Positions 1 to 35,065 of a stretch of DNA of 35,065 nt are shown here, one piece after another. Under the pieces are notes generated by a model, which was not told the origin of the DNA, searched no databases, and worked only from the letters and a program-made list of their open reading frames with translations. Every line of letters begins with the position of its first letter. Positions within the stretch are counted from its first letter, which is position 1. The stretch lies in the NCBI GenBank assembly GCA_014859755.1, contig JACUTO010000001.1, forward strand, positions 1 through 35,065, written 5' to 3'. A program made the translations under genes and the position numbers. This stretch comes from Candidatus Bathyarchaeota archaeon. Its GTDB lineage: Archaea; Thermoproteota; Bathyarchaeia; Bathyarchaeales; Bathyarchaeaceae.

Positions 1-59
1 TTGCGGTATTCTTCCAACCATTCTTTGCTTGGATACAAAACCATTTTGTTCACCGACAT
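1..59 (-). CDS. 5' end of a CDS that runs off the left edge of the window (MSVNKMVLYPSKEWLEEYR...). Product unknown; the N-terminus resembles SCP2-like proteins.
   Basis: The reverse complement of 1-59 starts with ATG at 59-57 and stays open to the window edge. A second in-frame ATG gives MVLYPSKEW. An AT-rich TATA-like stretch (revcomp TTTTTATTTC) lies about 20-30 nt upstream. Only 19 codons are visible. Confidence 0.3.
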   Translation of the reverse strand, partial: MSVNKMVLYPSKEWLEEYR

Positions 60-266
60 TTCAATTAAATTCTTAGAAATAAAAATCTTACAGTCGCATT
101 CTTTCTAACCAATGACATTCTTGAATTATTAACCAAATTTGCACGCTTCGTGTAGAAAAACCGAGCGCTTGTGCTATTGGGACTAGAATAAGAGTGAAGG
201 ATAAGCTCGAGCGCGAAAAAAGATTGTACAGGACTGGGATAATTTAGCGCTATTCTGAAATCATAG

Positions 267-280
267 AATGCGCGCGCATT
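267..280. repeat. 14-bp perfect palindrome AATGCGCGCGCATT; its 13-mer ATGCGCGCGCATT recurs at 33949-33961
   Basis: Read directly from the sequence. It is self-complementary and sits in an AT-rich spacer. Confidence 0.9.
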
Positions 281-316
281 GAGTTTAGACACAAAAGAAT
301 GTATAATGTCCGTTTT

Positions 317-338
317 GAACACGACATGAACACGACAT
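317..338. repeat. Perfect tandem duplication of the 11-mer GAACACGACAT
   Basis: GAACACGACAT at 317-327 is followed immediately by GAACACGACAT at 328-338. Confidence 0.9.
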
Positions 339-356
339 TTTACGGGGGAAGGGATT

Positions 357-490
357 TGTCACACCTTTTCTATGGAAAAACAACATTGTGTGACACTTTT
401 TTTTGAAGTTGTGAAATGTCTGTCACACCTTTCCAAAAACAACATTATTTTGTCACACCTTTTATCGAAGTGTCACACCTTTTGTCACAC
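357..490. promoter_or_regulatory. Array of six TGT(C/G)ACA(C) palindromic boxes (candidate operator or iteron array)
   Basis: The box centres are at 360, 392 (inverted form GTGTGACAC), 424, 454, 474 and 486. Four boxes carry the extended TGTCACACCTTT. A co-repeated AAAAACAACATT lies at 376-387 and 435-446. Confidence 0.6.
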
Positions 491-876
491 ATTATCCTCA
501 CGCACTCAATCTTGTGAAGTGTGAAGGTCATGGTCTAAGAGAATCTCTTATGAAGTTTCTATAATCGTATTAAGTTCCCTAGCATGAAGCCCTAAAGCCT
601 TTATCATGTGTTTATCTATTTCACAACATAGTTTTTCCATGAGTTTATCCATAAACTAAGGTTTATTGTCTAGACTATGTTTCGTAAAAGGGGCTGAATC
701 CCAAGTGTCAAATTTCACAGTAGTTTTAGGCAAATCGTAAATGCATGCATGCAATCGTTTTGCGAAGATAGCTGTGTGTATCTGTGTTTTGGGTCGTCTT
801 CGTTTGTAGATGGTTATGGCAACTGTAAGCACAGTAAGTATAAGTAGTATTGATGTTCATGTGAGAAACTCTGTTG

Positions 877-1938
877 TTATTCGGTTTTCCCGGTTGTTTT
901 CTTGACCTTTGTGAAATAGACCAGAAGGGCTACTCCGCCTATTGCTATTATCGCTGTTGCGGCTACAACCCATGTAGTTGGGCAAGGCTCGGTAGTTGGT
1001 ATCGGTGGGGGTTCTTCATCAGGGAATTCTGGAATCACGACGTGGTCCATAAGTGGATAGCGGTCTTGATTGTTTTCATCGATGACGTATGGTGTGTCCC
1101 ATATGCCTGAACCATCCAGTTCCTTAGCATTTGGGTATCTATCCTCATAGTCGCTCCAGTAGTTACCGCCTGAAGGATAACCATCATCCCAAATGTTCAC
1201 TGAGATAGCCGAAAAAGGCTCCTCCCAATGAACATCGTTAACCTGTTTCGTGTTATGGATGAAGCTATTATGGTAAATAATGTTGTTTTGAGACCCAGCG
1301 AAGGGAACATGCCCACTGACGTAGATGCCTTCCTCGTTTTTTGCTATATAGTTTCCAATAATTTTGTTTGAAGACCCGAAGAAGTGGATGCCAACATCGT
1401 TGTTTATTATGTTGTTTCCAGAAATATTGTTATAGTGTGAGCCTTGCTCGAACGCGCTTACACTTCCTCCGAGCGCGACGCCACGTTTATTTGCTGTTAT
1501 GTTATTTCCGGAAATGGTGTTATTTGAAGCTAGCCAAAACCATATTCCAAGAAAGTTGTTTGTTATGTAGTTTCCAGAGATAATGTTGTTTGAAGAACCA
1601 TTGAGGAAGATACCCTCTCTGAATCCTTCGATTTCCATATTCCTAATAAACACATTGCTCCTACTCGTCAGGCTTATTCCTTTTCCGTTTCCTGTGCCTT
1701 GTAGGGTGTAGCCTGCCCCATCAACCACAATGTTATCCCTCTCCACAACAATAGAATCGTTGATGTTGCCTGTGAAGGTGTAGACGTTTCCTTCACGCTG
1801 AATCTTATCCGTTCCCTCAACACTTCCATCAGCCCTAATGTAAATTGTCTCCTCTGCTACGACTGGACTTTTGAACCTCATAACCATTGCTGTTGAAAAG
1901 AGCACAAATACAAAGGTTAACAAAACAATCTTCTTCAT
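877..1938 (-). CDS. Secreted, membrane-anchored right-handed beta-helix (PbH1/NosD-like) surface protein, copy A
   Basis: 353-aa ORF. It has a signal peptide (MKKIVLLTFVFVLFSTAMV) and many NNxIxGNxIxxN beta-helix turns. The conserved tail GGNYWSDYEDRYPN...GIWDTPY...DRYPL is typical of NosD-like archaeal proteins. The C-terminus is a TM helix plus basic tail (GVALLVYFTKVKK). It is a paralog of 5105-6268. Confidence 0.85.
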   Translation of the reverse strand: MKKIVLLTFVFVLFSTAMVMRFKSPVVAEETIYIRADGSVEGTDKIQREGNVYTFTGNINDSIVVERDNIVVDGAGYTLQGTGNGKGISLTSRSNVFIRNMEIEGFREGIFLNGSSNNIISGNYITNNFLGIWFWLASNNTISGNNITANKRGVALGGSVSAFEQGSHYNNISGNNIINNDVGIHFFGSSNKIIGNYIAKNEEGIYVSGHVPFAGSQNNIIYHNSFIHNTKQVNDVHWEEPFSAISVNIWDDGYPSGGNYWSDYEDRYPNAKELDGSGIWDTPYVIDENNQDRYPLMDHVVIPEFPDEEPPPIPTTEPCPTTWVVAATAIIAIGGVALLVYFTKVKKTTGKTE

Positions 1939-2015
1939 ATTTAATCACTATATTACTATGGTATTTCCTATTTACATATTATTCTGCTTGCACTCTGCTT
2001 CTAATTTTTTGGGAG

Positions 2016-2040
2016 ACCTTAAAAACAGAAAAAAGAGGTG
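2016..2040 (-). terminator. Oligo-T tract on the minus strand downstream of the 869-aa gene
   Basis: The minus strand reads CCTCTTTTTTCTGTTTTTAAGG about 40 nt after the stop at 2081. Archaeal termination commonly occurs at oligo-T runs. Confidence 0.4.
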
Positions 2041-2080
2041 CTTTTTGTCGGTGCTACTCGATCTATGGTCTCACATTTCC

Positions 2081-4612
2081 TTACCAATAGACCTCGCCAA
2101 AGTTTATTGCGACTATTAGTGCGTCATCGATGTCGACGATACCGTCACAGTTTAGGTCTGCAATTGAGGTCCACTCGGGGTCCCCTCGAATAGATCCGAA
2201 AACGCCGCTGACGATGATAGCATCATCAATGTCAACTATGCCATCGCCATTCACGTCTCCTGGACAGTGTTTCAATTCGAAAACCGCTGTGACCGTCCAG
2301 TCTTTCCAGAAGTACCAGTATGCTGGGTTCAAATAGTATTTAGTATAGCCATATGTGTAGTATTTGAAAAAGGATCTGTTTCCAGTAGAGCCGGGTTCCC
2401 AGAAGTCATTCACAAAGACCGTATGATATCCCCCGGTTATATCAATGGTTGAGCCAGTGTTTGCAAGGTTATGCATTATGTCGATGTAAACGTCTCTATT
2501 GACGAAATAATTGCCATACTGGTCCGCAGCGAGAACCTTGAAGCTGTACTGGTTTAAATGTATGTCTCCATTTCCATAGACACGCATCTTACCCCAATCC
2601 CACTTCGCAGGTGGTCCACCAGGGAAATTACCGGGCCACCACGTCTCAAATCCTTGGTAAAGTGGACAATAAATGAAAGAACATCCAAACCAGTATAATG
2701 AAGCCAGATTTAGAGCATCTTTTATCGAATAGCTAAGGCTCAAAGCGTAATAATAGAACTTAAGGATGAAGTCTTTGGCCAATACTGTGTAATACCGAAA
2801 ACTTCGGTAAGCCAGAGCGGGAGACGCATTTTCAAAGCCTATGAAACAATAAAGACCGCTGTCAGGACTGCTGTAACCATTAGAGCTTAAGCTATTAGTG
2901 TGAGTCCAAGCGTATGGCATTCCCACCGCTCTTCCGTTACCGTCCACGTACCCTATTAAGTCTCCCTGACGACATGTCCAAATGAACACAAAGAAGTGTT
3001 TGCCTAAACCAGTTTTAGGATAAATTTCATAGTCCCAGATAGTATTGCCGTTGCTGTCAAAATAGTCGTAATGTAAATATCCACCGACGTCGAGGAAACC
3101 CCCATGCCCAAAATGGAATATTGCCACACGATGGAACCCTTGCTCCTTGCTGGAGGCCCAACTTAACACGTTGCTTTTTATTGTACCTGTGTCATAAGCA
3201 TTAGTGACCTCGTATCCTTCCTGACCAAAGCGAGACGCCATGTCGGTGCAGATCTGCTGAGCTGCTGTTCTTTCATAATCAAGCTGATAATAGGTAGAGG
3301 CGTAAGTTATGGCACTTCCACCTGGTTCAGGAAGAGGCTCTGCGTTAGCTGTTGGTATTGGTATTGAGACTATAGTAAGCGGAATCAGAAGAAGAACGCT
3401 CCGCCAAGTTTCAAACATTGATTTTGGCACGTTATCAAGCCTTGAGGTCTTTTTCCTTCTAAAATAGACTGTAGTTGCCCCGAGTGCTATGGCAATTAAG
3501 ATTGGAAGCGCTACCCACGTGATTAGTGTCTGGTTTGGAGCTACTTCACCAACAGAAACTTCATTAGATGGCGGCTTAACGGAGTTTTCACTGTTCACAG
3601 GGGCTTCAGGAGATGATGGAGCACCTCCAAATATCATTGCCCCGATATAACTAACTTCTTTTATGTCTGCCCAGATTCCGACATTTATTCCGGTAACACC
3701 GCCTGGGTAAACTTTGTCTAAGCCTAGTGGGATATACCATTCAGGATACAGTGTTAAGGGATCTCCGCCACGTGCATCCTTTTCCTCCATTGCGTTGAGG
3801 AAACATAACGTTGGTTTGCCTACCTCCACTATATTAAACTCCGTTACTTCTATAGTGTCGTTGCCCATGCACACTTTCCACGAGTAGTTTTTGGCCGCGT
3901 TCATCGCGATTTCTATGGCTTCGTTCTCATCGACGTTTATGTCAGTGCCATCAATTTTATAGAGCCACCAACGGTCAATAAAGTGTTTCAAGAACCCCTT
4001 TTCAAAACCCAAGGATACGCGCTTAGAGCTGGCTTGAACGCCGTTAAATGTGAATGTCCATATGAACTCTGTATGTATTTGGTTAACAATCACTTCAAGC
4101 GTCATATTTCCTGATGTTTTTGTGATGTTTTTGTTGATGTCAATTTTGTCCACCATGCTGCGCATTTCTTGGATATATAAAGCTCCAGAATAGGCATAAT
4201 ATCTGCTGAGAAAGCCCTCAGCCATTTCAAGCACGCTAGTGACTGGTTGAGTCATGGGTGGCGAACCATCGCAATCACTTACATATATCAGCTGTAAAGT
4301 CTTGTTTACAAATGTACAAGCCACCCTTAGCATGCTTTCATTAGACTCAAGAGTGTAGTCCACAATATCTTGGGGAAGAATACCCAAGTACAAATCTTGG
4401 GGGTATTCTTTTGTTTCAGCCGCATACTCTGTTAGGTCGAGACCAACCACGTCGTTTAAGATTGCTAACCCCTTCTCCTGAGTGGATATTTCTGCCGCGT
4501 GCACACTCGGTATTAGGAATGCGTAAGCGCTATAACTCAACAGTATAACAAGGAAAACCGTTATGAACAGAAGCTTTCGTCTAAATTGGTTAGCCATTTC
4601 CATTACCTCCAT
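2081..4612 (-). CDS. Multidomain surface protein: signal peptide, X domain with a PepSY-like segment, TM hairpin, caspase/legumain-like His-Cys domain, beta-rich region, dockerin
   Basis: The ORF is open to 4690, but a GGAGGT Shine-Dalgarno-like site precedes the ATGs at 4603/4597, and the hydrophobic signal (FITVFLVILLSYSAYAFLIPSVHA/AE) follows them. Residues about 66-355 are homologous to ORF 6459-7586. A TM anchor (LITWVALPILIAIALGATTVYFRRKK) is followed by a second signal-like segment (MFETWRSVLLLIPLTIVSIPIPTANA). The motifs VAIFHFGHGG and FFVFIWTCRQG lie 44 residues apart. The C-terminus holds two DxNxDGxVDIDD dockerin repeats. Confidence 0.85.
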   Translation of the reverse strand: MEVMEMANQFRRKLLFITVFLVILLSYSAYAFLIPSVHAAEISTQEKGLAILNDVVGLDLTEYAAETKEYPQDLYLGILPQDIVDYTLESNESMLRVACTFVNKTLQLIYVSDCDGSPPMTQPVTSVLEMAEGFLSRYYAYSGALYIQEMRSMVDKIDINKNITKTSGNMTLEVIVNQIHTEFIWTFTFNGVQASSKRVSLGFEKGFLKHFIDRWWLYKIDGTDINVDENEAIEIAMNAAKNYSWKVCMGNDTIEVTEFNIVEVGKPTLCFLNAMEEKDARGGDPLTLYPEWYIPLGLDKVYPGGVTGINVGIWADIKEVSYIGAMIFGGAPSSPEAPVNSENSVKPPSNEVSVGEVAPNQTLITWVALPILIAIALGATTVYFRRKKTSRLDNVPKSMFETWRSVLLLIPLTIVSIPIPTANAEPLPEPGGSAITYASTYYQLDYERTAAQQICTDMASRFGQEGYEVTNAYDTGTIKSNVLSWASSKEQGFHRVAIFHFGHGGFLDVGGYLHYDYFDSNGNTIWDYEIYPKTGLGKHFFVFIWTCRQGDLIGYVDGNGRAVGMPYAWTHTNSLSSNGYSSPDSGLYCFIGFENASPALAYRSFRYYTVLAKDFILKFYYYALSLSYSIKDALNLASLYWFGCSFIYCPLYQGFETWWPGNFPGGPPAKWDWGKMRVYGNGDIHLNQYSFKVLAADQYGNYFVNRDVYIDIMHNLANTGSTIDITGGYHTVFVNDFWEPGSTGNRSFFKYYTYGYTKYYLNPAYWYFWKDWTVTAVFELKHCPGDVNGDGIVDIDDAIIVSGVFGSIRGDPEWTSIADLNCDGIVDIDDALIVAINFGEVYW

Positions 4613-5104
4613 TTTTTGGTGGAAATCTCTGTCTTTTCTACTGTTCTTTTTCTGGAATCTAAGCCGACTCCCGTCCGCTCCCCTTTCCATGAGGCGTGAG
4701 GCTTAATTCCCCACGCTTTCCCATGCTAGGCGGTGAAACGCCTCCGAAGGAATCACCCTCGGCTTTAATCTCATTTTTTATGTTTTCATGGAAATTGTTA
4801 ATAAAATTTACTGAATGTTTTCAAGATAGACTATGCATCTACAATCGCGACAAATTTGCATTTATTATTCAAGTCAGTACATAAGTTGATGGGACATTCG
4901 TGTATCTCTTGCTTGAGCAAATACATGCAGAGGAGAAGAAAACGTTTCATTTATGCAACCAAGGTATAGTAGAGATATCTCCCGCAAACTCTCCTTTTTT
5001 GTTTTTGAAGGATCCACGAATCGGTTTGCGAAGGCAGCGGTGTGTCATGGCAACCGCAATCACCTTGAGCATAAGTAAAGGTGATGCCCATGGGGAAACT
5101 CTTG

Positions 5105-6268
5105 TTATTCGATTCTCCTGATTTTTCTGAAATAGACCAGAAGGGCTACTCCAACTGCCACTATTATCGCTATGGCAATTACAATCCATGTTGTTGGGAA
5201 AGGCTCTGAATGTTGAGCTATTCTGAAATAGACTATTTCAGAGGCTCCAGTGTACCCGAATGCATCGTTTGCATAAACTCTTAGGATGTGAGAACCGTCA
5301 GATAATCCAGTTAGGGTTGTGTTTCCAGCAATTGTCACAGTGGCTTGGCCGTCCAAGCTGTAACCGATCCATGAAGTTGGTTTATTCACGGTAAAAGTTA
5401 AGGAAACATTGTTTCCAGTGTACGTCTTGTTTTCTGGCGAAACAACGAAAATAGTAGGTGGCGTAGTGTCTGGAAACTCTGGAATTACGACGGGACTCAT
5501 AAGGGGATAGCGGTCTTGATTGTTGGCGTCGATTATGTATGGTGTGTCCCATATGCCTGAATCATCCAGTTCTGTAGCGTTTGGGTATCTATCTTCATAG
5601 TCGCTCCAGTAGTTGCCGCCAGAAGGATAACCATCATCCAAAATATTTGCCGAGGAAGGAAGCCAAGGATTGGACCAACATATATCTTCAACCTGTTTCG
5701 TGTTATTAATGAAGTTATTATGGTAAATAAGGTCATGCGAACCGTGGAATAAGATACCAATTTCGTTGTTTGCTATGTAATTTCCAGTAATGTTGTTTGA
5801 AACCCCAGCCGTCCAAATGCCACTATCAGTGTTCGCCGTTATGTTGTTTCGGGTAATAGTGTTGTTTGAAGAGGGCACGAGGTAGATGCCATCCATGAAA
5901 CTCCGTATTTCCATGTTCTTGATCGTTACGTTGCTTCTGCCTGACAGGTCTATTCCCCGAGAAATATAAGCTGCTGTTCCCAGAAGGGTGAAGCCTGCAC
6001 CATCAATCACAATATTGTCCCTATCAACTTCTATGCCATAATCACCATAATCAATACTAATTTTGCCCGTGAAGACGTAGACGTTTCCGTCACGGTGAAT
6101 CTTATCCGTTCCCTCGACACTTCCGTCAGCCCTGATGTGAATACTTCCACTTGCTTCTACCATGTTGATTTTTGGAAAAGAAACTATCAAGGAACAAAGT
6201 ATCAAGAGCGGAACAAATCTTGATACCAATCTTTTTGTGTTGGATACAACCAACGTTTTACCCAACAT
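5105..6268 (-). CDS. Secreted, membrane-anchored NosD-like beta-helix surface protein with an extra Ig-like domain, copy B
   Basis: The ORF is open to 6406. I prefer the ATG at 6268 because MLGKTLVVSNTKRLVSRFVPLLILCSLIVSF forms a signal peptide and the mature N-terminus (IHIRADGSVEGTDKI) aligns with copy A. It has beta-helix repeats and the same GGNYWSDYEDRYPN...DRYPLM tail. An Ig-like insert spans 5219-5467 (TIFVVSPENKTYTGNNVSLTFTV...SHILRVYANDAFG). The C-terminal anchor is GVALLVYFRKIRR. Confidence 0.8.
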   Translation of the reverse strand: MLGKTLVVSNTKRLVSRFVPLLILCSLIVSFPKINMVEASGSIHIRADGSVEGTDKIHRDGNVYVFTGKISIDYGDYGIEVDRDNIVIDGAGFTLLGTAAYISRGIDLSGRSNVTIKNMEIRSFMDGIYLVPSSNNTITRNNITANTDSGIWTAGVSNNITGNYIANNEIGILFHGSHDLIYHNNFINNTKQVEDICWSNPWLPSSANILDDGYPSGGNYWSDYEDRYPNATELDDSGIWDTPYIIDANNQDRYPLMSPVVIPEFPDTTPPTIFVVSPENKTYTGNNVSLTFTVNKPTSWIGYSLDGQATVTIAGNTTLTGLSDGSHILRVYANDAFGYTGASEIVYFRIAQHSEPFPTTWIVIAIAIIVAVGVALLVYFRKIRRIE

Positions 6269-6425
6269 AATTATTAGCTCTGTACAAAAAAAGATTTGTT
6301 CCTTGATTAGACTAATCCAGAAACTAAGGTCAAAATCCTTTATCCTGAAAATGAACCACCAGAGATCACTAGATAAAAGGATTAGTAGAGATTTTGGATG
6401 AGACATCAGTCTTAATCACAAACTA

Positions 6426-6440
6426 TAAAAAAGGAGGGGT
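6426..6440 (-). terminator. Oligo-T tract on the minus strand just after the stop of ORF 6459-7586
   Basis: The minus strand reads CCCCTCCTTTTTTAT about 20 nt after the stop codon. The same T-rich stretch could also serve as a TATA element for the downstream gene. Confidence 0.4.
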
Positions 6441-6458
6441 GTTGGTGTTCAATGGTTG

Positions 6459-7586
6459 TTAATCTTTTCTTCTTCTATATAACGCTACACCACGTATTAT
6501 GGCTAACACAATTGGAACTGCTATCAAGAGCGGTGTTGGGTCCAGACCTGTTTTGCCAGTAGAGCCACCAAGTGGAGTTTCATTGGGTGGCACTGTTGGG
6601 GTCCCTCCATCAGGGGGGCCTGCAAGGCCACCAGTCGCCGTGACAGAAACAACTTCTCCCGTGTCCGCCCACATTCTAACTTTGATGCCGTTCCACCCAT
6701 AGTAAAGCGTATCGAAATACAATTGAATGTCCCAGAGGGGATATAACGTGTCAGGTTCTCTGGGTTGTGTGCTGAATTCTACTTCTACTGGTTCGTCTAC
6801 TATGTTAAATTCTACTTCTATCCACTCGTTCTGCCAAATCTTTAATGTATAATTTTGTGCGTGTTCCCTTGCAGTGCGTATGGCTTCTTCTTCAGAGACA
6901 TTAACATCTGTGCTGCCTATCTTGTAGAGGTCCCAATCGTCCCTAAATGAATTAAAAGCTCCATTTAGAAAACTGAAGTGTATCCTGTTCCTATCAAAGT
7001 CAATGCCGTTGACCGTGTATATCCAATCGATGTATGTATAGGTTTCACCTGATATTTTAAGCTTCACGTTGCCCGACGTTGTTGTCATGGGTTTTGGTTC
7101 AGTAACCGTGTCCAACATGCCCTTCACTTCATGGATATATGAAGCTCCGGAATAGGTTTGGTATCTGTCAAGAAGACCCCTAGCGTCATCAAGACTGTTT
7201 GTGGAGGGTTGAGCAAAAAGCGGTGAACCCTCAAGCAGGTATAGCTTACAGTAAACCAGAGCATTGTTTCTAAATCTACAGGTCACATCTAATTTGCTTC
7301 CAGCAGATTCGAGGGCGTATTTCACTCTCTCCTCAGTAAGGCCGTCCAAATCAGAGGGAAAATCCATGTGGCTTACCAGTTTTGCGTTATATTTTGTCAC
7401 GTCCAGTTTGACTACGTCTGTTAAGAATGTCAGCGTCTTCTCTGGAGCAGATAACTCTGTCGAGTATGCTTGATTGGGTGCGCCATACACTAAAGATCCA
7501 GGTATTGGAGCAGTCACCATTAGAAGACACACTAAAATCGTAGAGAACAAATGCTCCCGAGCGCATATTTTCCTCAGAATTTTCAT
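6459..7586 (-). CDS. Secreted, membrane-anchored 'X' protein with a PepSY-like C-terminal segment, paralog of the N-terminal half of 2081-4612
   Basis: 375 aa with a signal peptide (LFSTILVCLLMVTAPIPGSLVYGA). It is colinear with residues 66-355 of the 869-aa ORF (e.g. EKTLTFLTDVVKLDVTKY vs EKGLAILNDVVGLDLTEY; DRYQTYSGASYIHE vs SRYYAYSGALYIQE; LYKIGSTDVNVSEEEAI vs LYKIDGTDINVDENEAI). A Pro/Thr/Gly linker is followed by a TM helix and RRRKD. Confidence 0.8.
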   Translation of the reverse strand: MKILRKICAREHLFSTILVCLLMVTAPIPGSLVYGAPNQAYSTELSAPEKTLTFLTDVVKLDVTKYNAKLVSHMDFPSDLDGLTEERVKYALESAGSKLDVTCRFRNNALVYCKLYLLEGSPLFAQPSTNSLDDARGLLDRYQTYSGASYIHEVKGMLDTVTEPKPMTTTSGNVKLKISGETYTYIDWIYTVNGIDFDRNRIHFSFLNGAFNSFRDDWDLYKIGSTDVNVSEEEAIRTAREHAQNYTLKIWQNEWIEVEFNIVDEPVEVEFSTQPREPDTLYPLWDIQLYFDTLYYGWNGIKVRMWADTGEVVSVTATGGLAGPPDGGTPTVPPNETPLGGSTGKTGLDPTPLLIAVPIVLAIIRGVALYRRRKD

Positions 7587-7832
7587 TATCTTCTACAAAT
7601 ACAAGACGTTTCCAACTCATATATTTCTTTCGAAAAAGAATTTCGTATGCATAATCAGCGTAATATTTTGTATATTTTCCACAATATAAGTCCTATCCAA
7701 CTTTGCAACGGAAGAGGCAAAGCACGCGCACTTCACTTTGTTATGTTAGTTTCCTATTTCGCGCGCAACATCACTTGCCTTCTCCTTTTTAAGACGCGAA
7801 ACAAACTTAGTCATAAGCTTGGAGGTTAATTC

Positions 7833-8147
7833 TTGAGAGAAGTAAGAAAGCCATGGGGAAAAGAGCTCTGGATAGCACAAGAAAAAGAATACGGTGGAAA
7901 AATCCTCATCATAAGAGAAAACCACCACACGTCTCAACACTACCACAAAGACAAGAAAGAAACGATCTACTGCTTCAAAGGCCAAGTAGACATAATCCTA
8001 AGCGATAAAGTGGTCACACTAAAAGAAGGAGACGACATAACCCTCATCCCAAGAACAGTCCACAGAATCATAGGCAAAACAAACTCGATCCTATTCGAAG
8101 TGTCAACCGCACAACTAGCCGACGTGGTAAGACTAAAAGAAGGATAA
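7833..8147 (+). CDS. Small cupin-domain protein (mannose-6-phosphate isomerase type II C-terminal cupin-like)
   Basis: 104 aa. The TTG start lies 6 nt after GGAGGT (7821-7826). Motifs are KPWGKELW, HxH-containing SQHYHKDKKETIY, and TVHRI. Confidence 0.7.
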   Translation: MREVRKPWGKELWIAQEKEYGGKILIIRENHHTSQHYHKDKKETIYCFKGQVDIILSDKVVTLKEGDDITLIPRTVHRIIGKTNSILFEVSTAQLADVVRLKEG

Positions 8148-8295
8148 AAACATCACACCAGATCCTTCTGTAGACCCATAACAGACAGACTCAAATCAAC
8201 TACTCAATCAACGTACCAACGCGCGTGCCAAAGAAAAGAAACGGGGGCTGATTCAAACCCTTCCGGAAACCTTTAAACCGAGATTTAGATCAAGA

Positions 8296-10212
8296 TCATA
8301 TTTTTAGCGCTACGTCCCACCCCTCATGAATTGCTTGAAGGGCCTTCCGCGGTTCTACGCAGTCGCCTATTTCATAGATTTCGGGAAACTTCTCTCTAAT
8401 CGCCTCAGCGAGGCTTTTGTTCGGCTTTGAGCCTACCGCCAAAACCACAGAGTCTGCCGGTAAGGTCAGTCTTTCCCCGTTCTTTATGGCGAAAACTTCT
8501 TTCTCAGAAATGCTTTCAACCTTTGTGGATGTAAATGTCTTAACTCCGCCCTTTTGTAGGTTATTCCTTATGATCCATCGATTGGAAATTCCAACATCCT
8601 TCGCGGTTTTGTCCAGCATTTCTAGTAGAGTCACTTTTTTGCCCCTAGCCATTAGGTAATGAGCCGTATAGCAACCAACTCCGCCGCCGCCAACAACAAC
8701 CACATTCTTTCCCGCAACATCTCTTCCGGCGAGCACATCCCAAGCTTGAAACACGTTAGGCAAATCCACGCCGGGAATGCTCGGAATAATGGGTTCCGCC
8801 CCCGTCGCTAATATGACCACGTCTGGCTTCAGCTTTGCCACGAGTGAAGGAGTCACCTTCTCATCTAATTGAACTTTGACGCCAAGTTTCTTCAGCTGGA
8901 CTGATAGATACTCCACGATTTTACCCAATTCTTCTCTACTTGGAGTTACAGAGGCTAAGTTTAACTGACCACCCAGCCTATCACCTTTCTCAAAGAGGGT
9001 AACCTGATGACCCCTCATAGCTGCAATTTGGGCCGCTTTCATTCCAGCTGGACCACCACCTACAACGAGGACCCTCCTCGACCTTTCAACAGGGTTAATC
9101 TCGATTTCTTCTTCTCTCCCGACTAGGGGATTCACCATACATGTGATAGGAGAGCCCTCGAACAAATTGTCCATACAACCTTGGTTGCATGCAACGCACG
9201 TTACGATCTCATCGAAGCGTCCTTCTCTGGCTTTGTTAGGCAAATCAGGATCGGCAACAAGGGCTCTACCCATTGAAATCATGTCCGCTTTTTCATCGCG
9301 CAGTATTTGTTCCGCTAGAACGGGGTCATTAATTCGGTTGCTGGCGATAACGCGAGCTTCGGTTCCCTTCAACGCCTCCTTGATGCCTTCTGCCAAGTAA
9401 ACGTAGCCGCCTCTAGGCACGTCCATGGTGATCATTGGAACACTGGATTCGTGCCATCCAGCTGTTACATTGAAGGCCCGTACCCCCGCCTTCTCGAGTT
9501 TTTGTGCTATGACCCTTGCCTCTTTGAGCGTGTTTCCTCCGGGGATCAACTCGTCGCCTGAAATTCTACACATGATGGGAAAATCCTTTCCAACGACATC
9601 TCTAGTCTTCTCAATTATTTCCAGAATGAATCGCATTCGGTTTTCAAGATCTCCTCCATACCTGTCCTTCCGCTTATTTGTTATAGGCGATAGAAACTGG
9701 CTAATGAGGTAACCTGCGGAGCAAATAAACTCCACAGCGTCGAATCCCGCTTCCTTCACTCTTCTAGCCCCTTGGGCGAAATCGTCCTCAAGCTTTTCGA
9801 TTTCCGGAATCGTGAGAGGTCTAGGCTTTTGGCGAGAAAGAATCGGCGGGGGGACATCAGACGATGAAACTGGTTGTCGTCCAGTAATGACAGCAAATTC
9901 GTATCGGCCGGGATGCCACAACTGTATTGCAGTCTTGGCTCCATGAGAATGAATTGACTTTGCCAAGTCTCGTAAGCCGGGGATAAATCTGTCGTCACTG
10001 ACACTAATAACGTAGTCTGTGCCAGGCTCAACGGAAGTGATTCCAATAACAATCAAGCCTACACCGCCCCTTGCCCTCGCTACAAGGTAGTTCTTCAGTT
10101 GATCGTTAACCTCTCCAAAGGCGAAGCCCGTGGTAAGAGCAGGCATTACAAGTCTGTTCTTAACTTCCATCTTTCCGATGTTGATCGGAGTAAACAGTTT
10201 GGTTAGATTCAT
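8296..10212 (-). CDS. FadH-like NADH:flavin oxidoreductase (OYE-type TIM barrel plus 4Fe-4S motif plus FAD/NAD(P) domain; 2,4-dienoyl-CoA reductase family)
   Basis: 638 aa. The N-terminus (FTPINIGKMEVKNRLVMPALTT) is typical of old-yellow-enzyme-like proteins. It has a CVACNQGC...C cluster motif and the dinucleotide folds VLVVGGGPAGMKAA and VVVVGGGGVGC. Confidence 0.8.
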   Translation of the reverse strand: MNLTKLFTPINIGKMEVKNRLVMPALTTGFAFGEVNDQLKNYLVARARGGVGLIVIGITSVEPGTDYVISVSDDRFIPGLRDLAKSIHSHGAKTAIQLWHPGRYEFAVITGRQPVSSSDVPPPILSRQKPRPLTIPEIEKLEDDFAQGARRVKEAGFDAVEFICSAGYLISQFLSPITNKRKDRYGGDLENRMRFILEIIEKTRDVVGKDFPIMCRISGDELIPGGNTLKEARVIAQKLEKAGVRAFNVTAGWHESSVPMITMDVPRGGYVYLAEGIKEALKGTEARVIASNRINDPVLAEQILRDEKADMISMGRALVADPDLPNKAREGRFDEIVTCVACNQGCMDNLFEGSPITCMVNPLVGREEEIEINPVERSRRVLVVGGGPAGMKAAQIAAMRGHQVTLFEKGDRLGGQLNLASVTPSREELGKIVEYLSVQLKKLGVKVQLDEKVTPSLVAKLKPDVVILATGAEPIIPSIPGVDLPNVFQAWDVLAGRDVAGKNVVVVGGGGVGCYTAHYLMARGKKVTLLEMLDKTAKDVGISNRWIIRNNLQKGGVKTFTSTKVESISEKEVFAIKNGERLTLPADSVVLAVGSKPNKSLAEAIREKFPEIYEIGDCVEPRKALQAIHEGWDVALKI

Positions 10213-10327
10213 TTGCGTTCCCCCTCTTAGAAATCGAATAGTTCAACATCGTGCTATATAATACTAGAGGTTCTGAAGCAACTTTATTTAAGTGCAGATC
10301 TAGAATAACGAAAAATGGTGATCACAC

Positions 10328-11248
10328 GTGGCGATTGATGAAATTAAACGGATTTGCGTGGTGGGCGCCGGCACCATGGGACATCAAATTGCCCTTCAAT
10401 GTGCCACACACAACTATGACGTAGACTTGGTCGAAACTTCCGAAGAAGTCTTAGGCAATGCTCGGGAAAAGATTAGAGAAATTCTGGAAGAGAGGGTTAA
10501 CCGTGGGGAAATCTCCTCTGATTCTATGGAGAAAGCCCTTTCAAAGATCAGTTATACCACGGACCTTGAAAAGGCGGCTGGAGACGCTGATTTCGTCATT
10601 GAAGCGGTTTACGAAGACGTGGAAGTGAAACGCCAAGTTTTCAGTCAATTAGACCGCGTCTGTCCTTCCCACACCATTCTTGCCACCAACAGCTCTTCAA
10701 TAAGGTGTTCCCTCATAGCCGACGCCACGAAGCGTCCTGAAAAAGTTTTGAACATGCATTTTCTCAACCCTGTTTGGGTTAGACCCCTAGTCGAGGTGAT
10801 GGGGTCGAGCAGCACCTCAGAGGAAAGCATAGAAACCACGGTGCAGTTGGGTCAACGCATAGGCTTGACTCCAGTCACGGTAAAGGGAGAAGTCACAGGC
10901 TACGTCTACAACCGGTTGTGGAGAGCCATAAAGAAGACATCACTATATCTTGTGGACAAGGGATACGCCTCCTTCGAAGACGTTGACCGCGCCTTCATGA
11001 TAGGCATTCCCGCCCCCTTTGGACCGTTCATGGGCATGGACACGGTTGGCTTGGACGTTATTCTCGCCATTGAGGAGCAGTGGTATCGAGAAAGCGGAGA
11101 CGAGAGCGACAAACCGCCGAAAATCCTGGTGGAAAAGGTGAAGAAGGGGGAGTTAGGCGTCAAGACCGGCAAGGGATTCTATCAATATCCAAATCCAAGT
11201 TTCAAAAGACCTGGATGGCTAAAACGAGAGCCACAGAAAACGCCTTGA
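10328..11248 (+). CDS. 3-hydroxyacyl-CoA (3-hydroxybutyryl-CoA) dehydrogenase
   Basis: 306 aa. The GTG start is preceded by GGTGAT. It has the Rossmann motif ICVVGAGTMGHQIA and family motifs NSSS and HFLNPV. It is divergent from the FadH-like gene. Confidence 0.8.
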   Translation: MAIDEIKRICVVGAGTMGHQIALQCATHNYDVDLVETSEEVLGNAREKIREILEERVNRGEISSDSMEKALSKISYTTDLEKAAGDADFVIEAVYEDVEVKRQVFSQLDRVCPSHTILATNSSSIRCSLIADATKRPEKVLNMHFLNPVWVRPLVEVMGSSSTSEESIETTVQLGQRIGLTPVTVKGEVTGYVYNRLWRAIKKTSLYLVDKGYASFEDVDRAFMIGIPAPFGPFMGMDTVGLDVILAIEEQWYRESGDESDKPPKILVEKVKKGELGVKTGKGFYQYPNPSFKRPGWLKREPQKTP

Positions 11249-11279
11249 ATCTACGCCTACCAAATCATAGCATTTGCCA

Positions 11280-13478
11280 TTACGGTGATCTAGGGATTTT
11301 CTCTGAATGGACCAAAGATTCTCTTAGATAGTCTTCCAGAGTTTCGCCGGCAATTACCGCTATGTTATAGTCTCTAGGATCTATTGAATGCTTATAATTC
11401 TTAGCTGGAATAATGACTTTCTTGAAACCCCACATTTCAGCCGCTTTTATCTTTTCATGTAATCCGCCGACAGCTGTCACTTGTACCACATCATCCACGC
11501 TGACGTTGATTTCTCCTGTCACAGCAACGTCTTGTCGAATGGGCTTCCTCTCTATCAATGAGCAGAGAAGAATCGCCATGGTGACGCCGGCGCTTGGTCC
11601 GTCAACTCCGTAGGCTTGAGCGAAATCTATATGCGTAAAAAAGTCTTGGGCAACGTCAGCGCCATACTTCTGCAAAATGACGCTTCTTACTTTCGCCACG
11701 CTGTCCGCGATGAACTCTTCTTTTCCTTCCTTCGCTATCCCCGTGACCTTATAGTATCCTTGTAAGGAATTTTCGTGCCTCCTGTTTCGCTTTTCAAGAA
11801 AGCCTTTGACGGTTAAGACGTTGCCAGTCATTTCTCCGCTGTAGGGGTCCTTGACGACGGCAAGTCCGTAAATCTGACCTAGCTTCGCTCCCTCTGGCCT
11901 AATCTCAAGAAGCTTTCCTCTTTCACTCATTTGATGCTCGAGAATCTGTTTCTGAATTGTTTTACAATGCGTCTCTATGGCTTCTTCAACGTGTCTTCTT
12001 TCAACCAGCTTCAAGCCTTCGTTCATTGCCAACGTGGCGGCTGTTTTCACGAGAGCTATCATAGGACGAAATTTCGTGGCTAAGGCATCCTTTTTGTTGC
12101 TACGCCTACGCCCCTCATCAATTATTTCTTCGCACGCTTCTCTGCTGAATGGAATTAAACGAAAACGTGAAATCTCCTGAGCGATAAACTGAACGTATTT
12201 GCGGCGGTTTTCAACAGTGTTCAACATGTCGTTATTCATTCTAACTACTTTGCCATAACCATAGATTCGGTCCATAAGGGCGGGGTGAATTTGTCCGATG
12301 CTGTCAAAGTTTCCAGCGCCAACGAGGAAACACATACATGGCACTGGTTCTGTTGCCACAGCCATGGCAGCGGTTCCGCCTGCGTCGCTCCATCGGCTTC
12401 GTAAGGTTATTGGCAACTGACCGTCTTCTAGAACAGTCAGTAGCGTGATGGCTTCATCTGGCTTCAAATTCTTGATTTCATCTATGTAAAGGATACCGAG
12501 ATGGGCTCGATGGACATCTCCCGCGGTTACCCTCTGATGTTCTGGGGTGCCGAGGCCTCCAGTTTGTAATGGGTCCCAAGCGATGCTTCCGAACAATTGG
12601 GCAGAACCGTGGCCGGTGGCGTCTAAGAAGGGTGCAACTTTTTTAGAGTTATCAACTATAAGTTTCGGAACTTTCGATGCTCTCGCTCCGCCTATTCCTT
12701 TGGAACCTCCAAGGACTCCGAAGCGGCCGAGAACTGTTACGAGAATTAGAAACATCAACATCATTCCGGCTGGAAGGAAAGTCGTGCTTCCAATGGAAAC
12801 AAAGGAATCTAAAATGAAATTCGAAAAATTGCCATTATAAATTGTTTGGATAGGTTCTCCCCACGCAGTTAATGCGTTTGTGTCCCACCGAATTTTCTCT
12901 TGCCATAAATAATAGAAGCCAGCAAACATGAAAATTGAGGCTACGCATATCATTAGGTAAATGACAAACTTTATTCCGATGCGCTGAAGAAACAACTTCT
13001 TTGCTTCCTTCAATTTCTGCTTTAGGATAAGCCTTTTTGCTTCGCCAGCTGAATGGCAGGAGATTTTGGGTTCGCTGGGAACCACTTCATTTTGCCAGCA
13101 GACTACGTCTTGGAGTTGAATGTTTTGTTTCTTGTAGAGTTCAGTTAGATGAACTGCAAGGGCTCTCCCAATCAAGGACTTGCCAGTTCCAGGATCTCCA
13201 AGCAAAAACAGGTAGGGTCCGGGAGGAGCAGTCTCTTTAATCTGTGGCTTCTCCCTTTTCGGGTCCTTCCACGCTTCATACCATTTCTCTTTTTTAAGAT
13301 ATTTTAGCTTATGAACCCATTCCTCTAAACAGAGGTAGCATTCGTTTAACGCCCGTTCTTGTCCAATAACCCATTCGAGAAGGTTTTTGGAAACCGGATA
13401 ATCCTTCGTAGATTTGAAGGCCTTCCAGTTCCATTTCTTGCCACGGATAACTTCTTCATCTTCTCCGAAATAGTCCAC
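11280..13478 (-). CDS. lonB: Archaeal membrane-bound ATP-dependent Lon protease (LonB type)
   Basis: 732 aa with a GTG start. It has Walker A GDPGTGKS and two TM helices inserted in the AAA+ module (IKFVIYLMICVASIFMFAGFYYLW; FLPAGMMLMFLILVTVLG). The Lon protease domain carries the catalytic-Ser motif VDGPSAGV. Confidence 0.9.
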   Translation of the reverse strand: MDYFGEDEEVIRGKKWNWKAFKSTKDYPVSKNLLEWVIGQERALNECYLCLEEWVHKLKYLKKEKWYEAWKDPKREKPQIKETAPPGPYLFLLGDPGTGKSLIGRALAVHLTELYKKQNIQLQDVVCWQNEVVPSEPKISCHSAGEAKRLILKQKLKEAKKLFLQRIGIKFVIYLMICVASIFMFAGFYYLWQEKIRWDTNALTAWGEPIQTIYNGNFSNFILDSFVSIGSTTFLPAGMMLMFLILVTVLGRFGVLGGSKGIGGARASKVPKLIVDNSKKVAPFLDATGHGSAQLFGSIAWDPLQTGGLGTPEHQRVTAGDVHRAHLGILYIDEIKNLKPDEAITLLTVLEDGQLPITLRSRWSDAGGTAAMAVATEPVPCMCFLVGAGNFDSIGQIHPALMDRIYGYGKVVRMNNDMLNTVENRRKYVQFIAQEISRFRLIPFSREACEEIIDEGRRRSNKKDALATKFRPMIALVKTAATLAMNEGLKLVERRHVEEAIETHCKTIQKQILEHQMSERGKLLEIRPEGAKLGQIYGLAVVKDPYSGEMTGNVLTVKGFLEKRNRRHENSLQGYYKVTGIAKEGKEEFIADSVAKVRSVILQKYGADVAQDFFTHIDFAQAYGVDGPSAGVTMAILLCSLIERKPIRQDVAVTGEINVSVDDVVQVTAVGGLHEKIKAAEMWGFKKVIIPAKNYKHSIDPRDYNIAVIAGETLEDYLRESLVHSEKIPRSP

Positions 13479-13740
13479 AGTTAGTCCTTCCCAACTTTTG
13501 GTTCCATTACGTAACGAGTCTGCGCGCGCTTTTCAACGAGGGCTCGGTCTCCCATGACAGAACAAGGATTTCTAGTCAAATTAAGCCTTATTTCGGAATT
13601 GGGAACATAACGAAAATGGAGTGTGACGCTGTTTCCTTTCTGTTTAGGTGTTCGGTTGTTCAAGAAGGGCATACTGATAAGGATAAAGATTAAGAGTAGC
13701 CTTGCAAAAGCAATAGTCACAAACAATAGAGGAATGACCG

Positions 13741-14553
13741 ATGAAAGACGGTGTTGCCGTGATAGGTGCAGGAGTGATAGGTGGAGCCATAGTGAAAAGC
13801 CTGTTGAAAAGCAGATATGATGGCAAGATCACAGCCACAAGAAGAAATATAGAAAAACTAAAGGAACTAGAAAAATTAGGAGCGACCATAACCAAGGACA
13901 ACAAGAAAGCCGCGAAAGAATCGGACATTATTTTTGTATGTGTTAAGCCGAACGATGTGGGAAAAGTTCTGAAAGAAATAAGCAAAGAAATCGAAGGAAA
14001 ACTGGTGATTTCTACAGCCGCTACGATTCCACTGGGATTTTATAAGAAGATGGCTCCCAAAGCCAGATTCGTTAGGACCATGCCAAACGTCGCCCTTTTG
14101 GTGCAAGAATCCTATACCGCGTACTGTTGCGACGATGACGTAAATTCAGAAGACAATGGGAAGGTTAAGGAGATTCTAGACGTTATGGGAATTTGTGAAG
14201 AGGTTGAAGAGAGATACATGGACGCCATAACAGCCCTGAGCGGAAGCGGACCGGGATACATTTCTATAATAATAGAAGCTCTCATGTATGCGGGTTTGAA
14301 AGTTGGTTTACCCAGGGATATTTCTCTATATAGTTCAGCGCAGACAGTTCTTGGAACAGGGAAACTCGTCTTGGAAACACGGGAACATGTGGCTAAGATA
14401 AAGGACATGGTGACGACGCCCGGCGGAACCACCATTGAAGCCATATACGAACTTGAGGGCAGTCAAATTAGGCCAGCACTGATGAGGGCTGTTGAGGAAG
14501 CAACCAAAAAATGTCAGAAAATCCGAGAAACATGGGGAATAAACCAAGCTTAA
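13741..14553 (+). CDS. proC: Pyrroline-5-carboxylate reductase
   Basis: 270 aa. It has the N-terminal Rossmann motif VAVIGAGVIGGAIV, plus SGSGPGY and TTPGGTTIEA. Confidence 0.85.
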   Translation: MKDGVAVIGAGVIGGAIVKSLLKSRYDGKITATRRNIEKLKELEKLGATITKDNKKAAKESDIIFVCVKPNDVGKVLKEISKEIEGKLVISTAATIPLGFYKKMAPKARFVRTMPNVALLVQESYTAYCCDDDVNSEDNGKVKEILDVMGICEEVEERYMDAITALSGSGPGYISIIIEALMYAGLKVGLPRDISLYSSAQTVLGTGKLVLETREHVAKIKDMVTTPGGTTIEAIYELEGSQIRPALMRAVEEATKKCQKIRETWGINQA

Positions 14554-14590
14554 TCAAGACTTAAATTCTTTCTTTGACCATTGTGATATT

Positions 14591-15109
14591 ATGCCAAAAG
14601 AGAAGATTATTGTTCTGATGGGTTCTAAAAGAGACCATAAGTTCGCTTCCCGCATTGGTGTTTTTCTTAGAGAAGAAGGTTTTCCAATCACCTGCGACTA
14701 CAACGTTGCTTCAGCCCATAGAACCCCCCAAAAACTGCTAAACGACCTACAGGAATACGAAAACAGCGGCGACAACATCGTCTTAATCACCGTTGCTGGA
14801 CTATCAGACGCCCTTTCAGGTGTCGTTGCCGGTTACACGAAATATCCAGTTATAGCCTGCCCTCCCGATTCCGAAAAATACGAAGGAGCTAAGATTTTCT
14901 CCTCCGTAGCAACGCCAAAGGGGATACCCGTTGCATACATTCCCAAACCTGAAAACGCCGCCCTCGCTGCTGTACGAATTCTCGCCCTATCCAATCACTC
15001 CCTATATGAAAGCCTTCGTCGATACAAACAGAAAACGGAAAGAAACGTCTATGAGAGTGCCGGGGAAGTAAAGAAGATTTCTAAATCTAAAGGTAAAAGG
15101 TTAAAATAA
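14591..15109 (+). CDS. purE: PurE (N5-CAIR mutase / AIR carboxylase catalytic subunit)
   Basis: 172 aa. Motifs are IVLMGSKRD, VASAHRTP and VAGLSDALSGVVAG. Its stop overlaps the purC ATG (TAATG). Confidence 0.85.
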   Translation: MPKEKIIVLMGSKRDHKFASRIGVFLREEGFPITCDYNVASAHRTPQKLLNDLQEYENSGDNIVLITVAGLSDALSGVVAGYTKYPVIACPPDSEKYEGAKIFSSVATPKGIPVAYIPKPENAALAAVRILALSNHSLYESLRRYKQKTERNVYESAGEVKKISKSKGKRLK

Positions 15110-15951
15110 TGAGCTATGACGTTCTTCTCGAAACAAATTTGCCCTTCCCCGTTTTTAAGAGAGGGAAAGTGAGGGATGTCTATGATCTGGAGAAAAGACT
15201 GTTGATTGTTTCCACCGACAGAATCTCAGCCTTCGACGTTGTTTTGCCTAATGGCGTGCCTCATAAAGGAGAGGCGTTAAACAGGCTCTCCGTTTACTGG
15301 TTCAACCAAACAAAGAATATAATTCCAAACCACATTTTGGATGTTGTCGATCCAAGGATGGTTTTAGTTAAGAAAACTGAACCAGTTAAGATAGAGTTCG
15401 TCATACGGGGCTATCTCTACGGTTCAGCTTGGGAAAGATACAGAGAAGGAAAACCGAGCTGTGGAATTAAACTGCCTCCCGGATTAAGAGAGGCTGAAAA
15501 ACTTCCGGAACCAATTCTGACACCCACCACCAAGGCTGAGGTAGGCCATGACATAGAGATGACAAAAGATGATGTTGTCAAAAAAATTGGGAGAGACTTG
15601 GCAGAAGAAATCGAGGAAACATGCTTAAGAATCTATGAAAGAGCCTCCAAAAGAGCTGAAGCCAACGGCATAATCGTTGCCGACACCAAAGTCGAATTCG
15701 GACTTTACGATGGAGAATTACTTCTTATCGACGAATTATTCACTCCCGACTCATCTAGGTTTTGGCCCTCAGAAAAATATGAAGTTGGAAGGGATCAGTT
15801 CAGCTTTGACAAGCAATATGTAAGAGACTATCTGAACTCTCTTGATTGGAACAAGCAACCTCCGGCTCCAAGCCTGCCAGAGAATGTCATTCTTGAAACT
15901 TCCAAAAAATATGTTGAAGCCTATGAAAGATTAACTGGCAGAACATTTTGA
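15109..15951 (+). CDS. purC: SAICAR synthetase
   Basis: 280 aa. Motifs are GKVRDVYD, STDRISAFD, ADTKVEFG and TPDSSRFW. Confidence 0.9.
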   Translation: MSYDVLLETNLPFPVFKRGKVRDVYDLEKRLLIVSTDRISAFDVVLPNGVPHKGEALNRLSVYWFNQTKNIIPNHILDVVDPRMVLVKKTEPVKIEFVIRGYLYGSAWERYREGKPSCGIKLPPGLREAEKLPEPILTPTTKAEVGHDIEMTKDDVVKKIGRDLAEEIEETCLRIYERASKRAEANGIIVADTKVEFGLYDGELLLIDELFTPDSSRFWPSEKYEVGRDQFSFDKQYVRDYLNSLDWNKQPPAPSLPENVILETSKKYVEAYERLTGRTF

Positions 15952-16012
15952 CACGAGGCTATTATAAAAGATTAAATATTTTCAGCTGTCCTTTGTGAGT
16001 AGAGGGATTTCG

Positions 16013-17446
16013 ATGGTTATAGAAAGAAAAGAGATGCAGGAAATCGTAAAAACCTATCAGGAACCAATAGGTCTCAACTTGGGCTCCCATTCTGCCCTAG
16101 ACGCTTGGCAAGGTCAAAGAGACCACGGCGCAAGAAGCATAATCTACGTAACGCCGCAAAGGGCTAGAATTTACCTCCAAAACCCCATGGTCGGCAGAGC
16201 CGACGAAGAAGTAGAAGATTTACCCAAGTTGGTTAAAAGAGATCTGAAGATTGTAAACGACCCGAAGGACATAGAAAAGAAAGGCAGATGGAAGAGCATC
16301 ATCCTAATTTTGGACAGTTACTCTGACATCGTTAAACATGTGGACGATCTAGTTGATTTGGAATGTTTACAGATTCCAAACAGAGCCTTCGCCGTTTACG
16401 TTGGCGGAGACGAAAACTGCAGCGTCATCGAAAACGAATTTGGGGTTCCAATTCTTGGTTCAAGAAAACTGCTAAAAATCGAGAACAGAGGAGAAATCGA
16501 AAAGGATTACTACTGGTTTGCTGAACAGGCTGGCATTCCTTGTCCAAGTTCCTACAAATATGAAGTTCATAAAAGGGGTATAAGATTCAAGGAACCCATA
16601 GACGAACCGATTCTCTTGAAAGCCGAACACGCTCATAGAGAATTCGAAAGAGAATTTATCTTTGCAGCAGATTCCAAGGACCTAGAAGAAAAAGTGGAAA
16701 GAGAAATGGAAGCGGGAAACCTAGATAGAGCATCTCTGGAAAATGCGAGGGCTGAACAAATCGTTCTAGGACCCCACGCAAACTTCAACTTCTTCTTCTC
16801 ACCCCTAGACGCAAAACAAGAATGGGGGGACACAGAAGAATGGTATGCCAAAATATACAATGTTGGCGTAAAAGACGCGAGAATCTGCTTAGCAAACCAA
16901 TTTCTGTCCATAGACGAAAGAAGAGAAACAATACTAGACGGCGTAAAACGACTGCCAATAGACGTTCAAGAAAAAATCAGAAAAGTTCCCTCCTTCGAAG
17001 TCACCGCTCACGTGCTCATGAGCCTAAGAGAATCCCTGCTCAAGGACGTACACAGATACGCCGACAAATTCTTGTTTGCAACCAGAAAACATGAACCGCC
17101 AGGCATCCTTGGCGCTTGGTGCCTCCAGACGCTTATCACATGGGACAGAATATCAAAATATGAACTGCAACCAAAAGTTAAGATTGGTTTCACCGGCGGC
17201 GCCGAACCAAAAACCGCGGTTGACTATGGTTTATACGATGTTCCAGAGGGGAAAGAAGCTTACATGCACATCCCGGTCACGCAGGATGTCGCTTTGAGGC
17301 ATGGAGGCGGAACCAACGTGCACATGGGAATAGGCTCTCAATACGCAAATGCGAAGTATCGGAAAAGGATGAGTATGGGCGACAGAATAGCCTTGGAGAT
17401 AAGGAGGGCGCTGAAACAAAAACAACTTCACGAAATAGTTACTTGA
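16013..17446 (+). CDS. purP: PurP-family protein (formate-dependent FAICAR synthetase family), unusually long and divergent
   Basis: The ORF is open from the GTG at 15995. The ATG at 16013 lies 6 nt after AGAGGG. It has PurP-like GSHSALDAW near the N-terminus, and HGGGTNVHMG plus MSMGDRIALEIRRAL near the C-terminus. It is about 477 aa, against roughly 360 aa for characterised PurP. Confidence 0.7.
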   Translation: MVIERKEMQEIVKTYQEPIGLNLGSHSALDAWQGQRDHGARSIIYVTPQRARIYLQNPMVGRADEEVEDLPKLVKRDLKIVNDPKDIEKKGRWKSIILILDSYSDIVKHVDDLVDLECLQIPNRAFAVYVGGDENCSVIENEFGVPILGSRKLLKIENRGEIEKDYYWFAEQAGIPCPSSYKYEVHKRGIRFKEPIDEPILLKAEHAHREFEREFIFAADSKDLEEKVEREMEAGNLDRASLENARAEQIVLGPHANFNFFFSPLDAKQEWGDTEEWYAKIYNVGVKDARICLANQFLSIDERRETILDGVKRLPIDVQEKIRKVPSFEVTAHVLMSLRESLLKDVHRYADKFLFATRKHEPPGILGAWCLQTLITWDRISKYELQPKVKIGFTGGAEPKTAVDYGLYDVPEGKEAYMHIPVTQDVALRHGGGTNVHMGIGSQYANAKYRKRMSMGDRIALEIRRALKQKQLHEIVT

Positions 17447-17489
17447 TCAGGTTTTTCTACTTGAAATACCATAACCTACTAGAAGACTG

Positions 17490-17984
17490 TTGGAGAGGAA
17501 AGGCTTGTTGAAAGCTCTGATTATCTATGATTCAAAAACGGGAAACACAGAGAAAATGGCTTTCATGATCGCTGAAGGAGTCAGGGAAGCAGACGGCGTT
17601 GAATGTGTTGTCAAAAGGGTTGAAGACGCCACGCTGGAAGACCTGATACAAGCACACGGCATAATCGTGGGATCTCCAACCTATTACGGATGCATGAGCG
17701 GAAAGCTAAAGGAATTTTTCGACAAATCTGTAAAGATTCATGGCAAACTGGATGGAAAGATCGGAGCCGCCTTCACTTCTTCTGGTGGAACAGCTAGCGG
17801 AGCCGAAACCACAGTCATATCTATTCTCAAGGCTATGTTAATTCACGGAATGATCATTCAAGGAGACCCCAGCGGCAAGCATTATGGAATGGCGGCTGTC
17901 GAAGCTCCGGGAGAAAAAGACGAAAAATTATGCAGAAGATTTGGACGCAGGACAGCGGAACTTATGAAAAGAATTCACCAATGA
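17490..17984 (+). CDS. Flavodoxin-like FMN protein
   Basis: 164 aa. The start is uncertain: TTG at 17490, 17505 or 17508. Motifs are ALIIYDSKTGNTEKMA and GSPTYYG. It is co-directional with purP and purM, with gaps under 45 nt. Confidence 0.75.
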   Translation: MERKGLLKALIIYDSKTGNTEKMAFMIAEGVREADGVECVVKRVEDATLEDLIQAHGIIVGSPTYYGCMSGKLKEFFDKSVKIHGKLDGKIGAAFTSSGGTASGAETTVISILKAMLIHGMIIQGDPSGKHYGMAAVEAPGEKDEKLCRRFGRRTAELMKRIHQ

Positions 17985-17997
17985 ACTGGGGAACCTT

Positions 17998-19074
17998 ATG
18001 CCAGAAGAGTTCACATACGCTGAGGCTGGCGTGGACAGAGAAGTGCGGACGAAATCTAAAGCAGCTTTGCTAGCTTTGAAAGAGACCTATAAGCTCAGCA
18101 AGTATGGAGAAGTGGTTCAACTCCCCTACGGCAACATCTTTCCAGTCGGCGACCGATACCTAGATTTCGTTATCGAAGGAATCGGAACGAAAGTTCTTTT
18201 GGCGCAACTGGCAGACAAATACGACACCATTGGAATAGACGGAGTTGCCATGGCTGTCAACGACGTGATAAGGTCTGGTGCCACACCCTTAGCCGTCGTA
18301 GACAACATCCACGCTCAAGTTTCTAATCCCTATCTGATCAAGGAGTGGATGAAAGGCATAGTGAAAGCCGTTACCGAAGCGGGATGTTTGGTGCCCGGCG
18401 GGGAAATAGGAGACGTAGCAGATGTTATAAAGGGAATAGCTGCGGGCAAGGGCTTTGACATGATTTTCGCCTGCATAGGTGAAGTGTTTGAGAAGGACAT
18501 AGTCTTTGGAAACAACATTAAGCCCGGAGACCTTGTGATTGGTTTAAAGAGTTCAGGCATCCATAGCAATGGAATATCCTTGGCGAGAAAAGTTCTCTTC
18601 AAAGAATGGGGTGGCAAATACGACCCCCACGACATTCCAGATGGTTTCAGCAGAGAAATTGTTTACGAGGTCTTAGAGCCAACGAGAATATACGTCAAAC
18701 CGATTTTGAACGCCGCTAAGGAGGTCGAGATAAAGGGAGCAGTCCACATCACAGGAGACGCCTATCTAAAGTTTGATAGGCTGATGAAGTTTTCTAAGGG
18801 AATAGGGTTCGAGTTCAACAATTTCAAACCTCAGCCAATTTTTGAGCTGATTCAGAAAACCGCCCCTGAGGTCAGAGGTGTCATCAAAGATGAAGAAATG
18901 CTGAAAACCTTCAACATGGGATGGGGCTTTGCGGTTGTTGTGAACGAAACTGATGGAGAGAGCGTAACTGAGAGTTTCCAAAAAACCGGGGTTAATGCTG
19001 AGCGAATTGGAAAGGTAACTGATTCCAGAAAAATTATTGCTTTGTATAAAGGTAAAAAAATAGAGTTAAGCTGA
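17998..19074 (+). CDS. purM: AIR synthetase
   Basis: 358 aa. Motifs are YAEAGVD, GIGTK, DGVAMAVNDV and NMGWGF. Confidence 0.9.
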   Translation: MPEEFTYAEAGVDREVRTKSKAALLALKETYKLSKYGEVVQLPYGNIFPVGDRYLDFVIEGIGTKVLLAQLADKYDTIGIDGVAMAVNDVIRSGATPLAVVDNIHAQVSNPYLIKEWMKGIVKAVTEAGCLVPGGEIGDVADVIKGIAAGKGFDMIFACIGEVFEKDIVFGNNIKPGDLVIGLKSSGIHSNGISLARKVLFKEWGGKYDPHDIPDGFSREIVYEVLEPTRIYVKPILNAAKEVEIKGAVHITGDAYLKFDRLMKFSKGIGFEFNNFKPQPIFELIQKTAPEVRGVIKDEEMLKTFNMGWGFAVVVNETDGESVTESFQKTGVNAERIGKVTDSRKIIALYKGKKIELS

Positions 19075-19167
19075 TGTGTTTAAACTTTTGTTTAAATTTT
19101 TATTTCAATAAACCTTAAATTTTACTGGTTCAATACAATAACATGACAGGTCCTCTGAGGAAGTGAG

Positions 19168-21549
19168 ATGAGTTCGCGTCTTTACGTCAAGAGAAAAGTG
19201 CCCTTTGAATTCACCGAGATAAACGTGTTAGAAGCAGATGACAAGCAACTACTTCAAATCAGCGACGAACTTGGAATTGGTCTGAATCTTAGGGAAATGA
19301 AGAGCATTCAAAGGCACTTTTCAGAAATGGGAAGAAATCCAACCGATGTTGAGCTTCAAAGCATCGGGCAGACATGGTCTGAGCATTGTTTTCACAAAAC
19401 CTTCAAAGGAGAAGTAGTCACACCTGAAGGAAAGCCAGTAGTAACTAACGTGTTCAAAGAGTATATAAGCAAAGTAACGAGAGAGCTGGATTTGCCTTGG
19501 TGCCTCTCTGTATTTGAAGACAACGCTGGCATCATCAATTTTGACAAGGGCTATGGAATTGCTGTTAAGGTTGAGACCCATAATCATCCTTCGGCAATAG
19601 ATCCCTTCGGAGGCGCTTCCACCGGCTTGGGCGGTGTTATTCGCGATATACTCGGGGTGTGGGCCGACCCCATAGCTTGCACAGATGTCCTATGCTTCGG
19701 CCCCTTAGATTACGATCATAACAAGCTTCCTTCCGGGACAAAGCATCCCAAAGAACTCTATAGTGGAGTTGTTGCCGGTGCGGGGCATTATGGAAACACT
19801 ATGGGAGTACCAACCGTGAACGGTGCAATATATTTTGATGAAAGCTACGTTGGCAATATTGCCGTTTTTTGTGGGTGTATAGGAATTCTTCCGATGAACA
19901 CGTTTATCAGAGATACAAAGCCTGGAGACGTTGGTGTTCTGGCTGGTGCAAGAACCGGAAGATTTGGAATCCATGGAGTTACCTTCGCTTCCGCAGAGTT
20001 GACCAAAGAAACCGCAAGAGCGTTAGAACTGGAAACTGAGAAGGGGAATCCAGCCGAAGAAGAAAAAATCAAGCGTGCCCTTATCAAAATAAGAGATCAA
20101 GGATTAGGTTCAGCCATAACTGATCTTGGTGGAGGAGGCATATCTTGTGCTGCAGGCGAAATGGCGTATAGATCTAACTGTGGAATACATGTTGAACTGG
20201 AAGAGGTACCTTTGAAACATTCTGGTATGGCTCCATGGGAGATTTACATTTCTGAATCGCAAGAAAGGATGTTTCTGTCTGTTCGAGAAAAGAATCTTAA
20301 AAAGGTTTTAGACATTTTCGAGGGCGAAGGTGTTGAAGCCACCCCGGTTGCCAAGTTTACAGACGACAAAACTCTTAAAGTAGATTACCGAGGACACACG
20401 GTTGCCAACATCGATTTGCAATTTCTGTTCAGCCCTCCAAGGGCTAGGAGAGTTGCAAAATGGACTCAGCGAAACTATGCTGAGCCAACCTTCGCTGAGC
20501 CAACGAATTTGACACAAGACCTTTTGAAAATACTTTCTTCACCAAACGTTGCAAGCAAAGAATCTGTGATACGAACGTTTAACTTCGAGGCTAAGGGAAA
20601 CACTGTTCTAAAACCACTTCAGGGAAAATATGGTGGACCAAACGACGCAGCGGTTGTCAAGCCTTTAACTGATTCTTGGAAAGGAATCGTGATTTCTTGT
20701 GGGATGAACCCAAACTACGGGAAGATCGATCCCTACTGGATGGCTGCTTCGGGTATGGATGAGGCTATTAGAAACAATGTTGCAGTCGGTGGCCGAAGGA
20801 TTTCGTTGCTTGATAATTTCACTTGGGGCAGCCCGGAAAAACCCGATAGAATGGGAGGACTAGTTAGAGCCTGTAAAGCTTGCTACGATTTCGCCAAGGC
20901 GTTTGGTACACCATTTATTTCTGGGAAAGACAGTCTCTACAATGAGTCAGTTTTAGGGCCGGTGACTCCAACCCTTCTATTCACGGCGATCGGAATTATA
21001 CCAGACGTAAGAAAAGCGGTCTCAGTGGATTTGAAAAGAGCGGGAGACTTGATTTACCTAGTGGGCCAAACCTATCCTGAGCTAGGAGGTTCAGAATACT
21101 ACAAACTGAAAGGCTTCGTAGGGATGGGAGTTCCAAAAGTTAGAACAACGCAAGCAAAAAGAATCATGAACTCGATTACTGAAGCGATAGACGCAGGATA
21201 CGTCAAGTCTTGTCACGATCTTTCTGAAGGAGGTTTAGCAGCGGCAGCGGCTGAAATGGCTCTGAGCAGCGACTACGGGATGGAACTAAATCTCGCAAAC
21301 GTCCCCGTATCCAAGAATATGAAAAGAAACGACTACATCCTTTTCTCAGAATCAAACAGCAGATTTTTAGTGGAAGTTCCAGAAAAACGTTCAGGGGATT
21401 TTGAAGCTCTAATGAAAAACAACGCCAAGTCCGCCATTGGTAAAGTCAAAAGGGAAAAATGTCTTTCCATCCGTGGGGTAGACGGCAAAAGAGTAGTTAA
21501 AGCTGGTCTAAATACGTTAAGAGAATTTTGGAAAAAGACTTTGAGGTAA
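19168..21549 (+). CDS. purL: FGAM synthase II, large subunit (PurL)
   Basis: 793 aa. Motifs are WSEHCFHKTF, ETHNHPSAIDPFGGA and duplicated PurM-like modules. It is preceded by a T-rich spacer and GAGGAAGTGAG. Confidence 0.9.
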   Translation: MSSRLYVKRKVPFEFTEINVLEADDKQLLQISDELGIGLNLREMKSIQRHFSEMGRNPTDVELQSIGQTWSEHCFHKTFKGEVVTPEGKPVVTNVFKEYISKVTRELDLPWCLSVFEDNAGIINFDKGYGIAVKVETHNHPSAIDPFGGASTGLGGVIRDILGVWADPIACTDVLCFGPLDYDHNKLPSGTKHPKELYSGVVAGAGHYGNTMGVPTVNGAIYFDESYVGNIAVFCGCIGILPMNTFIRDTKPGDVGVLAGARTGRFGIHGVTFASAELTKETARALELETEKGNPAEEEKIKRALIKIRDQGLGSAITDLGGGGISCAAGEMAYRSNCGIHVELEEVPLKHSGMAPWEIYISESQERMFLSVREKNLKKVLDIFEGEGVEATPVAKFTDDKTLKVDYRGHTVANIDLQFLFSPPRARRVAKWTQRNYAEPTFAEPTNLTQDLLKILSSPNVASKESVIRTFNFEAKGNTVLKPLQGKYGGPNDAAVVKPLTDSWKGIVISCGMNPNYGKIDPYWMAASGMDEAIRNNVAVGGRRISLLDNFTWGSPEKPDRMGGLVRACKACYDFAKAFGTPFISGKDSLYNESVLGPVTPTLLFTAIGIIPDVRKAVSVDLKRAGDLIYLVGQTYPELGGSEYYKLKGFVGMGVPKVRTTQAKRIMNSITEAIDAGYVKSCHDLSEGGLAAAAAEMALSSDYGMELNLANVPVSKNMKRNDYILFSESNSRFLVEVPEKRSGDFEALMKNNAKSAIGKVKREKCLSIRGVDGKRVVKAGLNTLREFWKKTLR

Positions 21550-21554
21550 TATTT

Positions 21555-22466
21555 TTAGAAGAACTCCGAGATTTTAATGTCTGGAAGTCTTGGAAGTCCT
21601 GTTCTGGCGCCCATTTTTGATATGCAACGGGCTGCAACGAAATTTCCTAGTCTTCCGCATTTGTATAGGTCTCGTCTTTTGATTAAGCCGTAGAGAAAAC
21701 CGGCGCAGAAGGCGTCACCGGCACCTGTTGTGTCCACAAGTTTTTTTTCATACGGCTCAACCAAGTGTTTCTCTTTGCCATTCGTGACGTAGCATCCTCT
21801 CTCGCCGAGCTTGACTGCAACCACGCTGACACCTTCTTTTATCAATATTTTTGAAGCCCTCTCGTAATTTTTTCCCGTAAGTAGTCTAATTTCGTTTTCA
21901 TTTGGAAGCATGACAAAACTTCTCTTGATTATCGGCTTCAGGGATGTCAAGCTCTTTCTTGCGTAAAGGGTTCCAGGATCGAAACTTATTTTGACGTCAG
22001 AAAGCTGGTTTATGAGTTGTTTTTGGGCTTCGAAGGGTTTTTCTCCGACGAATGACGTTAGGTGGAGAAATTCGGTATTGGCGACATAATCCAAATTGAT
22101 CTCTTTGAATTCTAGCCAGTCGTTGACGCCTGGGTCGACATATAAGGCTCTTTCTCCCTTTCCGTCTACGTATCCCATGACGACGCCGCTTCTGCCTTTC
22201 CTCGAAATTATTATTCCGCTGGTATCGACGTTTTCTTTTCTGAAATCCTTTAGGAGGAGTTCTCCTTCGCGGTCTTCAGCGACCTTTCCAATATAACCTG
22301 TTTTTAGTCCCAGTCTAGCCAAGCCTACGATGGTGTTTGCGGCAGAACCACCGGGAGATTCTTTGAAGCCTATGACGAAGCCTTCTTCTTCCTCTCTGGC
22401 GATCATGTTTACCTTGTACAGTTTGTCTACGTTGAGGGCACCAACGCCTATAACATCGAAGGTCAT
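21555..22466 (-). CDS. PfkB/ribokinase-family sugar or nucleoside kinase
   Basis: 303 aa. It has the N-terminal [10 protein letters not shown] and the C-terminal PfkB signature [16 protein letters not shown]. Its ATG overlaps the ftr stop (ATGA). Confidence 0.8.
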
Positions 22467-23368
22467 GGGAACAACTCTCGCAGGTATATCTTGTGTCTTC
22501 CAAGTTTTCCTCCGTAATTTCCCGCTGAGATTTTAACGACTCCGTTTACATCGCCAGCGCTTTGGATACCAACCTTCATCGCTTCCTTTACTGCCTCGAT
22601 GGATGTGCCGTTGATCACAATCTCGGGGATATAATTGACGCCTTCTGGAACCTTTGACTCCTTTCCCAACTTTCCCTTTAGCGTTGGACAGTAGGGGTGG
22701 TTGGTGGTGGGACCTATCCACGGAAATTTTGTTTCGGGTTTTGAGCCGGCTGAGCATATGTCGAAGGGGGTGGTGACTCCTTCAATTTGGTGTACGGCTT
22801 TCAGCGCCTTTCTACCTGCTTCCATGACTGCTCGCTTGGTTTTGCACATGTACCAAAAGTTTGCTCCCATCACTCCCTTGGCGTAACCCAACTGACGCTC
22901 TATGAGAAAGTCAGAAACCATAATTGGGACAACAATCATGTTTCGTCCGCAAAGTTCCGCCTCCCATTCAAAACCGTCTCCGCAGTGACCAACCCTCTTC
23001 ATCATATCAATTTTTCCATCTGAGTTTGGCAAAGCGTCAAAAATGGCTGTGAAAGGCTTCACGAGTATGTCCTGCCGTATGCGGTACGAAAGTTCCACCT
23101 CTAGCTTCTTAACCGACTCGTCGAGGGGCTTACCCTCCCCGATTCCTCCCCAAAACTGTAGAATCACGCCTTTGCGTCCGTCTAGGGTTTCCTTCTCGCC
23201 TAACCACCTTTCAATGCCTCCTTCGATTCTGCCGATGACTATTGATGGTGTGGCGGTGGCGTCATGAGCTGCCCTTTTCAACACTTCTTCATCGTCAGCG
23301 GTGACGATAACTCTGGAATATAAACCGTCGAAAGCTTCTGCGTAAGTGTCTTCGATTTCAGTCTTCAT
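22463..23368 (-). CDS. ftr: Formylmethanofuran:tetrahydromethanopterin N-formyltransferase
   Basis: 301 aa. The N-terminal [10 protein letters not shown] and the C-terminal [23 protein letters not shown]...[15 protein letters not shown] closely resemble my recollection of methanogen Ftr sequences. Confidence 0.8.
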
Positions 23369-23530
23369 AGCATCACTGCTTAATAAATGAAGAGATAAGA
23401 ATATTTTATAAGTGTTTTAAGGACTGGGGTCAGCCACTTTGGCATTGGTCAGAACGCAAGAGATACCCATACCAAGTATAGAAAGTCTATTATCGACAAC
23501 ATGGCACTCAGATACTGCGGTGAATAGTTC

Positions 23531-23974
23531 ATGAACCGAAAGGCTGTCTACGTGGAAAAGGCTGCGTCACTCTTTAGGGAAGGGTACAATTGCGCCCAAA
23601 GTGTTTTGCTCACGATGCAAGACTTTTGGAACGAAAAGAAACCTTTGGAACCAAAGATTGCCTCAGCCTTTGGCGGTGGAATCGGAAGAAGAGGATCTTT
23701 GTGCGGAGCGTTAACGGGAGGAGTTATTGCAATCGGTCAAAAGTATGGAAGTAACAAACCAATTCCAGAGGAAAAGGAAAAAGCCTATTCCCTGGCACTG
23801 AAGTTTTACGATAGGTTCCAAAAAGAACTTGGTAGCGTCTCCTGTCGGGATCTTATTGGGTATGACCTGACCGACCCGAAAGAACTGAAGAAAGCATGGG
23901 ATTCGAACGTTTTCTTGCAAAAATGCGTTCACTTCGTGGAAAAGGCTGTCGACATTTTGATAGACCTTACATGA
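23531..23974 (+). CDS. C_GCAxxG_C_C family putative redox-active protein
   Basis: 147 aa. The family-defining cysteines are in order: YNCAQSV, SLCGALTGG, SCRDL and QKCVHF. Confidence 0.8.
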   Translation: MNRKAVYVEKAASLFREGYNCAQSVLLTMQDFWNEKKPLEPKIASAFGGGIGRRGSLCGALTGGVIAIGQKYGSNKPIPEEKEKAYSLALKFYDRFQKELGSVSCRDLIGYDLTDPKELKKAWDSNVFLQKCVHFVEKAVDILIDLT

Positions 23975-23991
23975 TGTGTGCGGGCGTTGAA

Positions 23992-25101
23992 CTATCCTAA
24001 CTTTCCTATAGCTTCTCCTCTAACAGTTTTTCTGAAGGCGCTGCTTTCTTTTTTCAATCTCTCCCTGTTGGCAGCAGTTATGATTTCAACTTGGGGAAAA
24101 GCCTCAGGATACAATTTAAACATACGTTCTCGCAGCGTAGAAGTGGCACAATATTTTTTCAGTCCAGAAGGATTCCATTCTCCAACCAGTCTGATTACAT
24201 GGTCCTTGCTCAACCTGCTGAAGGCTTCTGCGAGAACCGAAGTTACGATGGTGTTGCCTGAAAGAACAGCGATTTCTGCTTCTCTGATGGCGTATTCGTT
24301 TCCATTAAAAGAAACGGTTAGGCCTCCATTTTTTCTCACCAACTGAAACGGTGGAACGTCCGTGATGCTGTCGCCTACGTACATCACGTTGTCAAGGCGG
24401 CTATCCAGTTTCTCAACAATATTCTGCACCGCCTTCGCCTTCTCATATCCGCCGACCGGATTAACCTCTTCCAGCATTTTACCTGATTCCATTTTGGGGA
24501 TTTCTTCCCAGAACATCTCGTCTAACTTCTGTATGGTTTCTTGGTCTCTCTGGGAGAAATCTTGGACAGCCTTCGCTTTTTCGGGGATTTCAATCATAGA
24601 CATCGTCGATATTTCCTTTCTAATTTCTTTCAGTCTCTTTGCCTCTTCTTCGCTCATCTCATACTTGTCGATGTTTAGTTTGGTACAGTAAGCGTTGTCG
24701 TAGGGAAAACCGGTTATGTGGCACAAAGAAGAGATATACTGCTCGTAACTGGTGCTGACGATGAAGGAGCGCATGAGGTCCCTGACAAACCGTAGCGTGT
24801 CTCGTGCACCGGGAACCAATAAGACGTTTTTGGAGGAGTATTCTCTTATCTTCTCGTTGGTTGCTCCGTAAGCCTTCAAGAAAGGAAGAATCAGCCTCAG
24901 CGTGTCTCCAGCCTTGTATCCGGGTTTCTTAACAACATCCGCGAGAACATCGTCATACTTGCTTATCAAGGCAAAAAACTGGTCTCCGTTAGGAACGAAA
25001 TAGGTTGTCAGCTCAAAGGCGTTGTCGTTCTTTGAAATGGGGCCTTCACAGTCAGTAACGAATATTCTCTGGTTTTTCGTTTGCGACGCCTCTGTGGCCA
25101 T
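23992..25101 (-). CDS. HAD-superfamily hydrolase-like protein with a large cap (resembles proteins annotated EhaR)
   Basis: 369 aa. It has a motif I-like FVTDCEGPIS (D-x-E instead of D-x-D) and a motif IV-like YVGDSITD. Its ATG overlaps the purD stop (TAATG). The resemblance to EhaR is from memory only. Confidence 0.5.
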   Translation of the reverse strand: MATEASQTKNQRIFVTDCEGPISKNDNAFELTTYFVPNGDQFFALISKYDDVLADVVKKPGYKAGDTLRLILPFLKAYGATNEKIREYSSKNVLLVPGARDTLRFVRDLMRSFIVSTSYEQYISSLCHITGFPYDNAYCTKLNIDKYEMSEEEAKRLKEIRKEISTMSMIEIPEKAKAVQDFSQRDQETIQKLDEMFWEEIPKMESGKMLEEVNPVGGYEKAKAVQNIVEKLDSRLDNVMYVGDSITDVPPFQLVRKNGGLTVSFNGNEYAIREAEIAVLSGNTIVTSVLAEAFSRLSKDHVIRLVGEWNPSGLKKYCATSTLRERMFKLYPEAFPQVEIITAANRERLKKESSAFRKTVRGEAIGKLG

Positions 25102-26510
25102 TACAGCGTCCTCAGCTTTTTCATGTGCCTTACGCTTTTTTCTATATGCTCCCTTGATGCAATGTCGTTTCTGTGCCAGAGCGCTCCGCCTCTAATCGCC
25201 TTTATGCCCTCTAAGGAGAGGTCTCTGGCACTCTGGATATCGTCTCCTATGCCGACAACGCACACGGTCCTCGACTTAAGCGCATAAGTTTTTCCTTCCC
25301 TCAACTCCATGGAAGCAGGATAAATCCTAATCTTGTTCCCATATTTTTCGGCCAATTCATGTGCTCCATTTAAATCCACGGGTTTATCCACCTCGTTTCT
25401 GTTCACTCGCTCAGGAAACACTGTTGCGTAGCCGCCGTAGTTTGGTGGAACTTTGTAGGTCACAACGGTCGCCTTTTCCTCAAATTCAACCCTCGTCAAT
25501 TTTCCGTCCAATATTTTGAAGCACACGTCAACGAAATCATCTTTCAGTATAGGCAACAGATTCTGTATCTCCGGATCGCCTGGTCGACTGTTATTTTCTA
25601 AAATTTTTGGTCCTCTGCTCGTATGAATGAAGGCGCCGTAGAAGGGGATGCCCCGCAACCCAGGATTGCTTCCTTTCCCCTTCAACTCTTTGAAGATTTT
25701 GTTCATGATTTCGATTTCTTTCTCCCGGTCCGCTGAAGTCATAAACGGTAATATGGCGCCCACGTCTTTGTAGGAGCCCATCCCACCAGTGTTTGGACCC
25801 TCATCATCATCGAACGCCCTCTTGTAGTCCCGTGTCTCTGGCAAAGGAACCAAATGCTTCCCATCGCAGAAGGCTTGGAAGCTGGATTCTTCGCCCTCGA
25901 TTTTTTCCTCTATTATCACCGGGCCATATTCATAATTGGCTAGGAAATGTTCGAAGATTTGTTCGCGGGTGTTGAAATGGTCTCCCCAGACGCCGACTCC
26001 CTTTCCTGCGGCTGGGTTATCAGGCTTCACGGCAACTTTGTTGTCAAGTTCGTCTAGCCAAGCGTAGAGGTTTTTTCTCACTTGCCCTGGGCTGATGTAA
26101 TCTTTTGGGTCGAATACCTTGAATTTTGGGTTGACTTCTGGAGCAACTTTTTGGAATAAATATCGTTGCGCAACCTTGCTTCCTTCAATGGCGTATCTTT
26201 TCGTTGGGCAGATCATAGGTATGCGAGTTTCTTTCTCGACAACATCTCTTAAGCCGTCAATTATCGGCTTTTCAGGGCCAACCATCCCGAAGTCTATGTG
26301 ATCTTCATATTTTTTGGCAAACTCACAGATTTCTTCGACGTTGAGGTCGGGAATAACAACGTGTCTTTTTGCTTTTTCCACGTTGAAGGGATTCTTTTGC
26401 TTGTCGGCAACGTAGATTTCTGCTGCGTAATTTTCGCTGCGACTGAAGGCGTCTACCATCGCAGCCGCCCTTGAACCATAAGAAACAACTAGGATGCCGA
26501 CTTTTTCCAT
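25101..26510 (-). CDS. purD: GAR synthetase (phosphoribosylamine-glycine ligase)
   Basis: The ORF is open from the TTG at 26525. I prefer the ATG at 26510, which lies 8 nt after GAGGG. Motifs are KVGILVVSYGSRAAAM, GPNTGGMGSY and ATP-grasp features. Confidence 0.9.
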   Translation of the reverse strand: MEKVGILVVSYGSRAAAMVDAFSRSENYAAEIYVADKQKNPFNVEKAKRHVVIPDLNVEEICEFAKKYEDHIDFGMVGPEKPIIDGLRDVVEKETRIPMICPTKRYAIEGSKVAQRYLFQKVAPEVNPKFKVFDPKDYISPGQVRKNLYAWLDELDNKVAVKPDNPAAGKGVGVWGDHFNTREQIFEHFLANYEYGPVIIEEKIEGEESSFQAFCDGKHLVPLPETRDYKRAFDDDEGPNTGGMGSYKDVGAILPFMTSADREKEIEIMNKIFKELKGKGSNPGLRGIPFYGAFIHTSRGPKILENNSRPGDPEIQNLLPILKDDFVDVCFKILDGKLTRVEFEEKATVVTYKVPPNYGGYATVFPERVNRNEVDKPVDLNGAHELAEKYGNKIRIYPASMELREGKTYALKSRTVCVVGIGDDIQSARDLSLEGIKAIRGGALWHRNDIASREHIEKSVRHMKKLRTL

Positions 26511-26549
26511 TAAATCATCCCTCAAAAGATAGAAGTTTCAGCCATATCG

Positions 26550-28064
26550 TTAATGGGTGGCAACCTCGTATATTCTTCCAGTTTCTTTATATCCCTTCTC
26601 AAATCTTTCCTTCATTTCATCTGCCAGTTTCTGAGCCATCGGAGTAGGATATTTCTCGGTAATGCATCCTAGACACAATTCGTTTCTGCTTAAACCAGTG
26701 GCTTTGACAAGCCCGTCCACTGATTGATATTTCACTGCGTCGGCGCCTACTATTTTAGCTATTTCTTCAGCTTCATATCGGGATCCTATCAACTCACCAT
26801 AGGTTGCCATGTCAACTCCATAGAAGCAAGGACCTATTATTCTGGGGAAAGTGATAAACAAATAGACTTTCTTTGCTCCCATTTTGCGTAGTTTCTTCAC
26901 CACAACCTTGGTCGTGTCGCCTCTAACGATGCTGTCGTCGACTACTGCAACGTTCTTCCCAACCATTTTGTGGTCGATGATGTTGATTTTTCTGTCTATT
27001 GTCGTGTATCGTTCCTCCGGCAGCAGAATAAAAGCCCGCTCTGTCACATACCTGTGTCTTCTTGACGCCCTTTCCCATCTTTTGCCTGTTAGTTCGTGAA
27101 GACCGAAGGCAGCGTCGTTACCTGTCTCCGGCATTGATATGATTATGTCCACATCTTCTGTGGTTTCAGGATATTCCCTTCCAAGGTTCCTTCCAAATTC
27201 TTCTCTCACTTCATATACAAACTTGTCTCCTAACATCGAGTCTGGTCTGGCGAAATAGGCAAACTCGAAGGCACATAGTGCCCTTTTTTCGCATCTTACT
27301 AGTTGCTCTCGAACAAAACCATCCTCTGAGGCAGTCACAAGTTCTCCCGGATTTATCTCAAAATCAAACTCAAGACCGTTGATATCTAAACCAACGGTTT
27401 CTGAAGATACTGCGCAGGTCTTGCGGTCTTCGCTGTAGCCGCAACACAGCGGTCTTATTCCGTAGGGGTCTTTGAAGGCAAACAATTCTCCTTTTTGGGT
27501 TATTCCAGCTACGGAAAAAGCGCCTTCAATTTCTTTCATGCAACTCCTAACAGACGAAGCTAGATCGCCCTCTTTCCTGAGTTTCAGGAGAAGCTTTCTG
27601 GAAATTAGTTGCGCATCGAAATTGTATTGGAAGCTTGGGAATTTTCCTTTTATTTCCCTTGTTATTTTGGGACCGTTAACAATGTTCCCGTTGAACGATA
27701 TCGCAATTTTCGTCTTCCCTGCTCTCTCCAGTATTGGTGCGGCGCTCTTCACCAACGATTGTTCATCTGTTCCGCCAGAGGTTGTGTATCTCACGTGTCC
27801 TAGGCCCACATGTCCAGGAAGCTTTCTGACCCATTTCTGAATGGCCTCTCTTTTTATCTTAGGAACCAGATCCAGACCTCTATGGGCATGGAATCTCCCA
27901 TCAAAAGTAAGAAATCCGTGGGACTGATGGCCGCGATGATTCTGGCCTCTTAGTCCCCAGTAAACGTAAGGAAACACTGGTCTGTGCTCGAAATCCAGGG
28001 CTCCGAAAACTCCACAAGCTTCTTTTAAATGTTCTAGCATATTTTTAACTATGAAATTAGCCAT
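26550..28064 (-). CDS. purF: Amidophosphoribosyltransferase
   Basis: 504 aa. The Ntn catalytic Cys lies in CGVFGA after a 16-residue leader. It has the PRTase motif VAVVDDSIVRGDT and Cys residues (CFYGVDM, CLGCI) placed like the 4Fe-4S ligands of cluster-containing PurF enzymes. Confidence 0.9.
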   Translation of the reverse strand: MANFIVKNMLEHLKEACGVFGALDFEHRPVFPYVYWGLRGQNHRGHQSHGFLTFDGRFHAHRGLDLVPKIKREAIQKWVRKLPGHVGLGHVRYTTSGGTDEQSLVKSAAPILERAGKTKIAISFNGNIVNGPKITREIKGKFPSFQYNFDAQLISRKLLLKLRKEGDLASSVRSCMKEIEGAFSVAGITQKGELFAFKDPYGIRPLCCGYSEDRKTCAVSSETVGLDINGLEFDFEINPGELVTASEDGFVREQLVRCEKRALCAFEFAYFARPDSMLGDKFVYEVREEFGRNLGREYPETTEDVDIIISMPETGNDAAFGLHELTGKRWERASRRHRYVTERAFILLPEERYTTIDRKINIIDHKMVGKNVAVVDDSIVRGDTTKVVVKKLRKMGAKKVYLFITFPRIIGPCFYGVDMATYGELIGSRYEAEEIAKIVGADAVKYQSVDGLVKATGLSRNELCLGCITEKYPTPMAQKLADEMKERFEKGYKETGRIYEVATH

Positions 28065-28121
28065 TTATCAACTTTTACTACAACTTTAAGTTAAAACCAG
28101 CGATGGATAACCTTGTTGCAG

Positions 28122-29297
28122 CTAAGCTGTTAGGATCTCTTCAGCGTTCCTAATGAGGTTTTCTTTTCTATCGACGGGAACGACAACGTTGGCTGCGTAT
28201 TCGTGACCGTCGGCTATACCGAAACCCTTAGACGCTTGTATCAGGAGGTTAACGGCGCCAAGGGTTTTTCCTTGACTAATCAGAGTCTGCACGTTCCTTG
28301 GGACTCTAACAGAAATCTTCGCAAAGGCTTTCTTCAACTTCCCCCATTCAGGTATGTCAGATGGCACGTTTACGATGCCGAAAATATACTTGCTAGGTTT
28401 TATTAATCGTCCTTGATAAGACAGGAACGAACAAAATTGGCCTATGACCTTTGTACCCATGCCCTTGTACATGTCGCCAGCGTCGAACCATTGAATATGG
28501 TCTGTTTCTTTTAGTCTCTCACGGTAAAGCCTTGCTATAAGACGTTTGTTCACCTTTTTCCTCCGCTCTTCCAATTCATTGATTTTCTTTTTTGTTTGGT
28601 CTGTTATCCCTTCTAGGCAGACTTTGATTCCAAGTTCGGGTCCTCCCTCATAGTAGCCCACCGCCCCCAAAATTTGAAGCTTCGAGAAAAGGCTGTGGAT
28701 GCGGGTTCCAAATCTTACGATCTTGATTTTCTTCCCCTCGCCCTGAACAACACCGTTCTTGATGGCTTCATCTAAAACAACTTTATTCAAGCCTGTCCAG
28801 CCGGTTGGAATCTCGCAACTTCCTACCAAGGCTAGGTAGGAGAGGTCTGTGTTGCTTTCGTTGAGGGCTTTTGCGAATAAGTAGCAGCAAGTGGCTCCTG
28901 AGAAATCGCTTTCTCCGCGGAAGCCGTAGTTCTCGAGGTTGAGGTCGTAAACTCTGGGGTCAGTTGCTGGTGTGGGATCGTGGTGATCCAAGATTATGGT
29001 TAGGTTTCGACCAGCATTGCATTCTGAGATGAAGTCGGCGTGGGAGGAGCCAATATCAGCGTAGAAGATTGTTCTGCCCACGCTTTCATGAAGACTCTCG
29101 ATGACCTCCGGATAGATCTTTTCCAAACAAAATGTTCTGACCCCATAATCCTCTCGCTCCAACGCTGCCTTTACAACTGCAGCGGAGCAGAGACCGTCTG
29201 CGTCATCGTGATGAACCAAAATCACTTCTTTAGGTTTTTCTTGCTTCAACTCAGAAATTGCTGTTGCAACTTTTTTCCCAAACTCTTCGTGATTCAT
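28122..29297 (-). CDS. DHH/DHHA1-family phosphoesterase (RecJ/NrnA-like)
   Basis: 391 aa. Motifs are VHHDDADGLCSAA, ILDHHDP and the DHHA1-like ADGHEYAAN. Confidence 0.75.
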   Translation of the reverse strand: MNHEEFGKKVATAISELKQEKPKEVILVHHDDADGLCSAAVVKAALEREDYGVRTFCLEKIYPEVIESLHESVGRTIFYADIGSSHADFISECNAGRNLTIILDHHDPTPATDPRVYDLNLENYGFRGESDFSGATCCYLFAKALNESNTDLSYLALVGSCEIPTGWTGLNKVVLDEAIKNGVVQGEGKKIKIVRFGTRIHSLFSKLQILGAVGYYEGGPELGIKVCLEGITDQTKKKINELEERRKKVNKRLIARLYRERLKETDHIQWFDAGDMYKGMGTKVIGQFCSFLSYQGRLIKPSKYIFGIVNVPSDIPEWGKLKKAFAKISVRVPRNVQTLISQGKTLGAVNLLIQASKGFGIADGHEYAANVVVPVDRKENLIRNAEEILTA

Positions 29298-29334
29298 GAG
29301 GACCTCCCAACTGAGACAAATGTAAGGATGCTTA

Positions 29335-29877
29335 TTAGATGGTTTTGGAAACGATTTTTAGCAGGTCTGATCGGGTTATTATGCCTACGACATCACCCTT
29401 CTTCACGACCAGCACACCTGGATGATCTTCTAGGAGGGGTTTGATCATGCTGACACTCGTTTCTTCTGGAACACTTGGTAGGGGTGGCTGCATCACTCTC
29501 TCAACTTTCTCATCTGCAATGGTTGAACTCAGATTTCTGATGATGCTCTCCTCCGTAACCGTGCCTATCACTCTTTTATTTTCGATGACAGGCAACTGAG
29601 ATATGGCGTGTTTCATCATGAGTTCACTTACTCTCACAATTTTGTCGGTAGGCTTGACGGAAATGACTCGCTTTGTCATGACTTCCCCGCAGTTTTTTCC
29701 TTCTCCTTCGGTTAGAACTTGGAGAATTTTGTTCACTGTCGACAATCTGGGGTCCACTCTTCCGCCCTCGATTTTGGCGATGTGGGCTTGTGAAACTCCT
29801 ACCAGCTCTGCTAGTTTTCTTTGAGTCAGTTCTGCATCTAATCTTAACTTTTTCAGCGCAGGTCCCGTTATGATCAT
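29335..29877 (-). CDS. XRE-type HTH plus CBS-pair transcriptional regulator
   Basis: 180 aa. The N-terminal HTH is LTQRKLAELVGVSQAHIAKIEGG. It is followed by two CBS-like repeats (VMTKRVISVKPTDKI...QLPVIE; VMQPPLPSVPEE...VLVVKKGDVVGIITRSDLL). Confidence 0.8.
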   Translation of the reverse strand: MIITGPALKKLRLDAELTQRKLAELVGVSQAHIAKIEGGRVDPRLSTVNKILQVLTEGEGKNCGEVMTKRVISVKPTDKIVRVSELMMKHAISQLPVIENKRVIGTVTEESIIRNLSSTIADEKVERVMQPPLPSVPEETSVSMIKPLLEDHPGVLVVKKGDVVGIITRSDLLKIVSKTI

Positions 29878-29879
29878 TG

Positions 29880-29894
29880 ATAACCCAAGGTTAT
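29880..29894. promoter_or_regulatory. Candidate operator: perfect inverted repeat ATAACC-CAA-GGTTAT between the TATA box and the ATG of the HTH-CBS gene
   Basis: ATAACC (29880-29885) and GGTTAT (29889-29894) are reverse complements. On the minus strand the order is TATATAAAAAA, then the palindrome, then the ATG at 29877. It sits in the shared divergent spacer with the SAM synthetase gene. Confidence 0.5.
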
Positions 29895-29965
29895 TTTTTA
29901 TATACTTTTAATATCACAAGATATATATTTAGTTGCTGTTTATAAGCCTTCGTCAAGGTGTTTAC

Positions 29966-31174
29966 ATGCGAAACATGCTGATCAACGGTTTAAACCAAAC
30001 ACCAATTGAGAAACAAAAACTTGAAATCGTGGAAAGGAAAGGTCTCGGCCATCCTGACTCCATTTGCGACGCCATCATGGATCAGGTATCAGTAAGGCTG
30101 AGCAGAGCCTATTTGGAGAAGTTTGGGGCGATCATGCACCACAATGCTGACAAGTCTCTGCTGGTTGCGGGTGAAATTGAAACCATATTCGGCGGAGGTT
30201 CAGTGAAGAAGCCCATGCTTCTCATATTTGGCGACAGAGCAACCTTCGAAGTTGACGGGATTAGCCTACCCATCAAGGAAATGACCATTCAAACGGCGAA
30301 GGGATGGTTCAAGAAAAACCTTAGATTTGTGGATCCAGAAAAACACGTAAAGTATCAAGTGGAGTTACAACCGGGATCTTCGGAGCTCACGGACATCTTC
30401 AAGAGGAAGGGAATGATCCTTGGCGCCAACGATACCTCTGCGGCTGTGGGCTATGCGCCCATGACAAGAACAGAGAATATTGTTCTGGAAACCGAAAGGT
30501 ACGTGAATTCTAATGATTTCAAGAAGAGGTTTCCTGAGTCAGGGGAAGATGTAAAGGTGATGGGGTTTAGAAGAGGAGCGAATCTGAATATAACCATCGC
30601 CATGGCTTTCGTTGACCGCTTCGTCGAAAGTGAGAGGGATTACTTCAGAAAAAAGGCTGAGCTTCTAGAGGAGATAAAAAGGTTCGTGAAGGAAAAGGTG
30701 GATTTTGAAAACGTCACGGTGGATTTGAACACTCTGGACGCGAAGGGGAGGGGAATAGGCGGAGTCTATTTAACCGTGCTGGGCACCAGCGCAGACGGTG
30801 CGGATTCGGGTCAGGTTGGTAGGGGGAATAGAGTGAACGGTGTCATACCTTTGAACAGACCTGTATGTTCCGAGGCAGCAGCAGGAAAGAATCCGGTTAG
30901 TCACGTTGGGAAAATCTACAATCTTTTGACCCATAAGATTGCCAACAGCATCTATGAGCAGGTGCCTGGAATAGAGGAGGTTTACATATGGCTTTTGAGT
31001 CAGATAGGTAAGCCGATTGATCAGCCCGCCATAGCCGCTGCTCAGGTCGTAATGAAATCTGGAAACTCCTTCGAGCATGTTCAGAAAGAAATAGAAGAAG
31101 TTGTGGACTCTGAACTTGAAAACATAGAAAAATTCTGCATGGATCTGGCTTACGGAAAAATTCCAATCTGCTAA
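29966..31174 (+). CDS. mat: Archaeal-type S-adenosylmethionine synthetase
   Basis: The ORF is open from the TTG at 29933. The ATG at 29966 lies 5 nt after AAGGTG and gives MRNMLINGL...EIVERKGLGHPDSICD. Other motifs are GDDVKVMG-like EDVKVMGFRRG, GRGNRVNG and GKNPVSHVGKIYN, all characteristic of the archaeal MAT family. Confidence 0.92.
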   Translation: MRNMLINGLNQTPIEKQKLEIVERKGLGHPDSICDAIMDQVSVRLSRAYLEKFGAIMHHNADKSLLVAGEIETIFGGGSVKKPMLLIFGDRATFEVDGISLPIKEMTIQTAKGWFKKNLRFVDPEKHVKYQVELQPGSSELTDIFKRKGMILGANDTSAAVGYAPMTRTENIVLETERYVNSNDFKKRFPESGEDVKVMGFRRGANLNITIAMAFVDRFVESERDYFRKKAELLEEIKRFVKEKVDFENVTVDLNTLDAKGRGIGGVYLTVLGTSADGADSGQVGRGNRVNGVIPLNRPVCSEAAAGKNPVSHVGKIYNLLTHKIANSIYEQVPGIEEVYIWLLSQIGKPIDQPAIAAAQVVMKSGNSFEHVQKEIEEVVDSELENIEKFCMDLAYGKIPIC

Positions 31175-31260
31175 GTTTTAGACGTTTCCGCACGGTTTCT
31201 ACTTGCGTTTCCTGAAAATCTTAAGCCTATCCATCTCTAAGACGAAGTCGAATCCTGCTT

Positions 31261-31566
31261 CTATGAGAGCTCTTCTGTCACCCTTCTATATAGTTCAGCC
31301 CCTGTTTCTATTCCAACAAAAGCCACTACGTTAAATCCAACTTTTTTGCTGTCTAGAACCACTGTAAAAGCCTTGATTATGCCTTTCTCTTTCAACCTTG
31401 TGATTTTATCGTAGACGGTTGAGCTGGCAACTCCCGTTCTTCCAGAGATCTCTGCATAGCTCATTCTACCATCCTTCTGCAACTCCATTAAGATTTTTAA
31501 ATCAGACTCGTCCAAGCTAGCTAGTGGAACATCACCGAATACAAGTGACCAATTCCGACGATTCAC
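31261..31566 (-). CDS. Lrp/AsnC-family regulator, short (HTH plus incomplete effector domain)
   Basis: The ORF has 101 aa from a GTG start. A TTG at 31515 would give the canonical LDESDLKILMEL N-terminus. The HTH is MSYAEISGRTGVASSTVYDKITRLKEKGII. The ORF stops early in the RAM domain. Confidence 0.7.
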   Translation of the reverse strand: MNRRNWSLVFGDVPLASLDESDLKILMELQKDGRMSYAEISGRTGVASSTVYDKITRLKEKGIIKAFTVVLDSKKVGFNVVAFVGIETGAELYRRVTEELS

Positions 31567-31656
31567 AACCTTTTCTCCCAGATTTGCGGAATATCACCGG
31601 AACTTCAATAAAATGTTTAATATCATTTTAATCATATATTGAGTGAAGGTGATCAT

Positions 31657-33132
31657 GTGGAAGCGCTAGTTTTGGCTGCTGGTGAAGGAAGCAGGCTCGG
31701 AAAGTTGACCAAGCGAAAGCCGAAGGCTCTTCTTCGCGTCGCGGGTATGCCGCTGCTAGGACGGATTCTTCACGGTCTCAAGGAGGCGGGAGTGCGGGAC
31801 GTTTGGATAGTAGTTGGGTATAAAGCAGACGTGATTCGAGAAAAGATTGGTGCGAATTATGCAGGTCTCAACATTCAGTTTGTAGAAGCTAAGCGCTGGA
31901 AGAAAGGGAACCTCTATTCTCTTCTAGCTGCACAAGAGATCTTTCAGCAAAATTTTCTACTTTGCATGTGCGATCACATCTTTGACGCCGAAATCCCGAA
32001 AAGCCTCATCAACAACGGGTCTAAGAAAGCACTTGTTCTGGCCATCGACAAAGTGTCAGAGGAAGACACCAAGGTGCTTGAGCAAAACGGCAAAATCCTA
32101 GATATAGGCAAGAAGATTAACCGATCAGACGTTGCTATTGACACCGGATTTTTCCTCTGTTCACCCAAGATTTTCGAGTACGCCAACGAAGCCGCGCAAC
32201 AAGGGGCGAAGGAGTTGGCGGACTGCGTTCGAGTTGCGGGTCGAAACGGAGATACACAAGTAGTTGATGTAAGCGGACACTTATGGGCGGATATCGATAC
32301 GAAGCAAGATCTTGACCGTGCCAAAAGGTTGCTTGTTGAAGATTCACAGAAGAAGCGCGGGCCCTCAGATTTTGTTGCCCACCACCTTAACCGACCAATA
32401 GAAAACGCCATCCTCTACCGTATATCGGATTGGCTGTTCATAACTCCAAACCGACTGACCATTGCCACGAATGTGCTTGCTTGGTTCGTTACATATCTCT
32501 TCTTTTCCGGACATCTCGTGACCGGGTCTATCTTGACGTTCGTAGTTGGCATTATGGACGGATTAGATGGAAAACTGGCAAGGATAAGGAGGCGACAAAC
32601 GAGGCTCGGCCGCATGGAACATCCATTTGATATGCTGTACGAGTTTTCATGGCTCATCGCTTTGGCCCTATTCTTAAGCAGAACTCAAGGTCTCTTACCA
32701 CTTGAGCTTTGCATGTTCTCGCTCATGTTCATAGCCTTCTATAGATTCTGCTACGACCAGTTCTCAAGAACGATGAAGGTCAGTTTGGATATATACGGGC
32801 GGTTCGAACAAACTTTTAGGAGAGTCGCTGGTAGGAGAAACATCTACAATGTCTACATCTTTTTCGGGGTCATTTTTGATGTGCCACTTTACTCCCTCTT
32901 TGCAATCCTATTTCACTCAGCACTTACGGCGGTAGCTTATGCCTGCAGAGCATCCGTACACATGCATGCAGCTGATAGATTGAGCACACTTACGTTGAAT
33001 GCGCGCACAGAAGAAAGCTCATCAAAAAACATCAACTTAAGGCGATTAGGCACCTTCGTTTGCAACAAGTTAAATCGTACATGTTGTCCCCCATTCGTGG
33101 CTCAAAATTTGGGTGACTTAAAGGCGATTTAG
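31657..33132 (+). CDS. Bifunctional nucleotidyltransferase / CDP-alcohol phosphatidyltransferase (IPCT/DIPPS-like)
   Basis: The ORF is open from the TTG at 31639. The GTG at 31657 lies 4 nt after AGGTGA. The N-terminal domain is an NTP-transferase (LVLAAGEGSRLG...KPKALL). The C-terminal domain is membrane-embedded, with ITPNRLT and DGLDGKLAR. Confidence 0.65.
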   Translation: MEALVLAAGEGSRLGKLTKRKPKALLRVAGMPLLGRILHGLKEAGVRDVWIVVGYKADVIREKIGANYAGLNIQFVEAKRWKKGNLYSLLAAQEIFQQNFLLCMCDHIFDAEIPKSLINNGSKKALVLAIDKVSEEDTKVLEQNGKILDIGKKINRSDVAIDTGFFLCSPKIFEYANEAAQQGAKELADCVRVAGRNGDTQVVDVSGHLWADIDTKQDLDRAKRLLVEDSQKKRGPSDFVAHHLNRPIENAILYRISDWLFITPNRLTIATNVLAWFVTYLFFSGHLVTGSILTFVVGIMDGLDGKLARIRRRQTRLGRMEHPFDMLYEFSWLIALALFLSRTQGLLPLELCMFSLMFIAFYRFCYDQFSRTMKVSLDIYGRFEQTFRRVAGRRNIYNVYIFFGVIFDVPLYSLFAILFHSALTAVAYACRASVHMHAADRLSTLTLNARTEESSSKNINLRRLGTFVCNKLNRTCCPPFVAQNLGDLKAI

Positions 33133-33144
33133 TCGGTAGAAAGG

Positions 33145-33744
33145 TTAAATGGCACCCAAAAGAAGGACTATGGCTACTATGAGTATTCCAGCGGCAACCG
33201 TCTGGACGCCGTATAACAAAATGTTCTCCTTCGCGATTCTCCCCAGATAAAGGCCTAAAGAAAACAATGTGATTAAGGTGAGGATGAATGAGACAATGTA
33301 GGCGTCCCAGATGACAAACGTTCCCGTCAACGTGAGGATGAAGGGAATAAGAGAGATCACCGCCGTCAACATAGGTGATGCGCCGTCAATAAATGCGGCA
33401 TACACAGAAACAAAGTCCGAAGCATCACTGAGTATAGAGTCGCTGAGATCGGTGAGCATGGCAGCCTCGAGCGTTTTAAGATGTCTCTTTCTCTCGGCCT
33501 TTTCAGTCATGTAGGCGCCGAAAAGGCCAGACACCCCCATAGCTAGACATGCCCCTAACCCTGCGGTGACGATTATTTCAGGCTCTGTGACTCCCACGCT
33601 CCAAGAGCCGATAATAATGCCAAGTATGGTCATTGAGCCGTCAAAACCGTTCTTGATGAAGTATCTTCTGGCAATAGGAGTCATTTGCGTAATCTGTAGA
33701 TATCGTCTAATTCTTCGGAAGAAAGTTTTAACGCGTTTTATCAT
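33145..33744 (-). CDS. VIT1/CCC1-like membrane protein (putative Fe/Mn transporter family)
   Basis: 199 aa. Features are FDGSMTILGIIIG and AGLGACLAMGVSGLFGAYMTEKAERKRH, followed by three C-terminal TM helices. The architecture resembles the VIT1 family. Confidence 0.5.
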   Translation of the reverse strand: MIKRVKTFFRRIRRYLQITQMTPIARRYFIKNGFDGSMTILGIIIGSWSVGVTEPEIIVTAGLGACLAMGVSGLFGAYMTEKAERKRHLKTLEAAMLTDLSDSILSDASDFVSVYAAFIDGASPMLTAVISLIPFILTLTGTFVIWDAYIVSFILTLITLFSLGLYLGRIAKENILLYGVQTVAAGILIVAIVLLLGAI

Positions 33745-33948
33745 GCGTTAACCACGCTGAGAAGACGGTGCTTTTCATCCTCGGCACTCATTTGCATTAT
33801 AGCAATACGTTTAGCTTAATATAAATCTTCATATGCCTCTAATCGCACGTTCACGCGCGTCTTTCTCCGTTGGTCATCAGTAAGTGTCGGATTTGGGTAA
33901 AGATTGATATTTAGGCGCTCTTGTTATTCATCTCTTTCTTCTCTTAAG

Positions 33949-33961
33949 ATGCGCGCGCATT
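33949..33961. repeat. ATGCGCGCGCATT, second copy of the 13-mer seen at 268-280 (12-bp palindromic core)
   Basis: Read directly from the sequence, in the AT-rich divergent spacer between the VIT1-like and CaCA genes. Confidence 0.9.
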
Positions 33962-33974
33962 AATTCAAATTTTT

Positions 33975-34006
33975 TTATCGGTATAAATTTTATTATCGGT
34001 ATAAAT
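33975..34006 (+). repeat. Direct repeat of TTATCGGTATAAAT (33975-33988 and 33993-34006), each copy containing a TATA-like GTATAAAT
   Basis: Two exact 14-mers with an 18-bp period lie 60-90 nt upstream of the CaCA start at 34066. Confidence 0.7.
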
Positions 34007-34065
34007 ATTTAAATTGTGCTTATGGGAATATATGTTCAAAAGCGTGATAGGGTGGCTTGATGTAG

Positions 34066-35037
34066 ATGATGGAACCGCTAATCTTTTTGGTGCTCGGTTT
34101 AGTGGGGCTTTGGCTTGGCTCCCAATTAGCCGTAGGAGGTTTCGAGAACGTGGCGCGCCGCTTCAGGCTCTCACACTTATTCATCGGGTTAACGGTTGTG
34201 GCAATCGGAACCTCTCTGCCGGAAACAGCGGTCAGCGTGATAGGAGCCATAGACATACTCATGGGCGCCGAAATGTCCGCTGTTTCCGGCGTCGTGGTCG
34301 GCAACAAAATAGGCTCCTACATCAATCTGGTCACTTTAATTATGGGCATCGTGGGGCTTGTTGGACTGATGTCCATAACTAAACGGGAGCTGAAGAGGGA
34401 GGGAACCATGCTAATTCTGTCCATAATTCTCTTTTCTTTAGTCTCCTTAGACTTGAAAATAACGCCTCTGGAAGGAGTCGTTGTCACACTCGCTTATCTA
34501 CTATACTTCATTTACCTCGTCAAGCAGGAGGCACCCCATAGATCAACCTCTAAAGTAGAAGAAGGAAGACCAAAAACGCATCCCCTCAAGGATTTCCTGA
34601 TGATAGCCATCGGGATGGGTGTTCTCCTTTACGCGGCAGAAGTCGTTGTTAGAAACAGTGTTCAATTGGCTGAGTTATGGCGTGTCCCCACTTCAGTTAC
34701 GGGTCTACTGATAGTTGGCTTAGGCACGGGTTTGCCTGAACTCGTAATCGCCGTAATCGCGTTGCGGAGGGGCGCAATGGGCATAGCGGTGGGCGACATT
34801 GTTGGTAGCAACATCTGCGACATCCTCTTCTCCTTGGGCGCAGGGGCGATGATCTCCGGGTTTACAGTTGATCCCGTTCTGTTATGGTTTGACACCCCCT
34901 TCATGTTCCTTATCGCTTTTCTTGTGCTGGGTCTGTTTATGAGAAATATGAGACTTGAAAGGAAGGAGGCGCTGGTGCTCATACTTGTTTACGCGTCTTA
35001 CGTAGGGCTGAAACTGGCGTTCTTCATGGGAGGTTAA
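34066..35037 (+). CDS. CaCA-family Na+/Ca2+ exchanger (YrbG/NCX_Mj-like)
   Basis: 323 aa and polytopic. It has the two alpha-repeat signatures GTSLPE and GTGLPE, plus GSNICD. Confidence 0.85.
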   Translation: MMEPLIFLVLGLVGLWLGSQLAVGGFENVARRFRLSHLFIGLTVVAIGTSLPETAVSVIGAIDILMGAEMSAVSGVVVGNKIGSYINLVTLIMGIVGLVGLMSITKRELKREGTMLILSIILFSLVSLDLKITPLEGVVVTLAYLLYFIYLVKQEAPHRSTSKVEEGRPKTHPLKDFLMIAIGMGVLLYAAEVVVRNSVQLAELWRVPTSVTGLLIVGLGTGLPELVIAVIALRRGAMGIAVGDIVGSNICDILFSLGAGAMISGFTVDPVLLWFDTPFMFLIAFLVLGLFMRNMRLERKEALVLILVYASYVGLKLAFFMGG

Positions 35038-35065
35038 GTAGCGGTGGCGAATGAAAATATAATTC

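Follow-up and report, generated by a model that had tools for sequence, protein, structure and literature searches.

Organization of the locus

The window, i.e. the whole stretch of DNA that was analysed (35,065 bp), is an entire contig (C187) of a Bathyarchaeia MAG, which comprises 1.67 Mb in 259 contigs and is 81% complete. Genes for archaeal LonB and PurP are present in the window, in line with this origin. At its left end, an open reading frame (ORF) starting MVLYPSKEWLEEYR begins at position 44 and runs off the contig end on the minus strand (window 1-44); the contig end is, therefore, not non-coding DNA, the true non-coding span is 45-876, and over half of this span consists of viral debris, as described below.

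Within this span lies an array of six short boxes (355-495, no strand assigned), delimited by repeat search, alignment and phasing. On its left side are found the G-run CGGGGG (343-349; CCCCCG on the strand of the ATPase gene discussed below), a perfect tandem of the 11-bp unit GAACACGACAT (two copies, 317-338), which forms a second family of sites, and the palindrome AATGCGCGCGCATT (267-280), G-run and palindrome being located through alignments. On its right side, the minus strand at 506-744 carries the 3′ end of a decayed ATPase gene.

The repeat search yields six direct 15-nt copies of TTTGTCACACCTTTT with starts at 355, 387, 419, 449, 469 and 481, spaced, in order, by 32, 32, 30, 20 and 12 bp. 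The 9-bp cores (357-365, 387-395, 421-429, 451-459, 471-479 and 483-491) read TGT-CAC-AC(C/A) on the plus strand, usually with TTTT next; TGTCACACCTTT is exact at 357, 421, 451 and 471, and the core at 387-395 reads TGTGTGACA, in the opposite orientation. The first-pass annotation, made from the letters of this DNA alone, had described a six-copy array with one inverted copy, repeated longer units and a neighbouring 11-bp tandem, and all of these are present, the longer unit being AAAAACAACATT, found twice (at 376 and 435).

The repeats are specific to this place. For TGTCACACCTTT with up to one mismatch, 0.28 copies are expected per window, and the observed count was reached in none of 100 shuffles; across the 1.67-Mb MAG, the exact 12-mer occurs four times, always inside the array (0.25 expected), and the 9-mer TGTCACACC is at chance level outside it, with four more copies (7.6 expected genome-wide). 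The genome-wide map of the motif, which had been proposed as a check, reveals no copy of the exact 12-mer elsewhere. The centres of the six boxes are phased: a scan of periods from 8 to 14 bp peaks at 10.5 bp, where the resultant length R is 0.87, a value equalled by approximately 1% of random placements. The helical phasing proposed at first is, to this extent, confirmed, but the step of 12 bp does not correspond to whole helical turns. A CRISPR-type layout, with regular alternation of repeats and spacers, was also looked for in the array and is not found, the spacings being irregular (12-32 bp).

A decayed viral segment

In every blastn comparison with the homologous contigs L161, L245, L116, L244, L242 and L235, similarity to the window starts at 269 and stops at 739-744, and the contigs homologous to 269-744 extend past both breakpoints. 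Since the homology ends where the relatives' contigs continue, a viral-module relic of 476 bp can be delimited at 269-744 (minus strand), holding a promoter-proximal region, the 11-bp tandem, the box array and the ATPase 3′ end. Both the homology and the status of the segment as a relic are, in this way, demonstrated. The ATPase part, identified by tblastn, genome search and alignment, is an ATPase-HTH pseudogene at 506-744 (minus strand): tblastn matches window 509-741 to the last approximately 78 residues of a viral ATPase, and the corresponding codons are followed by the stop codon at 506-508. The fragment lacks the 5′ two-thirds of the gene, contains in-frame stops at 656-658 and 548-550 (one TAG and one TAA) and departs from the family at five nearly invariant positions in the HTH region. 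The description of the array as lying in a gene-free spacer, with no gene adjacent to it, was thus mistaken. No intact ATPase, integrase, ASCH or Zn-finger gene of this kind was found anywhere in the MAG (81% complete), and, with the ATPase truncated and interrupted by stops and no intact copy found in the MAG, the array is most likely a non-functional leftover in this genome.

The left breakpoint, 269, falls within the palindrome at 267-280. The palindrome TGCGCGCGCA has 41 copies in the MAG versus 0.7 expected, and GCGCGCGC has 163 versus 9 expected; GCGCGCGC is also found at the homologous place in the viral contigs L161 and L245. The location of the breakpoint within one copy suggests that recombination may have taken place at a motif of the GCGCGCGC type. 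A 13-mer of 267-280 recurs at 33949-33961 in the window and, given the over-representation of TGCGCGCGCA and GCGCGCGC, is part of this genome-wide motif.

Beyond the right breakpoint, the minus strand at 764-881 carries a decayed coding segment of a PEF-CTERM-like sorting signal (IPEFPTWTS, a transmembrane helix and YKRRLLKT*), with an internal stop and directly 3′ of a NosD-like gene. At the DNA level, identity is 77-86% with over 20 copies in nine relatives (93% over one 41-nt fragment) and with C125:10565-10653 of the same MAG; the segment is an extra copy tied to surface-protein genes. An ATPase match that seemed to reach 799 was discarded as spurious on account of this segment. A viral nature of the surface-protein genes of the window was likewise considered and rejected: the NosD-like genes have no tblastn match in any viral locus and are, therefore, placed outside the relic. 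An exact-protein look-up of the neighbouring NosD gene returned no record. A NosD/beta-helix protein is encoded near the capsid gene of a virus-like contig of the same family (L251:935-2101).

Homologous arrays in metagenomic elements

A gapped two-box pattern search of metagenome contigs returned more than 120 loci, mostly unrelated, from which a blastn screen left three that are homologous to 269-741 (L116, L161 and L196); four further close relatives were fetched, with ATPases about 74-91% identical. The box pattern in GTDB genomes and in IMG/VR gave unrelated repeats only.

The array follows the stop codon of the ATPase gene in both copies of L116 and in L241, L242, L244 and L245; in L116, it starts approximately 15 nt past the stop codon of this P-loop NTPase gene. 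In L116 (ERZ791558 NODE-3194), positions 1-2013 contain the module of array, small ORF and ATPase twice in tandem, with a period of approximately 1360 bp, which may reflect tandem integration or duplication. The L161 contig ends within the array, with the ATPase side outside the contig; downstream of the array, on the same strand, it encodes a 66-aa Cys-rich ORF, a 127-aa ORF, which is ASCH-like by eye only and has no PHROG match, and the N-terminus of a tyrosine recombinase. L196 encodes a full recombinase of 401 aa. It also contains, adjoining the array (98-445), an open ORF of 115 aa in which an unrelated N-terminus is joined to no more of the ATPase than its last 55 aa, the HTH, with the same sequence as in L116.

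Past the stop codon, the elements share a common scaffold, consisting of CACAAGATTGAGTGCGTGAGGATAATG, the boxes with their spacers, CCCCCGCAAAATG, the 11-bp tandem, the GCGCGCGC palindrome, a TATA box and the next gene; the G-run between the last box and the tandem is kept in all array-bearing elements. The general form of the box is TGT-N3-ACA followed by A's, and N3 is identical among all copies within an element. Thus, the triplet is GTG, in boxes of the form (T/G)GTGTGACA, in the window, L116, L161 and L196; ATG in L245, where TGTATGACA occurs five times; CCG in L244, with five copies of TGTCCGACA; and AAT/ATT in L241 and L242 (TGTAATACA / TGTATTACA). The alignments place the boxes at homologous positions across elements, with spacers and flanks conserved. 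Box spacings across elements are 20/21, 30, 32-34, 40, 50 and 61 bp, with best periods of 10.1-10.6 bp, from which it follows that the elements differ in length by steps of approximately 10 bp. Inverted boxes are found at different positions in different elements, box 1 being direct in the window and inverted in the second L116 copy (L116b) and in L161. The array of the window is 85% identical to that of L116b, with flanks at 65-66%, a difference that may only reflect which virus lineage integrated.

The concerted switching of the boxes and their phasing are, thus, matters of observation. Taken together, the concerted change, the phasing preserved across insertions and deletions and the strand flips are what would be expected of DNA sites that a lineage-specific protein recognizes; the same three features argue against chance, slippage or an RNA function of the boxes. 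The idea of a cooperative-binding array of iteron, operator or partition type, advanced in the first-pass annotation, gains support from the comparative data, since the boxes are conserved in position, change sequence in concert, are spaced by multiples of approximately 10 bp and include one that flips; the setting in a host regulatory spacer had, however, been misread. Membership of a mobile-element family had been named beforehand as counting against that idea, and the array does lie within a provirus fragment.

A function of the repeats as RNA, in a non-coding RNA or as an element of the 3′-UTR of the ATPase mRNA, is extremely unlikely. The array is located directly 3′ of the ATPase stop codon and may be transcribed, but the array region has no Rfam match even at E <= 1 and contains no tRNA, and its predicted folding is unremarkable on either strand (z-scores of -1.3 and -0.65). 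Furthermore, the flipping of the boxes from one strand to the other between elements speaks for the recognition of DNA rather than RNA.

The 11-bp tandem behaves similarly: within each element the two copies agree, as GAACACGACAT in the window, L161 and L245 and as (G)ACCTAACAT in L116b and L244. Copies related to the tandem flank the TATA box of the next operon in L245, L161 and L244, so that, on sequence grounds, the tandem appears to be a second, operator-like family of sites, which switches like the boxes. Whether the boxes themselves could be operator or activator sites, through which a small viral regulator controls the operon of Zn-finger protein, ASCH protein and integrase in a lysogeny/induction switch, has to be considered in this context. 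The next operon and its TATA box lie 130-300 bp downstream of the array and share its strand, and the bracketing of that TATA box by the neighbouring tandem family is operator-like in itself. A precedent is offered by F55 of the virus SSV1, whose 11-nt target occurs several times over in early promoters (PMC9608457). However, the TGT-N3-ACA boxes do not overlap BRE, TATA box or transcription start site, and a phased array of 170 bp looks more like the scaffold of a large nucleoprotein complex. Archaeal repressors usually act at precisely these promoter elements. Moreover, among the other small viral ORFs, of which few are homologous between elements, no candidate regulator that covaries with box type was found. 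On balance, an operator or activator function of the boxes is rather unlikely, albeit less so than the other alternatives to genome recognition discussed here.

The array is confined to close relatives. It is absent beside the ATPase homologues of approximately 30% identity found in GTDB genomes, and also from the relatives whose ATPase is 55-73% identical (L235, L237, L240, L246, L248, L250 and L251). It is, therefore, not essential to the virus family and is best regarded as an elaboration that arose in one subclade.

The ATPase and its helix-turn-helix tail

The family consensus of the ATPase is 253 aa long, and the longest ORF of L116 is 262 aa from a GTG start, with the Walker A motif GRRGTGKT and the Walker B motif LFLFDEIG. 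The AlphaFold model (pLDDT 84) consists of a P-loop core, a beta-rich middle part and, towards the C-terminus, helices at 208-217 and 229-246, and the segment GHTYKDLEVHPMKINRLCRKF looks like a helix-turn-helix. HTH_23 matches weakly (E 0.023) and only in the C-terminal segment of the array-less L235 homologue; in the three array-bearing homologues tested, it gave no match. The initial view that a dimeric protein occupies palindromic sites can be retained in so far as sequence-specific binding is concerned, but the asymmetric 9-bp box would better suit a monomeric HTH.

Sequence searches with the ATPase return weak initiator-like matches (PHROG DnaA-like, E 0.005; ORC4/Cdc6, E 0.14-0.66). With PADLOC and NCBIfam, only noise at the level of the P-loop is obtained. 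In ParABS partition systems, ParA is marked by the deviant Walker A motif KGGxxK[ST] and works with a partner that binds the centromere; searches for ParA and ParB families gave no matches, and the GRRGTGKT of the ATPase is not of the deviant type. By Foldseek, the nearest structures are the STIV2 B204 packaging NTPase, Zot and A32-like packaging ATPases (TM-scores of 0.45-0.49). Since these neighbours are not AAA+ initiators, a role of the ATPase in packaging or morphogenesis is as plausible as one in initiation.

This raises the issue of whether the ATPase could act as an NTPase of packaging or morphogenesis that reads the array as a signal for packaging or for recognition of the genome. The structural neighbours just mentioned are the best that the ATPase has, and B251 of SSV1 has been linked to replication as well as to packaging (PMC9608457). 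On the other hand, all of their TM-scores are below 0.5, and most members of the family do without the array. We know of no B204-type ATPase with an HTH or with a need for repeated sites. A packaging signal is, in conclusion, an improbable identity for the array.

More direct information on the relation between ATPase and boxes comes from comparisons among close relatives. The first copy of L116 (L116a) and L241, which have different boxes, are 93-100% identical over nucleotides 421-660 of the gene, and identity falls to 82%, 75% and 50% over the HTH end and the array. Conversely, L116a and L116b, which have the same boxes, are 77-92% identical upstream and 97-100% identical over the last approximately 240 nt, i.e. 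HTH and array. Along with the isolated HTH of L196, these comparisons demonstrate that the HTH end of the gene and the array are inherited together and move as one cassette, the boundary of which is the domain boundary. As the two are adjacent, plain linkage could account for their co-inheritance. Only four box types are available for comparison with the HTH, and the decayed HTH of the window is closer to the L245 lineage than to the L116 lineage, although its boxes are of the GTG type.

The virus family

At least 126 proteins belong to the ATPase family, almost all of them from metagenomes and mostly on short contigs. Four long contigs (L246, L248, L250 and L251; ATPase 55-58% identical) all encode His1_capsid (30-59 bits, the Pfam cut-off being 27) approximately 1.5-2.5 kb from the ATPase, and three of the four, L250 being the exception, have an annotated integrase. 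In these contigs, ORFs of approximately 150, 165 and 102 aa precede the ATPase, and an adjoining divergent block holds His1_capsid. Phage_integrase is matched on L196, L235, L237, L240, L246 and L248, and the weaker Phage_integr_3 on L251. Since the array-bearing contigs are 3 kb long or shorter, the capsid genes are seen in array-less relatives only. On this genomic evidence, the elements that carry the ATPase are proviruses of approximately 13 kb resembling spindle-shaped viruses. Two contigs from different samples, L248 (JGI Ga0209986_10003418; 13,916 bp) and L249 (Ga0114919_10002880; 13,912 bp), have the same gene order, and L248 encodes His1_capsid (59 bits), the ATPase, an integrase and many small ORFs; the two are probably complete genomes of an undescribed spindle-shaped virus of Bathyarchaeia. 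GC and AT skew on viral contigs of approximately 12 kb tracks gene orientation only.

One element is integrated within an archaeal contig of 206 kb. The distribution of the ATPase is sporadic. With a threshold of E <= 1e-5, 12 of the 301 genomes searched in the order contain it, a number that includes the pseudogene of the genome under study (G000); with E <= 1e-30, it is detected in 5 of 401 in the class. No relative was detected by tblastn among 50,697 phage and virus records (INPHARED) or by profile search in IMG/VR.

The presence of integrase genes brings up a further explanation, namely that the boxes are attP-like arm sites, which the viral tyrosine integrase would contact through its N-terminal domain in an intasome. 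Arm sites of the lambda type are short phased repeats in mixed orientation. In L161, L246, L248 and L237, a tyrosine recombinase is encoded downstream of the array or of the ATPase, and recombinase genes of this type are also found on L196, L235 and L240. Nevertheless, the boxes are all on one side, no core or crossover site was identified, the relic breakpoints at 269 and 744 are not att-like, and related integrase-bearing viruses do without the array; for comparison with box type, integrases of the GTG type only are available. Intasome arm sites are, in view of these points, an explanation to which little probability can be given.

Proposed role of the array

The array is an iteron- or operator-like array of sites that belongs to mobile elements of a poorly known virus group. 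We hold with moderate confidence a composite interpretation of the locus, according to which the segment 269-744 is a decayed piece of an integrated spindle-shaped Bathyarchaeia virus, and its boxes bind a virus-encoded protein, likely the ATPase through its HTH, in an origin-like role. In particular, that a protein binds the boxes, which protein this would be and the origin-like role are what we infer from comparative sequence analysis.

Intact relatives carry on the minus strand, in this order, the gene for a 253-aa P-loop ATPase-HTH, its stop codon, approximately 15 nt, and five to six phased TGT-N3-ACA boxes with an A-rich tail; past the boxes come the G-run, the 11-bp tandem, the GCGCGCGC palindrome, the TATA box and the next operon, predicted to consist either of small Zn-finger and ASCH proteins and the tyrosine integrase, or of a small ORF and the ATPase. 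A virus-encoded, sequence-specific DNA-binding protein would recognize the boxes, with the central triplet setting the specificity of each virus lineage, and the likeliest binder would be the HTH tail of the ATPase encoded directly upstream. Several ATPase molecules could assemble on the same side of the helix, in the manner of DnaA on its boxes and of Rep on iterons, and, once assembled, may mark the viral genome for initiation of replication or related genome handling. Taken by itself, the assignment of the array as an origin or as a site of iteron-like genome recognition is tentative and falls somewhat short of probable. Iteron-type origins characteristically have at least three replicon-specific repeats separated by whole helical turns, and such an arrangement is found here.

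A more specific version of this assignment would have the array and the ATPase HTH form a DnaA-like pair of initiator and origin, with N3 defining incompatibility or immunity groups and the relic, whose boxes are better preserved than its flanks, acting as a decoy that titrates the initiators of incoming viruses of the GTG type; it is to be regarded as unlikely, and no observation speaks for a decoy.

Comparison with known systems

The closest formal analogy is with the iterons of plasmids and phages and their Rep proteins (pSC101, F, RK2 and P1). Shared features are short, mostly direct repeats, whole-turn spacing, a gene for the presumed binder next to the repeats and a sequence that shifts in concert between related replicons, which gives rise to specificity groups. 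However, the core of the boxes is 9 bp long as opposed to 17-22 bp in iterons, the candidate binder is a P-loop ATPase-HTH rather than a winged-helix Rep, and the array belongs to an archaeal virus. With DnaA and its boxes, the array has in common a P-loop ATPase with a C-terminal HTH beside asymmetric 9-bp boxes in mixed orientation, but homology between the ATPase and DnaA would be no more than putative (DnaA-like through the PHROG match cited above, and matching ORC4/Cdc6 at the level of the P-loop only), and no AAA+ lid domain is seen in its model.

Among viruses, SSV1 (Fuselloviridae) is likewise a spindle-shaped archaeal virus with a tyrosine integrase and a core AAA ATPase, B251, of approximately 250 aa. 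Its F55 sites, targets of an RHH repressor, are similar in kind to the tandem of the window, being 11-nt repeats, and the tandem, too, adjoins a promoter, but the F55 site ATAGATAGAGT has no sequence similarity to GAACACGACAT or to TGT-N3-ACA. Closer in terms of host is the spindle-shaped Bathyarchaeia virus of the ‘Huangdiviridae’, which has capsid proteins of the fusellovirus type and a tyrosine integrase gene beside an AAA+ ATPase gene (PMC10848311). Host class, capsid type and adjacency of integrase and ATPase are, thus, the same, as far as a comparison by description only can tell, whereas no array of binding sites is described in that report (PMC10848311).

Bathyarchaeia are among the most abundant archaea of sediments. 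To our knowledge, almost nothing is known of how replication and gene expression are regulated in their viruses. In this respect, a relic of a few hundred base pairs has led to a family of approximately 13-kb elements resembling spindle-shaped viruses, for which neither IMG/VR nor the collection of phage records searched gave a match, and to what may be a compact recognition code, judging from sequence, in which TGT-N3-ACA boxes and an HTH of approximately 50 aa travel together. If binding is real, this would be the first defined protein-DNA specificity module for viruses of Bathyarchaeia, and would also provide a marker for specificity groups. As regards the annotation of this genome, what had looked like an enigmatic spacer becomes an ordinary provirus scar.

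Relation to host replication origins

Finally, some properties of the locus are those of a host feature, such as an ORB-like chromosomal origin or a cellular operator or partition site. Indeed, 45-876 is a long, AT-rich, non-coding stretch (31-41% G+C over most of it) with a motif that is unique in the genome and a G-run nearby, and the ORB and mini-ORB elements bound by Orc1/Cdc6 resemble the array in being repeated boxes with a dyad element, a nearby G-run and an AT-rich spacer. Unlike ORBs, however, the array is not beside an orc1/cdc6 gene: both such genes are on other contigs, C63 and C253. Only 116 bp separate one of these genes from the end of its contig, and no contig end was found to overlap the start of the window. 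Furthermore, the stretch is homologous to contigs of mobile elements and holds a viral pseudogene. Comparison of the orthologous spacer in related genomes, also proposed at the outset, revealed no homologue: window 1-760 has no match in 40 relatives of the same family or order, in which the exact 12-mer is at control level, and the fragment described here is the sole trace of the ATPase family in the taxonomic family, the other 59 genomes searched having none. A host feature of any of these kinds is, accordingly, very improbable.

As to the chromosomal origin in particular, the region upstream of the C253 orc1 copy in the closest relative (G004; Orc1 92% identical) does not match the window, and none of 17 orthologous orc1 upstream regions contains comparable repeats, so that the window was rejected as its location. 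Elsewhere in the MAG, a 726-bp spacer upstream of orc1/cdc6 (C63:5239-5963; L019 140-864) contains AACTTGTGAAGT three times, and CTTGTGAAGT has 13 copies in the MAG versus 4.8 expected; this spacer is a candidate for the chromosomal origin.

Follow-up and report, generated by a model that had tools for sequence, protein, structure and literature searches.

A Bathyarchaeia surface gene cluster encodes an unannotated family of membrane-anchored, predicted PepSY-like proteins linked to a caspase-fold domain and to beta-helix and Kelch proteins

Results

The window analysed here is a stretch of 35,065 nucleotides of a Bathyarchaeota MAG contig. Four open reading frames lie on its minus strand in the order X2, beta-helix B, X1 fusion and beta-helix A, at the same coordinates as in the first-pass annotation (Table 1). 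The rest of the window codes for purine biosynthesis, LonB, FTR, SAM synthetase and similar functions, and neither nos genes (nosZ, nosF, nosY, nosL) nor an archaeosortase gene was seen in it. Runs of at least five T on the coding strand were located where oligo-T tracts had been described, after X2 and after X1, and these could act as transcription terminators. No such run lies between the stop codon of B and the start of X1, and the first one after the stop codon of A comes ~440 nt downstream, at 435-439. The gaps from X to beta-helix gene in the window are 142-190 nt, with the T tracts between.

Table 1. Features of the four-gene region, listed along the minus strand in coordinates of the window.
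Feature	Coordinates	Strand	Evidence or remark
X2, stand-alone X protein, 375 aa	6459..7586	-	ORF, family alignment, AF2 model
T6 tract	6427..6432	-	27-32 nt 3' of X2 stop; candidate archaeal terminator
Beta-helix B, 387 aa	5105..6268	-	Pfam NosD 2.2e-21
Ig-like beta-sandwich of B	~5204-5446	-	
Decayed PEF-CTERM-like coding remnant (EFP.W-ASPLLMLKVIAVAMTHRCLRKP)	5022..5102	-	out of frame, just 3' of B stop; three-frame translation
X1, X-C fusion	2081..4612 (ORF reaches 4690)	-	ORF, alignments, models
X domain of X1	~3611-4498	-	
Membrane hairpin of X1: TM helix, basic loop, second TM	~3341-3544	-	
Caspase-fold domain of X1	~2552-3319	-	
Predicted catalytic His codon	3104..3106	-	His105 of C part, motif FGHGG, directly after beta-strand (model)
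Predicted catalytic Cys codon	2972..2974	-	Cys149 of C part, motif IWTCRQG, directly after beta-strand
Beta-sandwich of X1	~2264-2549	-	
Type I dockerin of X1	2111-2263	-	Pfam
T6 + T5 tracts	2021..2034	-	47-60 nt 3' of X1 stop; candidate terminator
Beta-helix A, 353 aa	877..1938	-	Pfam NosD 1.3e-26
Probable gene-conversion tract in A	1019..1283, partner 5469-5733 in B	-	82% DNA identity over 267 nt
Fossil PEF-CTERM-like tail (TEFLT*TSILLILTVLTVAITIYKRRRPK)	788..871	-	out of frame, just 3' of A stop; three-frame translation

X2 has a signal peptide with a conserved A-Y-S|x-E site and an ectodomain predicted to consist of three PepSY-like domains (~residues 44-320); a linker rich in Pro and Thr leads to a C-terminal TM helix, and the tail reads RRRKD. 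It belongs to an unannotated Bathyarchaeia family, X, of 1,643 representatives (50% identity clusters, E<=1e-3), and all 27 of the 27 genome loci carrying X are from Bathyarchaeia. A C-terminal TM helix is present in 72 of 80 X proteins, and stand-alone members end in a short basic cytoplasmic tail without an output domain. X2 has no Pfam or NCBIfam match, and none in Pfam even at E<=10. The Pfam PepSY family (PF03413) matched neither X1 nor X2 at E<=0.1 and none of 24 family members at E<=10, while DUF4901 gave a single weak match (0.014) in one of the 24. Since a sequence-level match to PepSY is absent even at E<=10, the assignment rests on one AF2 model (pLDDT 83.7), which comprises three helix-plus-sheet modules. 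Its top Foldseek match is the C-terminal domain of YpeB (5boi, E 2.8e-6, probability 1.0), and propeptides of M4 and M36 peptidases also match (3nqz_A, 9e-5, and 4k90_B, 9e-4, probability 1.0 each; also 3nqy_A), with modest TM-scores of 0.28 (query-normalised) and 0.41 (target-normalised). The model thus agrees with the earlier description of X as PepSY-like, in that X is predicted to have the PepSY-type alpha/beta fold of YpeB and the M4 propeptides.

In X1, a signal peptide and an X domain are followed by a membrane hairpin, a caspase-fold domain, a beta-sandwich and a dockerin. The design proposed earlier for all four proteins, namely signal peptide, ectodomain, C-terminal TM helix and basic tail, holds for A, B and X2 but not for X1, in which the TM helix with its RRKK tail lies inside the protein (ORF residues ~383-415) and a second hydrophobic segment comes after it. 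The type I dockerin (PF00404) scores 25.8-26.8 bits against a gathering cut-off of 22.9, and its two Ca-binding repeats, DVNGDGIVDIDD and DLNCDGIVDIDD, are seen in the translation.

The caspase-fold part of X1, which we call C, also occurs as a stand-alone protein. Its model (pLDDT 80.7) has 52 PDB structure matches at E<=1e-3, the best being caspase-9, GSU0716, CED-3, metacaspase-9 and CHAT, so C is predicted to have a clan CD-like caspase fold. In the model secondary structure, strand 95-103 precedes G-H105-G and strand 141-147 precedes T-C149, which would place a catalytic dyad as in clan CD, with His-Gly and then Cys each right after a hydrophobic beta-strand. Of 87 C domains, 77 retain the His, and the Cys is present in all 88 ungapped ones. 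Among 17 C members, no Pfam match to a described peptidase family (C14, C11, C13, C25, CHAT) was found at E<=10, and a profile search of PDB sequences with C gave no match; no sequence library recognises the family. Stand-alone C proteins carry a signal peptide, and none of 38 has a C-terminal TM helix. Extensions of the PKD, PEGA, PPC or dockerin type, typical of degradative exoenzymes, are frequent in C. C is thus a previously unrecognised, secreted caspase-fold protein with His/Cys peptidase-like features, and it may be an active peptidase.

B consists of a signal peptide, a NosD-type parallel beta-helix, a VIPEFPD motif, an Ig-like beta-sandwich and a TM anchor ending LLVYFRKIRRIE; its start at 6268 is backed by an ortholog in locus L039 (80% identical). 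A has a signal peptide, a NosD-type beta-helix with more coils than that of B, a VIPEFPD motif and then a short Pro-rich linker where B has its Ig-like domain; its TM anchor ends in LLVYFTKVKK. Both score above the cut-off for Pfam NosD and Beta_helix and also match the NCBIfam para_beta_helix repeat. Membership of A and B in the NosD family of N2O reductase maturation is not supported by the scores for TIGR04247 (62 bits for A and 40.6 bits for B, far under the cut-off of 300) or by the gene context, which has no nos cluster.

Most of the beta-helix and Kelch proteins found beside X at other loci have a C-terminus made of IPEFPSW followed by a TM helix and a basic tail (e.g. IPEFPSWTLMLVVLTVLTIVVAIYRRK in L028). 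PEF occurs in the last 60 residues of 21 of 35 beta-helix and 11 of 18 Kelch partners. In A and B, the PEF motif stands apart from the TM helix now used, and an unusual replacement of the C-terminal anchor and a fossil tail past the stop codon are common to both genes. C-terminal cassettes of an Ig-like domain and anchor are common to unrelated ectodomains.

The X1 and X2 genes, and likewise A and B, are paralogous, as judged by sequence alignment. X2 aligns with the N-terminal half of X1 at 37% identity (388 aligned positions, E 5e-56), so that the similarity noticed at first reading proves significant in a proper alignment. Between A and B the identity is 50% (325 positions, E 7e-92), and the C-terminal anchors of the two align as well. 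At the DNA level the likeness of A and B is patchy (82% over 267 nt, 70% over 307 nt and 72% over 178 nt, the last running ~60 nt beyond both stop codons), that of X1 and X2 is a single 114-nt stretch (73%), and comparison of the intergenic DNA of the two units found none. In the segment 1019-1283, A is closer to B and L046 than to its own ortholog in L118, which points to a probable gene-conversion tract shared by A and B.

Orthologs of both pairs are found elsewhere. L118 encodes orthologs of X1 (66%) and A (61%), and L039 of X2 (84%) and B (80%). X1 groups with a clade of X-C fusions, to which it is 47-66% identical, and X2 with stand-alone X proteins (57-84%). The closest full-length relative of X2 with a complete downstream gene (L037, 80% identical) is followed by a Kelch gene. 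The beta-helix part of B is 86% identical to Kelch-NosD fusion proteins in L045 and L046, yet the X protein of L045 is only 50% identical, and partners are therefore exchanged. Across 17 pairs, X identity correlates weakly with the identity of the adjacent beta-helix (Mantel r 0.26, p 0.007).

The commonest partner of X is C, ahead of the beta-helix. Of 56 assessable loci, 36 have C directly upstream of X at a spacing of ~-30 to +26 nt, and X-C fusions make up at least 17 + 13 protein clusters, nearly all with a membrane hairpin between X and C. X is thus associated with a peptidase-like partner both genomically and covalently; within the window this concerns X1 only, and X2 has no C partner. 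Among the 41 X loci that could be fully assessed, 29 have C; in 22 of these 29 neither beta-helix nor Kelch adjoins X, and 9 of the 41 have neither kind of partner.

The first-pass annotation raised the question whether a NosD-like gene always follows X in other genomes. In other Bathyarchaeia it does so as a non-random tendency but not as a rule. Within 450 nt downstream of X, starts of beta-helix or Kelch genes, labels that Pfam confirmed, reach 0.65 per kb, versus 0.01 per kb at 4-8 kb, a roughly 50-fold enrichment. Such a gene comes next in 16 of 50 stand-alone X loci, where the slot may hold beta-helix or Kelch, and after 4 of 5 X-C fusions. The order of partners is strict, C always being upstream and beta-helix or Kelch mostly directly downstream on the same strand, and fusions occur in both orders: X-BNR-NosD (L061), NosD-X (P0191, P0201) and BNR-X (P0188, P0190, P0193, P0195). 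In about ten non-redundant loci, X and the downstream gene share a 4-nt start/stop overlap, which suggests translational coupling. The coupling of X to its neighbours in the window is looser than at many of these related loci.

Discussion

We propose that the region is a cell-surface gene cluster specific to Bathyarchaeia, made of two old and independently conserved units, X2 followed by B and X1 followed by A; we consider this reading about as probable as all others together. X would be a membrane-anchored ectoprotein with three PepSY-like domains, encoded beside or fused to exported enzymes or binding proteins of three kinds: the anchor-less, secreted caspase-fold C, NosD-type beta-helix proteins, and Kelch or BNR beta-propellers. 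On the outer face of the membrane, X may bind the protein encoded next to it or fused to it, and would then serve this specific partner as chaperone, inhibitor and tether, in the way that YpeB serves SleB and that PepSY/FTP propeptides serve peptidases of the M4 and M36 families. In X1, the putative C peptidase would be joined to X via the two-helix membrane hairpin, so that both domains should lie outside the cell, and the terminal dockerin could plug the protein into a cohesin scaffold. It speaks against a tethering role that most beta-helix and Kelch partners carry their own TM anchor (30 of 35 and 17 of 18, respectively) and so need no tether. By analogy with YpeB, we give an even chance to the suggestion that X, anchored in the membrane, works as chaperone, inhibitor or tether of co-encoded enzymes.

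The closest parallel is the YpeB-SleB system of Bacillus, in which the PepSY domains of YpeB act in trans as chaperone-inhibitor of the co-encoded cortex-lytic SleB, an enzyme that is not a metallopeptidase. YpeB, the best structural match of X, has three tandem PepSY-type domains and a membrane anchor, and the operon order of enzyme and then PepSY protein is like that of C and then X. However, YpeB has no detectable sequence similarity to X, which is archaeal. The anchor of YpeB is N-terminal, whereas X begins with a signal peptide and is anchored by a TM helix at its C-terminus. Moreover, the partners of X are caspase-fold, beta-helix and Kelch proteins, and X also has fused and HTH-linked forms. 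Lipase-specific foldases (Lif) and other private extracytoplasmic chaperones are likewise membrane-anchored helpers encoded beside one exported enzyme, with which they co-evolve; the fold of Lif is unrelated to that of X and the likeness is one of analogy only.

The FTP/PepSY propeptides of M4 (thermolysin/vibriolysin) and M36 (fungalysin) resemble X in predicted fold and in their association with a peptidase. They differ in being N-terminal pro-domains cleaved in cis from zinc metallopeptidases, while X is a separate gene or lies N-terminal to the peptidase across a membrane hairpin, and its peptidase partner would be a Cys/His caspase-fold enzyme. Such propeptides are known to act as chaperones and inhibitors (Yeats et al. 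2004; Gao et al. 2010; both as cited in PMC6393860), and for archaeal double-PepSY proteins an inhibition of proteases yet to be identified has been predicted (PMC6393860).

C shares with clan CD (caspases, metacaspases, orthocaspases such as GSU0716, CHAT, and the gingipain and clostripain types) the predicted caspase fold and the His-Gly and Cys after hydrophobic strands, but it has no match to a Pfam peptidase or a PDB sequence, is coupled to a PepSY-like partner and carries dockerin, PKD, PEGA or PPC extensions. Exported gingipain- and clostripain-type peptidases are discussed in parts of the literature on sediment archaea, Bathyarchaeota included, and C is likewise exported. As for the beta-helix proteins, A and B belong with NosD/CASH-type proteins by their Pfam and NCBIfam matches, but they are TM-anchored surface proteins, unlike NosD. 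They also keep, in VIPEFPD and in the EF..W-TM-KRRR tail after the stop, traces of the PEF-CTERM-like signals seen in neighbouring genes; unlike in PEF-CTERM proteins, their PEF motif is separated from the TM helix in use. Neighbouring proteins and some X proteins reach 11.6-17.4 bits for TIGR03024, under the cut-off of 23.

It is conceivable, though unlikely, that there is no specific partnership, and that genes of envelope proteins cluster through shared regulation or within a recombining island of surface genes, X being just another surface or stalk protein. That partners vary (C, beta-helix, Kelch, BNR or none) would fit, as would the frequent recombination evident from the shared Ig-like and anchor cassettes and the conversion tract. 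The T tracts and the 140-190 nt gaps in the window also suggest separate transcripts. Evidence against clustering of this kind comes from the strict gene order, the overlaps that suggest translational coupling, the recurrence of fusions of X with each partner class, and the conservation of orthologous pairs.

The first-pass annotation took the region for a tandem duplication of a module of X and NosD-like genes, which then diverged by gain of an Ig-like domain in B and of a His/Cys domain and a dockerin in X1; in its strict form, this model makes X and the beta-helix an obligate pair. In support of this, both pairs are paralogous in the order X, beta-helix, X, beta-helix, the A and B types are fairly close within the sampled beta-helix diversity, and A and B have the replaced anchor and post-stop fossil tail in common. 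A recent segmental duplication is nonetheless rejected by the closer orthologs of all four genes and by DNA likeness confined to parts of A and B, with almost none between the units outside the beta-helix genes. X1 and X2 are in different clades and are not mutual closest relatives, and L118 holds the X1/A-type pair alone between unrelated flanks. Nor do the proposed gains agree with the orthologs. A lacks the Ig-like domain, but because its ortholog in L118 carries one, the domain was probably lost from A rather than gained by B. The X-C fusion is an old and widespread architecture and not a local gain; the dockerin of X1 is the only addition that looks recent. Finally, a beta-helix partner is found in only about one third of loci, and Kelch can replace it. 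We therefore regard the duplication model as a distinctly poor prospect.

A further alternative is that X serves mainly to sense or to bind a ligand outside the cell. An ArsR-type HTH (PF12840, PF01022, DUF7347) is followed by a TM helix and X in at least 14 protein clusters and in 17 locus representatives, and several of these genes lie divergently beside X-Kelch-beta-helix operons or beta-helix genes (L051, L053, L055, L078, L083). Such forms point to sensing rather than to a chaperone role. X would then signal across the membrane to the ArsR-type DNA-binding domain, stand-alone X proteins would be co-sensors or decoys, and the neighbouring enzymes would be the regulated output. Yet stand-alone X has a short tail lacking an output domain, binding or tethering is the better match for the fusions of X with enzymes and for a partner C that lacks an anchor, and we know of no ligand for X; sensing as the main role seems very unlikely. 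Clan CD includes transpeptidases, and C could also be imagined as a sorting or processing peptidase (sortase-like, cf. PorU or legumain) that cuts the PEF-like signals of the neighbouring beta-helix and Kelch proteins, which mostly carry them, with X as its membrane dock. This is barely credible, since PEF-CTERM signals are attributed to archaeosortase C (PMC5244752), most loci with C have no such protein next to X, and the extensions of C are those of degradative exoenzymes.

Returning to X as a helper of co-encoded exported proteins, a bolder version can be considered, in which X is an archaeal trans-acting pro-domain system whose membrane-anchored triple-PepSY protein folds, silences and tethers cognate exported enzymes, chiefly the new extracellular caspase-fold peptidases, and in which the HTH-TM-X form, with the same ectodomain, reports across the membrane and controls the operons. 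We put this forward as a speculative possibility that we would not expect to hold in full.

Of the archaea in anoxic sediments, Bathyarchaeia belong to the most abundant, and part of their diet is believed to be detrital protein and polymers; to our knowledge, none has been biochemically characterised at the cell surface. The locus described here leads to a large unannotated protein family (~1,640 clusters at 50% identity), to a secreted family of putative caspase-fold peptidases unrecognised by any sequence library, and to a rule, recurring in gene order and in fusions, that ties X to C, and the two of them to surface proteins of the beta-helix and Kelch types. If X is indeed a partner-specific chaperone, inhibitor or tether, it would explain how these archaea hold and control their extracellular enzymes, would offer concrete protein pairs for expression and testing, and would extend the principle of YpeB and the pro-domains from bacteria to archaea and to cysteine peptidases.

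Results

On the minus strand of 877-7586, four ORFs were found in the order X2, beta-helix B, X1 and beta-helix A, as the first-pass annotation had claimed. X denotes a surface-protein family, of which X2 is a stand-alone copy and X1 a copy fused to a second domain, C; A and B are NosD-type beta-helix surface proteins. The likeness of the two X proteins holds in alignment, X2 and residues 1-413 of the X1 ORF being 37% identical (E 5e-56). A and B are 50% identical (E 7e-92), with C-terminal anchors that can be aligned separately, and both matched the Pfam NosD and Beta_helix models. X2 had no match in Pfam or NCBIfam, and the C-terminal end of X1 is a type I dockerin. Oligo-T runs of at least five residues are present past the stop codons of X2 and X1, as had been noted; none lies between the B stop and the X1 start, and the first one past the A stop is ~440 nt downstream. 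The other genes of the window are housekeeping genes (purine biosynthesis, LonB, FTR, SAM synthetase). The public annotation of X2 (IBX38_00020, 353 aa; P0001) places the start 22 codons into the 375-aa ORF, which would cut most of the signal peptide, a feature that homologs conserve.

Coordinates of features in the window and at related loci (L-numbers)
Feature	Position	Strand	Remark
X2	6459-7586	minus	ORF; public annotation IBX38_00020
Beta-helix B	start 6268, ORF reaching 6406	minus	start set by ortholog
X1	likely start 4612, ORF reaching 4690	minus	ORF
Beta-helix A	877-1938	minus	ORF
Decayed tail 3' of A	788-871	minus	complete PEF-type, out of frame
Decayed tail 3' of B	5022-5102	minus	complete PEF-type, out of frame
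ORF after B	4947-5189		80 aa; rejected as gene
Probable conversion tract, A	1019-1283		last third of beta-helix domain
Probable conversion tract, B	5469-5733		last third of beta-helix domain
Repeats downstream of A	357-492	minus	candidate protein-binding sites
L043, Kelch-NosD protein	1676-3241
L045, Kelch-NosD protein	1273-3114
L046, Kelch-NosD protein	2748-4571
L110, stretch with X lacking C	1-2657
L118, stretch with X-C fusion	4505-9043
L051, HTH-TM-X	3519-4844
L053, HTH-TM-X	1241-2563
L055, HTH-TM-X	3994-5316
L083, HTH-TM-X	1674-2963
L078, HTH-TM-X	7560-8867

A word-indexed search yielded 210 homologs of X, all annotated merely as hypothetical, and a full profile search gave a family of 1,643 cluster representatives (50% identity, E<=1e-3). 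X loci were located by search with a 12-sequence alignment; a 24-sequence alignment contained no stretch conserved enough for this purpose. All 27 genome loci carrying X are from Bathyarchaeia MAGs. The proteins begin with a signal peptide and have ~290 residues of ectodomain, after which come a linker rich in Pro and Thr, a TM helix (C-terminal in 72 of 80 stand-alone members) and a basic tail. The AF2 model of X2 (pLDDT 83.7) shows three helix-plus-sheet modules in series, and its best PDB matches are the C-terminal domain of YpeB, itself made of three PepSY domains, and FTP/PepSY propeptides, those of vibriolysin and fungalysin. That X is PepSY-like, as first proposed, is supported by this model and its structural matches. 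Since no PepSY match was found by sequence even at E<=10, the term is a statement on fold and not on family membership.

The C domain, which occurs as a separate gene or fused after X, has an AF2 model (pLDDT 80.7) that matches caspase-9, Geobacter GSU0716, CED-3, metacaspase-9 and CHAT proteases. In this model, the predicted catalytic His105 and Cys149 each directly follow a beta-strand, which is the arrangement of clan CD. The dyad is conserved among 91 homologous C domains: of the positions without a gap, 77 of 87 have the His and 88 of 88 the Cys. C matched none of the Pfam peptidase models or PDB sequences, and sequence searches of X and C returned no PepSY, peptidase-family or PDB relatives. 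Some C homologs (P0153, P0158) carry Asn where the catalytic His is predicted (FIYANGAN) and retain the Cys; they may be pseudo-peptidases.

In X1, the X domain is followed by a TM helix and its RRKK tail, another, signal-peptide-like hydrophobic segment, the FGHGG/WTCRQG domain, a beta-sandwich and the dockerin. The two hydrophobic segments are kept in almost all X-C fusions and would make a membrane hairpin that places both X and C outside the cell. The possibility that X1 arose artefactually, through loss of a stop codon, was rejected, since the architecture of X, hairpin and C recurs in at least 30 clusters (at least 17 among the first sets of proteins, plus 13 among the 150 top family representatives). 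At L110, the X protein (65% identity with X1) lacks the C domain and is directly followed by an A-type beta-helix gene with a 4-nt overlap; the otherwise similar L118 carries a full X-C fusion, and either a naturally arisen deletion or the assembly would explain the difference. In L031, L032 and L033, genes for a ParB-like protein, an acetyltransferase and a large terminase follow the X-C/Kelch unit ~5 kb past the fusion, where a provirus or mobile element may adjoin it.

Discussion

How X could act together with its neighbours is suggested by YpeB, whose three PepSY domains embrace SleB, an enzyme of its own operon that they stabilise as well as inhibit. With this pair as the closest precedent, we propose that X would bind the product of its neighbouring gene at the membrane's outer face, where it would be a chaperone, inhibitor and tether specific to that partner. 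We give this statement as a whole about an even chance. It draws on what we observed, namely the folds of X and C, a catalytic dyad that is kept in C, signals of membrane topology, genes linked in a set order, gene fusions and conserved pairs. Stand-alone C has a signal peptide and lacks a C-terminal anchor in all 38 cases, whereas 30 of 35 beta-helix and 17 of 18 Kelch partners have their own. The anchor-less C fits the model best among the partners of X, the self-anchored proteins being the weaker case.

The linkage itself was surveyed at 118 related loci, with ORFs labelled by iterated HMMs, labels confirmed by Pfam on a sample, and one representative counted per 90%-identity X cluster. C lies immediately upstream of stand-alone X at 36 of 56 loci, with gaps of about -30 to +26 nt, and at 16 of 50 the next gene downstream codes for a NosD-type beta-helix or a Kelch protein; such a gene also follows 4 of 5 X-C fusions. 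Where both sides of stand-alone X could be assessed (41 loci), 22 have C only, 7 have C and beta-helix/Kelch, 3 have beta-helix/Kelch only and 9 have neither partner. It is unlikely, in our judgement, that surface-protein genes simply cluster here with no specific partnership. The 27 genome loci alone, with five beta-helix genes adjacent to X, made the link seem marginal, but the 80 metagenome loci reversed that. Beta-helix/Kelch genes start at 0.65 per kb in the 450 nt after X and at 0.01 per kb at 4-8 kb. X overlaps the downstream beta-helix/Kelch gene by 4 nt at about ten non-redundant loci, and fusions of X cover every partner class, with X-C in many clusters and X-BNR-NosD in L061. Six further fusions, NosD-X (P0191, P0201) and BNR-X (P0188, P0190, P0193, P0195), came from a homolog search with the L061 protein as query, in which the BNR-like middle domain dominated the matches. 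Positional enrichment, overlaps, fusions and orthologous pairs together establish that the pairing of X with NosD-like genes exists and is conserved. At L043, L045 and L046, a Kelch beta-propeller and a NosD-type beta-helix form a single protein, whose gene is the next one after X and overlaps it by 4 nt.

The model of the first-pass annotation, in which the module was duplicated in place and X and NosD-like proteins form an obligate pair, appears improbable to us. The two pairs are indeed paralogous, but each has closer relatives elsewhere, so that the split is old. At L118, the X-C fusion is 66% identical to X1, and its beta-helix is 61% identical to A and 47% to B; at L039, X is 84% identical to X2, and the beta-helix is 80% identical to B and 53% to A. 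More broadly, identities are 47-66% between the X domain of X1 and members of the fusion clade and 57-84% between X2 and stand-alone X proteins, compared with 37% between X1 and X2. No second pair lies within 4.5 kb on either side at L118, whose flanks are unrelated to the window. Because no flank synteny was found between the window and the orthologous-pair loci, a shared ancestral tandem arrangement could not be demonstrated. Partners have also been exchanged between X genes: B and the L045/L046 beta-helix share 86% identity, against 50% for the corresponding X proteins, and the closest full-length relative of X2 with a complete downstream gene is followed by a Kelch gene instead of a beta-helix. 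X identity and adjacent beta-helix identity covary weakly (Mantel r 0.26, p 0.007, 17 pairs). A NosD-like gene does not always follow X, and C, which adjoins X more often, displaces the beta-helix as its main partner. The Ig-like domain was probably not gained by B as supposed; since the L118 ortholog of A has one, A most likely lost it. In one segment, A and B share 82% DNA identity over 267 nt and A is nearer B than its own L118 ortholog; from this pattern, it is probably a gene-conversion tract within this genome.

X could instead be a sensor domain, which we consider more doubtful still. An ArsR-type HTH and a TM helix precede X in at least 14 clusters, without adjacent partners on their own strand, and these genes often lie divergently beside X-Kelch-beta-helix operons. 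The proteins, among them P0070, P0096 and P0111-P0116 (HTH of PF12840, PF01022 or DUF7347), are candidate one-component transmembrane regulators. Several of their genes are divergent from such operons or from a beta-helix gene.

Within the window, ~400 nt downstream of A, five copies of AGGTGTGACA occur in 136 nt (four exact, one with a single mismatch), accompanied by repeated AATGTTGTTTTT and a single inverted GTGTCACAC. Allowing one mismatch, AGGTGTGACA has 7 matches in the whole window, where 1.6 would be expected, and all of 100 shuffles gave fewer than 7; the repeats may be an array of candidate protein-binding sites.

That C is a sorting peptidase for PEF-like tails is hardly credible. 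The C-terminal tails of neighbouring proteins resemble PEF-CTERM signals, but match the PEF-CTERM model below threshold and are not called members; such signals are ascribed to archaeosortase C (PMC5244752). Decayed tails persist just 3' of the A and B stops, so that the current anchors (PTTW...LLVYFxKxxK) resemble a substitute cassette that was inserted at the PEF motif. The remnant past A reads TEFLT*TSILLILTVLTVAITIYKRRRPK, and that after B accounts for the reading frame of the rejected ORF. The Kelch gene at L037 has an anchor of this kind, with a comparable remnant after position 2703. As for their identity, A and B are NosD-like in having generic CASH/NosD-type repeats, but are not NosD orthologs, as their scores of 62 and 41 bits fall short of the cut-off (300) and the window has no nos genes.

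Of the earlier reading, the pairing stands, while its account of how old the duplication is, which way domains changed and which protein is the main partner of X is revised. We found no paper on the X family or on a PepSY/caspase-fold link in Bathyarchaeia; a review describes an unrelated archaeal double-PepSY family predicted to inhibit unidentified proteases (PMC6393860). With X read as an outer-face binder of its partner, the locus belongs to a known theme, that of a PepSY-type helper and its exported enzyme, and its interest rests in the X family and the caspase-fold partner rather than in the duplication.

Follow-up and report, generated by a model that had tools for sequence, protein, structure and literature searches.

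A probable precursor of a two-part cell-surface protease system in Bathyarchaeia

Known systems and the layout of the locus

Clan CD cysteine peptidases comprise the C14 caspases, metacaspases and orthocaspases (e.g., GSU0716, PDB entry 3bij), together with families such as C25 and C11. Some of them, namely the gingipains (C25) and clostripain (C11), are exported. PepSY-like modules are found in YpeB (5boi), a membrane-anchored protein whose partner is a secreted enzyme, and in the propeptides of the M4 vibriolysin-thermolysin group (3nqy_A), which lie in the same polypeptide as the peptidase. Among prokaryotes, the FbcH cytochrome b/c1 precursor of Bradyrhizobium is a polyprotein split at an internal signal-peptide-like segment. 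Display at the cell surface through cohesin-dockerin pairs is known from cellulosome-type systems. Finally, in the vertebrate astrotactins signal peptidase cuts just after the second transmembrane segment (10.1101/493858).

In this study, we analysed a 35,065-nucleotide stretch of DNA (the window) from contig JACUTO010000001.1, focusing on a gene recorded at NCBI as hypothetical protein IBX38_00010, Candidatus Bathyarchaeota archaeon. In anoxic sediments the Bathyarchaeia rank with the most abundant archaea, and detrital protein is considered part of their diet. Most of the proteins that they secrete or display at the surface are annotated as hypothetical. The gene product proved to be one member of an extensive, so far undescribed family of Bathyarchaeia proteins that join a triple PepSY-like module (PepSY3) and a putative caspase-fold peptidase in one polypeptide by means of a membrane hairpin. 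Literature searches combining Bathyarchaeia with PepSY or with caspase returned nothing.

The gene is a single unbroken minus-strand ORF with its stop codon at 2081-2083. From the N to the C terminus, the product carries a signal peptide, an ectodomain of ~290 aa, a first transmembrane segment (TM1), a basic loop of 20 aa, a second hydrophobic segment (TM2), a His/Cys domain of ~260 aa, a beta-sandwich and a dockerin (Table 1). A Kyte-Doolittle scan detected exactly three hydrophobic segments, which are the N-terminal signal peptide (predicted cleavage VHA/AE), TM1 and TM2. An earlier note, written from the DNA letters without database searches, had read the frame as running past the TM1 anchor without a stop and had proposed two ectodomains connected by a TM hairpin. 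Both readings are supported, and the hairpin is common to the homologs. The start codon probably needs correction. The first in-frame ATG lies at 4690 and the note had chosen ATG 4612 (M27), but ATG 4597 (MANQFRRK...) is the best candidate, given the GGAGGT sequence upstream, the 838-aa call of NCBI and the N-termini of homologs such as MAKETKRKLLF. The entry P0001, 838 aa in length, is 100% identical.

This arrangement of signal peptide, ectodomain, TM1, short cytoplasmic loop, TM2 and large ectodomain is also that of astrotactin-1/2 and of viral glycoprotein polyproteins with internal signal peptides. Those proteins are unrelated to ours in sequence, fold and organism, and cleavage has been demonstrated there, whereas here it is predicted. 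FbcH differs as well, being a respiratory complex subunit with another topology.

We propose with moderate confidence that the gene product is a precursor cleaved at an internal signal peptide, yielding a protease system of the cell surface that has two parts and is typical of Bathyarchaeia. The Sec machinery would insert the polypeptide, with the N-terminal signal peptide exporting the triple PepSY-like module. TM1 would halt transfer and leave the K/R-rich loop in the cytoplasm, and TM2, as an internal signal peptide, would restart export for the caspase-fold domain, the beta-sandwich and the dockerin. Signal peptidase would most likely cut past the conserved A-x-A site, giving a PepSY3 protein anchored by the hairpin and, detached from it, a cysteine peptidase of the clan CD type. 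This peptidase could be held at the surface in two ways, by the dockerin or through contact with the PepSY3 partner, which might serve as a tether, chaperone or inhibitor by analogy with the PepSY domains of M4 propeptides and YpeB. A report of exported clan-CD peptidases (gingipain-like, C25) from Bathyarchaeota (PMC6752024) gives the proposal an ecological fit.

Table 1. Coordinates of the focal gene, its predicted parts and the neighbouring surface protein genes in the window.
Feature	Position	Strand	Basis or remark
Whole gene, putative two-ectodomain surface protein precursor	2081..4597	-	838 aa + stop
N-terminal signal peptide MANQFRRKLLFITVFLVILLSYSAYAFLIPSVHA	4496..4597	-	Hydropathy and sequence; also in homologs
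Triple PepSY-like ectodomain (PepSY3)	3626..4495	-	AF2 model and Foldseek
Pro/Ser/Glu-rich disordered stalk between PepSY3 and TM1	3527..3625	-	pLDDT <50, model residues 291-321; sequence
TM1 LITWVALPILIAIALGATTVYF, predicted stop-transfer anchor	3461..3526	-	Hydropathy; RRKK directly after
Predicted cytoplasmic basic loop RRKKTSRLDNVPKSMFETWR, doubling as n-region of the internal signal peptide	3401..3460	-	Holds ATG 3418 (M425)
TM2 SVLLLIPLTIVSIPIPTANA, predicted h-/c-regions of the internal signal peptide	3341..3400	-	Ends TANA/EP
Caspase-fold (clan CD-like) domain	2555..3340	-	AF2 and Foldseek; His/Cys pair
Putative catalytic His529, motif FHFGHGG	3104-3106	-	Invariant
Putative catalytic Cys573, motif IWTCRQG	2972-2974	-	Invariant
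Beta-sandwich spacer domain	2270..2554	-	All-beta model residues 265-356; local HMM matches
Type I dockerin, two Ca-binding repeats DVNGDGIVDIDD + DLNCDGIVDIDD	2084..2269	-	Pfam PF00404
Stand-alone paralog: signal peptide, PepSY3, single C-terminal TM anchor	6459..7586	-	Unfused clade
NosD-like beta-helix surface protein, signal peptide and C-terminal anchor	5105..6268	-	Pfam NosD E 2.2e-21
Second NosD-like beta-helix surface protein, C-terminal anchor	877..1938	-	Pfam NosD E 1.3e-26

Predicted folds of the two ectodomains

The AF2 model of PepSY3 (pLDDT 87.5) consists of three helix-plus-sheet repeats, in which a helix packs on a four-stranded antiparallel sheet, in tandem, as is characteristic of the PepSY fold. 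Its top Foldseek matches were the C-terminal domain of YpeB (5boi, E 2.5e-6) and the propeptide of vibriolysin MCP-02 (3nqy_A, E 1.8e-4), and no other match was significant. At the sequence level, the region has no match in Pfam or NCBIfam, and the PepSY model (PF03413) did not match the focal protein or its paralog at E<=1. In its model, PepSY3 is an array of three helix-plus-four-strand modules like YpeB and the M4 propeptides. As in YpeB, a membrane anchor holds it and its partner enzyme is predicted to be secreted; as in the M4 propeptides, it shares a polypeptide with the peptidase. Unlike in these systems, the partner has a cysteine peptidase fold and not a metallopeptidase fold, and whereas the M4 propeptide is contiguous with its enzyme, PepSY3 is set apart from it by two membrane passes.

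By analogy with these systems, PepSY3 would regulate or inhibit its partner enzyme, a role for which the fusion and the gene adjacency with the caspase-like module offer indirect support. In this sense, the alternation between fused and split forms predicts a specific PepSY-peptidase partnership which, if true, would extend the idea of PepSY regulators from metallopeptidases to cysteine peptidases. On the other hand, PepSY3 may serve more generally as an anchor or stalk, with no regulatory role specific to the protease, since it is fused to NosD beta-helix passengers in two homologs (P0031 and P0035) and a form without a TM segment exists.

The second ectodomain begins with a domain whose AF2 model (pLDDT 92.8) gave 79 Foldseek matches in the PDB at E<=1e-3, the best at 4.9e-7. 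Caspase-9, GSU0716, SAVED-CHAT, metacaspase-9 and MALT1 ranked at the top, with a probability of 1.00 and a target TM-score of ~0.5. The domain keeps the clan CD order beta1-alpha1-beta2-alpha2-beta3-His ... alpha3-beta4-Cys, with the His in an H-G motif and the Cys directly after a hydrophobic strand. In model numbering, H79 (VAIFHFGHGG) comes after strand E72-77 and C123 (FVFIWTC) after strand E117-121, so that His and then Cys each end a hydrophobic beta-strand and a Gly comes after the His. Moreover, the pair is kept in 97/100 cluster representatives and in all 42 fused genome loci. Like the gingipains and clostripain, the domain is predicted to be exported. It differs from known clan CD members by a beta-hairpin inserted between His and Cys and by the TM-hairpin link to a PepSY-like partner.

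No similarity to clan CD members of Pfam, NCBIfam or the PDB could be detected in the sequence itself. For the curated families (C14, C13, C11, C25 and others) there was no Pfam or NCBIfam match at E<=1, a profile search against PDB sequences gave nothing relevant, and hhalign of the C-domain profile with human caspase-3 returned a probability of 0.2 and no alignment. The clan CD call therefore stands on fold and motifs. Both the PepSY and the caspase assignment are predicted folds with moderate target TM-scores (0.47-0.5), and we regard the domain as a putative cysteine peptidase. A defence role, which the SAVED-CHAT matches could evoke, was rejected, as a PADLOC scan found no defence-system match and the likeness is one of shared fold. 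In this family, standard annotation overlooks a caspase-fold domain that is predicted to be exported and has its His/Cys pair intact, and peptidase inventories of sediment metagenomes may undercount.

C-terminal to the caspase-fold domain, the beta-sandwich spacer varies in copy number among homologs, which carry PEGA, PKD or Flg_new_2 Pfam matches at this place. The dockerin is the sole Pfam or NCBIfam match in scans of the focal protein and its paralog (Dockerin_1 at residues 810-860; E 1.2e-5; score 25.8 bits, gathering cutoff 22.9), and its sequence shows two D-x-N/D-x-D-G-x-x-D repeats. In this respect the protein resembles cellulosome-type cohesin-dockerin display, with two differences: no cohesin is encoded on the contig, which counts against our preferred explanation, and most family members lack the dockerin, having PKD, PEGA, PPC or Flg_new_2 in its stead. 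Regarding the guesses made from the letters, the PepSY-like N-module and the clan-CD-like His/Cys domain hold at the level of fold, and the dockerin was recovered by Pfam above the gathering score.

The membrane hairpin and its predicted processing

The focal TM1 has its counterpart in the C-terminal anchor of stand-alone PepSY3 paralogs and resembles the C-terminal anchors of neighbouring genes. Across the family, TM1 and the anchor motifs are poorly conserved. We found no NCBIfam CTERM match and no PGF or PEF motif at the focal TM1 that would indicate an archaeosortase signal (PGF-CTERM/PEF-CTERM), and no archaeosortase gene on the contig. Of note, the TM1 of P0035 carries IPEFPSW.

The hairpin is present in 29/29 homologs that contain the junction. 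Over 100 homologs, the median values for the loop are 16 aa in length, 6 K+R and 0 D+E. This charge pattern, together with the Ca-binding dockerin at the C-terminus, supports the predicted topology. TM2 displays the features of a Sec signal peptide, that is, a positive n-region, a hydrophobic h-region and small residues at -3/-1, and its predicted signal-peptidase cut falls after A450, between nt 3341 and 3340, with 419 residues following TANA. A (V/A/S/T/I)-x-A site follows TM2 in 98/100 homologs, compared with 33% of control windows. The -1 residue is Ala in all 98, the -3 residue is V, A, S, T or I, and the site lies at a median of 23 residues past the last basic residue (range 15-29). A-x-A is described as the canonical Sec cleavage motif (PMC3509430). 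From this conservation and the astrotactin precedent, we infer that signal peptidase would cut after TM2 and release two surface proteins. Post-translational cleavage at the conserved A-x-A, a possibility overlooked by the earlier note, fits the data best. The combination of an anchor, a basic loop and a putatively cleavable signal peptide makes the protein a testable candidate for prokaryotic polyprotein processing by signal peptidase.

The main competitor, which we consider unlikely, is that TM2 stays as a permanent helix, so that one uncleaved polypeptide shows both ectodomains and the A-x-A is a relic of an ancestral signal peptide. Each of the two hydrophobic segments has the length needed to cross the membrane, and the 20 residues of the focal TM2 could simply remain there. 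Furthermore, the fused forms constitute one clade, and their shared features could partly reflect common descent. However, TM2 has diverged almost completely, yet the Ala at -1 and the small or aliphatic residue at -3 are kept far above the control level, which argues for continuing selection for a cleavage site. A Cys in the TM2 h-region of 89/100 homologs would suggest a lasting role of the helix, but a cut TM2 would stay in the membrane within the PepSY3 fragment, so the conserved Cys is no argument against cutting. The focal protein itself lacks this Cys, a point that counts against the cleavage reading. We rejected a lipobox as the reason for the Cys because the preceding residue is Leu and the Cys lies only ~7 residues past the basic region.

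A separate secreted caspase-like protein might also be made from an internal translation or transcription start at ATG 3418, beside the full-length product, as the earlier note had suggested in its second reading. M425 sits 6 residues before the h-region, MFETWR-SVLLL... would serve as a signal peptide, and the A/T-rich VYFRRKK codons ~45 nt upstream could, on a reading of the letters, resemble an archaeal TATA element. Nevertheless, no Shine-Dalgarno-like sequence precedes 3418, whereas GGAGGT precedes 4597, and a Met at any position between TM1 and TM2 occurs in only 34/100 homologs, which indicates that an internal start is not the conserved mechanism. We thus judge the separate product to be very unlikely.

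Returning to cleavage at the internal signal peptide, a broader version of the proposal can be put forward tentatively. Bathyarchaeia may routinely make two surface proteins per ORF through a cleaved internal signal peptide, that is, a polyprotein of the astrotactin or viral type, whose products would be a new clan-CD peptidase family and a dedicated, hairpin-anchored triple-PepSY partner acting as tether or inhibitor. If this polyprotein reading is true, the family probably accounts for a major share of the machinery with which Bathyarchaeia break down protein outside the cell, a share that annotation has so far missed.

Gene neighbourhood and origin of the fusion

In the window, the paralog at 6459-7586 ends right after its anchor (...GVALYRRRKD-stop), just as had been read from the letters, and its ectodomain is 38% identical to that of the focal protein. 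Directly downstream of the paralog lies the first NosD-like gene (likely start 6268), and these two genes are the split counterpart of the fused P0035. The second NosD-like gene comes directly after the focal gene on its downstream side. GPI8 is one of the transamidases of clan CD. Instead of a degradative protease, the caspase-fold domain could conceivably be a surface enzyme for transpeptidation or processing that works like legumain or GPI8 on the adjoining, C-terminally anchored NosD-like proteins. In favour of this role, the gene is flanked here and at two other loci (L001 and L004) by NosD-like proteins that have conserved C-terminal anchor motifs. However, the NosD link is inconstant, since locus L002 has no NosD neighbours, and the poor conservation of TM1 and the anchor motifs across the family also speaks against this role, which we regard as highly improbable.

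The preferred reading, a cleaved precursor, concerns a widespread family. About 24 of 35 homologs covered at least 76% of the query. The PepSY3 profile matched 1490 clusters at 50% identity, and genomes carry the family in several copies. Among the best 143 of these clusters, 100 have the hairpin followed by a passenger, and the caspase-like domain is found in 100/100 passengers. Likewise, the fused architecture occurs in 42 of the best 80 GTDB genome loci, from genomes that are almost all Bathyarchaeia, and the fused homologs, at 31-51% identity, come from many lineages of Bathyarchaeia. The fused forms fall into a single clade, and the stand-alone paralog of the window is part of a different, old one. 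Hence, the fusion looks single and ancient.

In 13 genomes the modules are encoded by adjacent separate genes, with a caspase-like gene bearing a signal peptide directly upstream of a PepSY3-TM gene (16 bp apart at locus L004, where the two genes lie at 4303-5277 and 5293-6405). This adjacency points to a functional link between the modules. The stand-alone caspase-like genes carry their N-terminal signal peptide at the position where the fused protein has TM2, which supports both a gene-fusion origin of the focal architecture and the reading of TM2 as a cleavable signal peptide. Consequently, of the earlier suggestion that an anchored and a secreted gene had recently fused, the fusion is borne out by the separate adjacent genes and the recency is contradicted by a dominant, conserved architecture confined to one clade. 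Although stand-alone versions of both modules exist and in a tandem array (L080) a signal-peptide caspase-like gene follows a PepSY3-TM gene after 113 bp, a recent fusion or contig-specific assembly artefact through stop-codon loss is scarcely credible, because the identical, unbroken layout recurs in those 100 clusters and 42 loci from independent assemblies, the fused clade is separate from the window's own paralog, and chimeric homolog assemblies are implausible when complete genomes (e.g., CP122380.1 and CP170178.1) are included. The remainder of the window holds housekeeping genes, among them those for purine synthesis, Lon protease and AdoMet synthetase.

Topology and folds of the focal protein

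The focal gene is a single, unbroken reading frame on the minus strand that extends from its first in-frame ATG at 4690 to a stop codon at 2081-2083. An earlier note on this DNA had placed the start at ATG 4612, the second in-frame ATG. The start is most likely ATG 4597 (MANQFRRKLLF...), because it is preceded by GGAGGT, because its product has 838 aa, as does the NCBI entry (hypothetical protein IBX38_00010, Candidatus Bathyarchaeota archaeon), and because the N-termini of homologs agree, e.g., MAKETKRKLLF. A hydropathy scan found exactly three hydrophobic segments, whose coordinates were checked by translation, and 419 more residues follow TM2. Across the family, the loop between TM1 and TM2 has a median of 16 aa, with medians of 6 K+R and 0 D+E. 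Since this loop is strongly basic and a Ca-binding dockerin stands at the C-terminus, both ectodomains should lie outside the cell and the loop in the cytoplasm.

Segments of the focal protein and one further gene of the window
Feature	Position	Strand	Basis
N-terminal signal peptide	4496-4597	-	hydropathy and translation
TM1 LITWVALPILIAIALGATTVYF	3461-3526	-	hydropathy and translation
Basic loop RRKKTSRLDNVPKSMFETWR, includes ATG 3418	3401-3460	-	translation
TM2 SVLLLIPLTIVSIPIPTANA	3341-3400	-	hydropathy and translation
Formylmethanofuran-H4MPT formyltransferase	22463-23368		

The only Pfam and NCBIfam match of the focal protein is the C-terminal type I dockerin (PF00404, E 1.2e-5). The two ectodomains were modelled separately, from alignments of 30-34 homologs. 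The C-terminal model (pLDDT 92.8) comprises an alpha/beta domain and, behind it, a beta-sandwich, and its Foldseek matches in the PDB were caspase-9, the bacterial caspase-like protein GSU0716, SAVED-CHAT, metacaspase-9, and MALT1 (E down to 4.9e-7, probability 1.00). Its sole invariant polar residues include a His (FHFGHGG) and a Cys (IWTCRQG), each placed after a hydrophobic strand; as is typical of clan CD, the His precedes the Cys. The pair is kept in 97/100 cluster representatives and at 42/42 genome loci. The caspase-like domain is a putative peptidase. The N-terminal model (pLDDT 87.5) shows three helix-plus-sheet repeats, hereafter PepSY3, with significant Foldseek matches only to 5boi (E 2.5e-6), the C-terminal region of YpeB with its three PepSY domains, and to the propeptide of vibriolysin MCP-02. 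The elements that the earlier note had read from the sequence were all confirmed by the reading frame, hydropathy, translation, and the end of the paralog. Its three domain guesses (PepSY-like, clan-CD-like, dockerin) hold at the level of folds and PF00404, but by sequence neither ectodomain falls in any curated family (Pfam, NCBIfam, and further sequence comparisons). A role in defence, an idea raised by the CHAT matches, was not supported, as the domain is exported and PADLOC gave no match.

TM2 as a candidate internal signal peptide

Although TM2 sequences have otherwise diverged almost completely, a (V/A/S/T/I)-x-A site is found at TM2 in 98/100 homologs; of control windows taken from these proteins, only 33% have one. 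Residue -1 is Ala in 98/98, residue -3 is V (46), A (19), S (13), T (11), or I (9), and the site lies a median of 23 residues (range 15-29) after the last basic residue. Such a site corresponds to the canonical Sec cleavage motif (PMC3509430). Because it is kept despite the divergence of TM2, we infer that signal peptidase would cut the focal protein after A450 (numbered from ATG 4690). The cut would free the caspase-like domain, beta-sandwich, and dockerin, and the hairpin would keep PepSY3 anchored. Vertebrate astrotactins share exactly the same topology, and signal peptidase cleaves them behind TM2 (10.1101/493858), whereas the cleavage here is predicted from the motif. An extracellular clan-CD peptidase would fit the exported gingipain-like enzymes reported earlier in Bathyarchaeota (PMC6752024).

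A less likely reading is that TM2 is a permanent hairpin helix in an uncleaved protein. A Cys in the TM2 h-region of 89/100 homologs, though not of the focal protein, shows constraint on the helix itself, but the helix would remain in the membrane after cleavage too. In most cases this Cys is part of an LLC motif some 7 residues beyond the last basic residue (..GGALCLLISL.. in homolog P0004; the focal equivalent is 3380-3400). A lipobox reading does not fit. The separate product from ATG 3418 that the earlier note had envisaged is unlikely as a general mechanism, if less clearly so for the focal gene itself, since no Shine-Dalgarno sequence precedes this codon and the loop contains a Met in only 34/100 homologs.

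PepSY domains function in M4 propeptides and in YpeB. From this analogy, and from the pattern of fused and split genes in the family, we propose that PepSY3 might interact with the peptidase, as its membrane-bound tether, chaperone, or inhibitor.

Spread and age of the fused architecture

A whole-protein database search retrieved 35 relatives, every one from a metagenome or a Bathyarchaeia MAG and about 24 of them with query coverage of at least 76%; TM1, basic loop, and TM2 are present in 29/29 relatives that include the junction. A PepSY3-only profile, searched against 1.84 billion cluster representatives (E<=1e-3), matched 1490 clusters. Among the best 143, 100 have the signal peptide, PepSY3, and the hairpin of TM1, loop, and TM2 ahead of a passenger that measures at least 150 aa, 16 have PepSY3 with a single C-terminal anchor, as in the window's paralog, and 27 are fragments and other forms. 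The caspase-like domain is present in every one of the 100 passengers. When one genome per GTDB species was scanned, 224 loci emerged. Nearly all of the best 80 come from Bathyarchaeia, at several copies to the genome, and complete genomes are among the sources; the fused gene occupies 42 of these 80. In a neighbour-joining tree of PepSY3, fused forms make up one clade, whose few exceptions are truncated or frameshifted copies, and the window's paralog belongs to a different clade, alongside unfused forms. From this wide spread and single clade we infer that the fusion is old, and it was probably a single event. The recent stop-codon loss and the possible assembly artefact raised in the earlier note are contradicted by the same distribution.

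A gene fusion as such is supported. The two modules are separate neighbouring genes at 13 of the best 80 loci, plus L004 and L005, where a caspase-like gene (about 290-340 aa) precedes a PepSY3-TM gene, each with a signal peptide (16 bp apart in L004). Such fused/split alternation is a classic sign of two modules working together. In the tandem arrays of L080 and L082, the next caspase-like gene begins 113 bp after the PepSY3-TM gene, and stop-codon loss in this order would give the fused form. Where the caspase-like gene stands alone, its product begins with an ordinary signal peptide (...TVKA/YGYDY, ...KTANA/TRAS), in the place that TM2 takes in the fused protein.

A break near the junction was found in L003, the closest genome relative (caspase region about 69% identical). 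There the counterpart is split into three ORFs (L003:1139-1870; GCA_038841945.1, JAWBTB010000056.1) by a frameshift between TM1 and TM2, where the loop has the homopolymer run gaaaaccccc (about L003:1200), and by an in-frame stop within the caspase-like domain (L003:1859-1861). Because of this second break, L003 looks like a decaying (pseudogene) or sequencing-error copy, not a natural two-gene ancestor.

The folds and internal-signal-peptide processing are each already known, and we found nothing in the literature on a Bathyarchaeia PepSY/caspase family or architecture. What appears to be newly described is a large, Bathyarchaeia-restricted family outside all curated models, the pairing of a PepSY-like array with a modelled clan-CD fold, and a conserved junction of anchor, loop, and predicted cleavable signal in a prokaryotic protein.

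Neighbouring genes and variant loci

The stand-alone paralog at 6459-7586, whose ectodomain shares 38% identity with that of the focal protein, stops directly behind its anchor (..GVALYRRRKD). Homolog P0031 has PepSY3 fused directly to a NosD beta-helix passenger. Homolog P0035 consists of PepSY3, hairpin, and NosD beta-helix, and its split version is the window pair of paralog and NosD-like gene (5105-6268), so the fused/split logic extends to this passenger. The mechanical ORF of the latter (5105-6406) starts at 6406; ATG 6268 (MLGKTLVVSNTKRLVSRFVPLLILCSLIVSFPKINMVEA/SG), giving a normal signal peptide, is the likely start.

P0035 carries a PEF-CTERM-like IPEFPSW motif at both TM1 and its C-terminal anchor. 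A common anchor pattern, (E)PFPxxW(I/V)...G(V/A)xLLVYF(K/R)K(I/V)KK, ends the two NosD-like proteins of the window (877-1010 and 5105-5215), the protein P0002, and a kelch protein (L003:3212-4438), with an IPEFP motif further upstream in some. It matched no NCBIfam CTERM sorting-signal model and may be a sorting or anchoring signal specific to this lineage. It is speculative that the caspase-like domain works as a transpeptidase on the anchored NosD-like proteins encoded nearby. The rest of the contig (8296-35037) is housekeeping (NADH:flavin oxidoreductase, LonB, AdoMet synthetase, formylmethanofuran-H4MPT formyltransferase, and a purine-biosynthesis cluster of AIR carboxylase, SAICAR synthetase, FGAM synthase, and GAR synthetase), and genes for a cohesin, a signal peptidase, or an archaeosortase are absent from it.

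Members of a distinct subfamily (about 430-465 aa) carry an N-terminal extension and a C-terminal PepSY3 that ends directly after a WADTGEV motif, without TM anchor. The subfamily forms its own clade, with no adjoining caspase-like gene (L044, L049, L050, L056, L057, L062-L064, L070, L071, L075, L076, L078, L079, L081, L083, L085, and others). The stand-alone caspase-like protein P0045 (L004:4303-5277) has Asn for the conserved His (FIFANGANG) and keeps the Cys, and may be an inactive pseudo-enzyme variant; the same Asn occurs in 1/100 fused cluster representatives. L075 is binned as Thorarchaeota and L082 (CAYGHY010000316.1), a 3.4-kb contig, as an Oscillospiraceae bacterium; both are probably mis-binned. 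L082 shares the caspase-PepSY3 tandem array of L080 (Bathyarchaeia), and the PepSY3 C-terminal tail and the conserved motifs compared are identical in the two.

Follow-up and report, generated by a model that had tools for sequence, protein, structure and literature searches.

A predicted caspase-fold relative of Peptidase C14 in an exported, dockerin-bearing protein of Bathyarchaeia

Bathyarchaeia are among the most abundant archaea of anoxic sediments and are believed to feed in part on detrital protein. Pfam and MEROPS models are what surveys of the group's extracellular peptidases depend on. The window, a 35,065-nucleotide stretch of DNA from a Candidatus Bathyarchaeota archaeon, encodes a protein in which a hydrophobic strand ending in His-Gly is followed by a second one ending in Cys. 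The original prediction recognized in this arrangement the layout of clan CD cysteine peptidases and cited caspases, legumain, gingipain and clostripain as examples. The question raised by the locus is whether the protein is such a peptidase and, if so, which of these enzymes it most resembles. In the reading favored here, which is drawn from sequence and structure prediction, residues 451–735 would form a caspase-hemoglobinase-fold domain that is a very divergent relative of Peptidase_C14 (orthocaspase/metacaspase type), with H529 and C573 as its putative catalytic dyad; the probability of this reading is put at about two in three.

Architecture of the predicted protein

The whole open reading frame occupies positions 2081–4690 of the reverse strand, on which all features of the window described here lie, and counts 869 aa from its first ATG. 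M32 (4595–4597), which gives a product of 838 aa, is the likely true start, since gene callers arrive at this length for P0051, a protein 100% identical to that of the window. Residue numbers follow the 869-aa frame of the original prediction throughout. A hydropathy scan places an N-terminal signal peptide at residues 32–65 (4496–4597), with the probable cleavage site between SVHA and AE. It is followed by a triple PepSY-like ectodomain at about residues 66–355 (3626–4495), the AF2 model of which (pLDDT 83) consists of three helix-plus-sheet repeats. By Foldseek, this N-domain matches the C-terminal domain of YpeB (5boi, E 8.8e-6) and the vibriolysin propeptide (3nqy_A, E 1e-3), at TM-scores of 0.29–0.48. 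A stand-alone paralog of the anchored ectodomain is encoded by a 375-aa ORF at 6459–7586.

The PepSY-like fold of the propeptides of M4 peptidases (vibriolysin MCP-02, 3nqy chain A) and of YpeB appears to recur in the N-terminal half as tandem repeats, and the array is encoded within or beside a peptidase gene. However, no Pfam PepSY match is found in this half, its partner is predicted to be a cysteine peptidase rather than a metallopeptidase, and the two halves of the protein are parted by a transmembrane (TM) hairpin, not by a cleavable linker. The array, which resembles YpeB and the inhibitory and chaperone propeptides of M4 peptidases, probably aids folding of the peptidase or restrains it.

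The hairpin (residues 387–450; 3341–3532), assigned by hydropathy, comprises TM1 (387–410), a basic loop with the pattern RRKK...R (411–431) and TM2 (432–450), an internal signal-like segment that ends in PTANA and is followed by EP. The same succession of TM segment, basic loop, TM segment and AxA-like end was seen in all 14 fused relatives examined and also at loci L003–L005. Among 132 near-complete family members, the N-domain is part of the same protein in 65, and the other 67 are separate proteins that have a signal peptide of their own. At 11 loci of relatives, the N-domain is fused to the enzyme in 5 and adjacent in 4. Two other ways of separating the halves were considered and rejected. 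A stop codon between them in the closest relatives proved on translation to be a TAA at the end of the domain, the genes being fused; and an internal start at M424, which would yield a separate secreted protein, was set aside as a general explanation, since the loop lacks a Met in relatives.

The topology signals, namely the signal peptide and the TM hairpin found by hydropathy, point to an extracellular location. In the proposed route, the polypeptide would insert so that the PepSY array faces outward, TM1 would act as a stop-transfer segment, the basic loop would stay inside, and TM2 would re-initiate export. Signal peptidase would then probably cut after ANA450 and free the enzyme half.

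Beyond the caspase-fold domain (residues 451–735; 2486–3340) lie two further modules. Residues 736–805 (2276–2485) probably form a beta-rich accessory domain, as suggested by the strands that end the AF2 model; in relatives, the Pfam domains at the equivalent position are of the PEGA or Flg_new_2 type. Across relatives, the accessory domains recognized by Pfam include PKD, PEGA, CARDB and LamG, all typical of secreted hydrolases. The last module, at residues 810–860 (2111–2263), is a type I dockerin (Pfam PF00404, E 1.2e-5, 25.8 bits against a cut-off of 22.9), and its duplicated Ca-binding repeat can be read in the sequence as DVNGDGIVDIDD and DLNCDGIVDIDD. Of 67 relatives scanned, 5 likewise have a dockerin. 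Two cohesin proteins are encoded elsewhere in the genome (contig C64), and the freed enzyme half may dock onto one of the genome's cohesin proteins by its dockerin.

Fold and dyad of the caspase-like domain

The two motifs lie where they had been placed. RVAIFHFGHGG spans residues 521–531, with the CAT codon of H529 at 3104–3106, and KHFFVFIWTCRQG spans residues 564–576, with the TGT codon of C573 at 2972–2974; C573 lies 44 residues after H529, and 2591–3328, the interval of the original prediction, corresponds to residues 455–700. In the AF2 model of residues 451–735 (pLDDT 91.1, pTM 0.88), the elements follow one another, in domain numbering, as b1-a1-b2-a2-b3-H79, a hairpin, a3 and b4-C123. 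Strand 69–77 precedes H79 and strand 115–121 precedes C123, so that the hydrophobic strands noted before the His and the Cys correspond in the model to strands 3 and 4 of an alpha/beta domain, each with its putative catalytic residue (the His and the nucleophile, respectively) two positions past its end.

A Foldseek search against the PDB returned 67 matches at E<=1e-3 with a probability of 1.00. The 50 of these that were listed are all caspase-type folds (E 8.7e-7 to 5e-4; modest TM-scores of 0.40–0.50) and include caspase-9, -8, -3, -7, -6 and -1, GSU0716, metacaspase 9, MALT1 and SAVED-CHAT. A caspase-hemoglobinase fold, one of the expectations of the original prediction, is therefore what the model and its listed neighbors indicate. 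A sortase-like (clan CL) reading of the "xTC" motif was rejected, since the model shows no beta-barrel but an alpha/beta sandwich, and its neighbors are caspase-type.

Sequence models are silent on this domain. Pfam and NCBIfam scans of residues 451–735 gave no match, nor did phmmer against the PDB, and a profile search of the PDB found nothing significant, the sole clan CD entry being CHAT at E 1.9. The window's protein and 67 family members were all without a PF00656 (Peptidase_C14) match at E<=1, and the Pfam scan of those 67 found no clan CD family at that threshold. For this domain, none of these searches produced a confident match to a non-peptidase family.

Profile-profile alignment does link the family to Peptidase_C14, with moderate strength. 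Aligned by hhalign with 17 archaeal Peptidase_C14 proteins, the family scores a probability of 77% in global mode (E 2e-6) and 73% in local mode (E 3e-5) over 194–197 columns, and a reversed-sequence control scores 0.2%. Opposite H529 and C573 stand the catalytic His and Cys of the C14 proteins, FHFGHGG being paired with FYSGHGA and FIWTCRQG with IFDSCYSGG; IWDYEIY is likewise paired with IWDGELK, and SIKDALNLAS with TIEEAFDYAR.

Conservation of the two residues among homologs had been set beforehand as a test. Among 172 aligned homologs, C573 is invariant (162/162 sequences covering the column), and H529 is retained in 143 of the 158 that cover its position. The preceding Gly, G528, is kept in 140/158, and the residue after the His is Gly in 78, Met in 27, Ala in 12 and Leu in 10 of the 158; the window's protein has H529-G530. 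W595 (160/163) and G706 (156/156) are also kept. With its dyad conserved and both residues at the ends of predicted beta-strands (pLDDT 91), the H-G...C pattern does not look accidental. Coincidence within an unrelated fold, to which the shortness of the pattern and the failure of every sequence model to recognize the domain might lend some color, is contradicted by the Foldseek matches, by the hhalign result and by the conservation of the residues, and is very improbable.

Two parts of the original prediction fared less well. In caspases, the S1-pocket residue two positions before the Cys is Gln, within QACxG; in metacaspases and orthocaspases it is Asp, within DxCxSG. The window's TCRQG had been likened to the caspase QACRG box, a resemblance that is superficial because the Arg is not conserved (R574 in 32/162 homologs) and the S1 residue is replaced by Trp, neither Gln nor Asp, in 141/162. 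Furthermore, of the clan CD enzymes that it cited, legumain, gingipain and clostripain are not the closest: the nearest relatives by fold and profile are of the C14 and CHAT types, and C13, C25 and C11 are found neither by Pfam nor among the 50 listed Foldseek matches.

With Peptidase C14 (orthocaspases, metacaspases, GSU0716 of PDB 3bij, and caspase-9, -8, -3 and -7), the family has in common the alpha/beta fold, a His past strand 3 in a G-H-G context, a Cys past strand 4 with a hydrophobic block before it, an "IWDxE(I/L)" segment between the two and a C-terminal helix of the form "S/T-V-x-x-A-x-D-x-A". The archaeal C14 proteins retrieved also have signal peptides. Unlike them, the window's family escapes PF00656, has Trp in place of Asp or Gln at Cys-2, and carries a well-ordered insert of ~40 residues past the Cys with a near-invariant GMPxAW, as well as a "CFIGF" strand and an "M-x-V-Y-G-N" end peculiar to it. 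It is also linked to the PepSY array and, in a minority of members that includes the window's protein, to a dockerin. CHAT proteases likewise have a caspase-like fold (SAVED-CHAT, PDB 8tl0; Foldseek E 5e-5, TM 0.41), but they are cytoplasmic signaling and defense effectors, whereas the window's domain is predicted to be exported and has no Pfam CHAT match.

If the C14-like reading is right, the docked enzyme would act as an extracellular cysteine endopeptidase, the C573 thiolate attacking the scissile bond and H529 serving as general base and acid. Because of the Trp at Cys-2, its P1 specificity would probably be unlike that of caspases and metacaspases.

Other functions for the same fold

The rival that survives best, though an unlikely one, keeps the caspase fold and takes away the peptidase: the domain would be a pseudo-enzyme for binding or scaffolding, or its Cys would serve redox or metal chemistry. 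Pseudo-variants of prokaryotic caspase homologs are known (PMC6426788). The His is replaced by Asp, Glu or Asn in 15/158 homologs, so that some family members may be pseudo-enzymes, and both the Trp at the S1 position and the poorly kept Gly after the His fit this rival as well. However, a Cys present in every covering sequence and a His kept in 90%, at the exact positions of the dyad, are hard to explain without catalysis. A disulfide between C573 and the second conserved Cys, C615 (123/164 homologs), was also considered and judged unlikely, since in the AF2 topology C615 stands at the start of strand 5, on the far edge of the sheet.

Quite unlikely, too, is a second rival, in which fold and dyad are as proposed but bulk protein degradation is not the task: the enzyme would be a transpeptidase or a dedicated processing protease, cleaving or transferring the C-terminal anchors of the co-encoded NosD-like beta-helix and PepSY-like proteins. 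GPI8 transamidase, the PorU sortase of type IX secretion and legumain-type ligases are clan CD enzymes that do comparable work. The gene neighborhood gives this rival its substance. Encoded downstream in the window, at 877–1938, is a surface protein with a NosD-like parallel beta-helix and a TM anchor at its C terminus, identified by Pfam and NCBIfam. At the 11 loci of relatives, the N-domain is fused or adjacent in 9, and a beta-helix homolog lies downstream in three (L003, L008 and L009) and adjoins the gene on the opposite strand in one (L010). The NosD-like and PepSY-like neighbors all end in a C-terminal TM anchor with a basic tail, and the enzyme itself would be made at the membrane through the TM hairpin. 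Against a processing role, these neighbors have no recognizable sorting motif in common, the beta-helix proteins have no CTERM sorting domain by NCBIfam, and the PKD, PEGA, LamG and dockerin modules that vary at the C terminus better suit displayed hydrolases. Moreover, genomes encode up to 8 paralogs, which would be unusual for a housekeeping sortase.

An extension of this rival is more speculative still. The anchored PepSY array, the caspase-fold enzyme and the anchored beta-helix protein might together constitute an archaeal surface-protein maturation system, in which the PepSY array would gate the enzyme, and the enzyme would act on the C-terminal anchors of its neighbors by cleavage or transfer. 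Such a system would, if real, be a functional analogue of GPI8 and PorU; to our knowledge, sorting machinery of this kind has not yet been described in archaea.

Distribution and significance of the family

The family numbers 606 representatives of clusters at 50% identity (E<=1e-3) and falls almost wholly within one order of Bathyarchaeia (301 genomes sampled). The NCBI label of one member, P0024, is only "hypothetical protein". Most likely, residues 451–735 are a cysteine protease whose family has yet to be named in any database.

The original prediction held that a surface-displayed, dockerin-bearing peptidase of this kind would be unusual in an archaeon. The dockerin is borne out by its above-threshold Pfam match; the claim of rarity is not. 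Secreted peptidases of the C25 gingipain-like and C11 clostripain-like types have been reported from Bathyarchaeota and Thermoprofundales (PMC6752024), and a canonical C11 is also encoded in the same genome, so a secreted clan CD peptidase is not unusual here. The bathyarchaeal C25 and C11 enzymes share with the window's family their lineage, an extracellular location and a presumed role in degrading detrital protein, but the family is distinct from them, with no Pfam C25 or C11 matches and another accessory architecture. The novelty is in the family and its architecture, not in the secretion of a clan CD peptidase as such.

The wiring of these proteins is unusual, in that a TM hairpin joins a PepSY propeptide-like array to a predicted cysteine peptidase, with a dockerin for display. 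As an addition to clan CD, the family would bring a different S1 residue and therefore probably a new specificity. Peptidase surveys based on Pfam and MEROPS would miss the whole of it, some 600 clusters.

Topology and predicted fold of the fusion protein

The protein is encoded on the minus strand by an ORF at 2081..4690 and comprises 869 aa from the first ATG; gene callers start it at M32, giving 838 aa (protein P0051). Translation confirmed the positions and 44-residue spacing of the putative His/Cys dyad in the original prediction: H529 (codon CAT, 3104-3106, minus strand) lies in RVAIFHFGHGG (residues 521-531), and C573 (codon TGT, 2972-2974, minus strand) lies in KHFFVFIWTCRQG (residues 564-576), both within the interval first singled out (residues 455-700). 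Hydropathy marks an N-terminal signal peptide (residues ~39-63), a TM segment (residues 387-410) followed by RRKK, and a second hydrophobic segment that ends in PTANA, just before EP (residues 432-450). Together, these features predict that residues 451-869 are outside the cell, in agreement with the placement originally proposed for the motif. The sole Pfam match is a C-terminal type I dockerin (residues 810-860; score 25.8 bits, cut-off 22.9), and residues 451-735 had no match in Pfam, NCBIfam or PDB sequences.

Residues 451-735 were modelled with AlphaFold2 from an alignment of 18 homologs obtained by a word-indexed protein search (mean pLDDT 91.1, pTM 0.88). In domain numbering, the model runs through b1 (5-14), a1 (21-40), b2 (44-49), a2 (55-68) and b3 (69-77) to H79 (= H529), and from there through a beta-hairpin, a3 (103-110) and b4 (115-121) to C123 (= C573). 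The Cys is followed by a well-ordered insert that includes a short helix (141-146), then by b5 (165-170), a pair of helices and more strands. In the caspase-hemoglobinase fold, the His follows strand 3 and the Cys follows strand 4, and the modelled connectivity is of this type. At E<=1e-3, Foldseek gave 67 matches in the PDB. All 50 of those listed have caspase-type folds, each with a probability of 1.00 and moderate TM-scores of 0.40-0.50. Among these 50 are caspase-9 (3v3k, 8.7e-7), GSU0716 (3bij, 1.5e-6), caspases 8, 3, 7, 6 and 1, SAVED-CHAT (8tl0), Arabidopsis metacaspase 9 and MALT1, and none is legumain, gingipain or clostripain. Model and matches thus bear out the caspase-like fold first proposed from sequence.

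The PepSY-like half and the gene module

The N-terminal half (residues 64-385, modelled from seven sequences; pLDDT 83) is built from three repeats, each a helix plus a sheet. The PDB entries that match it best are the C-terminal domain of YpeB, which is a triple PepSY (5boi, E 8.8e-6), and the vibriolysin MCP-02 propeptide (3nqy_A, E 1e-3); the Pfam PepSY model had no match in this half. The 132 near-complete members of the family comprise 65 fusions and 67 stand-alone proteins; the latter have a signal peptide of their own, and in them the domain starts at a median position of 35. The fused junctions inspected are all alike, with a TM, a basic loop, a second TM (TM2) and an AxA-like end (VNA, AKA, ANA or VKA). 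This arrangement suggests that TM2 acts as a re-initiating signal and is probably cut by signal peptidase, in the window's protein after A450, which would explain how a product first inserted in the membrane comes to bear a dockerin.

Gene context was compared across 11 loci of relatives. In five of them (L003, L004, L005, L009, L010), the PepSY-like protein and the caspase-fold domain share one polypeptide, and in four (L006, L007, L011, L012) the former is encoded by an adjacent same-strand gene. Additionally, a gene for a NosD-like beta-helix protein follows downstream in three (L003, L008, L009) and adjoins on the opposite strand in one (L010). The minus-strand order in the window, namely PepSY paralog (6459..7586), beta-helix B, fusion and beta-helix A, agrees with these loci. 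This linkage also accommodates a rival reading, in which the domain would be a dedicated processing enzyme or transpeptidase with its anchored neighbours as substrates.

A recurring module, found at 877-7586 in the window and at L003, L008, L009 and L010, combines an anchored PepSY-like protein, a caspase-fold enzyme that is either fused to it or encoded separately, and a NosD-like beta-helix protein anchored by a TM segment at its C-terminus. In the window, the PepSY-like/beta-helix pair is present twice, with the enzyme on one copy only. The rest of the window (8296-33132) carries ordinary housekeeping genes, including those for an Oxidored_FMN/Pyr_redox_2 fusion protein, 3-hydroxyacyl-CoA dehydrogenase, LonB, P5C reductase (proline biosynthesis) and the purine biosynthesis proteins AIR synthase-related, FGAM synthase-like and GARS.

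A divergent family and its relation to Peptidase_C14

When all 1.84 billion cluster representatives were searched with HMMER, 606 proteins matched at E<=1e-3, of which 391 reached E<=1e-10. In an alignment of 172 homologs, the pair originally picked out is conserved, with Cys at 573 in 162/162 and His at 529 in 143/158 (with Asp in 6, Glu in 4 and Asn in 3 of the others). Also frequent are G528 (140/158), W595 (160/163) and G706 (156/156), and G530 is found in 78/158 (Met 27, Ala 12, Leu 10). The proposed echo of the caspase QACRG box in TCRQG is superficial only, as R574 occurs in 32/162 and the position two residues before the Cys is Trp (W571) in 141/162. Elsewhere in C14 this position holds the S1 residue, which is Gln in caspases and Asp in metacaspases; a Trp there points to a different P1 preference.

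No clan CD family was matched in Pfam at E<=1 by any of 67 full-length members scanned. Only accessory domains were recognised in them, namely Flg_new_2 (13), PEGA (12), PKD (6), dockerin (5), LamG, CARDB and, as a fusion in a single member, a Peptidase_M14 carboxypeptidase domain. NCBI lists another member, P0024, as 'hypothetical protein [Candidatus Bathyarchaeales archaeon]'; it has a ~140-residue insertion (residues 190-328) between the His and Cys strands.

For comparison, 17 Peptidase_C14 genes of archaea in the same phylum, each scoring above the PF00656 cut-off, were translated and aligned, and the alignment was compared with that of the 172 family sequences by hhalign. Probabilities were moderate, at 77% (E 2.4e-6) in global and 73% (E 3e-5) in local mode, and a reversed-template control gave 0.2%. 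The extended local alignment (family columns 6-237, C14 columns 1-232) pairs FHFGHGG with FYSGHGA, FIWTCRQG with IFDSCYSGG, IWDYEIY with IWDGELK, and SIKDALNLAS with TIEEAFDYAR. By this pairing of motifs, H529 and C573 correspond in position to the catalytic dyad of C14. The kinship is remote: the family profile found nothing significant among PDB sequences, the sole clan CD entry being CHAT 8tl0 at E 1.9. Placement in a new, very divergent C14-like family is best supported.

Most canonical (orthocaspase-like) C14 proteins fetched from the phylum (L014-L028) are ~300 aa long with a signal-peptide-like start, and exported caspase homologs therefore seem common there; in one of them, L027 (956 aa), there are also beta-helix-like repeats, and a TM anchor lies at the C-terminus.

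In 15 of 158 homologs, including P0028 and P0030, the His is replaced by Asn, Asp or Glu and the Cys is kept; these are possible pseudo-enzymes, or their mechanism may be a variant one. A second rival holds that the domain itself is a pseudo-enzyme or has other chemistry. A chance motif is excluded, the pair being conserved and set in a caspase-type fold.

Distribution and proposed role

The domain was found in 19 of 301 genomes sampled from the phylum (its own, 17 of the same order and one elsewhere), with up to 8 matches per genome. Several paralogs in relatives carry a single in-frame stop, such as a TGA in the hairpin just after the His in L011 (G109:C83; GDWNGPF, stop, EPHY) and a stop that cuts the domain into two ORFs in L012 (G148:C18); possible explanations are pseudogene formation, sequencing error and recoding. 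The source genome, a 1.67-Mb MAG that is 81% complete, contains the domain once; neither C14 nor C25 has a match there, and a canonical Peptidase_C11 (clostripain-like) gene lies at C131:349-1413 (L031). It also encodes two cohesin-domain proteins side by side (contig C64:4302-6710; L032, L033), both candidate partners of the dockerin, so a putative partner is present in the genome.

Exported clan CD peptidases (C25, gingipain-like) have been reported from Bathyarchaeota and Thermoprofundales (PMC6752024), and prokaryotic caspase homologs with an HC dyad, pseudo-variants included, are also known (PMC6426788). In the literature searched, no paper joined PepSY, caspase-like and archaea, and those naming Bathyarchaeota together with dockerin deal, to judge from title and abstract, with different subjects. 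Novelty therefore attaches to the family and to how its proteins are built, and not to the notion that an archaeon secretes a clan CD peptidase.

Fold, dyad placement and conservation, export signals, dockerin and gene linkage are best accounted for by an exported, cohesin-docked cysteine endopeptidase of caspase fold, with activity and specificity as yet putative. Coupled to it would be a partner of PepSY type, perhaps serving as a chaperone of the peptidase or holding it in check.

Follow-up and report, generated by a model that had tools for sequence, protein, structure and literature searches.

In the window (the whole stretch of DNA analyzed here, 35,065 nucleotides from a Candidatus Bathyarchaeota archaeon), a gene for a protein with an XRE-type HTH and a pair of CBS domains lies back to back with the gene for the archaeal SAM synthetase (MAT), and this pairing is kept across Bathyarchaeia together with a 15-bp palindrome at the promoter of the HTH-CBS gene. 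The reading that we favor, with moderate confidence, is that the protein is an XRE-type autorepressor that is under ligand control and acts on MAT as well, the ligand being most likely SAM or a nucleoside derived from it. A first-pass annotation, made from the sequence, had named the HTH-CBS, MAT, DHH, purF, purD, and HAD-like genes and had placed an 88-bp spacer and a perfect inverted repeat between the first two. These gene identities and coordinates were confirmed (Table 1), and MAT scored 662.5 bits against NF003363, above that model's cut-off of 557.

Table 1. Features of the regulator-MAT locus and its neighbors, in window positions.
Feature	Position	Strand	Details
Regulator gene, 180 aa	29335-29877	-	HTH_3 and 2 CBS domains by Pfam; XRE-type HTH N-terminal (residues ~8-55), CBS pair C-terminal (residues ~64-176)
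Archaeal MAT (SAM synthetase), presumed regulated target	29966-31174	+	PF01941, E 1.7e-168
Regulator-MAT spacer	29878-29965		88 bp, 73% A+T
Putative operator, ATAACC-CAA-GGTTAT	29880-29894		2 nt from regulator ATG
Regulator TATA-like box, TTTTTTATATA	29895-29905		TATATAAAAAA on the - strand; read from sequence
MAT promoter box, ATATCACAAGATATATATT	29911-29929	+	BRE-like CACAAGA and TATA TATATATT
MAT Shine-Dalgarno-like AAGGTG	29955-29960	+	AAGGTG/AAGGCG kept in most short-spacer loci
DHH phosphoesterase, RecJ-family, 391 aa	28122-29297	-	Pfam DHH
purF-purD-HAD-like block	23992-28064	-	Co-directional with regulator and DHH
purF	26550-28064	-	NCBIfam matches TIGR01134 and TIGR00877 cover purF/purD
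purD	25101-26525	-	
HAD-like gene	23992-25101	-	

We compared the locus with 41 relatives spanning 12 families and with 77 further Bathyarchaeia loci. Orthologs of the regulator (clade 1) were found in only 24 of the 41 relatives and were missing from a closed genome, so the regulator is dispensable. All 24 were divergent from MAT. Among the further loci, 74 of 77 had the divergent arrangement by automatic count, and 75 of 77 when locus L070 was included; the regulator and MAT are thus conserved as a unit. The gene on the side of the regulator away from MAT varies between loci. MAT is kept in the relatives without the regulator, and in 2 relatives without clade 1 (G019 and G007) no clade-2 operator, as described below for the paralogs, was present near MAT. 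Outside Bathyarchaeia, the homologs have mixed neighbors, for example HypF and PPDK, and the link to MAT therefore does not generalize to the whole phylum.

The inverted repeat by itself is not significant, since a perfect 6+6 repeat with a 3-nt loop arose in 4.4% of shuffles of the spacer, and perfect repeats with loops of 2-6 nt arose in 17%. Its function is instead shown by its conservation. Of 81 distinct orthologous spacers, 80 carry the palindrome close to the regulator start codon, at distances of -1 to 8 nt; 19 of these palindromes were perfect and 56 had one mismatch. The arms are invariant and the 3-nt center is free to vary, giving a family consensus of ATAACY-N3-RGTTAT for the putative operator. 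A genome-wide search found the exact palindrome once in the 1.67-Mb assembly, and a scan of the window allowing up to one mismatch found 2 matches vs 0.05 expected. Matches with one mismatch were scattered over the genome, with no regulon found beyond the local site; likewise, additional matches were scattered among 104 related loci, with no recurring second copy of the operator.

As the first-pass annotation had stated, the palindrome sits between a TATA-like box and the start codon. No Shine-Dalgarno sequence lies between the palindrome and the regulator ATG. The sequence TATATAAA occupies -27 to -20 relative to this ATG, and a T-run comes after the palindrome in most orthologous spacers. 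The position of the TATA-like box, from which the TSS is predicted, suggests that the regulator mRNA is leaderless or nearly so. The interval from TATA to start is the classic site for an archaeal repressor, and in 80 of 81 spacers the conserved palindrome overlaps the predicted core promoter of the regulator and abuts the T/A-rich box, as in autorepressors. The repeat could instead be a stem-loop in the 5' leader, working at the RNA level on translation or stability and not as an operator in DNA, and its commonest variant, ATAACC...AGTTAT, would still pair through a G-U wobble on the regulator mRNA strand. However, the folding energies (-3.6 and -4.7 kcal/mol; z of -0.35 and -0.96) were no better than those of shuffles, the stem sequence is invariant and not covarying across 80 loci, and an Rfam search found no riboswitch or other Rfam family in the region. 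The repeat is also probably not transcribed into the regulator mRNA, since the TATA-like box is only 18-28 nt from the ATG. A hairpin is, on these data, very improbable.

On the MAT side of the spacer, the BRE and TATA elements of the promoter box were assigned by consensus and place a predicted TSS near 29952. The box, at 35-59 nt ahead of the MAT start, was present in 73 of 81 spacers, and in short spacers the distance from the start of the palindrome to the start of the box is 30-32 bp, fixed in 54 loci. In the 88-bp spacer of the window, the putative operator lies 16 bp upstream of the conserved box, with its center approximately 65 bp before the predicted MAT TSS. It is located in the regulator promoter and outside the MAT core promoter. 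In long spacers, the MAT box stays with MAT and the operator travels with the regulator. The long-spacer clade (21 distinct spacers) has its operator 116-185 bp from the MAT TATA, and a different palindrome, TATGCA-N6-TGCATA, takes the position upstream of the BRE; direct control of MAT by the regulator is therefore putative and perhaps not universal. An Lrp/AsnC gene was nearby in 12 of the 35 loci that have some gene other than DHH or purF downstream.

These observations on long spacers, the Lrp/AsnC genes, and the presence of MAT in relatives without the regulator all favor a narrower explanation, in which the palindrome controls only the regulator (with DHH where it follows), the adjacency of MAT reflects compact back-to-back promoters that are difficult to separate, and MAT is under other factors. 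We consider this quite unlikely. The adjacency of MAT outlasts class-level divergence while all other neighbors change, the spacing to the MAT box is fixed in the 54 loci noted above, and the paralogs described below show the same layout of regulator and target with homocysteine genes. Moreover, where a regulator has a sensor domain and one site, the gene that it faces is normally its target.

The regulator matched Pfam HTH_3 (PF01381) over residues 8-55 with 41.8 bits (cut-off of 23) and Pfam CBS (PF00571) in 2 stretches with 87.5 bits, which places it in the HTH_3 family and gives it a tandem CBS pair. No NCBIfam model reached its cut-off for this protein. Mean column identity across 21 aligned orthologs was 76%, with SQAHIAKIE and GIITRSD invariant or nearly so. 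The invariant GIITRSD of CBS2 fits the pattern G-h-h-T-x-x-D, which we take to be the ribose-binding signature of CBS domains; its counterpart in CBS1 is GTVTEES. The AF2 model had a mean pLDDT of 85, and Foldseek matched it to CBS-pair structures with TM-scores of approximately 0.55-0.62, normalized to the query. No fusion of HTH and CBS was found among solved PDB structures, either by sequence or by fold. Sequence relatives of the CBS pair include the SAM/MTA-binding CBS pair of MJ0100, an aspartate-semialdehyde sulfurtransferase (7e-18), and PH1780 (4.6e-17), both reported to be SAM/MTA-responsive (PMC13381585, citing Lucas 2010). In those 2 proteins the CBS pair either controls an enzyme or is free-standing, whereas in the regulator it is fused to a DNA-binding domain. 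The ligand of the regulator is most likely SAM or a nucleoside derived from it (MTA or SAH), with context as the basis for SAM itself, because most fold neighbors of the CBS pair are AMP-, ADP-, or ATP-binding.

The CBS pair could accordingly be a sensor of energy charge or of adenine nucleotides that binds ATP, ADP, or AMP and tunes expression of MAT, which consumes ATP, of DHH, and of the de novo purine genes to the supply of adenylates instead of to SAM. CBS pairs that bind adenine nucleotides are found in CcpN, AcuB, and AMPK-gamma, and the best structural matches of the regulator were bound to AMP, ADP, ATP, or Ap4A (AcuB, CBSX2, and the CBS tandem of an archaeal site-2 protease). Furthermore, purF-purD or DHH is downstream of the regulator in approximately half of the loci, purB is downstream at one locus, and the DHH-purF-purD-HAD block recurs without the regulator in 2 relatives. 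We regard an adenylate sensor as somewhat unlikely, however, since the invariant partner is MAT, the linkage to purF is confined to one clade, and purF has no operator of its own. In addition, the paralogs adjoin three non-homologous kinds of homocysteine/methionine enzymes, which points to the sulfur amino acid/SAM branch.

Three clades of these regulators each have a site at their own promoter. Clade 1 has the recognition helix SQAHIAK and the site ATAACC-N3-GGTTAT, clade 2 has SQSLIAK and TATTCC-N4-GGAATA, and clade 3 has SQSLIAR and ATTACT-N3-AGTAAT; predicted DNA specificity covaries with the recognition helix across the three. Of 11 loci, 8 have the clade-2 paralog divergent from the HcyBio(+CBS) homocysteine enzyme and a NIL-ferredoxin; in 1 other locus it is divergent from MetY-MetX and in another from a ThrC-like enzyme. 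In the genome of the window, an MJ0100-type enzyme is the neighbor of a paralogous regulator, and in another order of Bathyarchaeia a clade-2-like protein is divergent from MAT. The paralogs thus repeat the layout of regulator and target, here with homocysteine genes.

Directly observed are the domain makeup of the protein, its pairing with MAT throughout the class, and an operator that is invariant, placed as described above, and present once in the genome. We infer operator binding, autorepression, an effect on MAT, and the identity of the ligand. A dimer of the HTH-CBS protein would bind the 15-bp palindrome ATAACY-N3-RGTTAT and, being between its own TATA box and leaderless start, would block recruitment of RNA polymerase. 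The repressed unit would be the regulator, with DHH where present and possibly with read-through into purF-purD. The same site would modulate MAT transcription from about -65, with either sign. An adenosyl ligand in the CBS pair would switch DNA binding, and with SAM, MTA, or SAH in that role, SAM synthesis would come under feedback control.

The first-pass annotation had proposed a wider circuit that coordinates SAM synthesis, purine synthesis, and the turnover of a nucleotide signal. Of this proposal, the regulator-MAT unit stands and the DHH gene remains as an accessory partner; the parts on purF-purD, adjacent in one clade, and on c-di-AMP, with no cyclase found in the 41 genomes, are weakened. 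The gap of 37 nt from the regulator stop codon to DHH contains GGGAGG and no T-run terminator, and the 2 genes are probably co-transcribed. DHH is directly downstream of the regulator in 29 of the 77 further loci, and in one large clade the pair forms a two-gene operon with gaps of a few nt. Thirteen of the 41 relatives have DHH, beside the regulator or less than 2 kb from it in 10 of the 13. No DHH ortholog was found in the other 28, most of which have the regulator. DHH is, then, a real operon partner in many lineages but an accessory one.

The DHH protein belongs to the DHH superfamily (PF01368, 38.7 bits vs 28.1), and a RecJ-like structure aligns with it over the DxD, DHH, and GH motifs (HHDDADG, ILDHHDP, and ADGHEYAA). 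Its PDB relatives are 7bhi (6.9e-23), 5x4h, the Thermococcus GAN 5ghr, which is an ssDNA-specific exonuclease, and MjaRecJ2. Scores were below the NCBIfam RecJ_archaeal/GAN cut-offs (170.9 vs 360 for NF053576 RecJ_archaeal, 85.3 vs 850, and 107.7 vs 550). By its sequence, the protein is a divergent, shorter archaeal RecJ relative.

For purF, the link to the circuit is weakened. This gene comes after the regulator in no clade other than that of the window, and no operator lies ahead of it, each locus having a single operator. In one relative without the regulator, purF is directly divergent from MAT, so part of its linkage to the regulator is perhaps plain synteny. A TATA-like TTTAACTTAAAG precedes the purF ATG by approximately 25-30 nt, and a separate purF promoter is possible within the 57-nt gap.

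The tight regulator-DHH operon of the one large clade would also suit a second-messenger circuit, in which c-di-AMP, pApA, or pAp is the signal that the CBS pair detects and that the DHH enzyme, made from the same transcript, breaks down. CbpB is a CBS-pair receptor for c-di-AMP, and DHH-type phosphodiesterases are known. The regulator matched the CbpB model weakly (NF041630, 32.5 bits vs a cut-off of 125), and we rejected its assignment as a CbpB/DarB-type receptor on this score and on the lack of a synthase in the 41 genomes. The diadenylate cyclase domain DAC (PF02457), the expected producer, was found in 0 of the 41 genomes, whereas the same search detected 11 of 14 controls, including three archaea. 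The DHH protein is RecJ-like and not GdpP/NrnA-like, and most of the relatives without it keep the regulator. An APS-kinase-like gene, considered as a source of PAPS and hence of pAp, a candidate DHH substrate, tracked DHH weakly (9 of 13 genomes with DHH vs 13 of 28 without). We give this explanation almost no weight.

A broader proposal, which we put forward tentatively, is that the HTH-CBS protein is the first protein sensor of SAM or a SAM metabolite to control transcription of an archaeal SAM synthetase, and that it is one of a small family of paralogs, each with its own operator, that together control how Bathyarchaeia make homocysteine, methionine, and SAM. The RecJ-like phosphoesterase would be a co-expressed accessory whose substrate links adenosyl and purine metabolism to the switch. 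The first-pass annotation knew of no described system of this kind, and our literature searches agree, having found no description of this regulator.

Several known systems share parts of the arrangement. CcpN of Bacillus subtilis, which represses gapB, pckA, and sr1 and is modulated by adenine nucleotides, likewise joins an N-terminal HTH to two CBS domains. CcpN differs in being bacterial, with gluconeogenic targets and other operators, whereas the regulator is of the XRE/HTH_3 type, has MAT as its partner, and is archaeal; orthology with CcpN was rejected (NF053704, 29.6 bits vs 260, CBS part only). The XRE/Cro-C1 autorepressors and HipB-like antitoxins share the HTH_3 fold, a dimer-type palindrome over their own promoter, and divergent pairs, but have no CBS-type small-molecule sensor, and the NCBIfam models for HipB/Y4mF scored below their cut-offs. 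In bacteria, MetJ (ribbon-helix-helix), SahR (ArsR-type), and SAM riboswitches (RNA) follow the same proposed logic, in that the end product SAM, or SAH, exerts feedback control over transcription of SAM synthetase and met genes, but have no homology to the regulator. To our knowledge, no SAM riboswitch or MetJ-like factor is known in Archaea. Comparative work on these regulons covers Proteobacteria (PMC4239095). HhpR of Pyrococcus yayanosii is, like the protein proposed here, an archaeal CBS-domain transcription regulator, but is reported to be an activator with four CBS domains that responds to hydrostatic pressure (PMC11705074). The protein of the window scored only 20.7 bits against NF053603 (cut-off of 520).

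The HTH-CBS protein is a strong candidate for the missing regulator of archaeal SAM metabolism and bears on how methionine and SAM are controlled in Archaea; if the proposal is true, it would be a functional counterpart of the bacterial SAM riboswitches and MetJ. Bathyarchaeia are an uncultured yet globally abundant class. The protein, the 15-bp site, and the target promoter are kept across approximately 100 of their genomes, and since all three are defined, the proposal is testable with recombinant protein and 90-bp DNA and does not need a culture. A SAM-responsive HTH-CBS switch would be a possible biosensor part, and the three paralog-operator pairs form a natural set for studies of specificity.

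ORF calls and domain matches agreed with the genes and domains proposed in the first-pass annotation for the HTH-CBS regulator, the divergent methionine adenosyltransferase (MAT, the SAM synthetase), the DHH phosphoesterase, purF and purD, and its observation as a whole was confirmed. The spacer between the regulator and MAT is 88 bp long with 73% A+T. A short Lrp/AsnC-type HTH gene of 101 aa, in which no RAM domain was detected, is convergent with MAT (31261-31566, minus strand). Lrp/AsnC genes near the regulator-MAT pair recur in other clades; of the 35 loci with a gene other than DHH or purF downstream of the regulator, 12 have a full-length one convergent with the regulator, and these 12 fall mostly in the long-spacer clade described below.

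Coordinates of the regulator locus in the window and of the regulator's paralogue
Feature	Position	Strand	Remarks
HTH-CBS regulator	29877-29335	-	180 aa; XRE-type HTH_3 (residues 8-55) and two CBS motifs
Archaeal-type MAT	29966-31174	+	PF01941, E 1.7e-168; NF003363 above cut-off
DHH-domain protein	29297-28122	-	followed by purF, purD and HAD-like gene, all on the same strand
Inverted repeat ATAACC-CAA-GGTTAT	29880-29894		2 bases from regulator ATG
TTTTTTATATA	29895-29905		adjoins the inverted repeat
MAT-side box ATAYCGYAAAWTATATATT	29911-29929		conservation second only to the palindrome
Paralogous HTH-CBS regulator	contig C66:6067-6591 (locus L111, 3562-4119)	-	window's own assembly

A perfect repeat with 6-nt arms and a 3-nt loop occurred in 4.4% of shuffled versions of the window spacer, and by itself the window's inverted repeat is not more than chance. 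That the repeat is real follows from its single copy in the 1.67-Mb assembly (81% complete) and from comparison with other genomes. Among 41 relatives, orthologues of the regulator (clade 1) were divergent from MAT at 24 of 24 loci from 12 families. A wider set, drawn from species-representative genomes, comprised the best 80 of 298 further matches, and every label read Bathyarchaeia/Bathyarchaeota, Thermoproteota or uncultured archaeon; here the regulator was divergent from MAT at 74 of the 77 best-80 loci with sufficient upstream DNA, and additionally adjacent at one locus, L070. The motif ATAACC-N3-RGTTAT was found with up to 2 mismatches in 80 of 81 distinct spacers, the best matches being perfect in 19, with one mismatch in 56 and with two in 6; the sole exception, L105, has a misplaced two-mismatch match. 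In the other 80 the palindrome begins between -1 and 8 nt from the regulator start codon, and its arms are constant while the 3 central bases are free to vary, as expected if a protein dimer recognizes specific bases. The pattern does not suit an RNA stem: folded as a hairpin, the palindrome was no more stable than shuffled versions, and no Rfam family matched in the region.

The promoter anatomy of both genes was inferred from consensus, with predicted transcription start sites (TSSs). The regulator strand reads AAAAGTATATAAAAAATAACCTTGGGTTATCA-ATG, with a TATA-like octamer 20-27 nt upstream of the ATG. Because no Shine-Dalgarno sequence precedes this ATG in the window, the regulator mRNA is probably leaderless, in which case the palindrome spans about -3 to -17. 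In established examples, archaeal repressors bound in such a zone block polymerase recruitment. We read the MAT-side box as a BRE-like stretch plus the TATA of MAT; its distance to the MAT start is 35-59 nt, and an AAGGTG ribosome-binding site comes after it. The MAT TSS is predicted at about 29952, which would place the palindrome centre at about -65. The distance from palindrome start to box start is 30-32 bp in 54 short-spacer loci.

In a long-spacer clade (21 distinct spacers, 183-268 bp; loci L022, L059-L069, L072, L076-L080, L087, L089, L092, L104 and L106), the box remains with MAT and the palindrome remains with the regulator. In 14 of the 21 spacers, the MAT TATA has a different palindrome, TATGCA-N6-TGCATA, 22-23 nt upstream of it, nearly where the ATAACC site lies in short spacers; the two palindromes are positional equivalents at the MAT promoter. 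Comparison of the two layouts suggests that the constant function of the ATAACC site is autoregulation, and that a palindrome immediately ahead of the BRE matters for MAT, with an occupying protein that may differ between clades. Since TATGCA-N6-TGCATA resembles Lrp-type sites, the neighboring Lrp/AsnC protein may be its binder. We consider it very likely that the HTH-CBS protein is a transcription factor that regulates its own gene through the ATAACC palindrome, and reasonably likely that in genomes with short spacers, that of the window included, it controls MAT as well.

The DHH protein belongs to the archaeal RecJ group, within which it is short and divergent, and its catalytic motifs are intact; a further RecJ-like gene, longer than this one, lies on another contig of the window's assembly. 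Orthologues of the window DHH were present in only 13 of the 41 relatives. The gene was directly downstream of the regulator in 9, 1.9 kb downstream in 1, in another context elsewhere in 1, and directly upstream of purF-purD-HAD in 2 (L167 of genome G025 and L168 of G015), in a co-directional block away from HTH-CBS genes. These two blocks suggest that the DHH and HAD-like genes may belong functionally to the purine operon. DHH followed the regulator at 29 loci of the best-80 set. In one large clade, the gap is only a few nucleotides and the next gene is convergent, so regulator and DHH make up a two-gene operon there. Within the window's 37-nt gap there is a ribosome-binding site, GGGAGG, and a T-run is absent. 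Judged from gene order, DHH is accessory yet tightly coupled to the regulator.

When mapped on a tree built from the regulator and MAT, DHH linkage appeared in three clades and purF linkage in the window's clade only, with neither in the long-spacer clade. In a closed genome that lacks a clade-1 regulator (L177, G019:C1:27500-30250), purF is directly divergent from MAT, so the purine linkage may be partly an inherited neighborhood; the ATAACC palindrome is absent from the approximately 217 bp between these genes. There is space for purF's own promoter upstream, and a genome search and related loci yielded no ATAACC-type operator in front of it. No diadenylate cyclase was found in any of the 41 genomes, while control genomes were detected, making the suggested c-di-AMP role for DHH unlikely. 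With respect to a role in pAp turnover, an APS-kinase-like gene (a source of PAPS and thereby of pAp) showed a weak association with DHH, occurring in 9 of the 13 genomes with DHH and 13 of the 28 that lack it. Of the circuit originally proposed to join SAM synthesis, purine synthesis and nucleotide-signal turnover, the conserved regulator-MAT pair and the palindrome were upheld, whereas the purF linkage is clade-limited, DHH is accessory and the c-di-AMP element is improbable.

The window's assembly has one full-length regulator paralogue (38-40% identity), divergent from an archaeal homocysteine-biosynthesis enzyme of the MJ0100 type (PF01837, itself carrying a CBS pair) and a NIL-ferredoxin; of 11 relatives, 8 show this pairing. 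One relative has instead a MetY-like PLP enzyme followed by a MetX-like hydrolase, and another a ThrC-like enzyme. The paralogue's conserved palindrome, TATTCC-TTTT-GGAATA, is approximately 25 nt upstream of its ATG, and a third regulator clade has ATTACT-N3-AGTAAT. Recognition helices read SQAHIAK, SQSLIAK and SQSLIAR in clades 1, 2 and 3, differences that correspond to those between the operators. A clade-2-like protein with the site TATTC-N6-GAATA is divergent from MAT in another order of the class. Since the family is paired independently with MAT and with three homocysteine routes that are not homologous to one another, its role in this class appears to lie in the methionine/SAM branch. 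The HTH-CBS family was found in 164 of 301 genomes sampled across the phylum (E <= 1e-25). Its neighbors outside Bathyarchaeia are of several kinds (HypF, PPDK, a Cys/Met PLP enzyme, a class-V aminotransferase with a SepSecS-like gene, and a ThrC-like enzyme), so the MAT link is, on gene context, a feature of this class.

Among solved structures, sequence and fold searches found no HTH+CBS fusion; the regulator's CBS pair matched MJ1225, MJ0100 and PH1780 by sequence, and the latter two are described as SAM- and MTA-responsive in PMC13381585 (2026, citing Lucas 2010). Structural neighbors of the pair mostly hold AMP, ADP or ATP, and SAM is therefore favored on context rather than structure. 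The GIITRSD motif of CBS2 is invariant and CBS1 reads GTVTEES; for CBS domains, this suggests one canonical adenosyl site per protomer. We give even chances that the ligand is SAM, MTA or SAH.

CcpN of Bacillus is the closest characterized architecture, but the regulator falls outside the CcpN family in a membership test. MetJ, SahR and SAM riboswitches parallel the proposed function, although the regulator is homologous to none of them, and a literature search found it nowhere described. What the analysis contributes is the status of DHH as accessory yet tightly coupled, the restriction of the purine link to one clade, the case against c-di-AMP, the finding that two different palindromes hold equivalent positions at the MAT promoter, and the helix-operator correspondence across three paralogue clades.

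In two relatives (L082, 472-2949, minus strand, and L020), the MAT beside the regulator is an 825-aa ORF interrupted after GHPDYIC by approximately 420 aa with LIGYYMAEGS, ending HN before Cys; this insert resembles an intein that carries a homing endonuclease. In another family of the phylum (L132-L136, L157), HTH-CBS homologues are divergent from a HypF-type carbamoyltransferase of approximately 770 aa, a locally conserved pairing distinct from that with MAT. Finally, the window's assembly has a perfect intergenic copy of the paralogue-type palindrome, TATTCCAATCGGAATA (C232:8080-8095), flanked by the 3' end of a ThiF/MoeB-like E1 gene and, approximately 90 nt downstream, by a small Cys-rich HTH gene; this copy may be another site in the regulon of the paralogue.
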